Positions 1 to 64,000 of a stretch of DNA of 64,000 nt are shown here, one piece after another; within the stretch, counting starts at the first letter, position 1, and each line of letters begins with the position of its first letter. The notes beneath the pieces are model-generated. The model ran no database searches. It was not told where the DNA came from and saw nothing but the letters and a program-made list of their open reading frames with translations. The stretch is from Scleropages formosus (lineage: Eukaryota), in the NCBI RefSeq assembly GCF_900964775.1, contig NC_041806.1:16454297-16518296 (forward strand). Reading direction: 5' to 3'. Made by a program: the position numbers and the translations under genes.

Positions 1-329
1 CGTCTTTCCCCTCAATGTTTTAGAAAACTTTTTGTAAAATAATTGCGACGTGCTGCAGCTCCGCCGCTGCCGCCGCCGTCACTTCAAGCGCCACCAGTGA
101 ATTCGACCGCACATGCAAAAAAAGTTCGCAAGTATCTTCTGGGATGAAGGTCCATCAAGTTCAAGTTGGTCCGCGATTTCAAAGCGTACCGATACGTTCT
201 TGTCCTTCACTGTCGAGCTTTCTATCATTTCTTAACCTCCTCTACCCCCCGCCTCTCTTCTGCCTCCTTTTTTGCTTCACAAAAAAAAAAAGAAAAAGTT
301 TTTCCCAAATTTGTTTCGTCTTTTGCCCT

Positions 330-520
330 TAATTGCCTTTGGGCGGGTTTTCCACGACCGTTACTCCACCCTAATTGGCCGCCGTCGGTGTCAATCTCTC
401 CGCGGACGTTCCTCCCCGCCCCCTTCCCACGAGCCGTGTGCGCTGCCCTACTCCTGATTGGTCTTCGAGAAAGGCTCAGTCCCTCAGTTTTATCTGATTT
501 CACTTACAGTAATTATGACT
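330..520. promoter_or_regulatory. CpG-rich segment with two ATTGG/CCAAT boxes (candidate promoter, gene unknown)
   Basis: ccaccctaattggccgccgtcgg and ctcctgattggtcttcg. High CpG density versus the flanks. A GC-rich stretch at 50-110 (ccgccgctgccgccgccg) looks like a 5'UTR. Confidence 0.3.
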
Positions 521-2689
521 GCTCGCTTTTCCAGTCGACAACAATTTAGGCTACACATGATAATTAGAAATCACCACCAAACATTGGTGGCCTTTATTTG
601 AAAACTGGATCCCAGTGATTGCCACTGCTTATTATCTCCTTCAGGAAGGTGGCCCCTCCCACAGGGCCTCTGGAGAGCAGCCTTTAGGCCCTTTCTCCAG
701 GTCCTGTCCAACATCAGTCTCATGGACTAACACTGGTAGAACGTTACCTCCTTAATACTTTTCCTTCAAGTTATCGTGTCTTCAGAAGTTAACAAGCTGC
801 ACCCCCCCACCCAAAAAAAAAGCCTTTCAGCTTCCTGTGGACGCTGGTAATCTTACTGCGCTGCTCTTTTGCTTAAACCCCTCCCTGTTGGATCCCCCTC
901 CCCTGTCCCTCCCCCTGTGGTTCCCTGCCCTCCATCATTGCTCCTGAAAATATCTGGTTCTTATTATCTCCTATAGTCTACACTGTGCCTGAGACGGTAG
1001 ACAAAAATGTGGATAAACACACTCCCACCCCCTGGCCCATCTCCTCCTCCTCCGTCTCTCACTCACTTTCTGCCCACTCTCTCACCAGTGTGTCCCCTTG
1101 CTGGTGCCACACTAACACCCTCAGCGGTTCCTGCAGAGCGGTTCTCATTCATCTACGCACGCTCTTTCTGAACCCAACACACTCTGTCTTACACATCGTT
1201 ACTGTCGCTCTCGTGCTGTACTTTTCCTTACTGCTACCATCTTTGTCCAGGAGTTTGGGGTGAGATATAGAGCTCGATCCCATAGAGGTTCCCACACACC
1301 AACACACCGGCAATGTGACATAAGATTTGCGACACCTCGCGGTGTATTTGGGGAGACGCACAGAAGCCGTGTGGACATCTTTTGGACCGAGGCCAGCTGG
1401 CTAGGAAAGCCCTCGAGGGCCTTACCCAGGCAGTGCGGAGGCAGGGTAGGCGGATGTAGCCAACAGAGTGTCGGTTTTCACATTGCAGAGACCAGTAAAT
1501 GTACTCACGTGCCGAACTTTGTGGCGATTAAGGCTGAGCCTCACTCGCTTTCGCCTGCAAAAATCTTTTTTCAGTCGTACATCCTGGCAATTGGCTGCAA
1601 AAGTTTGCAAGTTCAAGTGGAACATGTGCTGCATTGAAATGAACAGTGGGGGGTCTACAACTGAAACTTGATGTACTGTGATTAACCCTACTGCAATGAT
1701 AGAGGTTCGAAAAGTGCAAACAACCTCTGACTGTTAATTTATTTCAACCCTGACTTGATATTGTAGTTTACATTTAGATTACATTTATTCGTTTAGCAGA
1801 TGCTTTTCTCCAAAGTGACATACAACTCATTAAAAATACTATGTGTACATTACATTAGGAGAAAGAGAGACATAGTTGCAGATGTGTGATTCTTAAGTAC
1901 AGTTGGTTTGTTTCTCTCCACTATATGCATCAGTCTTCATCACACGAGTAGGTGCATAAAACTCAGAATAGATAAATCCTGATCACCTTCCTACAATTTT
2001 TTTTCAAGATACACAAACATTTTCATACAATACAGGAGTAGCGGCTATGTAAAGGATTGATTTGGGCATGATCATAAAGTTATTTACACCATACATGAGC
2101 TGGAGAGATCATAGGCGAAGTGAGTCTGGAAGAAGTGAGTTTTCAGACCCTTTTTAAATGTGGGCAGAGTTTCAGCAGTTCTGAGTGAGAGTTGGAGGTT
2201 GTTCCACCACAACGGAGCCAGAACCAAGAACCTCTGCGCTTTACCTTTCGTGTGCAGGACCACCAAGTGGGCAGAAGTAGAAGAGTGAAGCAGTCTGGTT
2301 GGGGTGTAGCAGTTGATAAAGTCTTATAAATAGCTAGGGGTAGTTCTATTGATGCATTTGTAGGCAATAACTAGGGTGTGAAATTTGATCCGAACAGTTA
2401 TAGGAAATCAGTAAAGAGAAAAGAGTAGAGGAGATGCATGGGAAGGCTTTGGCAAATCAAACACAATTCAGGCAGCAGCAGCCTGTATCAGCTGAAGAGA
2501 TCCGATGGCAATAGCAGGAAGGCCACAGTTTTTCCTTTACACCTCACAGCTTCTGTGCAGATTAAGAAACTGCTCTTTAATTCAGAGTGACCAGTTCACC
2601 TCAAACACACATCTTTGGATTCTGGGAGGAAACCAGAGCACCTTGCAAAAGTTCACATGAACTTGGTGAGATGGGACAGAACTGAATAT

Positions 2690-2890
2690 GGCAATTACAC
2701 ACACAGTCTGAAACTGGTCGTCCCAAGTAGGGTTGCGGCAAACCGGAGCCTAACCTAGCAACACAGGGCGCAAGGCTGGAGGGGACACAACCAGGATGGA
2801 TGCCAGTCCATCACAATGCACCCCAAGCAGGGCTCGAACCCCAGACCCACAGGAGAGTAGGCTATGGCCAAGTCTCTTGTGCCACCACAC
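2690..2890 (-). repeat. SINE family A copy (minus orientation)
   Basis: ggttgcggcaaaccggagcctaacctagcaacacagggcgcaaggctggagg...gggctcgaaccccagacccacaggagag. Confidence 0.7.
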
Positions 2891-3574
2891 CCCCCTCTAT
2901 GGCAATTAGTGTGTTTTAAAACTACAAAACGATTATAAATTAGAAACCAGCAATCAGACATTAATTGTGATACTGGAGCACATTTAAAGACATTCAATGA
3001 AGAGTAAAAGAAAGCAAGGATGGCACAGTGGGGGTGGGTGGGTGCTGGTGAATCACAGCTCCTCTTTCAGTCTGTGTGGAGTTTGCATATTTCCATGGAT
3101 CTCCTCCAGGTGCTCTGGTTTCCTGCCACAATCCAAAGATGTGTGTTTCATGTGACTGGTGACTCTAAATTGCCCATGGTGTGTGCAAGATTGCCCTGTG
3201 CTGTAGTGGTTCCCCTGCCGGGGAATACCCTGCATCCCTAACCTGTGTTTCCAGAATAGGGTCCAGATCACCACAAGCCTACAGTGGACAAGAGAGAAAG
3301 AAGATGATAATAAAAAGAGTTAGTCTGGTGAATGATGCATTGATGTTGTCAAAGCTATGCTGGCAGAAAGGTGATATTACCCAACATCTGCATCTACAAC
3401 AGTCTGTGTGAGTTTGTAACATTCGCCACTTGTGAAAACAATCCCTGGAAAAAAGAGGCAGTTGAAATGCACTTAAAAATACAAGTGAATAAAAACAAAT
3501 TTACAATGTTTGTAACTTTTCCTCTGTCCAAACTGCATTTGTTACAGATGTTTGTCTATCCATCATCAACAACT

Positions 3575-3760
3575 AATTGTCCTTCGTGGGGTTGCAGCAA
3601 ACGGGAGCCTTACCCAGCAATACACGGCACAAGGCCGAAGAGACACATCCAGGACAGGACACCACCCCGTCACAGGGCACCCCAAATCAGGCTCGAACCC
3701 TAGACCGGCCACACAGCAGGCACCGGCTGAACCCAGCACACCACTATGCCCTCACAGGTG
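3575..3760 (-). repeat. SINE family A copy (minus orientation)
   Basis: gcagcaaacgggagccttacccagcaatacacggcacaaggccgaag...caggctcgaaccctagaccggccacac. Confidence 0.7.
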
Positions 3761-5562
3761 TTTATTTCCTCCTAATTGTTGCATTTAATCACAGACATTT
3801 CTTGTGTTAATCCTGCATTAACATGCTGCTTTTTGTGGGTGTAAACTGTCATATTTACTGTATCTCACCTCACAAGGGCTGGGAGTCAATTCCAGAAAGA
3901 GCCAATTATGTGATTCCAAGCAGCAAGGAATTGAGAGTCGACTCAAAGCTTTGGAGTCAATCCCTCAAAGTAAAAGTGATTCCACGTCAATGTGTGTCCG
4001 ACTACAGTTGTGTCCATCCTGCTCTCAAAGACACAGAACGTGAGAAGAGAGAATTCAAAGAACAACTTTAATTCAGATTCATGTCGCCCTCTACACAACA
4101 CCTATAAGCAATTTGGTGGCATTGTGTGCACTTTGGATTCAGATGAGGTGACGAAGGAGGCATGGACAGCGTTCATTATAAACGTTTATTGGAACATCCC
4201 CCACAGCAAGAGGTATAGGCAGGAACACAAAGAAATAATCTCTGTCTGAGATCCCTTTTACCTCAAGGATCTGCACCTGAAGCTGACCTGCACCCCTTAG
4301 GCTTTTCTTCATTTCCCACTGCCCGACACAGTAACCACTTATATTACTATGAGTCCCCAGAGCGGTTGAACACAATTCCATTTTACCCACAATCCAACTA
4401 TTTACAATAAATCCATTTTCCCACTCAAACTCCCAATAACGCAGGTCATTACAGCAAGCTACTTTTCCTTAGACAATTCAAAAAACGCAAAGGAAATTGT
4501 AGCATTTGTATCAAAATGCTGACATATAAAAGAACATTACCAATGATGAAACACGCAAAGGCTACTCATCCCAAGGAGCTGACAGGAAAAGTCCGGCACA
4601 GCTTTAGCTCCTGTTATCCAGTAAATTTAACCAGCTCTCCAGTTTACATCACTATATAAAATTGTAGTTTACCATTAATGCTTAAATTATCTTAAAACAG
4701 ATTTATGCAACTCTGTGATCTATACATAATTTGGAGCTTAACTAAAATGTTGATGTCAGTTTAATTCAGGCACGAATTGAACAGAGGGGATGTTTTGTCA
4801 AATCATTGCTTGGCTGAACATGAGGATGGAGATTCAGTCCGTCCTGGCAACATCCATCCTGTACAAGTGACTGTTTCCCAAAGTTGGTGGGCTATTAAAA
4901 AAGTCATACTTGTCTGAAGAGCTACAATGTCAAACCTATAATGTTCTTACATTACAATTTGTTGTTCTATTTAAAGCAACTGCAGAACATTGTTAAGAAC
5001 AGGCAATAACTTTGACATCTACACTGTCCATTAGCTTCCATGGTAGATGTTTAAGAGTCAGTGGGTTTGCTGCTCAAGGGCCTGTTCTTTTGGACAGTGT
5101 GCTGCATCTTCAGTACATAGAAATAAGTTGAAAAATTCTGCAGTATCCCTTTAAATATTCTTTAAACTATACATGTCTATGGTGAGGTATTTAGCACATA
5201 TACACAAAAATGTGAAGGGTTCACATTGCCAGCAGTACAATACATTTCTCCCAACTGCTCTCAGAACAATTAACACAGCCATCTAAACACACTCATCTTG
5301 GCCAAACAGTTCAATTTTACTGCCCAATGAAGCACTACATTTTATTCTAGTAATGCATTTATCACACATCAAAAATACAGGTGTTCTCTGTTGATTGTAT
5401 AACAGTCAACTGTAGACACACAAATACATGTTTATCATGAAGTTCTTTAATGAGGAGTTTTGTTGTATAACAATGAGTTTCCTGAAAAAACTACCTACTG
5501 CAATCACTGAACTTCATTGATCATGCCTATCATTTACATCTGGCCAGAGAACTTCCTCTACA

Positions 5563-6450
5563 TCATAGCATATATTCTCGCAAGCCATGCATCGTGGGGA
5601 AAAAATGCCATGAATGTTGAATCCATGCAGGACAAGCTTCTGCCTCAACATCTCCACAGACCTCTTCCATTGCTTGAAGACTTATGTGGTTGTAAGGGTT
5701 GCTATCATACACTTCTCTTGGCAATGGAAAGAACTCAATTGGATTCAGGAAAGAAGAATATGGTGGAAGGAACACCATCCTGAAATGTGGGTGATGCTCA
5801 AACAACTCTTGCACCAGCAAATGGTGGAACTGGATATTGGCCAAAGGTACAAAATTCTGCTCAATTTGCTTCTGGTCAACCTGCAGAAAGAGGATTTCAA
5901 GAGGGAAGTTCTCACTCTTGTTTAGACTGAAACCAGCTTCATCAATATACAGGTACTCAAAATAAGTAGCCCTGCTATCCAACTCCAAAATCCTCTAGAT
6001 TTGGAAAGAACACAAAGTACAATAAGTATTGATTGCAAAGTTGATAATGCAACTGTTGCAGAACAGTTTGACTTCCCACTTTGACGCAGCACTATGCCTA
6101 GAGACACCTGAATTTTTCCACTTTGAGTGGAATAGTAGATAGAGACATAACATCCAGGAAAATATCTTTGTATTTACAGTAAAAGTGCAGTAATTGTGTG
6201 GCTTACGTGTACTTGAACAAACTGGAATCGCAACTCCTTCACTCTGATAGAGTTCCTCTCAAAGGGCACTTTGTATACCTGCTTCATCTGGATGTTTCTC
6301 CTTACAACACAATGAATTGTGGCAAGACTGCACTGGTGAATATTATGGAATAGTTGATTGTTCTGTATTCATTGCTGAAATTCTTTCAGGTGGCTGGTGT
6401 TGTTCTGGACCACCATGTCAACAATGGCATGCTCTCGTTTAACTGAAAGG
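5563..6450 (-). mobile_element. DDE-superfamily (Tc1/IS630-like, DDE_3) DNA transposase remnant
   Basis: Minus ORF ...YIDEAGFSLN...VFLPPYSSFLNPIEFF... carries the transposase DDE catalytic-core signature (LPPYSPDLNPIE-type). Further fragments lie upstream at 6190-6440. The element is interrupted. Confidence 0.6.
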
Positions 6451-8689
6451 AGTCCTGTTTGTCCACCCGAATGTTATAAAATTTCCATTCTGAAAAATGT
6501 TTGGACAAGAAGGAACATTTACAGTAAATAACTAAACTATACAAGCACAATGGTATAGTTACTTACCAGTTTTCACTCTGAAACATGCAGCTAATTGAAG
6601 CCACTGGGGACCTGTTTATGTTGGGGCTGAACTCTCTGCCCACCTTGTCTCAAGGAGAAACCATGACTTATTACATGGCCAATTAGAGCAGCTCTCATTT
6701 CATTTCAAACCCATCTGTACCCTATCCTTCTGCCTCTCCTCCCTCCTCTTCCACCTTGCTGCCCCCTTCCTCTCTGTTCAGGTCTTGGTACATTTTCTTC
6801 TCTTGCTCTTTCCACTAGGCCATTGCCCTCTACTAGCCCCCCCTTCTCCTCTTCCTACACCCTCATCTCTTTCTACCTCTTCCACTCCCTCTCATTATTC
6901 ATTATACTGTATAATACCGCTCCTTTACCTTCTCCATCACCTCTCACTCTTACTGCTGTTCTTTGTCCTTTTTTCTTTTCTCCTTTTACAGTTGTTGTAA
7001 TTGTGATAGCTGTGTAAACAATTAGGAACTTTGCATTTCCTGTGTTGTGTGTATTAATAAATCAGCAGATATCAATTTGGGGCTCATTGAGAACATACCA
7101 TGTGTAACTCAGAATTTAACAAAGGACAGTTTTGTTTGTTGTGTTTGGAAAATGGTACATAAATGTTTGTGATTTGTGTTAAACCAATAAAAAAAATCTG
7201 CAGTTGATTTTTTTTTCCCTGATATTAAAGTTTTGGTTGGCTATATATGAACTGTTGTACAAACATAAAGAATTTTGTGCACGGGGTTTTGGGAAAATTA
7301 TGCATGTAATTAGTATAAGATTTACAATAACTTACAATCTATTTAGGACAATTACAAAGTGTTCAGATGGCTATGTTAATTGTTTTGAGAGCGTTGACCT
7401 GGGCTGAGGCTGGATGTGTCAAATCGATCGAGAACTGTATTTGATTTATTTAAGGTGTCAAGATCCCTTGTCATTCACAATGTACTGAATTGTTGTACAA
7501 CACCGCTTTTGCCCTCATTTTCAAGTTCTTGGAATCGAACAGCCCTACACCTCACCGCGACTTTTTCGCATCAATTTCTCATACTTTCACCGTGAGTCTG
7601 AGAGTGTTTGGATGTTGGGTGGTTTGTGACGCAATCCAGGTGTCTCTGGCTGTGACGTCAACTTCCTGTGCCCGTCAGCACGAGGCATCCTGTCTTTGCG
7701 GCGATTTACCGCCACCGTGTGGCAACAGCTCGCATCACACTCAGTCTCCGTTTCTCCGTTTCCAGATTAAAAGACCGTGAACCGCAGAGGATAAATCCCG
7801 ACTTCAGTCTGATTCACACCTTCAACAGAAACACCCAGCGGTATTACATTTACGGCTTTGAAGGAAAAAGAACTCAAGCTCTCGTTATTTCGTTTATTTA
7901 ATGTATTAAATCTATTATTCACTTTATTTCTTAAATGAAAATATTTAAACATATTTCTTTACAATAAAAGTATTCATCTAACTGTCTGTAATAAAGTGGA
8001 ACACAAAATAAGACTTAAATACTGACATTGTGGAAGGAATAAAGCTCTGAGTGTGCTTTGGTGATTTCCTAATGTATATGCATTTAAAATACATTTATTT
8101 ATGTTACAGGCCAGTCTCCCTCCTCCTCTTTTCTGTCAAAAACTATGGAACTGTAGCGTCCGGACGGGAGTCCGACACGGACGCGCGTTGCTATTACGTC
8201 CAAACACAGACGAAATATAAAATGACTTCACGTGCAGTGTGATGTTAAAAGTGTACTGTGCGTATTGTAAGACACTCGGTGGAAGTGAAACAGGAAACAC
8301 GAGACCAGGAAACACACACGGTGTTTGAACTACGGTGAACAGTGAAACGCTAATCTGTGTGTATGACCGCAACCCCGAGACGTGACAAAATACCGGACAG
8401 GAACGATGGACCAGGACTGAAGAACAAGAGGCAGGAACTGACGGGACGGGCACTCGGGACTGGAACATGCACACCTAGGAAACAGATTGTGGGAACAAGA
8501 GACTACGAATCGCCAAGAGAGCACAATAGAACCACTGATTAAGAATCCACAAGTAGTTCTGCTCCGCTGGCTCCCTTTATACCTCCATGTCCTACGAGAC
8601 TGTGAGGTGATAGGTAAGCGTTAACTAGCGGCACTGAGTGGCGCCGCCTCTGACCAGGAGGGGCAGTGACCCCGTGGGACGTGACAGGA

Positions 8690-9960
8690 ACAGACAACCT
8701 GTGATCAACTATCTGAATTTCTCACCCAGAATCATCTCCTCAACGGATAAAAGTCTGGATTTAAAGCTGGACATTCCACCGAGACGGCACTCCTGGTGGT
8801 GTCCTATGCTCTCTAGTCGGCTAGAGCAGTCTCCTTCTCCTTGGTCCTCGTCCTCCTCAACCTGTTTGTAGCATTTGACACTGTCAACCACCCGATTCTA
8901 CTCTCCTCTGTTGATCAGCTTGGCATCAAAGGAACAGCACTAAAATGGTTTGAGTCCTACCAGTCAGAGAGATCCTATGAAGTGGTCTGGCTCAGCTCCC
9001 GTTCTTCTCCTTTGCCTCTCTCAACTGGTATCCCGCAGGGCTCGGTACTGGGCCCTCTACTCTTCTCAACCTACACCTCTTCCTTCGGCCCTGTCATCGC
9101 CTCCCATGAATTCAACTGCCACTGCTACGCCAATGATACCCAGCTCTTCCTCTCATCACCACCTGGAGCATTAAACATTTCTGCGCGCACCACTGCCTGC
9201 CGGTTGGACATCTCTGCATGGATGTCTGATCACCGCTTACAAATCAACCTCTCCAAAACAGAGATCCTTCACCTCCCAGCTGTCCTGTCTTCCTGTTAAG
9301 AACTCTGGACAAGCTGGACAACTCACTCATTTTACCTACCTCCTTGGCTAAGAGTGTAGAAGTGATGATTGGTTTTTCTCAGCACATTGAAGCCACAACC
9401 CGGACCTGCAGATACATCCTGCATAACATCTGCAGGATCTATCCTTACCTCACAACAGACTCTGAGCAACCACTTGTCCAGGCCATGGTGATATCCCGCC
9501 TGGACTAGTGCAACTCTCTCCTGTCTGGCCTTCCTGCTACTGCCATCAAACCTCTACAGCTGATATGGAATGCTGCTGCCCAAGTTGTTTTTGACTTGCT
9601 GGAGTGTTCCCATGTATCTCCTGTACTTGTTTCTCTGCACTGGCTTCCCATAGCTGCCCAGACCAAATTGAAGACTCTGGTTATAGCCTACAAAAGCATC
9701 AGTGGAACTGCTCCCAGCTATCTACAAGACTTGATCATCCACCACACCCCAGCCAGACCCCTCTTCCCACATGGTGGTCCCACACTGTCATGGATGAGGG
9801 CGGGAGGCCGAGGAGTTGCTGTGGACCCAATTGCGGGTTTGTTTATTATGGGAACAAACAAGGGACAAGCAAGGATTGCAGTCAGGGATAGGCGTGGGTC
9901 GTTCAAGGTGCAGACATTGTTCTTGGGACGAGATGGGAATCCAAGTTGATCAGGCAAAGC
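8690..9960 (+). mobile_element. LINE (non-LTR) ORF2 fragment: reverse transcriptase plus conserved C-terminal tail
   Basis: ORFs carry RT motifs: ...GFRPGHSTETALLVV (about 8760-8810), VLVLLNLFVAFDTVNH, GIPQGSVLGPLLF, YANDTQLFLS. The downstream ORF has LHWLPIAAQTKLKTLVIAYKSISGTAPSYLQDLI, typical of fish L2/CR1-like tails. It is broken by frameshifts. Confidence 0.75.
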
Positions 9961-10497
9961 AGGAGATCTGTAACTGGGAAGGCACCAAAAAGGGAACGAG
10001 GGACAAAGGACAAAGAGGGACTGGAGGGACTGGAAGGACAGGGAGGTAAGTGGGGATCTTTCACTATCGCAGGAGAAGTGGGTTGACTGAATGAGGTTCC
10101 ATAACCAGGTGAGTCAACATGGCATCTTTTATACCCTGCTGCTCTGATTCAGGGCAGGTGTGGTCATTTGGCTTGAGAGCATGGGCATGACACACCCACA
10201 AAAGTTCCAAAACCAAAAGCACAAAGGTTTTCAGTTCTGGCTCTAATGTGGTGGAATGATGTCCCCCTCTCACTCAGAACTGCTGAATCCCTGTCCACAT
10301 TTAAAAAGGGTCTTAAAAACTCACCTCTTCCAGATTCACTTAAGTTCATGCTCAAGGTTACAGAGATCATAATTGTTGAACAACGGATAAACCTTCATGC
10401 AACTACTCCTGTTATATAAATGTTTATAAATCTTAAAAAAAGAAAAAATTACTATAAAGGTGATCAGAAATCGTCAATATTTGGATAAAGTTTTATA

Positions 10498-10718
10498 CAG
10501 GTAGTGGCGCGGTGGCGCGGATCACAGTCCTGCTCTCCGGTGGGTCTGGGGTTCGAGTCCCGCTTGGGGTGCCTTGCGACAGACTGGCGTCCCATCCTGG
10601 GTGTGTCCCCTCCCCCTCCGGCCTTACGCCCTGTGTTACTGGGTAGGCTCCGGTTCCCCGTGACCCTGTATGGGACAAGCGGTTCTGAAAATGTGTGTGT
10701 GTGTGTGTGTGTATACAG
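10498..10718 (+). repeat. tRNA-derived SINE (family A) with (GT)n tail
   Basis: tRNA-like head ggtagtggcgcggtggcgcgg...ggttcgagtcccgcttggggtgcc, body ...ccttacgccctgtgttactgggtaggctccggttccccgtgaccctgtatgggacaagcggttc, then (GT)n. The same unit recurs at least 6 more times in the window, in both orientations. Confidence 0.8.
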
Positions 10719-10888
10719 GTAGTCATGTGATGTACATTGGTTCATATGTTGGAAAGTAACTAACTGCACTTTAGAATCATGTGTCTGCATCTAAGTCTCT
10801 CTTCATGCTAATGTAATGCACACATTGTATTTTCTATGAGATGTGCAGTACGTTGCTTTGGAGAAAAACATCTGCTAAATGCATGCAT

Positions 10889-10891
<3 letters not shown>

Positions 10892-10928
<37 letters not shown>

Positions 10929-11035
10929 TGGCTGAAGCCGCTTGTCCCGAGCAGAGTTGCAGCGAGCCGGAGCCTAACCCAGTAACACAGGGCATAAGGC
11001 TGGAGAGGGAGGGGACACACCCAGGACGGGATCTG
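10892..11035 (-). repeat. (CA)n microsatellite plus partial SINE family A copy
   Basis: (CA)17 then gccgcttgtcccgagcagagttgcagcgagccggagcctaacccagtaacacagggcataaggctggag. Confidence 0.7.
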
Positions 11036-12034
11036 CTAAATAAATTAATGTAAATGTAACAAGTTGTTCAGTAGCATGAAAATGATTTTAGTGACAAAGA
11101 CAGTGGTTTACACTAGTTCTCTTTAGCTTATAAACACTGACAGTAAATTGTGAGCAGAAAAAAAATCACATTTTTCCCTTATTAACTCCAATTTAAAAAT
11201 CAAATAAAATATTTGATTTAATAAAAAATAAAAGAAAATAAAATAAAAAAGTAACTTTTCATTTAGTTACGGATAGAGAGGAGGAGGTGAAAGCTTGGTC
11301 TGAAAGGTGTAAGTAAGTGCTGTATACAGCAGTACAGATCAGTGCTCATGGTTGTGGTGTGAGTATATCTTTCCAGTGAAACAGGATGCTGTGTGAGCAA
11401 GTGTGAACATGTGAGATTTGTGAGTCGTCTGAATTTAAGAGAAACAAATCAACATGAGCGTTCTGTGCCCAGGGTGAGTGCGAGACGTCGGCCCTGCGGA
11501 AATGCAATCCACTGGAATCTTACACCTCAACTCAAGTGATGCTCATACTTTCCAGCTGCGCTCTTCTGACATGTACAAGCACAGAAGTGTAGGAGTATGA
11601 ATCACACCTGTCAGCTTGTATGAATATGTTCCTTCCTCATCTGCACACAGCAATGAGTCCAATACTGACATCATTGCTCCATCGGAATGCTGCGAGGCAT
11701 CTCCCTTTCCCGGGACATTGTTCACTGACTTTACTGTCCATATTCCTCTTCCTCCCTGTACCCTGAAAGTGACTGATGTTCCTGGGAGGGAGGGAACTGT
11801 TCTGCTGTGTGTTGTGTGCTTGTGTTTGATGGAAAATGCTGCATCTCCAAGATTTCTGGTCTCCTGGACATTGTGGGACTGGAACTGGCACATCAAAACC
11901 AAAAAAGCGTAATATGTGCAAAAAAGTGCTTGTGAGCAAAATACTGTAGTTACCCCCTCACTCACAGCAGCAATACAGTCAGTGGGTGACATATTGACAC
12001 TGTACAAACTAAAGTGAGATGTAGGAGAAATGTG

Positions 12035-12058
12035 CCCCCCCCCCCCCCCCCCCCCCCC
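12035..12058. repeat. Poly-C homopolymer (24 nt)
   Basis: Direct read: tgtg + C24 + acatgtgg. Confidence 0.95.
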
Positions 12059-12645
12059 ACATGTGGACTGGTGACACATGCAAAGAACTCAGAGGAGCAG
12101 GGAGCAAGTGCGAGTGTGTGAGAGAGCAAGAAGAGCAAGCGAGGGAGGGGATTGCAGGAATGACATGGCCCTTCCCGCTCCCCCAGCAAGCTGTAGCCCG
12201 CGTGCCGTAGAGAGAAAGGGAGGAGAAGGTAGCGTGTCGAACCACATGCCGGGCAGAGCTAAGCAGAGGAGGAGCAGCCAAGGAGCTTAGAACTTCTCTA
12301 AGTGTCACCTTTTCTGCCAAGCAGGACTCCCCTCCCCACCTGCCTCTCTCACCTGGGCAGCCCCCCTGAGGAGCTGCTTCCCGCTGAACTCCAGCAAGCA
12401 TCACTTCTGGGAACAGCTGGAACACTTTCCTCCATCTCCTGGGTGTCTCAGTCAAGCCACATCGGGACCATATCGGGACCACAAAGTTCCTGCTTTCCAG
12501 TGAACCTCGGTGAGCTACTTTTCTCTTCTCTTCCTTTTTCCCCGCTCTGGACTCCGTTTTCTGCTCAAGCCTCCTGTCTCTCTCCACCCTTTTCTTCCCA
12601 CACTATAAGGTCAAATTGCCCCTCGTTCTCCATGGAAATATTTGC

Positions 12646-12678
12646 TTAGGGTTAGGGTTAGGGTGAGGGTTAGGGTTT
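12646..12678 (+). repeat. Interstitial telomeric repeat (TTAGGG)n, slightly degenerate
   Basis: ttagggttagggttagggtgagggttagggtttg. Confidence 0.9.
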
Positions 12679-13224
12679 GTAAGACAGTCTCAAGGGTAAG
12701 AGTGACTGATTCTGTTGGCGTGTGATTTCTCATGGAGCCCAGTCCTCAGGGGATTCCTTTCAGCTATGAAAGTAAATAGATTACAGTAGTATTACTACCA
12801 GCTCTGGGTGCCAGGATTGCTGCATTATTCCCGAACTGCTTTCCTCCTCCCAAACCGCTCTCCGTTTCCTGCTTGCCTTCATGACTCGCTTTGCAGCCCC
12901 CCTGAAATGTTTTCGAACCCGAGGTGGTGACGCCCTGTCCCAGCGGCTGTCTGATACGGTGATTGACTGCGATGTTCTGATTGCCATAACTCTGGGATGC
13001 ACATGAAAACTTCCCAAAAACACTGCCTGCACAGCTGCCAGGCTGGAGCATAGGACACCGAGCATTTTTTGATCCCAAACCCCCCCCAGTGCAAATGTGT
13101 TGTCTCCTAAAACCTACTGCTTCCAACAGGCATGTTTCAGCACGCTGGATCTGAGCGGCTCAGAACTGGCACAATGGCCTGTGCACATACCTTGCTGGCT
13201 GTGTCAGGGAGTGGATTTGAACGG

Positions 13225-13390
13225 GGAACGGTGCACAGTGATGAGCTACTAACAGCGATTTACCCATTTACAGTGTGCACACTGGAGCGACTCAGGATAT
13301 GTACCTTGCTCAACGGAACTACAGCAGGAGGTGGTATTTGAACCTGGGTCCTTTGAGTGCAAGGAGCAGCTCTAACCACTACGCCCCCTG
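13225..13390 (-). repeat. SINE family C copy (minus orientation) between the two interstitial telomeric repeat blocks
   Basis: Reverse complement of the family C motifs: atttacccatttacag, ggtaccttgctcaa, ggtatttgaacctgggtcctttgagtgcaaggagcagctctaaccactacgccc. Confidence 0.65.
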
Positions 13391-13494
13391 AATATCCTGG
13401 TCAGCAGTTCCACACAAGGCTGCCACAAATGCTGCCTTGCAAAGTGACATGAGTTCTGTAGGCTAACATCAAGTACATTAGTGCATTACTGCTG

Positions 13495-13588
13495 CCCTAA
13501 CCCTAACTTCCAATCCTAACCATAACCATAACCCTAACCTTAACCCTTAACTCCTAATCCTAACCTTAACCAGTAATCCCTAACCCCT
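13495..13588 (-). repeat. Degenerate interstitial telomeric repeat in the opposite orientation (CCCTAA-like)
   Basis: ccctaaccctaacttccaatcctaaccataaccataaccctaaccttaacccttaactcctaatcctaaccttaaccagtaatccctaacccc. Confidence 0.8.
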
Positions 13589-14583
13589 GAAGGCAGCAAA
13601 CTGACAAGGAGAAGAACAAATTTAGAGATCAAAGTGGTTTGTTCTTTCCACATCCAGAGAGATTTTTATTTTTGAGAAGTGCTCTTGTTTATATTACATG
13701 AGTATTTTTTCCCTCATGCCAGATTTAGGGAAGATTTGCAGCACTTCCCCAAGACATCTTACACACATGTTTCTCATCATGTTTCTTCAGTGTCACAACT
13801 TCTGCACATGTGGCTTTGGCATATGTTGGTCTTAGACCTTCTGCCTGAGAAGGTGGGGAGCACAGGCATGGTAACTGCCCAACCGGAGGAAGGGTGAAAC
13901 AGGACAAATGTGCCCAGAGCTGCAATGTCCAAAATTATAGTTTAATTTTTTTTTATTGGACTCCGAAAGATCACCGTGAAACTGATATAAAAAGCATGTT
14001 CCAATTTGAGCGTACCATCTTAAGCTAATTATTGGAAAGTGATCATTTTATTTTTTGACAATGTATCCCGTATGATAATACAGAGTTTGTTTTTCAGGAA
14101 CAAACATACAACACATTGTTTTTTGACCAAAACAAAACACATAAATGTACAAAAGTGTGTATTTGCCATCTCAGGATAAGTACTGGTAAATAATAATTCT
14201 GTTTATTTAAAGTCCATGTCATATGACATTATACTGGATATTATACTGTACATTAGGTACAGCAGTCAAAATGTCATTCGTTCAGTGAGATTCACATGAC
14301 ATTATTCTATTGTATTGACTTTAATCCCAAGGTCTCCCTTCTCGTTACCTTACAAATGGGAACTGAAACAGCTGTGCTGTAAATCAGAGAAAATAACCCC
14401 CCTGACTATAATAAACCTGGCAATTGACTCATATCCTGAATTCCAGTGCTCTTAATTCTCTAATTTCCCTGCTAGGGCAGGGGAGTACACATTTATTATA
14501 GTGCAAGGAGGTGTGTCTTATGTGTTGTAACAAGCAGGGAGCAATAAAGGAACTCGTCTGCCATTCTTCTCTATATCCTAGGG

Positions 14584-15207
14584 ATGGCCAAGAATGAAGT
14601 TGCTTTCAACACCACCAGTAACCCCCTGTTCAACTTCTCTGCTGCTTCCTCACTGACCACAATCTTCAATGTGACATCCACCTCAAAACCAGACCCTTCT
14701 GCGAACATTATCAGTAATGCGGTGGGTGCCTTCATCCTCAGCTTGGTGTTTCTTCTGGGTGTCCCCGGGAACACCTTCATCATCTGGAGCATCTTGGCCC
14801 GTGCCCGTAAACACTCGGTCACCACCTTTCTCATCCTCAACCTGGCCTTTGCTGATGGCTGCCTGATGGCACTCACAGTCTTCTTTGTGGTTTACCTTGC
14901 CAAGCAAAGCTGGGTCTTCGGGAACGCCATGTGCAAGATACTCTTCTACCTGTGCAACACCAACATGTATGCGTCCATCATGCTCATCACGCTCATGAGC
15001 TTGCATCGGCTGGTGGCCGTGGTGTGGCCACACCGCCTGCATGCCTTCACTGGCAGGAGGACCATAATGCGCCTGATGCTGGGGCTTTGGGTGCTCGTGC
15101 TGCTCATGGCCATCCCTGGCCTCCTGTTCAGAGAGGAGAAGCTAGACACCAGCAATAAGGGAAACCCTCGGAAGGTGTGCGACGCCAAGCACACACAGTC
15201 CAAGCAG
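14584..15207 (+). CDS. ltb4r: Leukotriene B4 receptor-like GPCR, coding exon 1 (N-terminus to TM4 and ECL2, 208 codons)
   Basis: ORF MAKNEVAFNTTSNP...GVPGNTFIIWSILARARKHSVTTFLILNLAFAD...NMYASIMLITLMSLHRLVAVVWP...RKVCDAKHTQSKQ aligns with human LTB4R (GLPGNSFVVWSIL / VTALMVLNLALAD / SMYASVLLITAMSLDRSLAV). An acceptor tcctag (AG 14580-81) lies just upstream of the ATG, implying a 5'UTR intron. The exon ends at a GC donor CAG|GCAAGT (15208); this is the only boundary that restores the frame to exon 2. Confidence 0.75.
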
Positions 15208-15233
15208 GCAAGTAACATGGAGCGGGGAGAGGA

Positions 15234-15262
15234 TTTATTATTATTATTATTATTATTATTAT
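15234..15262 (+). repeat. (TTA)n microsatellite inside the 97-nt GC-AG intron 1 of the receptor gene
   Basis: gatttattattattattattattattattataa. Confidence 0.9.
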
Positions 15263-15304
15263 AAATAACGTTCCTGATTCACTGCTGCTCTTCTTCTGCT
15301 ATAG

Positions 15305-15505
15305 GTGATCTTCCACTACACCTTTGAGACGGTCATGGGATTTGTAGTTCCGTATGCTCTGATTGTTGGCAGCTACTCATGCATTGTGCGTCGGCTCAGA
15401 CAGACCAAGTTCCACCGGCAGGTCCGCAGTGAGAAACTCATCATGGCAATCGTTGTGACCTTTGGCCTCTTTTGGCTTCCCTACCACATTATCAACATTA
15501 TGCAG
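15305..15505 (+). CDS. ltb4r: LTB4R-like coding exon 2 (TM5-ICL3-TM6)
   Basis: Acceptor tctgctatag| then VIFHYTFETVMGFVVPYALIVGSYSCIVRRLRQTKFHRQVRSEKLIMAIVVTFGLFWLPYHIINIMQ. Human LTB4R has FHLIFEAVTGFLLPF...FWLPYHVVNL. Donor CAG|GTGTGT. Confidence 0.8.
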
Positions 15506-16734
15506 GTGTGTCTTTGTGCCCTGGAGTGTGTGTGCAATTTTCAAGAACTTTACAGAGATTTGTAGGGAAAATACCCCCAGCGCATGTACTGGAACATTTA
15601 CGTTCACATTTATTCATTTAGATCTGTTCATTTAGCAGACACTTTCCTCCAAAGCAACTTAAAATGAAAGTTATGTAGCATTTAGTCGACACCTTATCAT
15701 CCAGGGTGACTTATGGTGCTAGGTACTATACCGCAGTAAACTAAAGTATAGCCAGGAGAATGTGTGTTTGGTCAGTGGTCAATATTATAGTGCTGCTTTT
15801 GAGTTTATACTCATGTTCATGGTGGAGGAGTTGAGTTGACGCACACTTGCTACCATCACAGCGCCACAGCGTGCTGGAACAAATCTGCAGTGTAGGAATT
15901 GCCCCGCCCCTTTGCCCCATGCTGCCCTTGCTCACCCTGATGCTGAGAGCAGCACTGGCTGGTTGGAGGAGGAAACATGGGAACAAGGCGGAGAAGTGCC
16001 CACTACTAATTCGTGCCATCTGCAGGAACTCTTCCTTTCCCATCCCAAGGGGCCATGTGGTGTGGGGTCGGTGATACTTACACTGCCATCTGGTGGTGGA
16101 AGGTGGAATCACGTTGGAGGTGGAGGGGTTCATCACCCTGCTACTTGTCTAGTGTAAACATCCTCAGGTCTACCATCCTATACCACTTTCACTGTTGAAA
16201 TGTAACTAATTTAGCCATTCATGCCAAAGTCCCTTGAAGGGCATTTATACAGCTGGGAGATTTCTACTGAAGAAACCATTGTAAGAATCTTGCTGTAGGG
16301 CAGTACAGCAAGGGGTGAGAATTCAAACCATCAGCCTTGTGATTGCAAGACTACAGGTCTCAAAACTGAACCAACTGCTGGTGTAGCAGCCTCGATCTTA
16401 GATTGTGGCATCGCCCAATAACAAGGAATGACAGTGTATTGTTGGCCACAATTCTGAAGTGGTGTCCTACACACTGCTACACTGATCCCCATTTCTGCTA
16501 ATGGGATAGAACTGGACTACAACTGGACATATGGGAACATGAAGACCCGAAAAGGTACACAATAAATTATAACATAATGAGCAGTAATGTCAAATAAAAG
16601 TATGTATTAGTTATTAATAATATTGGTCCAGGAATCACATTAAGCACCTCCACCATCATCTCTGAGGTCCTGAAGGTCTCTCCTTCAGCTGGTGTGATGC
16701 ATCGTATGTCATTCTGGAGAAAAGCGTGTGCTAA

Positions 16735-17095
16735 ACAAATAAAGGTGGCATGGTGGCACAGCGAGTACTGCTGCTGTCTCACAGCGCCTGGGTGGTGCAA
16801 GAGGATGTAGGCTTGATCCCTGCTCAGTCTGTGTGGAGTTTGCATGTTCTCCTTGTGTCTGCATGGGTTTCCTCCCACAGTCCAAAGACATGCTGTTCAG
16901 GTTTCCCCATAGTGTGTGAGTGAGAGAGAGAAGGAGTGTGTTTCACTGATGTATGGATGAGTGACCCTGGTGTAAGTAGTGTATCTAGCAGTGTAAGTCA
17001 CCTTGGTGAATAAGGTGTGTGGGCTGATAACACTACATAGAGTTCATTGGAAGTTGTTCTGGAGAGAAGTGTGTGCTAAATAAATAAAGGTAGAT
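16735..17095 (+). repeat. SINE family B (tRNA head plus conserved Deu/V-SINE-like core gtttgcatgttctcc...cacagtccaaagacatgctg) in the receptor intron 2
   Basis: ggtggcatggtggcacagcgagtactgctgctgtctcacagcgcctgggtggtgcaagaggatgtaggcttgatccctgct...gtttgcatgttctccttgtgtctgcatgggtttcctcccacagtccaaagacatgctgttcagg...ctaaataaataaagg. Confidence 0.75.
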
Positions 17096-17354
17096 ATCAG
17101 CATACATTCTCCCTAATGTAGGAAGAAACCAAGTGCAACAGGGTTGCAGCAGCTGGAATAAAGAAGTTGAAGAACTGAATCTTTTGCCTCCACTCATAAC
17201 CAGCCTGGGCAGTGAGATGGCAAAAGGGATGCTGGCACTCCAGTTTGACATCCACCTTGTCCTATGGTACACTTCAGCGAGCTAGCAAAAAAGCAGCATG
17301 GTTCAGTCAAGTTACAGGGTGAAATGATCTAGGTGGTTGTTCTTTCTTCCACAG

Positions 17355-17398
17355 GTTGCCTCAGAGCTGTTCCCTCAGGACTCCGCAGTGGAAAATCG
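17355..17398 (+). CDS. ltb4r: LTB4R-like coding exon 3 (ECL3, 44 nt)
   Basis: Acceptor ttcttccacag| then VASELFPQDSAVEN + cg; donor CG|GTAGGA. The R codon is completed by the first nucleotide of exon 4, so phase is continuous. Confidence 0.65.
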
Positions 17399-17544
17399 GT
17401 AGGAGAAAAACACTCTTCTTGTACTGGAGAACACTGTAAAACTGGTGCTCTTCGGTTTGGTCCTCAGTTTAAAGTGTATTCCATGACTGGAGTGGTGTCA
17501 ACCCAGTGTTTATCATCTTTTTTGCTCTTCCCCAAAACACACAG

Positions 17545-17803
17545 CTTAAAATCCTGCCGTGTGGTGACATCTGCGCTGGCCTTCATCAGCAGCTGTGCCA
17601 ATCCCGTGCTGTACACCTTTGCTGGGAAGTCCTACATCCGGCAGAATGGCTTGTCCTTCATGGCGCGGCTGTTCGAGGGCACAGCGCTGGACTACAGGGC
17701 CAGAAAGAAGCGGAGGATCAACCAGACAAATGATGGACTTGTCTTGAAGGAAAAGGAGGCTGACTCCTTACCCAGTGACAGCGTGGTGAAGAACAAGGTG
17801 TAG
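17545..17803 (+). CDS. ltb4r: LTB4R-like coding exon 4 (TM7 with NPxxY, C-tail, stop)
   Basis: Acceptor ccccaaaacacacag| then (R)LKSCRVVTSALAFISSCANPVLYTFAGKSYIRQNGLSFMARLFEGT...VVKNKV*. Human LTB4R has LARNVLIALAFLSSSVNPVLYACAG...FVAKLLEGT. Stop TAG at 17801-17803. Confidence 0.8.
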
Positions 17804-18044
17804 CCAGGACTGGGAGCTCTGCTGCCCTCACACGTACATAGTTCTTCATGTCGATGCACTCGATTGCATGGAAACAACATTGCTTGTCTTCAGTGTAAAT
17901 GAATGGGGCACAATTAAAGACAACAGAAAACATGTAGAGTGTAGCCCCTACTGGACGCAGCGACAACCATATTCAGTATTTGCCATCTTTTGTATGCATA
18001 TATTTTGTAGACAGGATTTGCATGTATAAATGTATGTACAGTAT

Positions 18045-18375
18045 GTATATCTCACAGCACCTCGGTGGTGCAAGAGGATGTGGGTTCAATCCCCACTGAA
18101 TCTGTGAGGAGTTTGCATGTTCTCCCTGTGTCTGCGTGGGTTTCCTCCGGGTGCTCTGGTTTCCTCCCACAGTCCAAAGACATGCTGTTCAGGTTCACCC
18201 ATAGTGTGTGAGTGATGAAGAGAGTGTGTTCCACCAATGTATGGATGAGTGACCCATTGTAAGTAGTGTATCTAGCAGTGCAAGTCACCTTTGTGAATAG
18301 GGTGTGGGCTGATAACACTATGCAGTGTTCAATGGAAGTTGCTTTGGAGAAAAGCATCAGCTAAATTAATGAATG
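18045..18375 (+). repeat. SINE family B copy, in the receptor 3' flank
   Basis: About 90% identical to 16735-17095, including the tail ...gttgctttggagaaaagcatcagctaaattaatgaatg. Confidence 0.75.
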
Positions 18376-18879
18376 TAATGTGTGTCGATTAATGTCACAT
18401 TTCTTTGAAAAACCAAACACAGGAACTGCACATTTTGTTACGTTGGTATTTTTAAACAGCATTTTTTAAACTGAATTTTGTTAAACAAATTGTTTTCAGT
18501 GTATTACATTTTTAAAAAATAAAGTTACATGTAATTTTTTAATATGAGATGTATGTCGCTTTGGAGAAGAATGTCTGCTAAATGAATGACAATAAATCTA
18601 AATGCAAACATGAAATAATTTGTGCCTCGTTTTTTCATATATTGCAATGAGAAAAATATATCTATCCATTGTTAATAATCCATTGTCAATGTGGGGCAAA
18701 GCCTCGGGTGTGACACACTATTTCACACGTGAAGGTCAATTCAGATTCACCAGCTCACATGAACCACTGTCATGCAGGCAGAGCAAAAGGAGCACCAGAC
18801 TCAAGTGCGTTGTTCTGAATCCTTTTAATAATCCATGGGGTCAGACAAAAAGAGTAGTCAGGGGCAGGCAAGGGTCGAT

Positions 18880-21800
18880 CGATGAACAAACAGGATCCGA
18901 AGGAAAACAGAAAAACTGTAGCCAACAAAGCGAGATCAAGAACCGGGGAAGCAATCATGCAAGGGCCAGGAATCACACTGGGACAAAGCTCTGTGGTGTC
19001 TCCCTAGGAGGTTCTGCATGCAATGGCTTCCAGGGCACCCTTTTATGCCGGGTTCCCTTAATTGGCAGCAGGTGTCACTGAGGGACCAACAGATGAGGGT
19101 GTGACAGAACCCCCATCCCCATGGGCAGCTCTTGCCGCCCTACAAAGAAAAGGGGGCCGTCCCTGGGGACAAGGGCATGAAGGATGTGCCAAGGCAGTGA
19201 TTAGATCAGAGTCCAGAATGTCACGAGCACTCACCCAAGACCATTCCTCCACACCGTAGCCCTTCCAGTCCACCAGGTACTGTAGCGCCCCATGCCGTCT
19301 TCGGGAGTCCAGCAACGCCTGCATCATGTACACCGGTTCTCCATCTACCTGCAATGGAGGTGGAGGAGCGCTCGTGGCAGATGATTGGTGGAGTGAGGTC
19401 CGGCATGGTTTTAGCAGGGACATGTGGAACATGGGGTGTATCCGCAGTCCCGGAGGCAGTTGAAGCTTGTATGTGTAGCCTACCCACTCAATTCTGACTT
19501 TTTTATTAGGATTGTCTTACCATACAACTGAAAACCCCTTCGCATGGGAGGTGAACTGGTGATGTCTACAAAAAATACAAATTTGGGATACATTTACCAT
19601 TGCTTACAAATTTGAGGTGTATGACTTTGACTACGGTTCTGAGAGGCCCAGCTAGCGTATTGTATAGCTATACTGTTATATTGTGAGATTAGACCTCCCA
19701 TGCGTCACACTTAGCAACCATAGCCCTCATTTCCTTTATCTTTCTAAACACTTTGGTAAAGATGTTCCTGCACTGCCTGCCAAGCTGCCTCGCTGTTCTG
19801 GAACCAGGGTGCCAAGGGAACAGGGGAGGTTGGTACCTGAAGACGCACTGAAAAGGGCAGAGGCCTGTGGAGGAAAGGGACAGGGAGTTATGGGCATATT
19901 CGGCCCAGGGAAGGAAACAGGTCCACTGGTCTCGGTCTTGTCCACAGTAGCTTCTGAGGAAGCAGCCGTGGTCTTGGTTTAGCCGCTCCACTTGCCTGTT
20001 AGCCTGGGGATGGTAACCCAAGGTAAGGCTAACGGAAACTCCAAGTCTCTGCCAGAACGCCTTCCATACCCTGGATACAAACTGAGGGCCTCTATCGGAC
20101 ACAATATTCTCTGGTAACCTGAAGATCCGGAACACGTTCTGGAAGAGGAGCTCAGCCCTGGCCAGGGCAGAGGGGATTCGAGGCAAATGGAGTAGATGAC
20201 AGGACTTGGAAAACCTGTCCAACACCACCAAGATTACTGTGTTACCATCGGAGGGAGGTAAGTCTGTCAGGAAGTTCACCGATACATGGACCAAGGCCAG
20301 GATGGAACCGGAAGGGGCTTCAACAGCCCTGCAGGTTTCTGGTTCAGGGTCCTAGCCTGAGCACAAACCTCACACACCTACACAAACTCCTGCACGTCCT
20401 CCCTATGGGAGGGCCAGCAGTATTTCTTCTCAAGCAGGGAGAGAGTCTGTCGACACCCTGGGTGACCAGTAGCTGAGTCGTCATGTACCCAGTGGAGCAG
20501 CTGGGGGCGCATCCTGGCAGGGACATATTCCTTGCCTTTGGGGGCGTCAGTTGGACCAAGTTCCTCTGTTTGGGCCATCTGGAGGTCCTGCATGAACTGC
20601 CATCACACGGGAGCCACAAAGCAGGTATCGGGCAGGAAGGTCTTGGGCGAGTCTGGGGTCGAGTCCTTGACATACAACTGGGACAACAAGTGTCAGCCTT
20701 GGTGTTCATGGAGCCAGGGCAAAATGAGACAGTGAACTGGAACCTAGTAAAGAAAAGAACCCAATGGGCTTGTTGAGGATTGAGACGGCAGGCTGCCCTC
20801 AGGTACTCCAGGTTCCGGTGGTCGATAAGGACCAAGAACAGGTGAGTGGCACCCTCTAACCAGTGTCTCCACTCCTCTAAAGCCAGCTTGATGGCTAGCA
20901 ATTCCCTGTTACCGATGTCATAATTGCACTCAGCAGGTGATAACTTACTCGAAAAGTACGCACACGGGTGGAGCTTCGCTAGGGTTCCCTGTCTCTGCGA
21001 CGGAACTGCCCCTACACCCACAGTCAAGGCATCTACCTTGACAACAAAAGGCAACGATGGATTGGGGTGCCTAAGGATCGGGGCGGTCATAAAAAGCTGC
21101 TTGAGGTTCTGGAATGCCTCAAGGGCTTCTGGCTGCCTTCTAGTGGTGAGGGGAGCAGGAAGGCTACTAAAACTGTAAATGAACCAGGGGTAAAAGTTTG
21201 CGAACCCCAAAAACCACTGCAGAGCATTCACGGAGGTCGGACGGGGCCAAACTAGCACCGCATGGACCTTAGCTGGGTCCATTGCTAGCCCTTCTGGACC
21301 AAAGATGAAACCTAGGAAAGCCACACATTCCTGATGAAAAAGGCATTTCTCACCCTTAACAAGGAGACCATTGTCTAATAAGTGGCTGAGCACCTGTCTC
21401 ACGTGTGCCACATGCTCGATCATGGAATGAAAGAACGCCAGGATGTCGTCAAGGTAAATGAGTACACGCTTATTCACCAAATTCCCCAGCACATGATTTA
21501 CAAAGGCCTGGAAGAGGGAGCATTAGCTATACCGAAAGGGATAACCAGGTATTCATAGTGGCCCAGGGCAGTGCTAAACACCGGCTTCCATTTGTCCCCC
21601 TCCCTTATATAGATTAGATTATACACACTGCACAGGTCTAATTTAGTAAAAACCCTTGCTCTGTGGACCTGTTCTAGCATGGCCGTGATTAATGGCAAGG
21701 GATGAGGGTATTTTACAGTGATCTCGTTGAGACCTCTGTAGTCAATAGGGGCGCAGGGCACTGTCCTTTTTGCCCACAAAGAAAAGCCTGCTGAGGCTGG

Positions 21801-24800
21801 TGAGGTAGATGGCCTAATTATGCTTAAGCATAGGGCCTCAGCCACATATTCTTCCATGGCCTTCTACTCTGGTAGGGACAGTAGGTAGACCCGGCCCCTT
21901 GGAGGGGAGGTTCCCAGCAGGAGGTCAATGGCGCAATCCCATGGACGGTGTGGAGGTAGGGCAAACGCGTGTGATTTGTTAAAGACCTCTGCTAGATCCG
22001 TATATTTCTCTGGCACAGTTAGAGGCTGCAAGAACCCAGGGCTCTCAATCGACGTAGCTCGACAGGGTAGCGACAGAAAAGTGGAGGCGCACTGCTCTCC
22101 CCATGAAATCAGCCCTTGTCTGCGAGACTCCTCCATGTCTGTCCACGGCGCATTAAAGTGTAACTTAATGTCACAGCTTTGTGTGGGAATGCCATGTGAC
22201 CTTGCAAAAGCGATGTCCATGAAGTTACTAGCAGCTCCAGAGTGTCCGAACGCGCGCGTGACTATCTAGTGGGCACCCCCCTCCCAGGACAGAACAATTG
22301 GAATGGTGAGCTGTGGGGCTGGAGGGAGTGGGTCACTCACTCAATGGTGTCTACAGGCGGCTCTGGTGGAGCAGCGCTCCACACATGCTGCTGGGAAGTG
22401 GCTGGAACCACCGCAGTAGAGGCAAAGACTCTCTCGGAGATGTCACTGTCTTTCAGTGGGGGTCAGGTATCCTCGACTGACCTGCAAGGGCGTTGGGGTT
22501 TCCCTCGTAGTGGGCTGGGGGTATTGTAGACGTTCACGGGCCAGGTTGTCTAGTGTGATAACCTGCTATATGAATTGGTTCAGAATCCGTTATTTCCCTC
22601 AGGAGGCAAGCTGAAGAGTCACTGATCGAGGAAAGATGACCTTTGGTGGCGATCTGGGGTCTGGCAGTGAAGCTTGCGTCATCTCAGCTCTTGCATCTGA
22701 TTCTGGATGCAATGAACATTGGAGTTTCTGCAGAGCACTTTTTAGGTGTTTGATCACTGCTGGGTCCATGCTTAAGGCAGAATCTTCTGTCACACAGAAC
22801 CGAGGACGTGGGGATGGCTGGACCCAAGTACAGGATTGTTTGTCAGAAACCGAGTGGTCAGGAGTTCTCGTTGTTGGGAACAGGCGAAGAGTCGGTCAAT
22901 TGGCGGTCAGAGTGGGAGCGAAGATCTGTGGATGTAGTCAGGAGATGAGAGGAATGGTCAGAAGCCGGGGAACAAAGAATAGATACTGGGAACAAAGGAG
23001 ATCGGGACACGAGTGCTAATGAGGACGGTTGTCTCATTGAGATTCCCTGAGTGTGAGGGAGCTGAGGAGGGTCTTTTAAAGCCGGGTGTTCTGATTGTCA
23101 TCAGGTGCTTGATCCTCTTCAGGAGCTGTCGATTGCAGTGTAGGCATGGACATGACAGTAAAGGTCTTCCAAAGAACAACATAGCTGGCGTTCAATTTGT
23201 TGTAGCATGTGTGACATTACGGTACGCAAACAAAATCCTATGCAACTTATGGGTTAATATGATCTTGTCACCCATCATGGTGTGCAGCGCATTCTTCAGA
23301 CTTTTTAAAAATCTCTCCACTAATCCGTGTGTAGTGGGATGGTATGGGGCAGAGGTCACGTGCTTGATCCCAGTGTTCTTTAGGAAAATCTGGAACTCCT
23401 CAGATACAAACTTGGGCCCATTGTCACTCACCAGATGTTCTGGAACACCAGTCCTCACCAAAAGTTCTTTCAGCACTGTCATAGTTTGGGCAGTGGTTGT
23501 GGAAGACATGCTCAACACTTCTGGCCACTTTGAACACGCATTGACAACCATCAGAAATGTAGTGCCCATGAAAGGTCCAGCAAAGTCAACATGAATCTTT
23601 TGCCATGGCACAGGAGGCCATTCCCAAAGGTGCAATGGTACAGGTTTTGGCATATTTTAGTCTTGCTGGCATCCTGGGCAATACATTGCAAGCTATTGAT
23701 TTGCTGATCAATTCCTGGCCACCACACAAAACTTCTAGCAAGTGACTTCATCTTCACCACTCCTAGATGACCAGCATGAAGCTCTTCCAAGACTCAAGCT
23801 CGCAACTTCGGAGGTATAATGACCCTTAAACCCACGAGGCAACCTTCGTCTAGCATCAGTTCATCTCGATGCTGATAGCTGTGGAAACTGGATCTTTTGT
23901 TCTACATTCCAGCCAGTTTGAGTAGCTGTGTACACTCGGGACAACACTGGATCTCTCTTGGTTTCTCTCTGAATCATTTCAGTTGTAACACGGGAACTCT
24001 CGGTCTGAGCAAGAGTAAAAACATCCAGGGGAGTGTTTCCTTTTGCAGGATTTGTATCATCACCGTCTAATGGTAGACGTGATAGTCCATCAGCATTTGC
24101 ATGACTGTGTGCTCTTTTGAACTCAATCTGGTATCTATGTCCTCCCAAAAACAACGCCTAGCACTGCATTCATGCTGCAGCTGTCAGTGAAATGCCTTTC
24201 CGTGGATTCAAAATGGAAACCAATGGTTGTTGGTCAGAAACCAAAGTAAATTCGTTTCCATACAGATACTGATGGAATCGTTTCACACCCCACACTAGAC
24301 TCAAAGCCTCTCTATCAATCTGTGTATAATTTTTCTCTGCAGGGTTGAGAGAATGTGATGCAAAAGCTATAGGGTGTTCAGTTCCATCACTCATGACATG
24401 CAATAACACCACTCCAATACTGTACGGCGAAGCATCACAGGCTATCTTGATGAGTTTACGTGGATCAAAATGGGTCAACACCGTTTCTGATACTACTGGT
24501 TTCTTCGCTTCCTGAAACGCTCGTTGACACTGTTTTGTCCACATCCATTTTTGTCCTACTCACAGCAGTGCATTCAGGGGATGGAGAAAAGTGGCGAGGT
24601 TTGCCAAAAACCGGTTATAATAATTAAAAAATCCAAGGAACAACCTCAACAGTGTGGGGACTCTGCAACAGCCCTTGTCTTGTCATGACACTTCTGCAGG
24701 CTATTTGCATCAATCTTGTGTCCACAATATATAATAGTACTCCTGAAAAGCTCACACTTATCATGCCTTGCATGCAGTCCATAATTTCTTAGTCTCTGCA

Positions 24801-27780
24801 GGACATGTGTCAAGTTCTCCAAATGACTGTTGTCATCCTCTCCAGTGACTATAATGTCATCAAGGTAGCACTGGGACCCAGGACATCCTTGAAGTACCTG
24901 CTCCATTGCTCTTTGCCATAATGCTGGTGCTGAGGCAATGCGAAAAACCAGCGTATTATATCAATAGAAACCTTTGTGAGTGTTAATGTGTAAATGAAGG
25001 AGGACACTTTTGAGTCCTCCATTTTCATCTGCAAATATGCTTCTGCCACATCTATTTTACTGAAAAACTGTCCTCCTAAAAATGAAGCAAAGACAATGTG
25101 TTCTGGTAGACCAAACAGCCAAAATGCCTGATGGAACAGGACCTCGGCTATCTCTAAGGCGGTTGGCAACTTGGAGAGCAGGATCAGATGGCAAACCTTG
25201 GAGAATCGGTCAATCAAAGCGAGTATCGTTATCATACCGTCTGACATAGAGAGGTCCACCAGGAAGTCAACCGCGACATGGGACCAAGGATGGGAGTGTT
25301 TAAAGGTTCCAGCAGGCCCGCGGGCTTCAGCGTCGGGGTCCTGGCCTGGGGGCACATGGGACAGGCCTCCACGTATTCTTGAAAGTCATCTGGCATGGAT
25401 GGCCACCGGAAGCCTCCTTGCAAAAGGGATAGAGTCCACTGGACGCCGGGATGGCCAGAGGCGGGAGAGTCATGTGCCCACTTCAACACAGTGGACCGCA
25501 TCTCGGTGGGCACATATTCCTTCCAGTTGGGATTCTTCTGGGGAGTGTCTTTGGAGGCCTGGGCCTCCTGCAAGTCATGGAAGGCCTGCCATTGCACGAG
25601 TGTGACTAAACAACCCTTGGGGAGGATAGGCTCAGGGTTTTTGGGCGCAGGTTCTGGGTCGTGTACTTGGGACAGGGGGGTCCGCCTTGGTATTCTTGGA
25701 GCCCAGCTGGTACAACACCATGAACCGGAACCTGGTGAAAAACAGGGCCAGCGAGACTGGCGGGCATTAAGCCGATGGGCCTTTTCGAGGGATTCTAGAT
25801 TCCGGTGATCGGTCAGGATCAGGAACGGGTCAACAGCAACCTTGAGCCAGTGCCTCCACTCTTTGAGTGCAAGTTTGATGGCCAGGAGTTCTCGGTTTCT
25901 GATGTCGTAGTTTTGCTTGGCCAGTGTCAATTTCCATGAGAAGTATGCATAGGGGTAGTGCTTAGGTGGATTCCCCTGTCTTTGTGAAATAATAGCACTT
26001 ACCCCCACAAGCGAGGCATCCACCTCGACCACAAATGTCAGGGAGGGGTTGGGGTGTTTGAGCACTGGTGCATAGGTTAACCGGTCCTAGAAAGCACCGT
26101 TAGTGGTCTAAGGTAACTGGAGGCCCTTGGTTTCGAAGGCCACGATGGTGTTAAAAACTGCAGATGAACCGGAGGTAGAAGTTTGAAAACCCCAGAAAAC
26201 GTTGAAGCGCTTTCACCATGGTGGGTCTTGGCCATTCTGTCACAGCATGCACCTTTTGGGGATCCATTGCTACCCCCTCTTGGCTGAGAATGTACCCCAG
26301 GAAGGACACGCGGTACTGGTGAAACAGGCATTTCTCACCCTTTACACAGAGTCTGTGGAGGAGCCAGCACAATGTAATGCATAAATTGTACTTTTGCTGA
26401 GATGTACGTCGCTTTGGACAAAAGCGTCTGCTAAATGAATAAATGTAAATGTAAATGTACCCTCACCTGATGTATGTGTTCCTCCTGGGTCCTGGAAAAG
26501 ATTAGGATGTCTTCCAGCTAGACCAGTACACATTGGTTGATGAGGTCCCCAAGTACGTGGTTGACAAAGGCCTGGAAGAATGAGAGAGCATTGGACAGAC
26601 CAAACGACATTACCCAGTACTCATAATGGCCCAGGGAGGTGCTAAAAGCAGTCTTCCATTTGTCCCCACGGGCAGATACAAATGAGGTTGTATGTGCTCT
26701 TCAGATCCAACTTGATAAACACCTTTGCCCCATGGATTCTTTTGAGGGAGGCGCTAATCAAGGGCAAGGGATGTGAGTATCGGACCATGATGGCATAAAG
26801 CCCCCAATAATCGATGCAGACCCCCGTCCTCCTTACCTATAAATAAGAACCCAGCGGAGGCTGTTGAAGTGAATGACCTAATGATCCCCGCATCCAAAGC
26901 TTCTGTGATGTACTCCTGCATCGCCTTCTGTTCAGGTAGGGACAGGGGGTACACACGGCCCCTAGAGGGAGTGGTCCCAGGCAAGAGGTCGATTGTAAAG
27001 TCCCACGTCCTATGAGGGGGAAGCTCGGCTGCCCAGACCTTACTGGAAATCTCCCGAAGATCCTCATACTCACGTGGGATCTCCACCAGGGAAACCCCTG
27101 TCACTGCCTACACTGAAGTGGCCCGGCACGGGAAATGCAAACAGGTAGACGTGCACCGGTCTCCTCGGGATACCAGTTCCCCCATACTCCACTGGAACAC
27201 AGGGTCATGCCGAATAAGAAAAAACACCATGTCTTCTTGGTGGCAGGCCCTGATGTTGACGCAAAGGACCTTGGTACAGGAGTTGATGACATCCGAGCCC
27301 AGGGGCTGCCCGTCTAGGGTGCTTACCCGCAACATGACGTCACGCTCCTGGCCTGGAATGTTGTGCACCTGAGTGAATTCGGCATCCATGAAACAACTGG
27401 CCACCCTCGAGTCCACCACCACGCGGATGTGCACTTGCTTCCCTGACCAGCCTATGTGTATGGGAACTGTGAGGTGTCTGGGACGAGACAAAGGACTCAC
27501 CTGGGATCCAGGGCGGGTTCCTCAAGGGGGCCACACAGGGCAGGCGGTGCAGAAGTGGCCCGTGGCGCCCTTGAGGAAAAGCCGTAGTCAACAAAGTGAA
27601 ATCAAGAACTAGGGAAGCAATCATGTGAGGGATGGGAAGTACACTGGGACAAAGCACTGTGGTGTCTCACTAGGAGGTTCCGCATGGAATGGCTTCCGGG
27701 GCGCCCTTTTATGCCAAGTTCCCTCAATTGGCAGCAAGTGTCACTGAGGGACCGGCAGATGAGGGCATGACAACCACGTG
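18880..27780 (-). mobile_element. Nested or tandem cluster of truncated Ty3/Gypsy LTR-retrotransposon pol regions (three units, all minus-oriented) framed by direct repeats
   Basis: Minus-strand ORFs with frameshifts and stops encode protease (22220-21864, 27500-27108), RT (21857-20344 with YLDDIL; 24906-24646 with YLDDIIV; 27104-26151) and RNase H (24544-24170; 26065-25232). Integrase appears as an HHCC finger (23790-23551) and DDE cores (20294-19689, 23653-23192, 25355-24849), ending with a chromodomain (19432-19058). Segments 18880-19110 and 27555-27770 are about 85% identical direct repeats. Confidence 0.8.
19058..19432 (-). mobile_element. Chromodomain-containing integrase C-terminus (chromovirus-type Gypsy)
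   Basis: ORF ...[31 protein letters not shown]... matches the chromo shadow-like motif (YLVxWKGY...EEWSWE...I.D) found at the C-terminus of chromovirus integrases. Confidence 0.7.
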
Positions 27781-30745
27781 TCTTTGCAGTGTGGGAGGAA
27801 ACCCATGTGAATATAAGGAGAACATGCAAGCTCCACACAAATATGATATATAAACTATACAGTATGCTTGTGTGTGTGTTTACTGAGGATTGATCTCAGT
27901 AGTTCTCGTAATGAGTATAAAGCTCACAGCTGAGGACATTGCACTAAGACTACTTCTATTTCCTGAATCTCTCAAGGTTCTCTATGGGAATTTCCCTTGT
28001 GCAGCTTCTCACATCTTTACGCAACATCAGTAAGGCTGGGTCTCATCTCATAACCGAAGAGTAGCACTAAAAAATCAGGTTCTGCTGTGAACATTTCAGA
28101 TGTAGACCAAATGCAGCACTGAGGGCTCAAAAACCTCTTTGCCCACATCAACTCATGGTATCTCTCCCACAGCATGTCTCCACCTCTCTTGGGATCCAGT
28201 GTGCTCTGTGTGATGTGAATAATGCAGTAAGAATGGCCTTCCAGCCACACTAATAGAAGAAAATGTTCTGAGGAAAACACAGAAGGATGATCCAAACAGC
28301 CTATAATGTTATGAGCAGCGAGAAACCAAACAGCTCACTTTGTTTGGCTCTGCTGCAGGTAGACAAACAACTAACATTCAGTGCCTTGGCTTTACGCAAG
28401 CTCTCCAAGGCCTTAACTGTTGGGATCTGACAGTTGTTTTACTATGGTAAAATGCTGCCTGTTAGTAGTGAGTAGACATTTCGGAAAGGGCCCATTTGCA
28501 GAACAAGGACATATCACAGTGGGGTGAAAATGTCCAAGTCTTGGCAGTGTGATGCTCATGGCTTTTGTAACCTGTTGAGCCTGATTTTATTTCTTACACT
28601 CCATGTCTTCATTTACTCTGGGTGTTACTGATTTACTGTTTACTCAGTGCCATTAACACTGTGCTCTGGACATAGTCTTCCTCCATTCTTTCACCACCGC
28701 ATCCCACAGCATGTCTCAATGCAGTGCTTTTTCAGTTCCTTGTGTTCTCGCAACGCTTTCAAAACCTGGTGTTTGACAAAAGAAACAGGCACACTTACAA
28801 CACCGGACCTCAAATGCAAGGAAATATTTTATTTACGTAAAAGGAAACTTGCTGCCAAACAAAAAAGTCCATGTGTGGGGTTTTGCTTGAAGAAGAGTGT
28901 CCCTTTAGTCCAGTGGGACCAGTGCAATAACAGTGCTGCTCCAAGGTGTGTGAACCCTGCACGGATGGTCATCATTCTTGTATAAAATGTTAAAATAAGC
29001 TTATAAAATGTGAATGTTAAAGTGAATAAATGACCATGATTTACACACTTGGCTCTACTTACCTACTTGGTTTAACCAGTGTAATCTGGGGTTCACTTTT
29101 TTGCACCTGCACTACTTCCATGTTTCTACTAAACACACATGATTTCCTCTAAAGCAACATATGAAATTGGTCATTCTACACCTATTGTGTCTCATGAAAA
29201 AGACACTTTTATGGTAAAACTGTGGGACACAAGTGGTTTGCACACTTTCAAGCAGCCCTATAATAGAGCTACGGAGTCATATGTGGTATGATAAAAACAG
29301 ACTTGTGATAGAAGCAAAACCAATTTCCTTCTCAGACAGAAGAGATCATAAGTCCATCTGACACTTCTAGTTTGTCCCCAGAAAATGTTTAATAGTCCTC
29401 TGAGCAAGGACATACATGGGTAACTACACAGTTTTTTTTAGAAGAACATGCTAATATGTGCAGTGTGCTACTTGTGTTGTTTTTGGAGCTCTGCTCCATG
29501 TGGCCATAGCGTTTAGGAAATGCTGAGGTCTTCCTGTAACCCCTGTGAGCTGTGGCCTGCAAGTGCAAGCTGCTGTTTTGTTGACCAACCCCTGTCCTGC
29601 TTCCGCTTGAGCAGGTTTTGGGGAAGTGATCGGCTTGGACAGCAGGGGACAGGCTCTCACTCTCTCACAGGTCATTGTAGCAACGAAGCAGTCGGTGAAA
29701 ACCTTGCATGGGCTACTGTCTCCTCTCCAACCAGGTCCTTGCAGCAAACTGAAAAGAACCCAAGTGAGAGTGGTGAGTGACTCTATCACACTTTGACAGC
29801 ACAGCATAGCACATCTTCGCACATTGACATGACGGCATGTAGTGCTTAAGAACAGACTGTGACCTGGAGAGTAAGGTATTGAACATGTGTTACTTCCAAA
29901 GTGCATACCTGCATAAATAAATTAATATAAAAGGTGCTCTGAATTAAGGTGTTACCAAAGCATAATAATAATAATAATAGACTATCTTCAGTGAAAAACA
30001 TAAATATAGTCATTATGAGAGGAGATAAAGTAACCACTTTGGTTTTCTTCACAAAGAGCAATATACTGGGTCCTTCTATATTGTATTTTCTTCAGTTGTC
30101 TATTTCCCATCGTCTTTTGAAGACAAAATGTCACCTGCTCTTCCAAAGCCAGAGCCTATCTCAGAAGTACTGGGTGGAAGGCTAAGGGAGGTACATACAA
30201 ATAAATTTGCAGTGTCACATAAGTCAGTATGATAAATGCAAATTTACATACTTTGTACTAGATAGTAAGAACTAAAATAGATTTATTCATTTAGTAGCTG
30301 TTTTTCTCCAACGTGATATACTGTGACAAACTAATAAGTATAACTGTACTTGTTATACTTAAGTTTAATGTCACAGATAATTCCCCTGCACATGAACATA
30401 CATTGTCTCCTTCTCACATTTTTTAATTTTGGGGTTTCACTGTGTTTGTGTTATAAAAATGTTTTCAAAGGTCTACTAGATTTTTTTTTTTTTAACTTTT
30501 TAGACATGTATTAAGTGTTGTGGAAGAGAGATGATGAAAATCTGAAGTTTGTCCTGACTGGTATTAGTAGATATCATTTTTGGCACCTGTGTTACAACTT
30601 AAATAAATTTTATTATAACATTTGGCTTAATAAAGGGAAAATTAATTCTGCTAAATAAATGTAAATGTGAATGTAAATTGTGTATCGCTGTTATGTACCA
30701 CTCATAAAGTCTACACAGACATACGATACTCAATAGCTATGTCTT

Positions 30746-30781
30746 AGAATAGAATAGAATAGAATAGAATAGAATAGAATA
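30746..30781 (+). repeat. (AGAAT)7 pentanucleotide microsatellite
   Basis: agaatagaatagaatagaatagaatagaatagaata. Confidence 0.9.
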
Positions 30782-31791
30782 TACTTTATTGCCCCATTTC
30801 TGTGAAATTTATCTTGGACAACCATGACACGGCTAGTGCACAACATTGGACTCACATAAAACAATACATACCATCATACAATAAAATAAGAAGAAATAAA
30901 ACAATCAAAATATATTAAAAATCTACTGAATACCAATCTAAATTCTCAGTTTTGGAATTCTCTGTTCAATAACTTAACCGCAGATGGCACAAAAGAATTT
31001 TTATAATGATTTGATTTGCACATCAGAATCCTAAATCGTCTCCCTGAGGGTAACATGTTAAAATTCTCATGTAAAATATGTATGTCATTAGCAGCAATTT
31101 TTTTTTAGCTTGTTTTAAAATATATACCTCGTACAACTCCTTTATGGGTCGTTTCTCTTCCCACCCTATAATTTTTAGGGCAGTATGTACTAGTCGTGCA
31201 AGTTTCGATTTTGATTGGACAGTCAAGTTTCAATACCATGCTATAATACCATATCTTATCAAGCTCTCAAAAACAGACTGGTAAAACAGAAACAAAATCT
31301 TCTGGTTTACCCCAAATACTTTTAACCTTCACAAAAAATGTAGTTTCTGCTGCAGTCAAGAACACAGACTGTTTATGTGACAAGACCAACATAACAAATT
31401 ATCTATCTAAACACCTTACTTCAACCTGTAATGCAGAGAAATGAGAACAGGGTAGAGACAGATGAAATCAGTGAAGACAATACAAAAGAAATCGCGCTCT
31501 CCAAACAAGCTGACATTGTATCTCGGAGCGCCTGAGCTGCACAATTAAACATGGACTCGAATCTTGCTCCGCCTTGGCAGGGTTTGGCAGGGTTTGTCTG
31601 GGTTTCCAGTGCACGTCTCCCTCAACAGGGAGAACACACCTGAGCTGACTGAGGAACCTTTTTCTGTTTCAGGCCTCGACCCCTTACGTTAGTATTCTGC
31701 CCACCATCCTTCACAAGCGTCACCAGCCGTCATTTCTTCTCCCATTCCTGTTCTCCACCCAAAACAGCCAACCCTCATATCAGTTGTCAGA

Positions 31792-32071
31792 ATGGCAGAC
31801 ATCAGCAGCGCTCCCATTCCACAAAAGACACCCAATGACCCTGGTGCCCCAGGCTCTGCTCCACCTCCTTATCCACATGGGGAGGTGAACCAGCAGCAGC
31901 CTCCATCATACATGTCTCCACCATACCCGGCACATCCGGCTTTGTACCCTCCTTCAGTGTGCTCTGTAGTCCCAGAGCCCCCCCAGCCTGGATTTGTCAT
32001 AAACATTGCTCCACCGGGAGAAGATGGAATCTCCAAAGCTGAAGAACCCGAGATAAAGATGGACAGTTCAG
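31792..32071 (+). CDS. tmbim1: TMBIM1-like (Lifeguard/TMBIM family), coding exon 1
   Basis: MADISSAPIPQKTPNDPGAPGSAPPPYPHGEVNQQQPPSYMSPPYPAHPALYPP...KMDSS. This is a proline-rich N-terminus with PPPY and PPSY motifs, like human TMBIM1 (MSNPSAPPPYEDR...). Donor CAG|GTAAAC. An acceptor ctgtttcag at 31668-70 upstream suggests a 5'UTR exon. Confidence 0.75.
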
Positions 32072-32214
32072 GTAAACTACACTGAGTTTTACTTAAGTTT
32101 TAGGGACTGCTGTAAAGAACCCTGTTTTTGCCTGTGTAGTTTTAGTACCAGAGTTTTACTAGGGTGAAACACATGAATGAGAAATACTGAAAAGATGATT
32201 TTGTTTTCCCTCAG

Positions 32215-32297
32215 TGGTTGGGGTTCTACCGGACAGTGGACCTATAGTGGACACCACGTTTGAAGACAAAACCATACGTCGAGCCTTCATCCGTAAG
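32215..32297 (+). CDS. tmbim1: TMBIM1-like coding exon 2
   Basis: Acceptor ttttccctcag| then (V)VGVLPDSGPIVDTTFEDKTIRRAFIRK, the family-conserved motif (GRINA: WDDKSIRQAFIRKV). Donor AAG|GTATGT. Confidence 0.85.
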
Positions 32298-33275
32298 GTA
32301 TGTCCGTCTGTCGGTGCTGAGTGCGAGTGTGACCGGTAACCACTCTCCGGTCTGCATTCACATTTATGGTCACCCATCCGTTTCCATGGCCTCACACTTC
32401 TACCTCAGCCACAAAACTGGAACTATGCTTGTTGTTATCAAAATGTAAGAGTAATAACATCAAAATGTAACATAGTAGAAAAAACCAGGCATTTATAAAC
32501 CAAACAAAGCATGAAGTACAATTAATCCCCAAATGACCACTTATTCCACTGTATCATACCTGCAATTTTTTAAAAATAATTTAAAAACAATAAATAATCT
32601 AAAAATAATAATGGTCACACATCTTGTCCTACATAAATGTTGTACTGGAAAAAAGTTTAATGAACTATTATTTGTGCTTGCAAATCATGTGAAATGTGGA
32701 AATAAGAGGATTTATCTTGTCTTTCACTTGGCCCAGTATTGTTCCACTAGTGTAAACCCACTGTTTTTTTTGCACCAATTAACCAACAAATGTTTTCAGA
32801 TTTTTTTTTTGTGAAAATGCTGGAAAATACATAAAAAAATAACATATTGGGTCACTGGATTGTCCGGCCCATCTGCTATCTGGTCAGCCATGGACTGGTT
32901 AGGTGCGGATGAGCTATGAACTAAACAGCTCAAAGGGAGCCATCAATGAAAAAGAATTAAGATGAAAAATGATTAAATAAAATGTAAAACAAAAATAGGT
33001 CATATGGAAAATGGATGGGTACTTCTTGAATCAGAGAGTAAAAAAAAAAAAAAACAATTTTAGGCAGAGTCATTACTGGATAACAAACCATCCTTTAAAA
33101 CGAGCCGTTTGGACAACGCTGAGGCCATAGCTCCATCAGTCAGAAACGGACCTTGGTGATCCCATTACAAGGGCTGATCAGACCCTTAGTGCCACCATCC
33201 CTTCAATCATCTCAGCGTTTAAATCGTGAACCAAATGGTGATCTGTGTGGTTAAGGTCCCTCTGGCCTGTTTCAG

Positions 33276-33476
33276 GTGTTTACCGTAGTCACAGTGCAGT
33301 TGCTTATCACCTTCAGCGTGGTATGCATCTTCACCTTCTCGGAAGTGGTGCAGAAAGCAGTGCAAAGAAACATCTGGATCTACTTGAGCTCCTACATCAT
33401 ATTTGTGGTGGTGGCCCTCTGCCTGACCTTCAGCAGCTCCTTCAGCAGGAAGCATCCCTGGAACTTTGTGGCACTG
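33276..33476 (+). CDS. tmbim1: TMBIM1-like coding exon 3 (TM1-TM2)
   Basis: Acceptor cctgtttcag| then VFTVVTVQLLITFSVVCIFTFSEVVQKAVQRNIWIYLSSYIIFVVVALCLTFSSSFSRKHPWNFVAL. Human TMBIM1 has ISVQLLITVAIIAIFTF...RRRFPWNIIL. Donor CTG|GTAGGT. Confidence 0.85.
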
Positions 33477-33724
33477 GTAGGTGAAAAACTGCCACTTGCG
33501 ACACTGTGAAGGAGTGGCCTTAGCAGTTGCCCATCTGAGGTTGTAATCAGTAATTTTGGACTCACAGGGGACACACAGCCAGCTGTTTACTTTTCTTTAG
33601 GCCTGCAGTATTTCACATCAACCTCACAGTTAACAGGTGCACCAGCTCCTCAATTTACCAACAGTTAGGATCAGAACCATCAGTTTGTAAGTTGCTCTGT
33701 GAATTGTTGACACACTCATAACAT

Positions 33725-33925
33725 AAACATGTAGGAGAGCTGGTAGGGTAGCGGTTAGAGCTACTGCTTTTGGACTTAAAAGTCACAAGTTCAATCCCCA
33801 CCTTTAGCTGTAGTACCCTTGAGCAAGGTACTTACCCTCAATTGCTCCAGTAAGATTGCCCAGCTGGGTGAATAACTGGAAGTACCTTAACATTGCATCA
33901 CTTTGGAGAAAAGTATCAGCTAAAT
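33725..33925 (+). repeat. tRNA-derived SINE family C, in TMBIM1 intron 3
   Basis: ggtagggtagcggttagagctactgcttttggacttaaaagtcacaagttcaatcccc...gtacccttgagcaaggtacttaccctcaattgctccagtaag...cactttggagaaaagtatcagctaaatg. Confidence 0.75.
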
Positions 33926-34445
33926 GTAGAATACCACACAGGAGGTATAAACACTTTGGAAGGAGTTGAATGAAAACAGCCCCATACACTGCTGTGTGCA
34001 AGTTTTACTGCCATATAACAGCTGAGCACACAAATGCAGGCCATTTTTCCTGCACAACCCACAAAAATTCAGAACCGAAAACATGGAAGATTCAGTTAAA
34101 TATAGGATGAAATGTTCTCAGACTCTAAAATTGTAAGTGGAATGTCAGTAACATGAAGAGTCAATGTATAACCACACAGCAACAACTAAATTATTTCATG
34201 GTATCATTAATCCTGTGGGATACAAATGTTTTTCTTTAGTCACTGTTACTTACAGAAACAGAAGCTGCAATCACTATTTTGATTACACTATCATTATTTA
34301 TTATAACACTATATGGATTTCAGTAAAAAATGCCTGTCATTTGTGCAAAACTACATCACTGCAAAGTAATTAGACAAAACACTGCTTTTCCCTGCACTGA
34401 TAACATCTTGTTCATGAATGTGTGTGTATGTCTCGGTGCATGCAG

Positions 34446-34574
34446 GGGGTGGTAACGCTCAGCCTGTCCTACATGGTAGGCACAGTGGCCTCCTTCCACA
34501 GCACAACGGCTGTGGCCATCGCCATGGGTGCTACACTTATCATCTCCTTCACTATCGTCATCTTCTCAGCCCAG
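34446..34574 (+). CDS. tmbim1: TMBIM1-like coding exon 4
   Basis: Acceptor ggtgcatgcag| then GVVTLSLSYMVGTVASFHSTTAVAIAMGATLIISFTIVIFSAQ. Donor CAG|GTGAAT. Confidence 0.85.
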
Positions 34575-34657
34575 GTGAATTTGCCAGACCTCTTCCGTCA
34601 CTCTTAAAAGCCTCCTTTGTATGAACTTACCTAAACTTCTGTTCCGTGATGCCACAG

Positions 34658-34801
34658 ACTCGTGTGGACTTCACCATATGCAATGGAATTCTGCTTGTGC
34701 TGGCAGTGGACCTGCTGATGTTCGGCTTCTTCTCCATCTTCTTCCACTCCACTGTGCTCCAGATTGTCTATGGATGTCTAGGAGCGTTGCTGTATGCAAT
34801 G
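34658..34801 (+). CDS. tmbim1: TMBIM1-like coding exon 5
   Basis: Acceptor gtgatgccacag| then TRVDFTICNGILLVLAVDLLMFGFFSIFFHSTVLQIVYGCLGALLYAM. Donor ATG|GTGAGC. Confidence 0.85.
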
Positions 34802-35151
34802 GTGAGCTACTCCTGCCTTTTTTTTAGCCAATACTCTGTTTAACTAATCTCCTGATTTAATTTAGGATTTCCTTAATATGTTATCAACATGAACCCTGTC
34901 GTGGGCTACTTTGTCATCCAAAGTGTAAAAACTGCACCCTGTGCTTCTGGGATACCTCTGGACCAGCACAAACCAACTTTAAGATTGACGCACATCAATT
35001 CGATAGTGAATTAATGAATGTGACCTTCCTTGAGAAAAATGAAGCACAAAAATGTAATGCTGCTACAAGGAGCCAAATTCCCTTTTTTCCTTTGAACAGT
35101 GTTTTTTCAGTCTCTATGTCTCCTTAAAGCTCCTTCCCTCTTCATTGTTAG

Positions 35152-35304
35152 TTCCTGGCCGTGGACTGCCAGCTGGTCATGGGCAGAGAGAAGTACTGTA
35201 TCAGCCCAGAAGAATATGTCTTCGCTGCACTGATCCTCTACCTTGACATCATCATGATCTTCCTCTACCTGCTGATCCTACTGGGAGGAAGCTCAAATAA
35301 TTAA
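35152..35304 (+). CDS. tmbim1: TMBIM1-like coding exon 6 (C-terminal, stop)
   Basis: Acceptor cttcattgttag| then FLAVDCQLVMGREKYCISPEEYVFAALILYLDIIMIFLYLLILLGGSSNN*. The MG-x4-ISPEEY insertion is typical of TMBIM1 and FAIM2 and is absent from GRINA. Stop TAA at 35302-04. Confidence 0.85.
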   Translation, partial: FLAVDCQLVMGREKYCISPEEYVFAALILYLDIIMIFLYLLILLGGSSNN

Positions 35305-35424
35305 CCACATGTGCGTACACACATATGCACAAGTTCATACTCAGACCCAATCAAATGGAACATCTTTAATGATGAACAACTGCAAATGAACCATTTCCTT
35401 GCTATACTGCTTGAACGAGATCCA

Positions 35425-35640
35425 CTCGCTGTATCTTACGCAATGGTGGTTAGAGCGACTGCCTTTGGACCCAAAGGTTGCAGGTTCGAGCCTCACCTCC
35501 AGCTGTAGTACCCTTGAGCAAGGTACTTACCCTGAATTGCTCCAGTAAAATTACCCAGCTGTATAAATGGGTAAATAATTGTAACCTTAACATTGTAAGT
35601 CGCTCTGGAGAAAAGCATCAGCTAAATGAATAAATGCAAA
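35425..35640 (+). repeat. SINE family C copy in the TMBIM1 3' flank/UTR, providing an AATAAA
   Basis: gcaatggtggttagagcgactgcctttggacccaaaggttgcaggttcgagcctc...gtacccttgagcaaggtacttaccctgaattgctccagtaaaattacccagctgtataaatgggtaaataattgtaa...gtcgctctggagaaaagcatcagctaaatgaataaatg. Confidence 0.75.
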
Positions 35641-35873
35641 TATATATAAGTGAAAAAAGTTTAACAAAAGAGCTTTATTTTATAACCATAAAACAAGCAA
35701 CAACATGAAGGACATAAAATGTGCTCAAAAATCAGCAAGGAAATTTTATCAAATTGCTGTGAACATTTTATCCCTACATAAAAAAACAGTACAAAAGGCA
35801 AAAGCAACACCAGTTGTGCAATGTTGTCACCTGCTTTGTGATGACAACCCCTTCCTGTCCTCTTGCCAATCCT

Positions 35874-36033
35874 CTACCACAAGGAGGAGTAGTTGAACTG
35901 CACCTTCAGGAGATATCTCATGTGTATCTGGGATGGGTCGTAAACAATGAACTCATTGTAAAGGAGAGTATAGCCACCACTCTGGCCAACCCCTGTCTTC
36001 ATGCAGGGGCCCAACGGCACTGTGGCGCCGTCC
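35874..36033 (-). CDS. parp2: PARP2 coding exon 16 (catalytic Glu, C-terminus, stop)
   Basis: Acceptor cacttccacag| then (L)DGATVPLGPCMKTGVGQSGGYTLLYNEFIVYDPSQIHMRYLLKVQFNYSSLW*. Human has NGSTVPLGPASDTGILNPDGYTLNYNEYIVYNPNQVRMRYLLKVQFNFLQLW*. Stop TAG is the complement of 35874-35876. Confidence 0.9.
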
Positions 36034-36745
36034 CTGTGGAAGTGCCAAAGTCACTGTTGGGTTTCTTGTCACAATATGCAGTTTACCTCAAAACTTAAGA
36101 CTTACAAAAACAAAACAACACTGAAAACACAGCCAAACACACCAACATCCTCAGCTCTTCACACTTAAAACAGGAAGTTTCAATGAGTATTTGAACAAGC
36201 CAGACATGTAGTTAAGCTTTCCGATACTCAAATAGCAAACCCAGTAAAGGACCAGCAGTATCTCCCTGGTATGGTGTATCTGTCCAGCATACCAAGCTGC
36301 ACTAAAGCGCATCACTTTTACATTAACTGGTTCTTCATTTCAGTTATGTTATGCTTTTTAATAAAGTATTTAAGTATTAATGATCTACAGCTCTAATTAT
36401 TCAACTTTTCATTCTCATCAACCCCTTATTCAGCTAGACCTAGAGAGACAGATCCCAGAAAAAGAGCTGTCCACAGCCCTGGAGACACAGAAATATACAC
36501 CACACTAAGCACAAAAATCACAGCACACACAAACAGCATATGGGAGGAAAATGCAATAACTGTGAGAAGCCAATATTAACATGCAAAATACACAAGCGGA
36601 TTCAAATGGGCTTGGTTCAGATCCACAGCCCTCAGGCTGCCGGAACACAAACACTTACTCCTGCTCTCCTAGTAGCTTCACTGTGACAGCTTTTTGCTAG
36701 AAAAGTTTTGCACTGTAAATATGGTCATGTGTGCTACAGACTTAC

Positions 36746-36870
36746 AGTACAACAGCATTTCTGGGGTCAGGGGCAGTCTGCCCAAGACCCTTGGTGCTAT
36801 GCTTCCCCACAGGCAATTTGGACGCTTCGTAGTCTGCCGTCAACAGCTCGTTACAGTCTCCCAGGGCAAC
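36746..36870 (-). CDS. parp2: PARP2 coding exon 15 (catalytic domain)
   Basis: Acceptor ttgttgttgacag| then VALGDCNELLTADYEASKLPVGKHSTKGLGQTAPDPRNAVV + ct. Human has VALGQCNELLEANPKAEGLLQGKHSTKGLGKMAPSSAHFVTL. Donor CT|GTAAGT. Confidence 0.85.
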
Positions 36871-37395
36871 CTGTCAACAACAAAAGATGCAAAAATTTTT
36901 ACACAAAAGCTGTATAATTGTAACAAGCTCGAAATATTCCCCCAACAGCTGTTCAACAAAAATAAAGACCTCAACCCTGTAACAAGAACTGTCTATTTTC
37001 AACTCCAAAAGTAGGTACAGAATTGAATTAACATTTATTTTTTTATTATTATTATTTTTTTTTTTTCAAAGCAACTATACAATGTTAATGTATTGACAGT
37101 TATTCACTCAATTATTCAGCTCGGTATTTTTACTAGAGCAATTCAGGGTATGTACAGTACCTTTTTCAAGGGTACTACAACAGGAGATTGGATTTGAACC
37201 TATGTCCAGCTCTAAACTCAAGACACATGCTGTCCCCATATAATTAAAATACAAATACATCATGTAATTTTTGGTTTACAAAAAATGGTTTTTTAATCTA
37301 TAGCAGTTACCTTTGTGTTTAAACTGCAAAGGTCACAGAAATTTAGACAAAAGAAAGCCAATACCACAAAAGAACAAACTACACATAATACACAC

Positions 37396-37494
37396 CTCAC
37401 ACAGCAAGAGGAGTCCTGTGTTGTTCTTCTGACTGGCGTAGCAGTAGTTGGCACTTTTTGAGGACATGTCAGCAAAATAGATGCCCTTTCCAAA
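37396..37494 (-). CDS. parp2: PARP2 coding exon 14 (catalytic domain; Tyr of the triad)
   Basis: Acceptor tgttcattccag| then [33 protein letters not shown]. Human has [33 protein letters not shown]. Donor GAG|GTGTGT. Confidence 0.9.
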
Positions 37495-37614
37495 CTGGAA
37501 TGAACAAAAAGGCAGCTCAGTACATGGGGATTGTTACAGGGCGGGTTACACAACTAAAGTACTTAAATACACTGCACAGATACTAGCAGCTCCACCTGAT
37601 ATCACTCCCCTCAC

Positions 37615-37714
37615 CATATATCCAGTGATGGGGGCCTCTGGAGGGGCGACTCTGAGACCCTGGCTGAGGATGCCCACCCAGTTGGAAAGGCGAGAACCAT
37701 GCCACAGCAGCATC
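37615..37714 (-). CDS. parp2: PARP2 coding exon 13 (catalytic domain; His of the H-Y-E triad)
   Basis: Acceptor aacctttgcag| then (R)[33 protein letters not shown]. Human has [33 protein letters not shown]. Donor ATG|GTGAGG. Confidence 0.9.
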
Positions 37715-37885
37715 CTGCAAAGGTTAGCATGGAGGACACATGGTGACTACACATACTCACACACAGACACACAAACAAAGTAGCATTCTGTAGGAAGAAG
37801 AGAGAGTGAGGGATACACAGTCTGTGCGTAATTAAAGCGGGACACATATTATACACACAGTTCATGGCATGTATTTGCTATGAAC

Positions 37886-38013
37886 CTGTTGTGAAGTTGT
37901 GTGCTGAACCTCTCCTTCTCTCCCTCTCGCTCCACTGTGAAGATGTCCAGCACGGTCATGGTGTAGTCTTTGTGGGTAGGAGCGTGGGTGGAGTGGAGGT
38001 ACTGCTCTATCAC
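37886..38013 (-). CDS. parp2: PARP2 coding exon 12 (start of the catalytic domain)
   Basis: Acceptor ccttccgtgcag| then VIEQYLHSTHAPTHKDYTMTVLDIFTVEREGEKERFSTQLHN + ag. Human has VISQYLQSTHAPTHSDYTMTLLDLFEVEKDGEKEAFREDLHNR. Donor CAG|GTTCAT. Confidence 0.85.
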
Positions 38014-38109
38014 CTGCACGGAAGGAGAAATGGAGGACAGAAGGGACTGACATAAAACAGATGAAAACACAGATGCATGCGAGTACGGACAGAGATGTAA
38101 CACACGGAC

Positions 38110-38244
38110 CTTGTACTCGTGACTGTTACGTGGCAGGGGTTCGAGCATACAGCGCAGGGACTTGTACTGTCGGTCCAGAGGGTGCTCCAAGCTCTCAACA
38201 CTAGACTGGACCATCTTCACTGCTATCTGTATGTCACTGAGAGC
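38110..38244 (-). CDS. parp2: PARP2 coding exon 11
   Basis: Acceptor gttttctgccag| then ALSDIQIAVKMVQSSVESLEHPLDRQYKSLRCMLEPLPRNSHEYK. Human has ALGDIEIAIKLVKTELQSPEHPLDQHYRNLHCALRPLDHESYEFK. Donor AAG|GTCCGT. Confidence 0.85.
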
Positions 38245-38385
38245 CTGGCAGAAAACAGAGTGAAAGGCACTCACATCCACAAATATGGTGAGACCCAGTT
38301 ATCGCAGTTTTAAATATGACTGCAGTAAAGAAATAAAAAAAAAAACCAACACACACACAGCTGCTTCCCAGCCTGAGTCTCTTAC

Positions 38386-38449
38386 CTCCAGCAATGCAAT
38401 CTTCTCCTTCAGCTCCTGCTCTGTCTGAATGAGTGGGGGGGTCCGCAAC
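38386..38449 (-). CDS. parp2: PARP2 coding exon 10
   Basis: Acceptor cactcgcag| then (G)LRTPPLIQTEQELKEKIALLE. Human has GLRTPPLIRTQKELSEKIQLLE. Donor GAG|GTAAGA. Confidence 0.85.
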
Positions 38450-39444
38450 CTGCGAGTGAAAGTGCAGAAGACTCCTATATACCCCCAAAACACCACTTAA
38501 AACTGCAGTATGCACCTTGACGTTATCAAAGTTCACTGAATACCTGTGAGCATCATCAGTTATTGCATTATGATTTTATTCTAGCATGAGATGTGAGCAT
38601 TTAGTATAAAGCTGAAAGAACCATATGTGTTCAGTTTTTTTAATTAGAACAATGCCCCATACTCATGTGTTAAAAGCATAGGGTCATGCCCTTCAAAGAA
38701 GCAGCTACCACATGCATACACACAAGCACACTCCCTGCAAGTCAGTATTAATCAGCAGACTGTTAATCAAAAGCAATTCAAGAAAAACTGAGGAACAACT
38801 CCAAAACACTGCTTATCAAAAAACACACTTAAAATGGTTTCATATATGAAGCAATCCTTCCATTCCACATTGCAGTATAGAACCATTTGAAACACTAAGG
38901 CTTTAAAATGTGTTATAATACAAAAAAGCAGTGCAAAAAGCTTATTCTGCTTACAGAGCAATTTAGTTTAGAATGGGTTTGGGGGGAGAGGTCTGGGCCA
39001 AATGTCCCGTTCACCTAGGGAAAGTGCATGTGCAATACATCGCCTCTCCTTCTCGGTGTAACAATCGCCGCATGGCCACTGTCTGGCTCACCAGGCAGGA
39101 GGTCACTGCAAACGGCCTCTCCTACACTACTGCGTTCGTAGCAACACCTTCTTGTCGGTCCCCCTGTTTTCACAGAGCTTGCTACGTCATGGCATGACCG
39201 AGTGTCTGGCGGTATAACTGGATGGGTAAGCCAGACTCGTAAGCCTTGGTTGGCAGCCAGCCTAAGAGAAGGACAACTCTGACTCCAAACCCAGGCAGAT
39301 GAAGCTCGTTAGCCCTGTCAGGCTATCCATCTAGGAGAACGACACTCAGATATAATACCTACGACCCGGGGACCTTGCTGTCACCGTCTCAGCTTGCTAG
39401 GCCATGGCAGATGAACCCAAGGTATAAAGGGAGGGGCCAGTACT

Positions 39445-39852
39445 ATGCACACTGCACTCCACCTAAAAACTCCACTGCGCAAGCTTGAAATGCACACCCA
39501 TGTCTACGAGCAACATCACCATCAAGAATTCCTTGGTGTCTGTTACACTGACCACCACAAGTGGTCTGCTCTAGCCTCTGACCGTGAGGCCTGGAGACAC
39601 ACCATTCACCAGGCTGTCTCCTCCTTCAAGAACGCATGCAGGGCAGGTCTTGATGACAAAAGGAGATGGAGGAAGAAATGTGACACTGCAGCACCAAACC
39701 CAGAACAGACTTTGCCTTGCAGCCTCTGCGGCCGGACCTGCCTGTCCTGCGCTGGCCTCGTTAGCCACCAGCAAGCTTGCAGCAGACATGGGCGCCCCCT
39801 TCCTAAATCTTCGTTCGCAAAGCCAAGCCATGAAATAGCCATAAATATTTAA
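39445..39852 (+). mobile_element. LINE ORF2 C-terminal tail fragment with a Cys-rich zinc-finger-like motif, inside PARP2 intron 9
   Basis: ORF ...SALASDREAWRHTIHQAVSSFKNACRAGLDDKRRWRKKCDTAAPNPEQTLPCSLCGRTCLSCAGLVSHQQACSRHG resembles retrotransposon ORF2 tails. It is antisense to PARP2. Confidence 0.5.
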
Positions 39853-39911
39853 TACACCAAACAAAGTTGACTGAGCTTGGGCCTCGGTGTGAAAACTGCT
39901 AGCTCCTTTAC

Positions 39912-40050
39912 CCAAAGTCATGAGGGATGCGGGTGTAGAACTGGTTGCAGGCTTCTAAGAGCTCCTTCTTGTTACCCTTCCTCTTCAGACACTCCTCAAT
40001 CCTTTTCAATGAGGCATACCCTGCCTTGATCTGCTCCACTGTCAGTTTAC
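39912..40050 (-). CDS. parp2: PARP2 coding exon 9 (helical regulatory domain)
   Basis: Acceptor tacttctgcag| then (G)KLTVEQIKAGYASLKRIEECLKRKGNKKELLEACNQFYTRIPHDFG. Human has KLTVAQIKAGYQSLKKIEDCIRAGQHGRALMEACNEFYTRIPHDFG. Donor GG|GTAAAG. Confidence 0.85.
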
Positions 40051-40183
40051 CTGCAGAAGTAGTAAACACTGTTAAAGACATGCACCAATTTACCCAAAAA
40101 GCTGGCACACAGGAATGAAACCCATGGCAGAACAACATGCAGACCCACAGCCAAGAATGCAGAAATGTAGAGCATTCACTGAC

Positions 40184-40340
40184 CCAAAGGTGCTTTCTTG
40201 GTGTCAAACTTCATCTCCAGCACACACTCCTCCATGGCTCTGATGTCACAAATGAGATCTAAAAGGGACTGCACCTTACTGTCCAGCTGGCAAGTTTTCT
40301 TGGGCAGGGAAGCTTTTGAAGGACCCTGACTCTCTTCCTC
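40184..40340 (-). CDS. parp2: PARP2 coding exon 8 (linker and start of the helical regulatory domain)
   Basis: EEESQGPSKASLPKKTCQLDSKVQSLLDLICDIRAMEECVLEMKFDTKKAPL + g. Human has LDLRVQELIKLICNVQAMEEMMMEMKYNTKKAPLG. Donor G|GTCAGT. The acceptor is the first AG after the polypyrimidine tract (cctcaaag|), which is weak, so the 5' edge is less certain. Confidence 0.65.
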
Positions 40341-40614
40341 CTTTGAGGCAGATGTTTGACAGGTGTGAGGAAACAAGTGCACATTTGATGGACACTCACT
40401 AACAGTGGGCTGGTGGCACACTCAAGACAGTAGTAGGAAAAGCTAATACACTGAAGTGGAGCCAATGTTCTGCTGAGCAGTGACACTGTGTGCCTCTCAG
40501 TTATTTACATGAATATCATTCACAAAAGATCTGTGGCATGAAAAACTCCAGATATAGAACTACGGGCCTGACATGTCAGTTGCAGGATGTAGAGGTTATG
40601 AGATGTATTTATAC

Positions 40615-40717
40615 CTTGCTGCTCGCCATGTAATCCATGAACACCATGTCGTACTTTCCTGCTACTTTTTCAAACTGTGCCCGGCTGTCCCAGTTATTTT
40701 TTGTCTTGTCAAAGAAC
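40615..40717 (-). CDS. parp2: PARP2 coding exon 7
   Basis: Acceptor gcctttaag| then (K)FFDKTKNNWDSRAQFEKVAGKYDMVFMDYMASSK. Human has KFLDKTKNNWEDREKFEKVPGKYDMLQMDYATN. Donor AAG|GTATAA. Confidence 0.8.
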
Positions 40718-40819
40718 CTTAAAGGCACAAAATGCACCATGAATGACATTTACAAACAAGCTCATACACATCTACACTAAGGTGCACAATGACATATGTA
40801 CTACATCAAGTAAACATAC

Positions 40820-40895
40820 TTTTTCTTAAACACGTCTTTGGCCTTTTCGAGGTCTCCACCAAAGGACATTAAACTGTGTTGCCCAACTTTTCCAA
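40820..40895 (-). CDS. parp2: PARP2 coding exon 6 (WGR domain)
   Basis: Acceptor gatatttcag| then (V)GKVGQHSLMSFGGDLEKAKDVFKKK. Donor AA|GTATGT. Confidence 0.8.
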
Positions 40896-41002
40896 CTGAA
40901 ATATCAAGAGGAATGAGGAAAGGAGTAAGAGATGGCAGAATACAGAGCATCTCATACTGTCAGCTTGCATATGCCTTCAACAACAAACACTCTTTTCCCT
41001 AC

Positions 41003-41099
41003 CTCTCCCCCAGCGCATCCACACAGTGTAGTTCTTCATGTTGTCATCCTGTAGCAGCTGAATCAGGTAGTACTTGTTGTTATTAAACTGAAGGTTGGT
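41003..41099 (-). CDS. parp2: PARP2 coding exon 5 (WGR domain)
   Basis: Acceptor atgtgttgcag| then TNLQFNNNKYYLIQLLQDDNMKNYTVWMRWGR + g. Human has TNLQFNNNKYYLIQLLEDDAQRNFSVWMRWGR. Donor AG|GTAGGG. Confidence 0.85.
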
Positions 41100-41196
41100 C
41101 TGCAACACATTGAGGTGTATAGTGTGACGAAACATACTCGTATTAAACCACACATCTCAACAATTGAACAATAACAAAATAATACAGTGGATGTAC

Positions 41197-41247
41197 CTGG
41201 TTCAACATAACATCATAGATATCATCTCCTTCATTGTAAACGTGAGC
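41197..41247 (-). CDS. parp2: PARP2 coding exon 4
   Basis: Acceptor tccctttaag| then AHVYNEGDDIYDVMLNQ. Human has AHVYCEGNDVYDVMLNQ. Donor CAG|GTACAT. Confidence 0.85.
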
Positions 41248-41657
41248 CTTAAAGGGAAAGACAGAAGAGTGAGGGGCTAGGTGATGTGGGCAGAAAATCT
41301 GAATGACCACACTCATTGAGGTGGTTTACTATATACCCGAACATCCTGTCTAAGCCTTGAAGGAAAACATTTATTCAAAATGTGTTTTCAGCCAAAAGGG
41401 AAGCAATAAATAGCTGATGCAATTTAACAAAGAGAAGTGCAAATCTAATTTGTCACAAAGACTATATACTGTTTAAAATTGTAGTGAAGTAAAAAATGTT
41501 ATTACCTACGTAGGCTGGGATGATTAAAATTGAGGTCCTACAACATGTGTGTAACAGCCAGGAATTTCTGTACTGAATAAACAAACAGCTGCAACACAGC
41601 TTGATAACTGCATAAAAATGAAAAACTAAAACCACATAATTAGGTAGGGTAAAGTAC

Positions 41658-41728
41658 CTTTCCTAATTTAGCAGTGCATTCTGAGTCAACTGGAGCCTTT
41701 CCCTTCATCACCATGGTCTTAACTACTT
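41658..41728 (-). CDS. parp2: PARP2 coding exon 3
   Basis: Acceptor tgtgatgtacag| then (E)VVKTMVMKGKAPVDSECTAKLGK. Human has SESVKALLLKGKAPVDPECTAKVGK. Donor AAG|GTACTT. Confidence 0.8.
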
Positions 41729-42015
41729 CTGTACATCACAAAAGACAAACAACAATTGACAAAATAAAATAAATCATTCATTCACATCCATTTGTCCTAA
41801 TGAGGGACTGCAGTGGTCTGGAGTATATCCCAGAAAAACAGGGTGTGGGACAACAGTTCATCACAGTTCAACATGCAACTATAAGCCCAGTAATAGAATG
41901 TCTACATGCCTTTACATTATAACAGACTGTAATGTTGTGCAGCACTGTGACATAATGGTAGTGTTCCCTCTGTCTACTACATACTGCACGTGGTCAACAA
42001 GAAGGCAGCGCTCAC

Positions 42016-42132
42016 CTTTGTCATCCTCTTCATCACTCTGAGCTTCCCTGCTCTCCTTCTGGCTCGTCCCTCCACCCCTCTTCTTCTTGGCAACTGGCTG
42101 CTCTTCCTTGATGTTGTTCACTTCAGCACTCT
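42016..42132 (-). CDS. parp2: PARP2 coding exon 2 (basic/acidic N-terminal region; copy 1 of the duplicated exon)
   Basis: Acceptor cccaatgtag| then (E)SAEVNNIKEEQPVAKKKRGGGTSQKESREAQSDEEDDK + g. Donor AAG|GTGAGC. Confidence 0.7.
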
Positions 42133-43110
42133 CTACATTGGGAACAATGATTTTAATCATTATAAACTGAGAAACACAGCTTTCCCCTCACATTATTCCA
42201 AATTGAGGGCCCAGAAGCACATTTTACCAGCAGCCCTGTCATTTTTACAAGTAAATAAATACACACATGTGTGTATGTATATGTATATATATATAGATAC
42301 AAATTAAATTGATATTAAATGCCATAGTAAGAGCGATATATGTCTTACGATGGCATTTGGCATCCAGATCATGATTTCACTTGGTTTTACTTAAAAGTTA
42401 AAGACAAATGACAGAGGAGAAGGAGGAAGTGTAAACAGCTGCCTGACCAAAAACACTGAGCCTTCTGGCCCTACACACAGGTCTGGTTTTTGGGTGATCT
42501 CATAAACAAAAGCCTAAGTCAGTCTCACTCCCCACCCATACAGATCAGAAGAATAGAATAAAACAGGACGACGAGGCAATTCCATTTTCTTATAAAATAA
42601 AACTGCACAGAAGTGGTTCTGAATTCAGTCAAATGACAAAGAAGTTTTTAACTTTTAATGTGAAAACGATCTTGGGCGGAGAAACTAAGATACAGTAGAC
42701 TTCTGGAAAACAATATGAATATCAATTTCATTACAATGATCTTGGTTGGGGGGAAATAAGTACAGTATGACCTCAGCCGGGCAAAATGACATTTTAAATG
42801 TGGCTGGACTTGTATCTAAGACGCGTTCAAGAGCTATTAACATGTAGGTTTTCGCTGATTCCCAGGAGTGCTGACAACATTTACTTATTTATTATTTCTG
42901 TAAAAAACCTATCAGTCGTGTCACAGCTTGTCCTCCTCAGACCGGAATTTGGACTCGTGAATTTCTGAGAACATCATCATGTCGGGCAAAAAATGGGCGG
43001 TAACACAGACTAACTTTCACCATGGCATGTACACAAAATATTAATCTGAAATCGCTTGTTAAGTTGCGAAAAAATGAGAGAAGGTAAGAGAAGAAACGCG
43101 GGTTCCGGGT

Positions 43111-43136
43111 AAAAAAAAAAAAAAAAAAAAAAAAAA
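43111..43136 (+). repeat. Poly-A tract (26 nt); this is poly-T on the PARP2 sense strand inside intron 1
   Basis: gggt + A26 + catg. Confidence 0.9.
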
Positions 43137-43149
43137 CATGGAAACACAC

Positions 43150-43207
43150 CTGACTGCTCATCCGCAACATTTTTGGGTTGGGTGCGAGAACTTCTCGTGC
43201 GTCTCAT
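43150..43207 (-). CDS. parp2: PARP2 coding exon 1 (start codon)
   Basis: Minus-strand aaaATGa start, then MRRTRSSRTQPKNVADEQS + g, donor CAG|GTGTGT. Phase 1 matches the 2-nt start of the next exon. A basic N-terminus is as in human PARP2 (MAARRRRS...). Three CCAAT boxes lie 175-265 bp upstream on the same strand. Confidence 0.55.
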
Positions 43208-43369
43208 TTTAAATGAAATACTATATATTAAACTGCGTTACAAAAAAAAAAGACTACGAGCCGTTCGGGTTTTCAAACAAAAGAATTAGACTTTACTTTA
43301 AGCAGTGAGTGAGGCGAAAACAAACCCAGCAGACATGTAGGAACAGTAAACGACTGAGCGCCACAAAAA

Positions 43370-43480
43370 TCTCGGACATGATTGGTGAGAGTCTCTGTCA
43401 CGCTCTACATCCTTCACTCTGATTGGTTGATAGAGAAACAGTCGTTGGTTTGATGGTACCTAAACTTTTGATTGGACGCC
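43370..43480 (-). promoter_or_regulatory. parp2: Putative PARP2 core promoter with three CCAAT (NF-Y) boxes
   Basis: ATTGG on the + strand at 43381-85, 43422-26 and 43471-75 equals CCAAT on the PARP2 sense strand, 175-265 bp upstream of the ATG at 43207. No TATA box is obvious. Confidence 0.5.
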
Positions 43481-46400
43481 GTTTGTTCGTGTGCTTTCGC
43501 GACCCACGGAGAAACACACTTTGTAGTCTTTTAGACTATGACTGTGTATATCGCTTTGTTCTGGACACGTCTGTGTGAAAAATATAAAGAAAGCCAGTCA
43601 CATCATCACTGACTAGGTTTTAAAATTGAATGTCGCGTACGATACGGTGCGTAAATGAATAAACGTAACTGCACTGTGACTAGCACTCTCGTTTGACGTA
43701 TTTTCGCTAACATTAACTTAAGCATAAAATTAATGATTAATTTACATCATGCCATTGCCAATTGCAGTTGCACGTAAAAGAAATACAGCAGTTGTAAGTG
43801 TTGGTTAATATGGGGCGGATTTTATCCAACTTTGGCTTGAGATGTGGTCGCATGGACATGACATGCCACATTCGACAAATCGCAATCGCTGTGTTTCCCT
43901 TAGGACGAGAGAGGCTATTAAATTGTTCTTTGAAAATTGCATTGTGTGTGTGCACAGATTAGTGAGTAAACCCGTTCAGGAAAATAACGGTTCTAATGAC
44001 AGAGGAGAAAACGTATTTAAATGTAATAAATGATTTATTCATTTAGCAAACGCTTTTCGCCAAAGCGACGTACATCTCATAGAGAATACAATATGTGCAT
44101 TCTTCTCTATTCATTTTTGTAGAATTTTTGGAAGTAGTTACGTGGGATTTTCCCAGTGATGATGCACAAACATACACCACATTTCTGACAGGAGATAGTT
44201 GTCTGTCCATCTGGGCAGAACCTGCACCTTCCCTTGTCAGTAAAAACTGGGAAGTGATCCACTTAATCATAGCGGACAGCATCTATGGGTCTTGGGGTTG
44301 TTGGTCTTTGGAGGAATCTGGTGGGCACATCCGCCTCCCTTCCCTTGGAGGGCCTTCCTTTCTTCTTTCCAGCGTTGATAAGTGCATCCGCAACCTCCAG
44401 TCTGAACATCTCGAGCTTTTTCTGCTTTTGCACATCAAGAGACAAGAAGAAACAAGGAAACGCGGGGTCTTTTGTATTGTGGGCAGACAGACCGAACACT
44501 ATCGAAAAGCAGTATTACAAGCAATTACGGACCGAAGTTAGCTGGTTAGCTTGTTACCTTCAGTAAATATCACGACCATACACAATAGGTTTGTGTTTTT
44601 CATGTTGCATCAATATTATTGCTTTATAGTCTGTTGATATTACTAGTTAATGTTTGGATGTTCTACACTAAAATTATTACGGATTGCACCTTTAAGAGAT
44701 TTTTTTTCAAAATTGCACATTTAAGTGTCCCTCAGTAAAAGCACGGTCACTTAAATCACTTGGCTTTTTCGGACTTTCAATCAATCTCCTCAGTAGAGCT
44801 ATCCTCACTCGCTGACTCCCTCTCTCCGTGCTGTCTGACAATGATTTCCTCATCTTCATCATTGAAGTCTGAATCTGAAGAGCTTGCAGGGGTCTCCTCT
44901 ATCACTCTCATCCTGTCTGTCATTCCTCTACTCACCTTTCTTTTGCCATAAATTGAGCTAACTGTGATGCAGGAAAATGTATGGTTATACTGTTATAATG
45001 TATAGAATTTTTTTTGGAGTTAATATTAACATGTCTTCCTGTTTGAAACTAAATTTTAAATACTAAAAATTGACCAACTTTCTACCCCTAATCTGGCAAC
45101 ATATCTTGGGGGATACATAGATTTCTGAATAACACCACAAACAGCATTAGAGCATTTTTTTCTTCATCAGCATATTAAGACAATAGTCAATTATTTCATG
45201 AATTTATAGTGTTGCTTTATTGAAAATAAATATGATTAATATGTAATTACCACCTGGTCAGCATGTCCTGCACCACTGGTGGCTATGATGATTTCTGATC
45301 AGGCTGACTAAGCGATGACAGATAACCTGAACCAAGTCATGTGACCTACATACAAATACCAGACAAGACTTTTAATGAATGATAACTTGATTGGGTGAAA
45401 ACATTCAATCAAGTCCCCTACAGGATGTTAAAGAGTCTGTATCTCCTGGTGCATGTTGACTGTTCAAGGGTTTAAAACTGATCCCACAAAACGTGCGAGA
45501 GCCAGGAATTTCACATGTACTGAAGAAATAAACAGAAGCAACAAAACTGGGTTACCATGATATAAAAGAAAACTAAAAAGCACACAACTAATGCCATAAG
45601 GCTAAATGGCTGAGTAAAGCATGTTCAGTTTTTGGGACACCTGAGGTCAACTGAGAACAATAACTCCAATGGAGAGAAATTCAACCTCCAGCTCCAACAC
45701 CATTCCACAGATGTTGCCCCTGGGACATCAAGACAGGTGGAACAAATTACCTTTCCTAATTTAGCAGTGCATTCTGAGTCAACTGGAGCTTTTCTTTTCA
45801 TCACCATGGTCTTAGCTACTTCTGTACATCATAAAACACAAACAATTAACAAAAATTCAGTCATACATACATTCATTCATTTCCTAATACAGGATTGCAG
45901 TGGTCTGGAGTCTATTCCCAAAGCACCAGATACAAGGCAGGGTACACCCTGGATGGGACACCAGACCATCAGAGTGCAACACACAGTCAGCAAACAAGAA
46001 ACGAGATGTTCAGGTAGTTTATATTAAAATAGACTGTACAACCAATCCCTAGAAGAAGAAAATGTCCTGGTATAGTTCCCAATAAGTATGTTGTATACAA
46101 CATATTGTACCACTTCCTCTGTTTACCAGTTGTTGCATGGAGTCTACAAAACTCAGTGTTCAGCTGTGTTATCCTCTTCATCACTGGGTGCTTTTCTCCT
46201 CACCTTCTGGCTCTTCTCTGCACCCTGCTTCTTCTTGGCAACCAGCTGCTCTTCCTGCTCCTCCTTGACACTATTCACTTCACCACTCTCTGTAGGGGAA
46301 TAATGTTTGTAATCATTCTATACAGGCAGCTTTCTTCCTCACATCATCTTATACTGCGGGTCCCAAAAGTGTAAGCACATTTTATAACCAGCAGTGTGGA

Positions 46401-47110
46401 AATGCTCTGAGTATGTGGTACTTGAGCAGCAACTTGACATGTAGTACCATTTTCTTAGATGTGGTCAACAAGAAGGCAGCGCTCACCTTTGTTATCCTCT
46501 TCATCACTCAGAACTTCTCTGCTCTCCTCCTGGCTCTTCCCTCCACCCCTCTTCTTCTTGGCTATGGGCTGCTCATCCTGCTCCTCCTTGACCTTGTTGA
46601 CTTCAGCACTTGCTGCAGGGAGAACAATATTTTTAATCATTCCAAACTGTGCTTTCCCCTGAACACAACTTTCACTTCAGATTATTAATTTATTATTATT
46701 AAAATCAGAGCCCAGATCAGATGTGCAAATACGTTTTTATCACCAGCACCCTCGAGTATATGCTCTTTTGCGGTCGTTTGCGCTATTATTACACACATGA
46801 TTTTACCGAATCCCAAAAAAGCAAGTAAGTGTAAATACCTGCCTATGGAAAAATACTTTGCTTTCATGCTCCACAGACAACTAGTCGGTTAGATTTACCA
46901 TATTTACTCTAATGTAACTAACTCGCATTTTCCCCCCCTAAATTCAAGTTTAAAAATCGGGGTGCGAGATATATGCGGGAATTTTCGGAAACTAAAGTTT
47001 TTCAGGAAAAAATGAAATGGATATTTATATTTTATTTCATAAAAATATTTATAATACGTTTTATTATTTTGTAATTGCGAGCATGATGGTGCATCGCTGT
47101 TTTTCCCTCC

Positions 47111-47698
47111 TCAAGTTGTGGGCACCATCACGCTTTTTTCACCTTTTTCTGTTTTTGTTTGGTGCAGCATGTCGAAATTGAGGGGTGTTTGATCGGCATT
47201 GGCTATTAGTATTTGCGATAACATATAGCTATTGCTCTTCCTAAGTTGAATCACATCCATCACTTTATCCTCGAAATCTTTCGGCACTCTTTGGGAAAGG
47301 GATGTCCTCCGACGAAGGGAAAGACTTTTCCTCTTCATGAATCTCGTGATCCAACCTTGGCTCACTTTCAGATCTGTGCGACTGATGCCTCGTTTTGTAG
47401 CTAACTCGCGCGCTTTTAAATGTAACATTTCGTGCGAAACACAGCAACCATCTTTACGCAAACCTAACACATATTCAAATAACTCGTCCTCCAATGCAGG
47501 AAACTTTCCACATTTAGGTCCTCGGAATGCTCTTCTTAACTTATTGGTGTTTTGTAATGCAAGTTTCTGTTTACGCCAATATCGCACATTAAACTCAGTC
47601 ACTGTAAACTCACGCCCTGCTGCTCGATTGCCATGTTTTTCTGCGAAATCAATAACTTTGAGTTTAAAACCAGCACTGTAACTTGAACGTTTGTCCAT
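47111..47698 (-). mobile_element. pogo/Tigger-like transposase N-terminal DNA-binding domains (HTH_psq plus CENP-B-type HTH), truncated
   Basis: ORF MDKRSSYSAGFKLKVIDFAEKHGNRAAGREFTVTEFNVRYWRKQKLAL...LKARELATKRGISRTDLKVSQGWITRFMKRKSLSLRRRTS stops after 195 aa. No DDE domain follows. Confidence 0.6.
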
Positions 47699-48424
47699 AG
47701 TTCAAGCAAAAACTACCGGTAATTTACAAGACTTGAGATACGTTACGAACAATGTTTCACGAATGACCAATGAATGAGAAGTGATCTTAACGCGAAACGC
47801 ACAGCAATGGGCCGCTACGCATATGATTGGTGCGGTATTAACAAAAGATTGCGCGACTCAAGGCAAGCCGACGATTGTTTAAATGCTGATTCTCTTTAAC
47901 CGAATTCCAAAATATTTGAAACTGCCGTAACAACATTGATTATTCATTCCTTACAGTTTTAAACTTTTTTCATGTGCGAGGTATATGCGAAACTTTTTAA
48001 TATCTTTTATAGTAAAGTTATTGGGGTGAGAAATATACGCAACGGTGAGTTCTATTAGCGTGAATACGGTAATTTAAACAGAGGGAAAAAGTATGAGGGG
48101 CACAGTGGGCGAAATGTGGCTCCACTTCTTCATAAATACACTAGACTAGTACTCAAAGAGTTATTTTAGTTGCATTTGAAGAACTATTATTCTATGTAGG
48201 TGTGTACTGATTTCAGGACTGCTACCGAAGAACACAATACTGTAACAGGATAACACATGGTGCTGTTCTTTTGCACATACGGAGGAGGGTCACCCATCAT
48301 AACAACTGTGCACCTCGCCAACAATTAACGAGACCAATTTCGACCTGTGTAAAATTAAGTTAGACAAGTAATAAGGCTAAGCCTCCACATCATTCATGTG
48401 CAAAATACCGCTGCAGCCTATAAA

Positions 48425-48655
48425 ATACACACACACACACACACATCTTCAGAACCGCTTGTCCCTTACGGGGTCACGGGGAACCGGAGCCTACCCGGCA
48501 ACACAGGGCGTAAGGCCAGAGGGGGAAGGGGACACACCCAGGACGGGACGCCAGTCCGCCACAAGGCACCCCAAGCGGGACTTGAACCCCAGACCCACCG
48601 GAGAGCAGGACTGCGGTCCAACCCACTGCGCCACCGCACCCCGCCTATAAAATAT
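48425..48655 (-). repeat. SINE family A copy (minus orientation) with (CA)n
   Basis: Reverse complement of the family A consensus: cgcttgtcccttacggggtcacggggaaccggagcctacccggcaacacagggcgtaaggcc...gggactcgaaccccagacccaccggagagcaggactgcggtcc. Confidence 0.8.
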
Positions 48656-48877
48656 TATTGTATATTCTACCGTCATATAAAGTGCAGTACCATAAAGAAA
48701 AATGTATCACAGTACAGCACTCAAGTCTTATATTTTATCCGTTAAAATTGTTTGGGTATTACATTACACTGTGCCGAGTCGGACGCGTTTAATCGACGGA
48801 ACAACTTCCGGGTAGGGTCGCATGGTTTTTCCCCCAACAGCAAGTGCTGTATCTTTTAGTGCAAGAGATCAGAAGAG

Positions 48878-48953
48878 ATGAACATGGCAGCGTTTTGGAG
48901 TCGTCACTGCGGCGTGTATGTGCTGTGTCAGTCAGCGAGGGCGATGTGCACAG
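48878..48953 (+). CDS. mettl17: METTL17 (Rsm22 family) tentative coding exon 1 with a mitochondrial-presequence-like N-terminus
   Basis: ATG then MNMAAFWSRHCGVYVLCQSARAMCT + g, followed by a consensus donor CAG|GTGAGT. The peptide is Arg-rich with no acidic residues. Phase 1 fits the alternative acceptor chosen for exon 2. A CpG-rich region with an ETS-like cttccggg lies just upstream (48770-48870). No homology is detectable for this short presequence. Confidence 0.4.
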
Positions 48954-49147
48954 TGAGTGAAGGAGGAATTTCGGGGACAGCGCTCGTCTCGCCGTCGTTG
49001 GCGACTTTGAATTTGATTCTCTCTCACTTTGTTTTAAAAAAGATGAATGATTATCTTCAATCTTGAATCAACTTGATCGGAAGACTGCTACGCTATACCA
49101 AATAAAGACTCACGAGGTCAACAGTTATGAGACATATTTGCAAGATG

Positions 49148-49429
49148 TTAAGAAGAACAACTAAGAAAATAGGACAAAGGCAAAAAGTTGAATAAATTAA
49201 TAAATACAGTGATGTATTGATACAGTATCAATCTAATAATGCAGCCATGCCATGGCATGATACACATACCTTGTCTTCCTTCCCTGAACTGGCGGTGCCA
49301 GGCGAACACGGCGGTGGCGCTCAGTGCCTGCTCTCCGTGCGCCCGGCGTAACATCTCCAGTGTTTCAGCTGCCGATTTACCGAGAAGCTCACAGAATTTA
49401 ATATTGGCTCGCTGCTCAAAAGTCGACAT
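49148..49429 (-). mobile_element. mariner-like transposase N-terminal (HTH_48) fragment in METTL17 intron 1
   Basis: ORF MSTFEQRANIKFCELLGKSAAETLEMLRRAHGEQALSATAVFAWHRQFREGRQ matches the mariner N-terminus (M..EQRA.IKFC.KLGKSA.ET...L..A.G..ALS...VF.WH..F..GRE). Confidence 0.6.
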
Positions 49430-50326
49430 TTTTGCTCCGCCTTTGCGCTACGCACACTGTTCATTGGCGTCGACTGAACGATGTCCTAAGGTCCGTCCAG
49501 CTTGTCCCCCGCTCCCTGCGGAGCAAGAGCCCACAAGTTAATGAAAGTGGGCCACCCGCTGCTTCGTGGTATAGACACCGTTGTTTTACCGTAGGTTGTT
49601 TTGTTTCTAAAAGAGTGGAAGGAGAGTAGTCTGAATTGGGTTCTGGAGGCGTGTCCCCAGCTCACACATCGCACTCATTCGCCAGCCGCGAGTGTTTCCA
49701 AGTTAGCGAGACCGCATCCACCGAACAGTACCTTCATTGTACCGTACGGCTTCTCCTGCTAAGGAACTCGTCGTAACCCGTGTTTTCTGTGCGCTCGCTC
49801 ACCCATGTCAGGTGATGCCCTGCTAGGGCAGCCATTGGCTCTTTTCTCAGACCTTCCCCGAGGTGATTGGTAGAGTGACTAGGCACTCAGCATGTGACCT
49901 CTACAGTGAGCTTCCTTCCGCTCCGTAGAATGGAGTCATTTGAAACGCTAATATACCACCGTAATCGTCCTAGCGTTTTAGTGTATGGTTTGCACTTTTA
50001 ACTCCTTTAAATAGTGATTTCTTGTAGTCCTTGCTAAATAGAACTGATTACAGCTGAACTGTATCCAGTTGGTAATCTATTATAACTTAAAAAAATCCGT
50101 TAAGAATGCGATCTACCGTCATGCTAATATATGTTAATTTCTCAACAGCGATTGGTTAAGACGAATATTCCCACCCTTATTTTGTATTATCTCGTCATAT
50201 ATATGTATAAGCATATATACAATAAATATGAAAACTATTTCATAGACATGTAACAATACAGGGGAAATTCTTTATTTTTATATTCTAAATTTATTTCACA
50301 TAATATATAAAAACTACCCATCCAGA

Positions 50327-50432
<106 letters not shown>

Positions 50433-50968
50433 AAAAACTATATACTTGATGCCTACATCTACAGGCTTGCTGTATACATCCACCCAGTACACATTGCTGA
50501 ATATACAGCACTAAGAATTCGTATATGAAAACATAATTGTATGTAGAATGTTTTTCTGACTGCCACAACCCTGCTTTACCATAAGTAGTTACTGATAGTG
50601 ACTCAGTTGTAATATCTGCGGTATTAAATAAATTGTTTATGTTTTTATTTGGTGCCAGAATTTCAAATTAATATCCTGCTAATTGTTTAAATTCAGTTAG
50701 GGTAAGAAATGTATAAAAACCAAGTTCAGCATACTCCTAATAACATTAGTTTGAAAAGTTTAGTTGTCAAAAAAAATGCTATTGTAAAATTGAGGTATTT
50801 TCAGCATTACCAAATTTCTACCATTTGAAGTTTTCTTATTTGTACTTTTCTTAAAACACAGTGTAGGTGTACCATTGATGTCATTAAAATTCCTGTGTCC
50901 CAAAGTGTGGCTTTGGAAAACACCTGTAACCATGTAGCCTGATCTCCGCTAGGGCCACGGCACCGCAG

Positions 50969-51094
50969 CTGCCGCTGGAGCACCAGCAGACTTCCTGCAA
51001 GGCGCCTCCTACAAGAAGCACCCTGGAGTGACTGCCCTGAAGACAGTGCGCTTACCTGAAGATTTGCAGAGAGGGGCTTTGTCTGTCATTCATG
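50969..51094 (+). CDS. mettl17: METTL17 coding exon 2
   Basis: (A)AAGAPADFLQGASYKKHPGVTALKTVRLPEDLQRGALSVIH + g. Human has [31 protein letters not shown]. Donor ATG|GTGAGG is solid. The acceptor is uncertain: caccgcag| (AG 50967-68) is chosen for phase continuity with exon 1. An in-frame stop at 50950-52 caps any extension further upstream. Confidence 0.55.
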
Positions 51095-51460
51095 GTGAGG
51101 CAGCAGCATGAATTATTAATAATCTTTATTTAGCTGACCTCTTTGACCAGGGTGCCCTACATGTTTACAGTGATTTACCCATCTATAGAGCAGGATGTTC
51201 TCACTGGAGCAGTTCAGGGTTAAGTACGTCGATAAAAGGAAGCACAGTAAAAGCTGGGTCTTGAACTAGGAACCCTGAGGATGCAAAATGACAGCCCTAA
51301 ACACTCTGTTTTTTTTTGCCCATAATGTCCATGTTATTGATTGTCCCATCCAAGAATCAGTACAGTGAACACTGACCCACTGAGTGCTATCAAAGGTTGT
51401 GGTGATCAATGCTGTCAGTATGAGCAGTAAATATGCATGTGTGTGAAAAGGTTTTTAAAG

Positions 51461-51682
51461 CACTGATATGTCATATGGAAGCTGACAGCAGTGCAGGGAT
51501 TCACTACTGCTGTGGGCTTTCTCCTCGTAAAGGGGCAGCCTTGAGGGAGCTCCCTGAACGGGCACGGAGACTCAGCAACTTCCTGTGGAGCCGAAAGAGG
51601 GCAACTGATGAAGCGGCTCTGAGGAAGAAGGCTCTCGATCTGGAGAAAAGGCTCCTGGAGCAGGAAGTAGAAAAGGGAGGAG
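51461..51682 (+). CDS. mettl17: METTL17 coding exon 3
   Basis: (A)LICHMEADSSAGIHYCCGLSPRKGAALRELPERARRLSNFLWSRKRATDEAALRKKALDLEKRLLEQEVEKGGG + g. Human has [31 protein letters not shown]. Donor GAG|GTGAGG. The acceptor tttttaaag| has a weak polypyrimidine tract and an alternative AG exists at about 51530. Confidence 0.6.
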
Positions 51683-51784
51683 GTGAGGACTGAGAGGTAT
51701 GCAGAACATGGAGGAATAATAGGAGAATGGTGAAGCATACAACAATTCCCATAAGAATAGTGTAAGAATACTAAGCTATGAATG

Positions 51785-51995
51785 CACGCACACTGCCTGA
51801 AATCTCTTGTCCCAAATGGGGTCACGGCAAGCCAGAGCCTAACCTGGCAACACAGGGCATAAGGCTGGAGGGGGAGGGGACGCACCCAGGATGGGATGCT
51901 AGTCCGTCACAAGGCACCCCAAGCGGGACTCAAACCCCAGACCCCCGAGAGAGCAGGCACAGGCCAAACCCGCTACACCACTGTACCCTCTCTAA
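51785..51995 (-). repeat. SINE family A copy (minus orientation) in METTL17 intron 3
   Basis: ctcttgtcccaaatggggtcacggcaagccagagcctaacctggcaacacagggcataaggctggagg...caagcgggactcaaaccccagaccc. Confidence 0.75.
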
Positions 51996-52468
51996 AGTAT
52001 GAATATGTAGGATGAATATTTAAAGTATGTCTATTTTAATGTACTCAGGAAGTCAGCCAACATGTCTTCCCAGCTCTTCTGCTGCACCTGTCAGGGACGT
52101 AGGACCATAGTGGGTTTACGTTTCTGCCCAGTTTGTCCCTTGAAATTATTGCCCAGGTTTCAATGGCAACTTAATATGTGACATTTATACAGCTGGGTAG
52201 TTTAACTGGAGTAATTCTAAGTAAGTGCAGCAATTAAGACTACTACAAGAATGAGGCCTGAACTCACACTGTTTAGGTTACAAGTCCATGTCTTTAAATG
52301 ATAAGCTGCCTGTTGTACACACATACACTCACACATGCACGCACTCACACACGCAATCTCGACATAAGTGGAAAATCACTTGCTGTACTTGTAAAGCATC
52401 CAAAAATGTCAACTGATCTTCATGTCATTGAGGTCTACAGAAAATTTACGGCTTTTTCATCTTTTTAG

Positions 52469-52556
52469 ACGGAGATCGTTATTTAACAGACATTCGTATT
52501 CGGAAGGAGGTTTTGTCACAACTTAAAAAAACAACCTACCACTGGACCCCTGTAAG
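52469..52556 (+). CDS. mettl17: METTL17 coding exon 4
   Basis: Acceptor catctttttag| then (D)RYLTDIRIRKEVLSQLKKTTYHWTPV + ag. Human has [20 protein letters not shown]. Donor AAG|GTACCT. Confidence 0.75.
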
Positions 52557-53084
52557 GTACCTTCCTCACATGTTTCTCATTGTAACACTCAGTCTCTCAA
52601 TGTGTCACTCCAGTACTTCCAATACCTGTGGGTTCAGACATGGGTTTGAATTTGGTTTGATCTGTGTGGAATCTGCATGTTTTCCCCATGTTCACATGGG
52701 TTTCCTCTGGAAGCTGTGGTTTCCTCCCACAGTCTGAAGTTATGGCTCAAGTAGAATGGGGCCTCTAAATTATCTGATGTGTGTGTGTTAACATAGCATT
52801 GCTGTGTAGATGGGTAGGAACTTGGAAAGATCTTAGCAGAGTCCCTCTAGTACTTTAAGTCACCTTCAACAAAGATTTCAGCTCATTGCTACGCTATGCT
52901 AGGTTCCATTCTCATGACTGAGGGTCGGACACCATTTGAGCATTTTACCTGACGTCAACGTTGTGGTTATATGCATTCATGATTGAATTGGTCAGAGAAA
53001 CAACCAGAGGGCCCCAAACTCTGATCTGGTAGGAGCTATTGATCTATCGGGGCCACATACGAGAGATGTTTAGCCACAAATTCA

Positions 53085-53250
53085 CCTATATTGTGTGACT
53101 GTGGACTGTGGGAGGAAACCAGAGCACCCAAAGCAGACCCATGCAGAAACAAGGAGAACATGCAAACTCCACACAGATACCGGGGGTCGAATCCACGGTC
53201 TCTTGCACCAACCAGGCACTCTAAAGCTGCAGCACTACTCAACAGTCCTT
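53085..53250 (-). repeat. SINE family B copy (minus orientation), (TAA)n adjacent
   Basis: gtggactgtgggaggaaaccagagcacccaaagcagacccatgcagaaacaaggagaacatgcaaactccacacag...gggtcgaatccacggtctc. (TAA)6 at 53259-53276. Confidence 0.7.
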
Positions 53251-53460
53251 TAGTAGTAATAATAATAATAATAATATACAGACACATTATGTTTATAGTA
53301 TCCAGTGTGAGTCCATATGTCATACTACATATTTCAGCATATCAGTATTTATAGTGTCTGTGTTGTGCGTTTCAGAATCAGCATCTCCGCTTTGCCTGCT
53401 GGTGCACCTGTACAGTGTTGGTGGATGCAGTGTAATGTACTTGGTGTCTCCCCTTGCCAG

Positions 53461-53542
53461 GTATGATGACGAACTGAGCATCATTTATCTGGCTGCACGA
53501 CTGGCGGGGGGCTATGCGGCTGTGAGGAGGGCACTGAATGAG
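53461..53542 (+). CDS. mettl17: METTL17 coding exon 5
   Basis: Acceptor ctccccttgccag| then (R)YDDELSIIYLAARLAGGYAAVRRALNE. Human has [27 protein letters not shown]. Donor GAG|GTGACA. Confidence 0.85.
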
Positions 53543-53666
53543 GTGACATCATTAGTTTACTGATGGACACGTTTTCCTCTCTGGTGGGTTATACTTTCTG
53601 TTGGAACAACGGAATTGTTGCTTCATTGTTCTCATTCATGTTCTTTCACTTTCACTTTCTCCTTAG

Positions 53667-53740
53667 ATAAAAAAGCGAGATGACTTGTTCTCCCCTTGTT
53701 CCCTCCTAGACTTTGGTTCTGGTCTAGGAACTGTCGTTTG
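53667..53740 (+). CDS. mettl17: METTL17 coding exon 6 (SAM-binding GxGxG motif)
   Basis: Acceptor tttctccttag| then IKKRDDLFSPCSLLDFGSGLGTVV + tg. Human has [25 protein letters not shown]. Donor TG|GTAAGG. Confidence 0.85.
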
Positions 53741-54172
53741 GTAAGGAAAATACAAATATTGATTATCAGAAAGCTGATAAGGTCATTTAGATGCCCATAA
53801 TTCACTTTGAATGTTACTTTTTTGACTTTTGTTCCTAGATTTTCATTTAAATTCTTAGAAATGTCTTATAAATCGTATTGAAACTATAAATGTTATGGAC
53901 CCAATGATGTTATTAAAATCATTTTAATTTGCATACTCGGAGAAACTGCGTTTGAAAGTACAGGTCACACAGCATGATTGTCTAATCCCTCATAGATGTA
54001 GCTTTGGTGCCATTGAGCACCTAGCATATGCATCGTAACTGTGTCACTTGAAGGCAAAATAGGGTGAAACAGAGTGAAACTGTTGCATTCTGCCGATGAA
54101 GTCTTGGACGTGCAGAACAAAGCATGTGGTGTTGGACTGTTAGTGTGTCTCTTGTCACCCTCTGTCCCTCAG

Positions 54173-54267
54173 GGCAGTACATGCTACATGGGGAGACACT
54201 CTGAAAGAGAGTGTGTGTGTGGACAGCTCTAAGGCCATGAACACACTGGCTGAACGGCTGCTGAGAG
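54173..54267 (+). CDS. mettl17: METTL17 coding exon 7
   Basis: Acceptor ctgtccctcag| then (W)[31 protein letters not shown] + g. Human has [33 protein letters not shown]. Donor AG|GTATGC. Confidence 0.85.
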
Positions 54268-54636
54268 GTATGCAGATATGATGGGCAGCAGGTGCTTCAT
54301 GTCCTTTTTCTTAGATTCAGTGTGCAAACAATAACTAATGTTCAAATGGATGGGCGAAATGAACGTATGAAGCGCAACAGGGAGTGCAAAGGGGTGGGTC
54401 TGAGTCTTCAGTTAAAAACCAGTAAAAGTGAGGAACAAAGGGGTTCTGAATGGTCCAGGGAATGACTAATGAAAACGTTTCTTGCACTTGCAAGGAAGTC
54501 CTAAATAAGAAGCACAATGGAGAAATAAAAGGCAAAGAGAAAGTACAAGGAGGAAATCATTTTAATTGGAAAATTAATTCTATTTTTACATGAATTTTTA
54601 ATGTGTTTTATCAATTAATTGATTATACTCTGTATT

Positions 54637-54852
54637 GAGGGGATGCGGTGGCGCAGTGGGTTGGACCGCAGTCCTGCTCTTTGGTGGGTCTGGGGTTTGA
54701 GTCCCGCTTGGGGTGCCTTGCGACGGACTGGCGTCCCGTCCTGGGTGTGTCCCCTTCCCCCTCCGGCCTTACGCCCTGTGTTGCCGGGTAGGCTCCGGTT
54801 TCCTGTGACCCCGTGAGGGACAAGCGGTTCTGAAAATGTGTGTGTGTGTGTA
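54637..54852 (+). repeat. tRNA-derived SINE family A copy with (GT)n tail, in METTL17 intron 7
   Basis: Near-identical to 10498-10718 (ggatgcggtggcgcagtgggttggaccgcagtcctgctctttggtgggtctggggtttgagtcccgcttggggtgcc...). Confidence 0.8.
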
Positions 54853-55096
54853 CTCTGTATTGTGTCATTGATTAATTTAATTTTGGTGTATATCTTCAGT
54901 TTGTTTCATGGTTGATAGATTACTCGTTTCTTTTTACATGACAGCCCTCATCCTCCATTTCAGGCCCCATTGTTTTTAAAAACTGGAATGATTTGATTTG
55001 TCAGTATTATCTGGTATGACATTGCTCAGACACTGAGGTGAACTGAGACAGACCTTATGTGGGCAAAAATGTCTGACTGTATGTCTCATTGTGTAG

Positions 55097-55167
55097 GGGA
55101 CAGTGAGACAAAGGACCCATTGCTCAAACAGGTGTATTTCCGTCAGTTCCTCCCAGTGACCCCCACG
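55097..55167 (+). CDS. mettl17: METTL17 coding exon 8
   Basis: Acceptor tcattgtgtag| then (G)DSETKDPLLKQVYFRQFLPVTPT. Human has [23 protein letters not shown]. Donor ACG|GTAAAC. Confidence 0.85.
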
Positions 55168-55261
55168 GTAAACTTGCACTCCCTTCTAATAATTAAAGAG
55201 TGATTTCTATACAAAGCTTTCTTGTTAACATGCATGTTTGTATGTCCCATATGTTTTCCAG

Positions 55262-55369
55262 GTACAGTTTGACCTCGTGGTCAGTGCGTTTGCGCTCTCT
55301 GAGTTGGCTTCCAAGCAGGAGAGGGCGGAAACTGTACTGACTCTGTGGAGGAAGACTCATTCCTATATG
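55262..55369 (+). CDS. mettl17: METTL17 coding exon 9
   Basis: Acceptor tatgttttccag| then VQFDLVVSAFALSELASKQERAETVLTLWRKTHSYM. Human has [36 protein letters not shown]. Donor ATG|GTCAGT. Confidence 0.9.
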
Positions 55370-55486
55370 GTCAGTAAAACAGACCTTTGCAAAACTTACT
55401 CAAAGTGCTGTGAAAAGTATTTTCCCCCTTTCCAAATGTCTCTGTTTCGGCAGCTTTCTGACAGTGAATTTAATCAAATATTTTTG

Positions 55487-56260
55487 TCATTTCTGGTAGT
55501 ATAGAGCCTTAGAGAGAAAAAGTGATAGCAGTGGTGTTTTTACATCACTTTCTTGGTGTTGAACATGATAACATGAAATCATAGGTGTAGCTGCCCCTTC
55601 ACGGTCACTGTTTGTGCCACCTTTAGTTGCAGTGACTGCAACTAAGTGCTTCTTGTAGCTGTTCACCATAGTCTCACATTGCTGTGGAAGAATTTTGCCC
55701 TGCTCCTCCACTACACAGAACTGCTTGAGCACAACAAAATTTGCAGGTTTTTGAACATGAATAGCTCTTCTGAGGTCTTGCCGCAAAACCTCAGTTGGAT
55801 TCAGATTATGACATCGAGTCTGCCATTCCGTTACTTCGCTTCTGTTGTTTCCAGTCATTCTGATGTTGCCTTGCTGCGTGACTCAGTTGTGTTTCGGCTT
55901 CAACTCGCAGACTAATGGCCTGACATTCACCTTTAGAATTTTTTGATACCCAGGGGAATTCTTGGTTCTTTCAGTTATAGCAACATGTTCAGGTTCTATG
56001 GCAGCAAGACATCCCCAGGCCATCACACTTCCACCACCATTCTTGACTGCTAGAAGAAAGATCTTGCACAGTAATGAAGCATTTGGTTTTTGCCAGACAC
56101 AGTGTGGCTTTTGTCAACCAGGAAGCTGTACTTTTGATTCCTCGGTCCACAGAAATTTTTTCCATAAGTCTTGAGAGGCATTCACATGATTTTTTGGCAA
56201 ACTGTAGATATGATGTTTTTTAGTGATTAGTAGTCCCCACCTTTTCGAAAATTGGGTAAA
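55487..56260 (-). mobile_element. Tc1-like transposase remnant (DDE region and C-terminus) in METTL17 intron 9
   Basis: The minus strand translates to ...GGGSVMAWGCLAA... (about 56000-56040) and the ORF ...NPTEVLRQDLRRAIHVQKPANFVVLKQFCVVEEQGKILPQQCETMVNSYKKHLVAVTATKGGTNSD, both typical of the Tc1 DD34E catalytic core and C-terminus. It is interrupted by stops. Confidence 0.65.
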
Positions 56261-57183
56261 TACTTCTGTGACACACGGTCCAAGAGATGGCCGCTACGTG
56301 GTCATGCTTTTTTTATTTAATTGTGTTGCAGACAGTGGAACAGGTCACAGGGGAGGGAGTGCAGGAAAGGGGGTGACTGGGAATGGGTACAGAGAAGGAG
56401 GGTGTCATTGGGTGTGTGGGTCTGTGCGGGGTCGTTGGGGCTCCTTATTGACAGTGTGCTCCTCGTGGCTGTGTCTCCATTCCTCACTGTCAGGCACAAG
56501 GGTTAAAATAGAGGTACTGTCAGCCCTCCGCATTCATGGGGGTTAGGGGTGCAGGACCCTTGCGAAAGTGGAAAAACCACAAATACCTCTAGGTTCCCCA
56601 AACCTCAGCTTAATGCTGTTGACCAGATTTAGCACAAAAAAGTAAAACAATACACTGTACTGCAACAGTATGTTTTATATGTTGGGCGTCCTCAGAGTGC
56701 GTAGTCCGCAGTTCTTTAGCGCACTGAAACTTTTCACAAAATTTAACTTTTTATAATAAATTTCTGTGTATATTTATGTTAGTAAATGATAAAATAGATT
56801 AATAATACATATATTTTATGCATTTATGACTTATTAAACTTTTTTTAGTTTTCTTTACATTTTGTAGTCTACGTGCGTTGTCTATGATTTTCTGCAGTAG
56901 CCCGCAAAACTCGAAAAAAATTCCCATTTAATTATTGATGGCAAACTCGCAAATAATCAAATTTGCGAAAGTTAAACCCACGAAAGTTGAGGTTCAACTG
57001 TAGTTATTAGTCCCAGGTATGGCGAGTTCCTCCCTCTCTTCTACCCCCTCTCCGTCAGCCCGTTGTAGTTGTTTGCTGCAACTTCATATCATATTTCTTA
57101 TCATTGTAATGAGTCAATTTTCATATGCAGAACTTCAGTATGTACCTTTCATGTTCAGTCATTGTATTTGGTGTTCTGTGCAG

Positions 57184-57252
57184 GTGTTGGTGGAAAATGG
57201 GACCAAAGAAGGTCATCAGATTCTCATGGAAGCAAGGGACACTGTGCTGAAG
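57184..57252 (+). CDS. mettl17: METTL17 coding exon 10
   Basis: Acceptor tgttctgtgcag| then [23 protein letters not shown]. Human has [23 protein letters not shown]. Donor AAG|GTGAGG. Confidence 0.9.
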
Positions 57253-57454
57253 GTGAGGTCTTCAGACATGCTGTAACCACATATGCAGTCAATTTGCCAG
57301 AAACTGTCACATATGACCTTATATACATGTATGCATTTATATAGACACGTTCATATTTTCACCCTTGTATACATGTACGTACTTGTGTACGTGTCATATT
57401 GTTTGCGTTTGTGTAACTATTCAAATGGAAGTAACAAGTTTGTCTTATGACCAG

Positions 57455-57502
57455 GGAGAAGACAAAGCGTATGACCCTAGAAGTCCCTTCATTTTTGCTC
57501 CG
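57455..57502 (+). CDS. mettl17: METTL17 coding exon 11
   Basis: Acceptor gtcttatgaccag| then GEDKAYDPRSPFIFAP. Human has GKEKSPLDPRPGFVFAP. Donor CCG|GTGTGT. Confidence 0.85.
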
Positions 57503-57778
57503 GTGTGTATCCCACTTGCTGTAACTTTTTCCAAGAGCTTGATTAAAATGCACTTCTGTCCTTCGTTAATTGTAGAAACTGAATATTGGATAAGGGCACA
57601 TTATTGATGAACATACATACCATTCAGTATTACAGAGCTTTGATTCTATATCTTGTTTGTGACTATAGAATTAAGAGTTTGTCTTTGAAATGTACAAAGG
57701 TCCATTAGCTGTGTAAACACTAGGAGATTGTTCACAGCTAAGGTAATTTTCCTGCTTAATGTGTTTTGTTGCGAACAG

Positions 57779-57871
57779 TGTGCACATCAGTTTCCTTGCC
57801 CCAAGCTCGCTCAGGAACCCCAGCTACCCTGTAACTACCCTCAGGCGTACAGGCCTCTTCCACTCCCAGGG
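57779..57871 (+). CDS. mettl17: METTL17 coding exon 12
   Basis: Acceptor tgttgcgaacag| then CAHQFPCPKLAQEPQLPCNYPQAYRPLPLPG. Human has [27 protein letters not shown]. Donor GGG|GTAAGA. Confidence 0.85.
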
Positions 57872-57949
57872 GTAAGAGAGCTTTGCTTCTTGTAACTGAC
57901 ACATTTTAAATTTGATGCAGGAAGATCCTGAAAGGTCTTCTTTCCCCTA

Positions 57950-58143
57950 GAACCCTGAACATGAGGTTGAATGCTTCAGCTACCTGGTGGTGGCACGCCA
58001 AGAAACCACGCGTGAAGACAAGAGCCTGCAGTGGGCCCGACTCATCAGGCCTGTACTACGCAGGCCCCGGCATGTCCACTGCCATGTCTGCTGCCCCGAT
58101 GGAAAACTAAGGCACCTCGTCGTCACTGATAAACGCAATGGCC
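57950..58143 (+). CDS. mettl17: METTL17 coding exon 13 (Cys/His cluster)
   Basis: Acceptor ctttcccctag| then [64 protein letters not shown] + cg. Human has [54 protein letters not shown]. Donor CG|GTATGA. Confidence 0.9.
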
Positions 58144-58260
58144 GGTATGACTTGCTCCCATGTCATTACTTCTTCTAACCTGAACACCCTGGCAGTTTGT
58201 AAGAAAGGTTCACGTCAGTAAAGGTACCGTTAGCATTTTCATGTATTTTGTCCTTTGCAG

Positions 58261-58342
58261 GGCCATGTACCGTTGTGCACGGAGCAGTGACTATGGAGAC
58301 CGGCTCCCACTCCTCCAGTCTGAAGATGAAAGCCTGCCATAG
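58261..58342 (+). CDS. mettl17: METTL17 coding exon 14 (C-terminus, stop)
   Basis: Acceptor ttgtcctttgcag| then (R)AMYRCARSSDYGDRLPLLQSEDESLP*. Human has DLYRCARVSSWGDLLPV. Stop TAG at 58340-42. AATAAA lies at about 58644 downstream. Confidence 0.85.
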
Positions 58343-58643
58343 TGAAGAATGAGGAGGGTACACTAGTGGACAAGGGAACTTGTCAGGGGAGGTAGTTTGA
58401 CTTTAACTGTACTGTGTTTTCCTCCATCTCCTCTGAAATACAACAGCAGCTTATGGAAAATGACAGAATGGAAATGGAAATGAAGGCTGATGTAACTTGA
58501 CTTATTTGAAATGCAAGGTTTAGTTACCATCTGATCAACTCTGCAGCTACTTTTTTTGCAGGGTGAATAATGTAAATATAAATGTTGGACCTTTTTGGAC
58601 TCCCACTCACACCCCTATGGAAGATCTGAGACACGATCTGAAT

Positions 58644-58649
58644 AAAAAC
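58644..58649 (+). terminator. mettl17: AATAAA polyadenylation signal downstream of the METTL17 stop
   Basis: gatctgaataaaaacactg, about 300 nt after the stop codon. Confidence 0.5.
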
Positions 58650-59217
58650 ACTGTAATACAAAATAATACTGAGCATTACCATTTATAGACAGTTATAAGA
58701 GTTCTGATTCAGTGTTTTATATATAGACCCATGAGTAATAATATGTTCCTTTTACAACTGTTACTTCAATGACCCAACAGATAAACCCAGTATCTCATCT
58801 GTCTTATATTCCAGTTCTTAGTGGATGCAATGAACTGTGGTCTTCCTACAAGTCTTCCATTAATGCTTAGAAATGAAAGAATTTAACAAATGTAACCAAA
58901 ATGAGCCTTGAAATCAGGAAGCATCACATGTACTGTACAGGAGTGGACATGTTTCTAAAGATAACGCAATGGTTTTGTACCCTTGATGCCACATGAAAAA
59001 GTGCCCAAATTCTTGGGACCAAAAAGGTTGATCCACATCATGGCAATTAGCATGGTACACCGGTTTCAACACGTTTCTGCTGGAAAGCCAAAAATATTTC
59101 GGTCTGTAGCCACTAGGGCATTGAATAAAGGGGCTGAGTCCCTTTCAGGAGCTCAATGTTCACCCACTGAACACAGGTGCAGCAGTTCCCTGCAAATAAA
59201 GATCCAGCTTCCAGCTC

Positions 59218-59645
59218 TTAGCTTCCTACTATCTCCTGCAGTGCGGAACCCAGGTCTGGATACTGGAACTTGTAGCCTGTCTCCAGTGTTTTCTTAGGTG
59301 TCACCCACTGGCCCTCTGTGAGCACCACTGCCCTCTCTGCACCCAGAAGTGCCCTGATGACGATGCCAGGTACAGGAAATAGAGTTGGGCGCTGCAGAGC
59401 CTGGCCCAGAGCCTTCGTGAACTCATAATTGGTGTTGTGGGCAGGAGCAACGCCATTGTAGATCTCTGGAGCGCTGATGGTTGGGTCAGGAGAAGGTTCC
59501 AGGGAACGGGCTATTATTCCTGCCAGGTCAGCAACATGAATCCAAGGGAACGGCTGTTGCCCGGACCCCAGGGTGCCACCCAAGCCCAGCCAGAATGGTG
59601 TTAACATCTGCTTCATAGCACCCCCGTTTCGACCAAGCACCACCC
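59218..59645 (-). CDS. sdr39u1: SDR39U1 coding exon 6 (C-terminal DUF1731-like region, stop)
   Basis: Acceptor ttctcttcccaattag| then (G)VVLGRNGGAMKQMLTPFWLGLGGTLGSGQQPFPWIHVADLAGIIARSLEPSPDPTISAPEIYNGVAPAHNTNYEFTKALGQALQRPTLFPVPGIVIRALLGAERAVVLTEGQWVTPKKTLETGYKFQYPDLGSALQEIVGS*. This closely matches human [44 protein letters not shown]...LKEIVA. Confidence 0.9.
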
Positions 59646-59744
59646 CTAATTGGGAAGAGAAAAAGGCAAGAAGGAATATTTTTCACTACTACACTCCTGT
59701 GGTACACAGGTTACTAAAAAATGTGAATCCCAGCCCAGACTGAC

Positions 59745-59897
59745 CTGCCCTGATTATCACCTGTCTGGTGTTTTGGGCCACATTTTCAGGAAGACGTCCC
59801 GTCCCTTCCCACTCTTTCACCAGTTTGGAGAGGAAGTCGTAGGGCGTCCACTCACTTTCCTCAGAGTACTCCGCTGTCCGACTTGGTTTATAACATG
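59745..59897 (-). CDS. sdr39u1: SDR39U1 coding exon 5
   Basis: Acceptor tctttcttttctag| then (A)CYKPSRTAEYSEESEWTPYDFLSKLVKEWEGTGRLPENVAQNTRQVIIRA + g. Human has AYYQPSLTAEYDEDSPGGDFDFFSNLVTKWEAAARLPGDSTRQVVVRS. Donor G|GTCAGT. Confidence 0.85.
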
Positions 59898-60408
59898 CTA
59901 GAAAAGAAAGAAAGAGGTCCATGCGACTGGAATTTTACCACTTAAAGATCATTTTATATCTTTTCTGTTTCACAGAATTGCACAGCGTGTGAAGTATGAA
60001 CAAAAGTATCACGACTAGGGAATGATCTGTGTGTGCGTAGTGTGTGTGAAGATGCTGAAATTCCCAGAAGGAACAGATCTGACAAAAGTCTGTTTCTTTA
60101 TGCCATTTACAACAAATCAGCTTCAGAAATTACATTTATTATAGACTGATTTCATTCTTTTCCTTTTGTGATGGCCGTTGAATTAATTTCTGCATCTATC
60201 TGCAGAGTAATAAATATTTACTGGGTTCAAAAAACTGCTGTGGGCCTTCCATAACGACCCCCAAAAGGCTTGACACCAAGTACTGTGGAAAGATCTCTGA
60301 GGAAGTTTATTTCTTGACAGCTTTAGTCTGCTACCTTTACAAGACTAAGTATCTGTTGGAAACAGGGCTGAGTAGCCCTGGGAAATTAAGGGTTTTCTAA
60401 ACACTCAC

Positions 60409-60530
60409 CTACTCCTGTGACAAGGACCCAGGACTTAGGGGGGCTGCTAGAGGAGGCAATGGCTTGAACAAGAGATCTTGTAGTATCTATCCGACTGGAG
60501 AATAGCTCCTTCTTGTAACTCTCATTCCAC
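60409..60530 (-). CDS. sdr39u1: SDR39U1 coding exon 4
   Basis: Acceptor cctttccatgcatcag| then (R)WNESYKKELFSSRIDTTRSLVQAIASSSSPPKSWVLVTGV + g. Human has RWNETFQKEVIGSRLETTQLLAKAITKAPQPPKAWVLVTGV. Donor G|GTGAGT. Confidence 0.85.
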
Positions 60531-60670
60531 CTGATGCATGGAAAGGAAAACAGTGAAATATACACAATAGAGTATCTGTCAAATATACCAATAACCACAT
60601 GCTTACAGAAACACAGTACAAGTCAAAATAACATCTCTGTTGTTATGATTACCCATAAAAAATGTCTCAC

Positions 60671-60753
60671 CTGCGGAAGGGATTCAACAGGATCTCCCCA
60701 GCCAGATTAACGGCACCCTCACATGGTGGGAGGCCACCACACTCCAGATCAGC
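60671..60753 (-). CDS. sdr39u1: SDR39U1 coding exon 3
   Basis: Acceptor cttacag| then ADLECGGLPPCEGAVNLAGEILLNPFR + ag. Human has DELAASGLPSCDAAVNLAGENILNPLRR. Donor AG|GTGAGA. Confidence 0.85.
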
Positions 60754-60789
60754 CTGTAAGTTATGAATCAGGGCTATCAAACTCATTCA

Positions 60790-61090
60790 TTTACATTTAT
60801 TTATTTAACAGATGCTTTTCTCCAAGTCACCTTCTAATGAACTCTATGTAATGTTATCAACCCACACACCTTATTCATCCATACATCAGTGGAACACACT
60901 CTCTCTGTCACTCACACACTATGGGTGAACCTGAACAGCATGTCTTTGGACTGTGGGAGGAAACCCACACAGAACACGAACATGCAAACTACACACAGGC
61001 TGAGTGGGGATCGAACCCACATCCTCTCGCATCCCTCAGGTGCTGTAAGACAGCAGAGCTACTTGCTGTGTCACCCATTTACATTAATTC
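60790..61090 (-). repeat. SINE family B copy (minus orientation) in SDR39U1 intron 2
   Basis: Reverse complement of the conserved core: ctgaacagcatgtctttggactgtgggaggaaacccacacagaacacgaacatgcaaact...ggggatcgaacccacatcctc. Confidence 0.7.
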
Positions 61091-61440
61091 ACTTAGCCAA
61101 CACTTTTCTCAAAAGCAATTTACAATTGCTTTTTAATAATCGCAAATTACAACATATTACAGTTTCAATATTTACAATGGTAAATAAGCATTCCTACAGT
61201 TACAATTTAGAGTACCAGGTGGAGGTGGGATTCCACCCTTCAGGTCCAAAGGCAGGAGCTTTAAGTTTAACCACTATGCTACCAGCTGTTTTTTACAATA
61301 ATGTTCATGGTTTTCATCACTCCCGATCATTATTGTGTATTACATTTACCAATTAAATTAGAAAAATGTACAGGGGTGGGTGTAAACTGTGATCTAAACA
61401 AACAGCTCTGAAACAGAGATGGCTAATAAATGCATGTTAC

Positions 61441-61547
61441 CCATGTGATTCTTCCAGGACCCGGCTGTCGTGAAATAATGGTGACTTCATGACCTTTTCT
61501 GCGTAGCAGCTGCGTTAGTTCTCTGCCTACAAAACCCGAACCTCCAC
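61441..61547 (-). CDS. sdr39u1: SDR39U1 coding exon 2 (Rossmann GxGxxG)
   Basis: Acceptor cgcttttcccag| then (G)GGSGFVGRELTQLLRRKGHEVTIISRQPGPGRITW. Human has GGGTGFIGTALTQLLNARGHEVTLVSRKPGPGRITW. Donor TGG|GTAACA. Confidence 0.85.
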
Positions 61548-61910
61548 CTGGGAAAAGCGAATCGTTACTAAAATATTTATCATTATAATTAACACATTTA
61601 TGTAGCACACAACCTATGACGTAAGGATCACTGCCGTGAACAGCGCGTGTACTGAAATAACACTGAAACTGTACAACTGCGCATGCGCCACCGGGAAAGT
61701 TACGAAAGCTGAGCGCAGCTTCTGTATCTATTTCCAGAAAAAGTGACCTTGATAACAACATATCGGGCTTCACCAACATACACGACTATACAAAAGCTAA
61801 GAAAGTTCGTGACATGTGGTTTAATTCACTGCGTCAGTCAAGGATTTTCAATGCATACACTAAATGTCTTAAACTGCGATCAGGACAACGAACGTAGCAG
61901 ATAAACATAC

Positions 61911-61926
61911 CTATGAGGACTCTCAT
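61911..61926 (-). CDS. sdr39u1: SDR39U1 (epimerase-family SDR) coding exon 1
   Basis: Minus strand ATG AGA GTC CTC ATA G|GTATGT gives MRVLI + g. Human SDR39U1 begins MRVLVGGGTGFIG. Phase 1 joins to GT GGA GGT of exon 2. A CCAAT box on the + strand at 62057-61 lies about 130 bp upstream. Confidence 0.7.
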
Positions 61927-61929
61927 AAC

Positions 61930-62070
61930 GTCTGCTTTTAGTATCCTAACAATGAGGGATTAGATGCCGCACGAATCTCTTGCGAAGCAGCTAATTTTGA
62001 TTATAGTAACAATCCTCCGCAAACGTCATGACCTGAAACGTCACAGAGTGAACTAGCCAATAGGCGAGCT
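61930..62070 (-). promoter_or_regulatory. sdr39u1: Putative SDR39U1 promoter region
   Basis: Immediately upstream of exon 1 in minus-strand sense. CCAAT box at 62057-61 (agccaataggcgag). The region is CpG-containing. Confidence 0.35.
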
Positions 62071-64000
62071 TTTTCCCGTCACATGTTCAGCAGGAAATTG
62101 AGGTCTTAGCCTAGGTCGTTCATTAAGGAGCAACGTGGTCGATCAGAGAACCGATTTTTATAGTTATTCGCTTAAAAAGATTTGTCGATCATTTTAAATG
62201 ATTGTATTTCATACACGATTTCAAAGGGAAAATTTGGCATGCACGATTATGTAATTCGACGCAGCATGTAGTATATGCGATCATTCATTACAGAAGGGTT
62301 GCATGTAAAATTACATTGTATTTTACGAAGTGAGATTTAAACTCACTGAATTGAATTTTAGAGTTATATATTATAAGTAATATATAAGTTATAGTAAATT
62401 ATACAGTTAAACTTGAGTAACTGCGCGCAAAATTTAATAATTCAATAGATTAAATAATGTAACGAATAAACTGGAAATGTCTGATTTTAAATGTGAATAT
62501 ATATATTAACAGTATATTTATTAAAGTAATGATCAATTTATGAATAAGAATGTGAGGTAATCTCGGGCCTGTAAAATATTTCAAGTGAATCAGGTGAGAG
62601 CGCTCCTGCTTATTCCGTCGAAATGCTCGGTTCTTCAGAGCACTTTTCTCCTGTACCGCAAATTTTAGTTTTTTTTATTAGCTTTGTTTGTAGATTTAAG
62701 ATGATCGAAAGGTTGTTAATTTATGTCCAAGAAACGTGATTTTTGAGACAAAAGTATGATATGTGAGAGTAAGTGTGAGAAAGCCCAATGCGGTCAAAAA
62801 ATGGCAAAATACAGTTTAAATGAGCTATTACAACGGGAGGAGTCTAGAATAGTGACATTTTAATACAGGAAGATTTGAATTTAATTCTATTTTGGAAAAA
62901 TATTTTTACATGAATGTAATGTGCAGGACTGAGTCTGTTCTAAACAGTCCATGACATGGATGATGGAAGGGTTTCCAAATTGCAGAAAGTGCTATAGATA
63001 AAACACTGGATTTCCTGGATTGAAGTCCCCATAATTACCTTTATTCCTATAAATGTAATCATTACAAGAATAAATATTTATTTATAATGTATTGATTTTT
63101 TTCTGTTAGAATAATTATGCAGGCCTCCTGCCCCAGGTAGGTGTTATTCTCAGTATGTTAAAGTCCAAGATAACTAACAAATTAAGAAAATATAAATTCT
63201 AATCCTGGATTCTGATTTTACAGCAGGGTTTAAAGGAGTTGTTCTCAAATGATTCTATTCTTTTGTAGTTCTGTGTCCCCGTTTTTTACATCTGACGTTT
63301 CAGTCCATCAGAATCTAATCTTTCAAGGGTTAATGATGTGTTAATTTCTTAAAAGAAACTCCGTGCTTAAAATAAACTTAAAAAAATAAACATGTTTTCT
63401 TACGTTTGCTCGGTTAATACTAATTCGATGGAAACGGCATAGGTATCAATATCTTATTACTTTGCTACAGTTATCTCTGTCAGCATATACCCACAGTAAC
63501 GAAATAGAAATGAGTAATACATTATTGTCGTCGTTACTAATAAATAAATTTGCATGTTAATAGGTAATACAGTGACCAGTGAATTAAAAGAAGGTAAATA
63601 ATTAAGAATTTCATATCACTGTGCCACATGATCTGGGAGGAAGCTGTTGAGGCTCAAACTGTTCCTGTCTCTGAATTCTGATCCTGGATCAGTGCGCTAG
63701 GTTCCCCGACACACCGTGTTATTGGCGATGGGGGGGAAAAAGAAGCACGTGGTTTGATAACAGACTATAAAGCGACCTCCCAGGGACAGTTTGTTCTTTC
63801 TCTGTCCGGCTGCAGCCAGAATGAGGAGTAGTGGTGGTTAGCTACTCAGGTGTCCGTGGCTGCAGGCGTGCTTTAGAATAGAAAGCTTTTTTTAAATTAT
63901 TAAATCGTGTTGCGCAGCATTGCGATTAGATATCTTAGTGAGCGCGTTATTGGTATTCAGCCAGTGAGACCGATGTTTTGTCTCTACATTTCCGATTTCG

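Follow-up and report, generated by a model that had tools for sequence, protein, structure and literature searches.

A partial PARP2 duplicate upstream of the canonical promoter in Scleropages formosus as a probable source of alternative 5' exons

The PARP2 locus of the arowana Scleropages formosus is located on the minus strand of the window analyzed here, a 64,000-nucleotide stretch of contig NC_041806.1, and its spliced model is 100% identical to the RefSeq S. formosus isoform X1 over 559 aa. The coding part of canonical exon 1 (43150–43207, minus strand; MRRTRSSRTQPKNVADEQS followed by G, with the ATG at 43207) is preceded by a CCAAT-box promoter at ~43380–43478, and both this promoter and the exon have conserved counterparts in Arapaima (L001, 9943–10278). 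Canonical exon 2 (42016–42132, minus strand, 117 nt, phase 1-1) and exon 3 (41658–41728, minus strand, 71 nt, phase 1-0) are the sources of the copies described below. In isoform X4 the far exon-2 copy is spliced to canonical exon 3, and in isoform X3 the exon-3 copy is spliced to canonical exon 4 (41197–41247, minus strand; AHVYNEGDDIYDVMLNQ). The N-terminal region of PARP2 bears an NLS and a NoLS (PMC11140550). The nuclear RNase P RNA gene (49614–49922, minus strand; Rfam RF00009, 214.5 bits), which has the same orientation as PARP2, lies 6.4 kb upstream of it and bounds the intervening spacer on its far side. Two piggyBac-looking ORF fragments are present at 44107–44499, this label being an impression only, with no Pfam match. 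A literature search for PARP2 together with Scleropages found no papers.

A block of ~1.2 kb (45472–46686, minus strand) is colinear in self-BLAST with positions 41524–42233 of canonical PARP2. It contains the exon-2 module twice and the exon-3 module once: its first part comprises the intron-1 tail, a far copy of exon 2, and the head of intron 2, and its second part the intron-1 tail, a middle copy of exon 2, intron 2, a copy of exon 3, and the head of intron 3. Four colinear same-strand HSPs with 71–84% identity, covering exons and introns alike, connect the block with the canonical gene: 41990–42197 with 46461–46686 (79.6% over 226 nt, E = 9e-55), 41967–42233 with 46116–46394 (71.1% over 287 nt, E = 1e-33), 41651–41831 with 45744–45918 (83.6% over 183 nt, E = 7e-50), and 41524–41631 with 45472–45578 (75.2%, E = 7e-12). 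Compared with each other, the upstream exon-2 modules (46142–46318 and 46464–46642) show 79.3% identity in self-BLAST. The identity of the flanks is best quoted as a range, from 77% in local BLAST to 66–70% in MAFFT, since the three-taxon MAFFT alignment of the diverged introns is noisy. A weak colinear intron-1 match beyond the block (46879–46824 versus 42479–42424, 71%, E = 1e-4) suggests that the 5' limit of the duplicated block may be nearer 46880. At the opposite end, an intron-3-like tail occupies 45472–45750 (minus strand), with 45590–45472 matching canonical 41642–41524, and the 3' breakpoint of the duplication would fall near 45472, inside intron 3. As intron sequence was copied along with the exons, the PARP2 duplication was made at the DNA level.

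A first-pass annotation of the window had already reported that exons 2 (twice) and 3 (once) recur upstream in the same minus orientation with homologous flanking introns. The self-BLAST matches bear this out, with identities between the copies in the range given above and best E values of 1e-53 to 9e-55. All of the peptides quoted in that annotation are present in the sequence, and its coordinates of the canonical exons, as well as the distance of 2.5–3.4 kb from the copies to the ATG (43207) and CCAAT boxes, are correct. Its description of the duplication as tandem is apt for the pair of exon-2 modules, which lie one after the other, but not for the entire block, because the promoter and exon 1 (43207–43150) sit between the copies and the originals, and the block lies ~4 kb from its source.

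The three copied exons differ in their state of preservation. The far exon-2 copy, E2'' (46487–46612, minus strand, 126 nt, phase 1-1), which is used in isoform X4, encodes (A)SAEVNKVKEEQDEQPIAKKKRGGGKSQEESREVLSDEEDNK, is 87% identical to canonical exon 2, and has an intact acceptor and donor (...ctccctgcag/CA...AAAG/gtgagc). The exon-3 copy, E3' (45751–45821, minus strand, 71 nt, phase 1-0), used in isoform X3, encodes (E)VAKTMVMKRKAPVDSECTAKLGK and likewise retains both splice sites (tacag/AA...AAG/gtaatt). The splice sites of E2'' and E3' are equal to or better than the canonical ones. The middle exon-2 copy, E2' (46164–46289, minus strand), is a dead pseudo-exon: its donor is destroyed (ACAG/ctgaac), read-through meets an in-frame TGA at 46154–46152, and the basic motif KKKR has become KKKQ. 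The lost donor and stop of the middle copy, and the intact splice sites and reading frames of the other two, had been recognized in the first pass, and only the limits given there have to be corrected, namely 46491–46610 for the far copy, 46159–46290 for the middle copy, and 45741–45811, a shift of 10 nt, for the exon-3 copy. The accompanying argument from phase, that a transcript containing every copy could not keep its reading frame, is sound.

Conservation of the two intact exons relative to their surroundings is not uniform. E2'' differs from canonical exon 2 at 15 of 117 positions and its flanks at 17 of 96 (p = 0.34), i.e., there is no excess conservation of the exon; a 27-nt intronic stretch just past the donor is identical in the far copy and the canonical gene and is not found in Arapaima. 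E3' differs from canonical exon 3 at 4 of 71 positions, compared with 35 of 112 in the immediate flanks (Fisher p = 1.6e-5). The four changes all fall in the first 29 nt, and a 42-nt run is identical (permutation p = 0.0002), with no synonymous change within it. Under neutral decay 9–14 differences would be expected in E3', and the probability of four or fewer ranges from 0.058 to 0.002. The conservation of E3' above its flanks would reflect selection or gene conversion, with conversion fitting at least as well. In a neutral simulation each of the used exons stays intact with a probability of 0.29–0.67, and both do so with a probability of ~0.15–0.25; on these grounds, their intact state was rejected as proof of selection.

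Three RefSeq proteins use the upstream copies. Isoform X4 (XP_018613584.1) corresponds residue for residue to a transposon exon, the far exon-2 copy, and canonical exon 3. Translation of 47338–47143, 46612–46487, 41728–41658, and 41247–41197 yields its exact N-terminus, and the phases fit (196 nt ending in phase 1, 126 nt of phase 1-1, and 71 nt of phase 1-0). The first coding exon of X4 (47143–47338, minus strand, 196 nt; MKRKSLSLRRR...HQTKTEK, ending in phase 1 at the donor AAAAAG/gtgaaa) supplies residues 1–65 and lies inside a truncated pogo/Tigger-type transposase ORF (47111–47698, minus strand, 195 aa), which retains only the N-terminal DNA-binding part: in Pfam, ORF 47698–47111 matches HTH_Tnp_Tc5 (E = 2.5e-13) and BrkDBD (E = 1.4e-8), and the DDE domain is absent. 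This transposase-derived exon had escaped the earlier annotation. The X3 proteins (XP_018613582.1 and XP_018613583.1) start at the internal Met of the exon-3 copy and continue into exon 4; they begin with MVMKRK, which is the sequence of the copy, whereas canonical exon 3 reads MVMKGK. Both in-frame joins, of E2'' to canonical exon 3 and of E3' to exon 4, were confirmed by translation, and they differ from the junctions that the first pass proposed to look for, in which the far copy was joined to the exon-3 copy or to exon 4; none of the listed RefSeq isoforms combines the two copies. The copies are located within the RefSeq gene span, downstream of the alternative start, so that their placement upstream of the PARP2 promoter is correct for the canonical promoter but not for the RefSeq gene.

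The use of the copies in transcripts is supported at the level of annotation, by the RefSeq models X3 and X4. The NCBI pipeline retains an alternative variant only when it has full support, from one long alignment or from RNA-seq of a single sample (PMC5737279). From this rule we infer that the transcripts are really made; we also infer the position of the transcription start, the mode of origin of the block, and any consequence for localization. Upstream transcription is predicted to start between 47696 and 47338, within the Tigger-like fragment; of the proteins, X3 is predicted to be mainly cytoplasmic, or to need partners for its import, and X4 to be nuclear. Since a first exon may be lengthened ab initio by Gnomon until it reaches a start codon (PMC5737279), the ATG at 47338 and the transposon coding exon are the weakest part of the X4 model. 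A protein search with the copy-specific peptides returned 16 distant PARP2 fragments, none of them with the copies, and no transcript-derived protein that contains these peptides.

A second S. formosus assembly, JARO02005011.1, is colinear with the window over 47384–39795, without rearrangement, and differs from it only by Ns and in the length of a poly-T run; as it is colinear across the block, the duplication is not an assembly artefact. Arapaima PARP2 has exons 2 and 3 in single copy, no copy of either was found in the 10 kb upstream of the gene, and 0.9 kb separate the PARP2 ATG from the RNase P RNA gene. Exons 2 and 3 are single in Anguilla PARP2 as well, and its distance to the upstream RNase P RNA gene is 1.05 kb. 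In both fishes the RNA gene is upstream of PARP2 on the same strand, as in the arowana. The comparison with orthologous loci recommended in the first pass has thus found both without the block, which, judged against these two outgroups, would represent a derived, lineage-specific state. In the arowana lineage the spacer that separates PARP2 from the RNase P RNA gene would have grown from ~1 kb to 6.4 kb, through the gain of the PARP2 duplicate and of several transposon fragments.

The block preserves ancestral features that the canonical gene has lost. A 9-nt EEQ segment is kept in both exon-2 copies and in Arapaima but is missing from canonical exon 2, and ~130 nt of ancestral intron 3 survive in the tail of the copy (45696–45568, matching Arapaima intron 3 at L001 12084–12209), not in the canonical gene. 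For the exon-2 module, K2P distances are 0.17 between the canonical and far modules, 0.30 between canonical and middle, 0.32 between far and middle, and 0.32 between canonical and Arapaima. For the intron-2 tail they are 0.47 between canonical and copy and 0.485 between canonical and Arapaima; intron distances of 0.4–0.5 are near saturation, and the age estimate for the copies is a rough one. By these distances, the older part of the block has diverged from the canonical gene about as much as the Arapaima orthologue has. The split between arowana and Arapaima is, as a rough figure, on the order of 100 million years old. Among the exon-2 modules, the canonical and far modules share nine derived sites, and the other two groupings are supported by two sites each. 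This grouping of the far with the canonical module calls for a second event or gene conversion, and it led to the rejection of a simple tandem duplication inside the block as the source of the two exon-2 modules. The block would have been formed in at least two steps: an old copy consisting of the middle exon-2 module and the exon-3 module, and a far exon-2 module, about half as diverged, which may have originated later from the canonical exon or been overwritten by gene conversion from it.

How the old copy arrived at its position can be proposed only tentatively. The block may be the remnant of a larger tandem duplication that extended from the spacer through the promoter and exons 1–3 into intron 3, the upstream copy having later been stripped of its promoter, its first exon, and the greater part of intron 1 by deletion and transposon insertion. 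Such an origin, which we regard as possible though doubtful, agrees with the common orientation of the block and the canonical exons, with the 3' breakpoint within intron 3 at ~45472, and with the intron-1 homology of the far copy, which continues weakly to ~46880 and ends at transposon-derived sequence; moreover, local duplications most often arise in tandem. It is weakened by the lack of any trace of a second promoter or exon 1, given that duplicated introns of the same age are still detectable: a relaxed BLAST of 46687–52000 with 45471–42234 found neither, and only the weak intron-1 match. The alternative is a small dispersed insertion of ~0.9 kb.

Taken together, the data are probably best explained by a lineage-specific partial 5' duplicate of PARP2, made at the DNA level, in which the copied exons other than the middle exon-2 copy serve as alternative 5' exons. 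The duplicate spans the intron-1 tail, exon 2, intron 2, exon 3, and the head of intron 3, placed between the RNase P RNA gene and the promoter, and the far exon-2 and exon-3 copies would be the 5' exons of transcripts starting upstream of the canonical promoter. In X4 the N-terminus would be replaced, with a first exon from the truncated pogo/Tigger-type element and a KKKR-type basic motif kept; in X3 translation from the Met inside the exon-3 copy would give a PARP2 without the N-terminal region. The alternatives offered in the first pass, decaying exons or a cassette for an alternative transcript, would then each apply to a part of the block: the middle copy is dead, and the other two enter X4 and X3.

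A false extra copy created by a collapsed or misjoined haplotype is effectively refuted, as the copies differ from their source by 16–29%, far above allelic variation, and a separate assembly, gapped elsewhere, is colinear over the same interval. Derivation from another PARP paralogue or from a PARP2 mRNA retrocopy is likewise refuted; sequence of introns 1, 2, and 3 was copied with the exons and is kept between and around them, which disposes also of the paralogue origin raised in the first pass, the best matches are PARP2's own exons, and the copies hold both arowana-specific and Arapaima-shared PARP2 states. A more serious competitor, although in our view an unlikely one, is that the copies are inert decaying relics, never productively spliced, with the RefSeq isoforms representing rare read-through, splicing noise, or model extension, and the similarity of E3' and of the 3' end of the far copy maintained by occasional gene conversion from the exons 4 kb away. 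The plainly dead middle copy, the appreciable neutral chance that both other exons stay intact, the lack of exon-over-flank conservation in the far copy, and the failure of the protein search to find transcript-derived proteins with copy peptides all accord with it, as do the signs of conversion, i.e., the concentration of E3' conservation in one identical run beside a 29-nt segment holding all the changes, and the intronic stretch after the donor shared by the far copy and the canonical gene and not by Arapaima. What speaks for use of the exons is that three RefSeq proteins contain the copies under a rule demanding full support for each variant, that the splice sites of both used copies match or exceed the canonical ones, and that E3' has fewer changes than neutral decay predicts. 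A stronger version of the preferred reading appears improbable; in it, selection would have maintained the cassette for ~100 million years as a functional module that gives PARP2 a second entry, promoted by a transposon.

Surveys of exon duplication (Kondrashov & Koonin 2001; Letunic et al. 2002) reportedly describe copies that give rise to alternative or mutually exclusive exons. The arowana copies resemble such cases in sharing phase and near-equal length with their originals (126 versus 117 nt; 71 versus 71 nt), and each modelled PARP2 transcript contains either the copy or the original, never both. They differ in that the copies are not adjacent to the originals within one intron, one of the three is dead, and whether copy or original is used depends on an alternative start of transcription and not on splicing alone; in classical tandem exon duplication with mutually exclusive splicing the copy lies beside the original, past a shared first exon, which is not the arrangement of the arowana block. 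UGT1A and the protocadherin variable exons are alternative first-exon clusters that arose from partial 5' duplication. As in these clusters, upstream 5' exons are spliced to shared exons, giving differing N-termini on a common catalytic body, but the arowana has two usable copies, no detectable duplicated promoter, and one transposon-derived first exon, and the PARP2 segment concerned is short and disordered and does not form a folded variable domain. The first exon of X4, lying in a truncated pogo/Tigger-type ORF with its GT donor within the ORF, is reminiscent of transposon exonization, although X4 keeps only ~9 HTH residues, and no transposase function is carried over. In mammals PARP2 and the RNase P RNA gene (RPPH1) are arranged head to head, with start sites a few hundred bp apart. 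Their promoter is described as bidirectional in PMC11140550, which refers to Ame et al. 2001. The RNase P RNA gene also neighbors PARP2 in arowana, Arapaima, and Anguilla, but in these three fishes the two genes are head to tail on the same strand with the RNA gene upstream, and in the arowana the 6.4-kb spacer makes a shared bidirectional promoter impossible.

In practical terms, the duplicate explains the odd N-termini of the arowana PARP2 proteins in RefSeq, and sequencing reads or primers directed at exons 2 and 3 can also match the upstream copies. The block is a structural quirk of a single lineage and a fairly ordinary partial gene duplication, with no bearing on a long-standing question. 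The arowana isoforms constitute natural variants of the PARP2 N-terminal region with its NLS and NoLS (PMC11140550). Were the cassette selected, it would perhaps provide a tissue-specific PARP2 with a swapped NLS-bearing N-terminus (X4) along with one lacking the N-terminal region (X3), it would amount to an experiment of nature on how the disordered N-terminal region contributes to PARP2 localization, and it may compensate for the lost WWE exon, which most other teleost PARP2 genes carry. If the exons are truly used, N-terminal variants of PARP2 would have arisen in the arowana from partial self-duplication combined with the capture of a transposon fragment, and the locus would illustrate in compact form the origin of alternative 5' ends.

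A complete PARP2 gene was located on the minus strand, from approximately 43207 to 35877, by a search with a human PARP2 sequence, which served only as a probe. The model spliced by hand matches XP_018613580.1 (P0001), [quoted passage not shown], at 100% identity across 559 aa. Its first coding exons E1 (43207-43150, coding part), E2 (42132-42016), E3 (41728-41658) and E4 (41247-41197) all lie on the minus strand. Exon 4 is skipped in RefSeq isoform X2 (P0123) and in a UniProt model (P0125); with its 51 nt gone the frame is preserved, and the protein loses the conserved AHVYNEGDDIYDVMLNQ segment directly before the WGR domain. The older assembly has an N-gap in place of a run of about 30 T right after exon 1 (43114-43137, intron 1).

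Upstream of the canonical PARP2 promoter lies a partial duplicate of the gene (45472-46686, minus strand), and self-BLAST recovered every repeat described in the first-pass annotation. Canonical 41990-42197 matches 46461-46686 (79.6%, E 9e-55), 41967-42233 matches 46116-46394 (71.1%), 41651-41831 matches 45744-45918 (83.6%) and 41524-41631 matches 45472-45578 (75.2%), giving 71.1-83.6% identity overall; the far and middle upstream exon-2 modules are 79.3% identical to each other, and nothing else similar to the block was found in the window. The exons had been correctly recognized, and base-by-base reading shifted their boundaries by 2-10 nt. The far exon-2 copy (46612-46487, minus strand, 126 nt, phase 1-1) and the exon-3 copy (45821-45751, minus strand, 71 nt, phase 1-0) retain both acceptor and donor. 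In the middle exon-2 copy (46289-46164, minus strand) the donor is mutated to ACAG/ct and read-through ends at a TGA (46154-46152). This dead copy has acquired a consensus-like internal donor, CAGAAG/GTGAGG (46202-46204), whose use would give an exon of 86 nt, phase 1-0, that could be joined in frame to exon 4. The structure proposed earlier thus stands, but the term tandem is imprecise: unlike in classical tandem exon duplication, the canonical promoter and exon 1 separate the copy from its source.

The intron sequence flanking each copied exon is duplicated on both sides, so the copying, as read from the sequence, took place at the DNA level; a retrocopy is ruled out by the same introns. Likewise, an assembly error is ruled out by the independent assembly JARO02005011.1, which is colinear from 47384 to 39795 and differs only by Ns and poly-T length. 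Some 130 nt of intron 3 (45696-45568) persist in the copy; they align to Arapaima intron 3 and are deleted from the canonical arowana gene. A 9-nt EEQ segment, one unit of an EEQ-EEQ repeat, is present in both exon-2 copies and in Arapaima and absent from canonical exon 2; the change in the functional exon 2 (42016-42132) came later than the copying.

Two of the copies are used in gene models. The 90%-identity cluster of P0001 contains four RefSeq isoforms. Isoform X3 (XP_018613582.1 and XP_018613583.1, 496 aa) has the N-terminus MVMKRKAPVDSECTAKLGK joined to AHVY; the R in its start marks the upstream exon-3 copy, as canonical exon 3 has G, so in this RefSeq model 45821-45751 is joined directly to exon 4 and translation begins at a Met within the exon-3 copy. 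Isoform X4 (XP_018613584.1, 608 aa) is matched at every residue by 47338-47143, 46612-46487, canonical exon 3 and exon 4. The first segment lies inside a truncated pogo/Tigger-type transposase ORF (47698-47111, minus strand; Pfam HTH_Tnp_Tc5 and BrkDBD), and the second is the far exon-2 copy. Combining all copies in one transcript would break the frame, as had been argued. The earlier choice between decaying duplicates and an alternative first-exon cassette is accordingly divided: the middle exon-2 copy is dead, and the other two are used in X4 and X3. The published account of the NCBI pipeline sets out how alternative variants are chosen, requiring one long alignment or single-sample RNA-seq to support the whole variant, and notes that an incomplete model may acquire its start codon by ab initio extension (PMC5737279); hence the X3 and X4 introns are probably backed by reads, while the exact start of X4 is less certain. 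A protein search returned no independent transcript-derived sequence with the copy peptides.

The block is flanked by the PARP2 promoter on one side and by the gene for nuclear RNase P RNA (49614-49922, minus strand; Rfam, 214.5 bits) on the other. From the RNase P RNA gene to the PARP2 ATG it is 6.4 kb in the arowana, as against about 0.9 kb in Arapaima gigas and about 1.05 kb in Anguilla rostrata. Both of the latter fishes have single exons 2 and 3, and no block-like sequence was found in 10 kb upstream in Arapaima. The added arowana DNA comprises the PARP2 partial duplicate, the truncated pogo/Tigger-type ORF, a mariner-type HTH_48 piece, the tRNA-derived SINE at 48431-48642 and further unclassified material. 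The HTH_48 piece is a short ORF (49429-49270, minus strand; Mos1-type domain, E 7e-8) that lies a little downstream of the RNase P RNA gene and stops at a GT donor-like site; it is either a fragment of a mariner-type element or a domesticated exon of small size. At 44107-44499 and 44777-44935 (minus strand) there are ORF fragments that in our impression resemble remnants of a piggyBac-type transposase, having a Cys-rich tail (…CRFCPDGQTTISCQKCGVCLC…) and, at 44777-44935, an acidic stretch; a Pfam scan of the two fragments at 44107-44499 gave no match. Three copies of a tRNA-derived SINE (48431-48642, 51806-51992 and 54637-54851, the third inverted) are 82-94% identical. Related SINE-tail fragments occur in PARP2 intron 2 (~41800-41870) and in its copy (~45890-45960), that insertion therefore being older than the duplication. 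At 50330-50430, upstream of the RNase P RNA gene, is a compound (CA)n(GA)n microsatellite.

In all three fishes the RNase P RNA gene is on the same strand as PARP2 and directly upstream of it (Arapaima locus L001, 9029-9339, plus strand; Anguilla locus L003, 8640-8949, plus strand). Mammals have the two genes head-to-head, with a bidirectional promoter in common (PMC11140550); the neighbourhood is alike, and the linkage is therefore ancient, although the orientation differs from the head-to-tail one here. The DNA upstream of the Anguilla RNase P RNA gene (L003 2791-3044, 4364-7701) carries five tRNA genes together with another, weak match to RNase P RNA (35.9 bits), possibly a pseudogene.

With Arapaima as the outgroup, the canonical and far exon-2 modules have nine derived sites in common, and the other two groupings two each. 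K2P distances over ~210 aligned columns are 0.17 (canonical-far), 0.30 (canonical-middle), 0.32 (far-middle) and 0.32 (canonical-Arapaima); for the intron-2 tail beside exon 3 they are 0.47 (canonical-copy), 0.485 (canonical-Arapaima) and 0.43 (copy-Arapaima), near saturation. By these distances the middle exon-2 and exon-3 modules form one old duplicate of an age indistinguishable from the arowana/Arapaima split, a dating that is rough because of the saturation. As both Arapaima and Anguilla lack it, the duplicate most likely dates from early in the arowana lineage. The block could have started as a small dispersed insertion or be the remnant of a larger tandem duplication whose promoter and exon 1 were later lost; a search upstream of the block detected no copy of either. 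The far module is about half as diverged from the canonical one, which may have come about in one of two ways: it was made later from the canonical exon, or it started as a tandem duplicate of the neighbouring middle module that gene conversion by the canonical exon then overwrote. Such conversion is hinted at by 27 identical intronic nucleotides past the donor, without a counterpart in Arapaima.

Exon intactness alone is little proof of selection, as neutral simulation gives each copied exon a probability of 0.29-0.67 of remaining intact. For the far exon-2 copy, conservation does not exceed that of the flanks (15/117 versus 17/96 differences, p 0.34). For the exon-3 copy it clearly does (4/71 versus 35/112, p 1.6e-5); if drift acted in the copy alone, 9-14 differences would be expected (P(<=4) 0.058-0.002). 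Its four changes, two synonymous and two not, are all on the copy's lineage, and its conservation is that of one 42-nt perfect run (permutation p 0.0002) with zero synonymous changes, where Arapaima has three. Both purifying selection and gene conversion fit the exon-3 copy; for the 42-nt run we lean slightly towards conversion.

Most teleost PARP2 proteins (~650 aa) have a WWE domain (PF02825), for which our literature search found no description in fish PARP2. The Anguilla gene has an exon of its own for it, placed after exon 1 and before the counterpart of exon 2 (L003 10849-11058); the domain is absent from the PARP2 proteins of arowana, Arapaima and Paramormyrops. Three WWE peptides, searched by tblastn, gave no trace in the window (including PARP2 intron 1, 42133-43149) or in the Arapaima locus (including L001 10313-11563), which suggests that the exon was lost in Osteoglossomorpha.

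A literature search found no paper on the arowana PARP2 duplicate locus; X3 and X4 are already in RefSeq, and their duplication origin appears undescribed. The disordered PARP2 N-terminus carries nuclear and nucleolar localization signals (PMC11140550), and arowana exon 2 (…PVAKKKRGGG…) matches that region by position. A likely consequence concerns this region: X4 retains such a motif, IAKKKRGGGK, after a basic transposon-derived leader in which no more than the final few HTH-domain residues are left, and X3 is wholly without the region. The locus is a partial self-duplication of 5' exons that, according to the RefSeq models, provides alternative 5' exons together with an exonized transposon fragment, both routes being well-known sources of transcript diversity.
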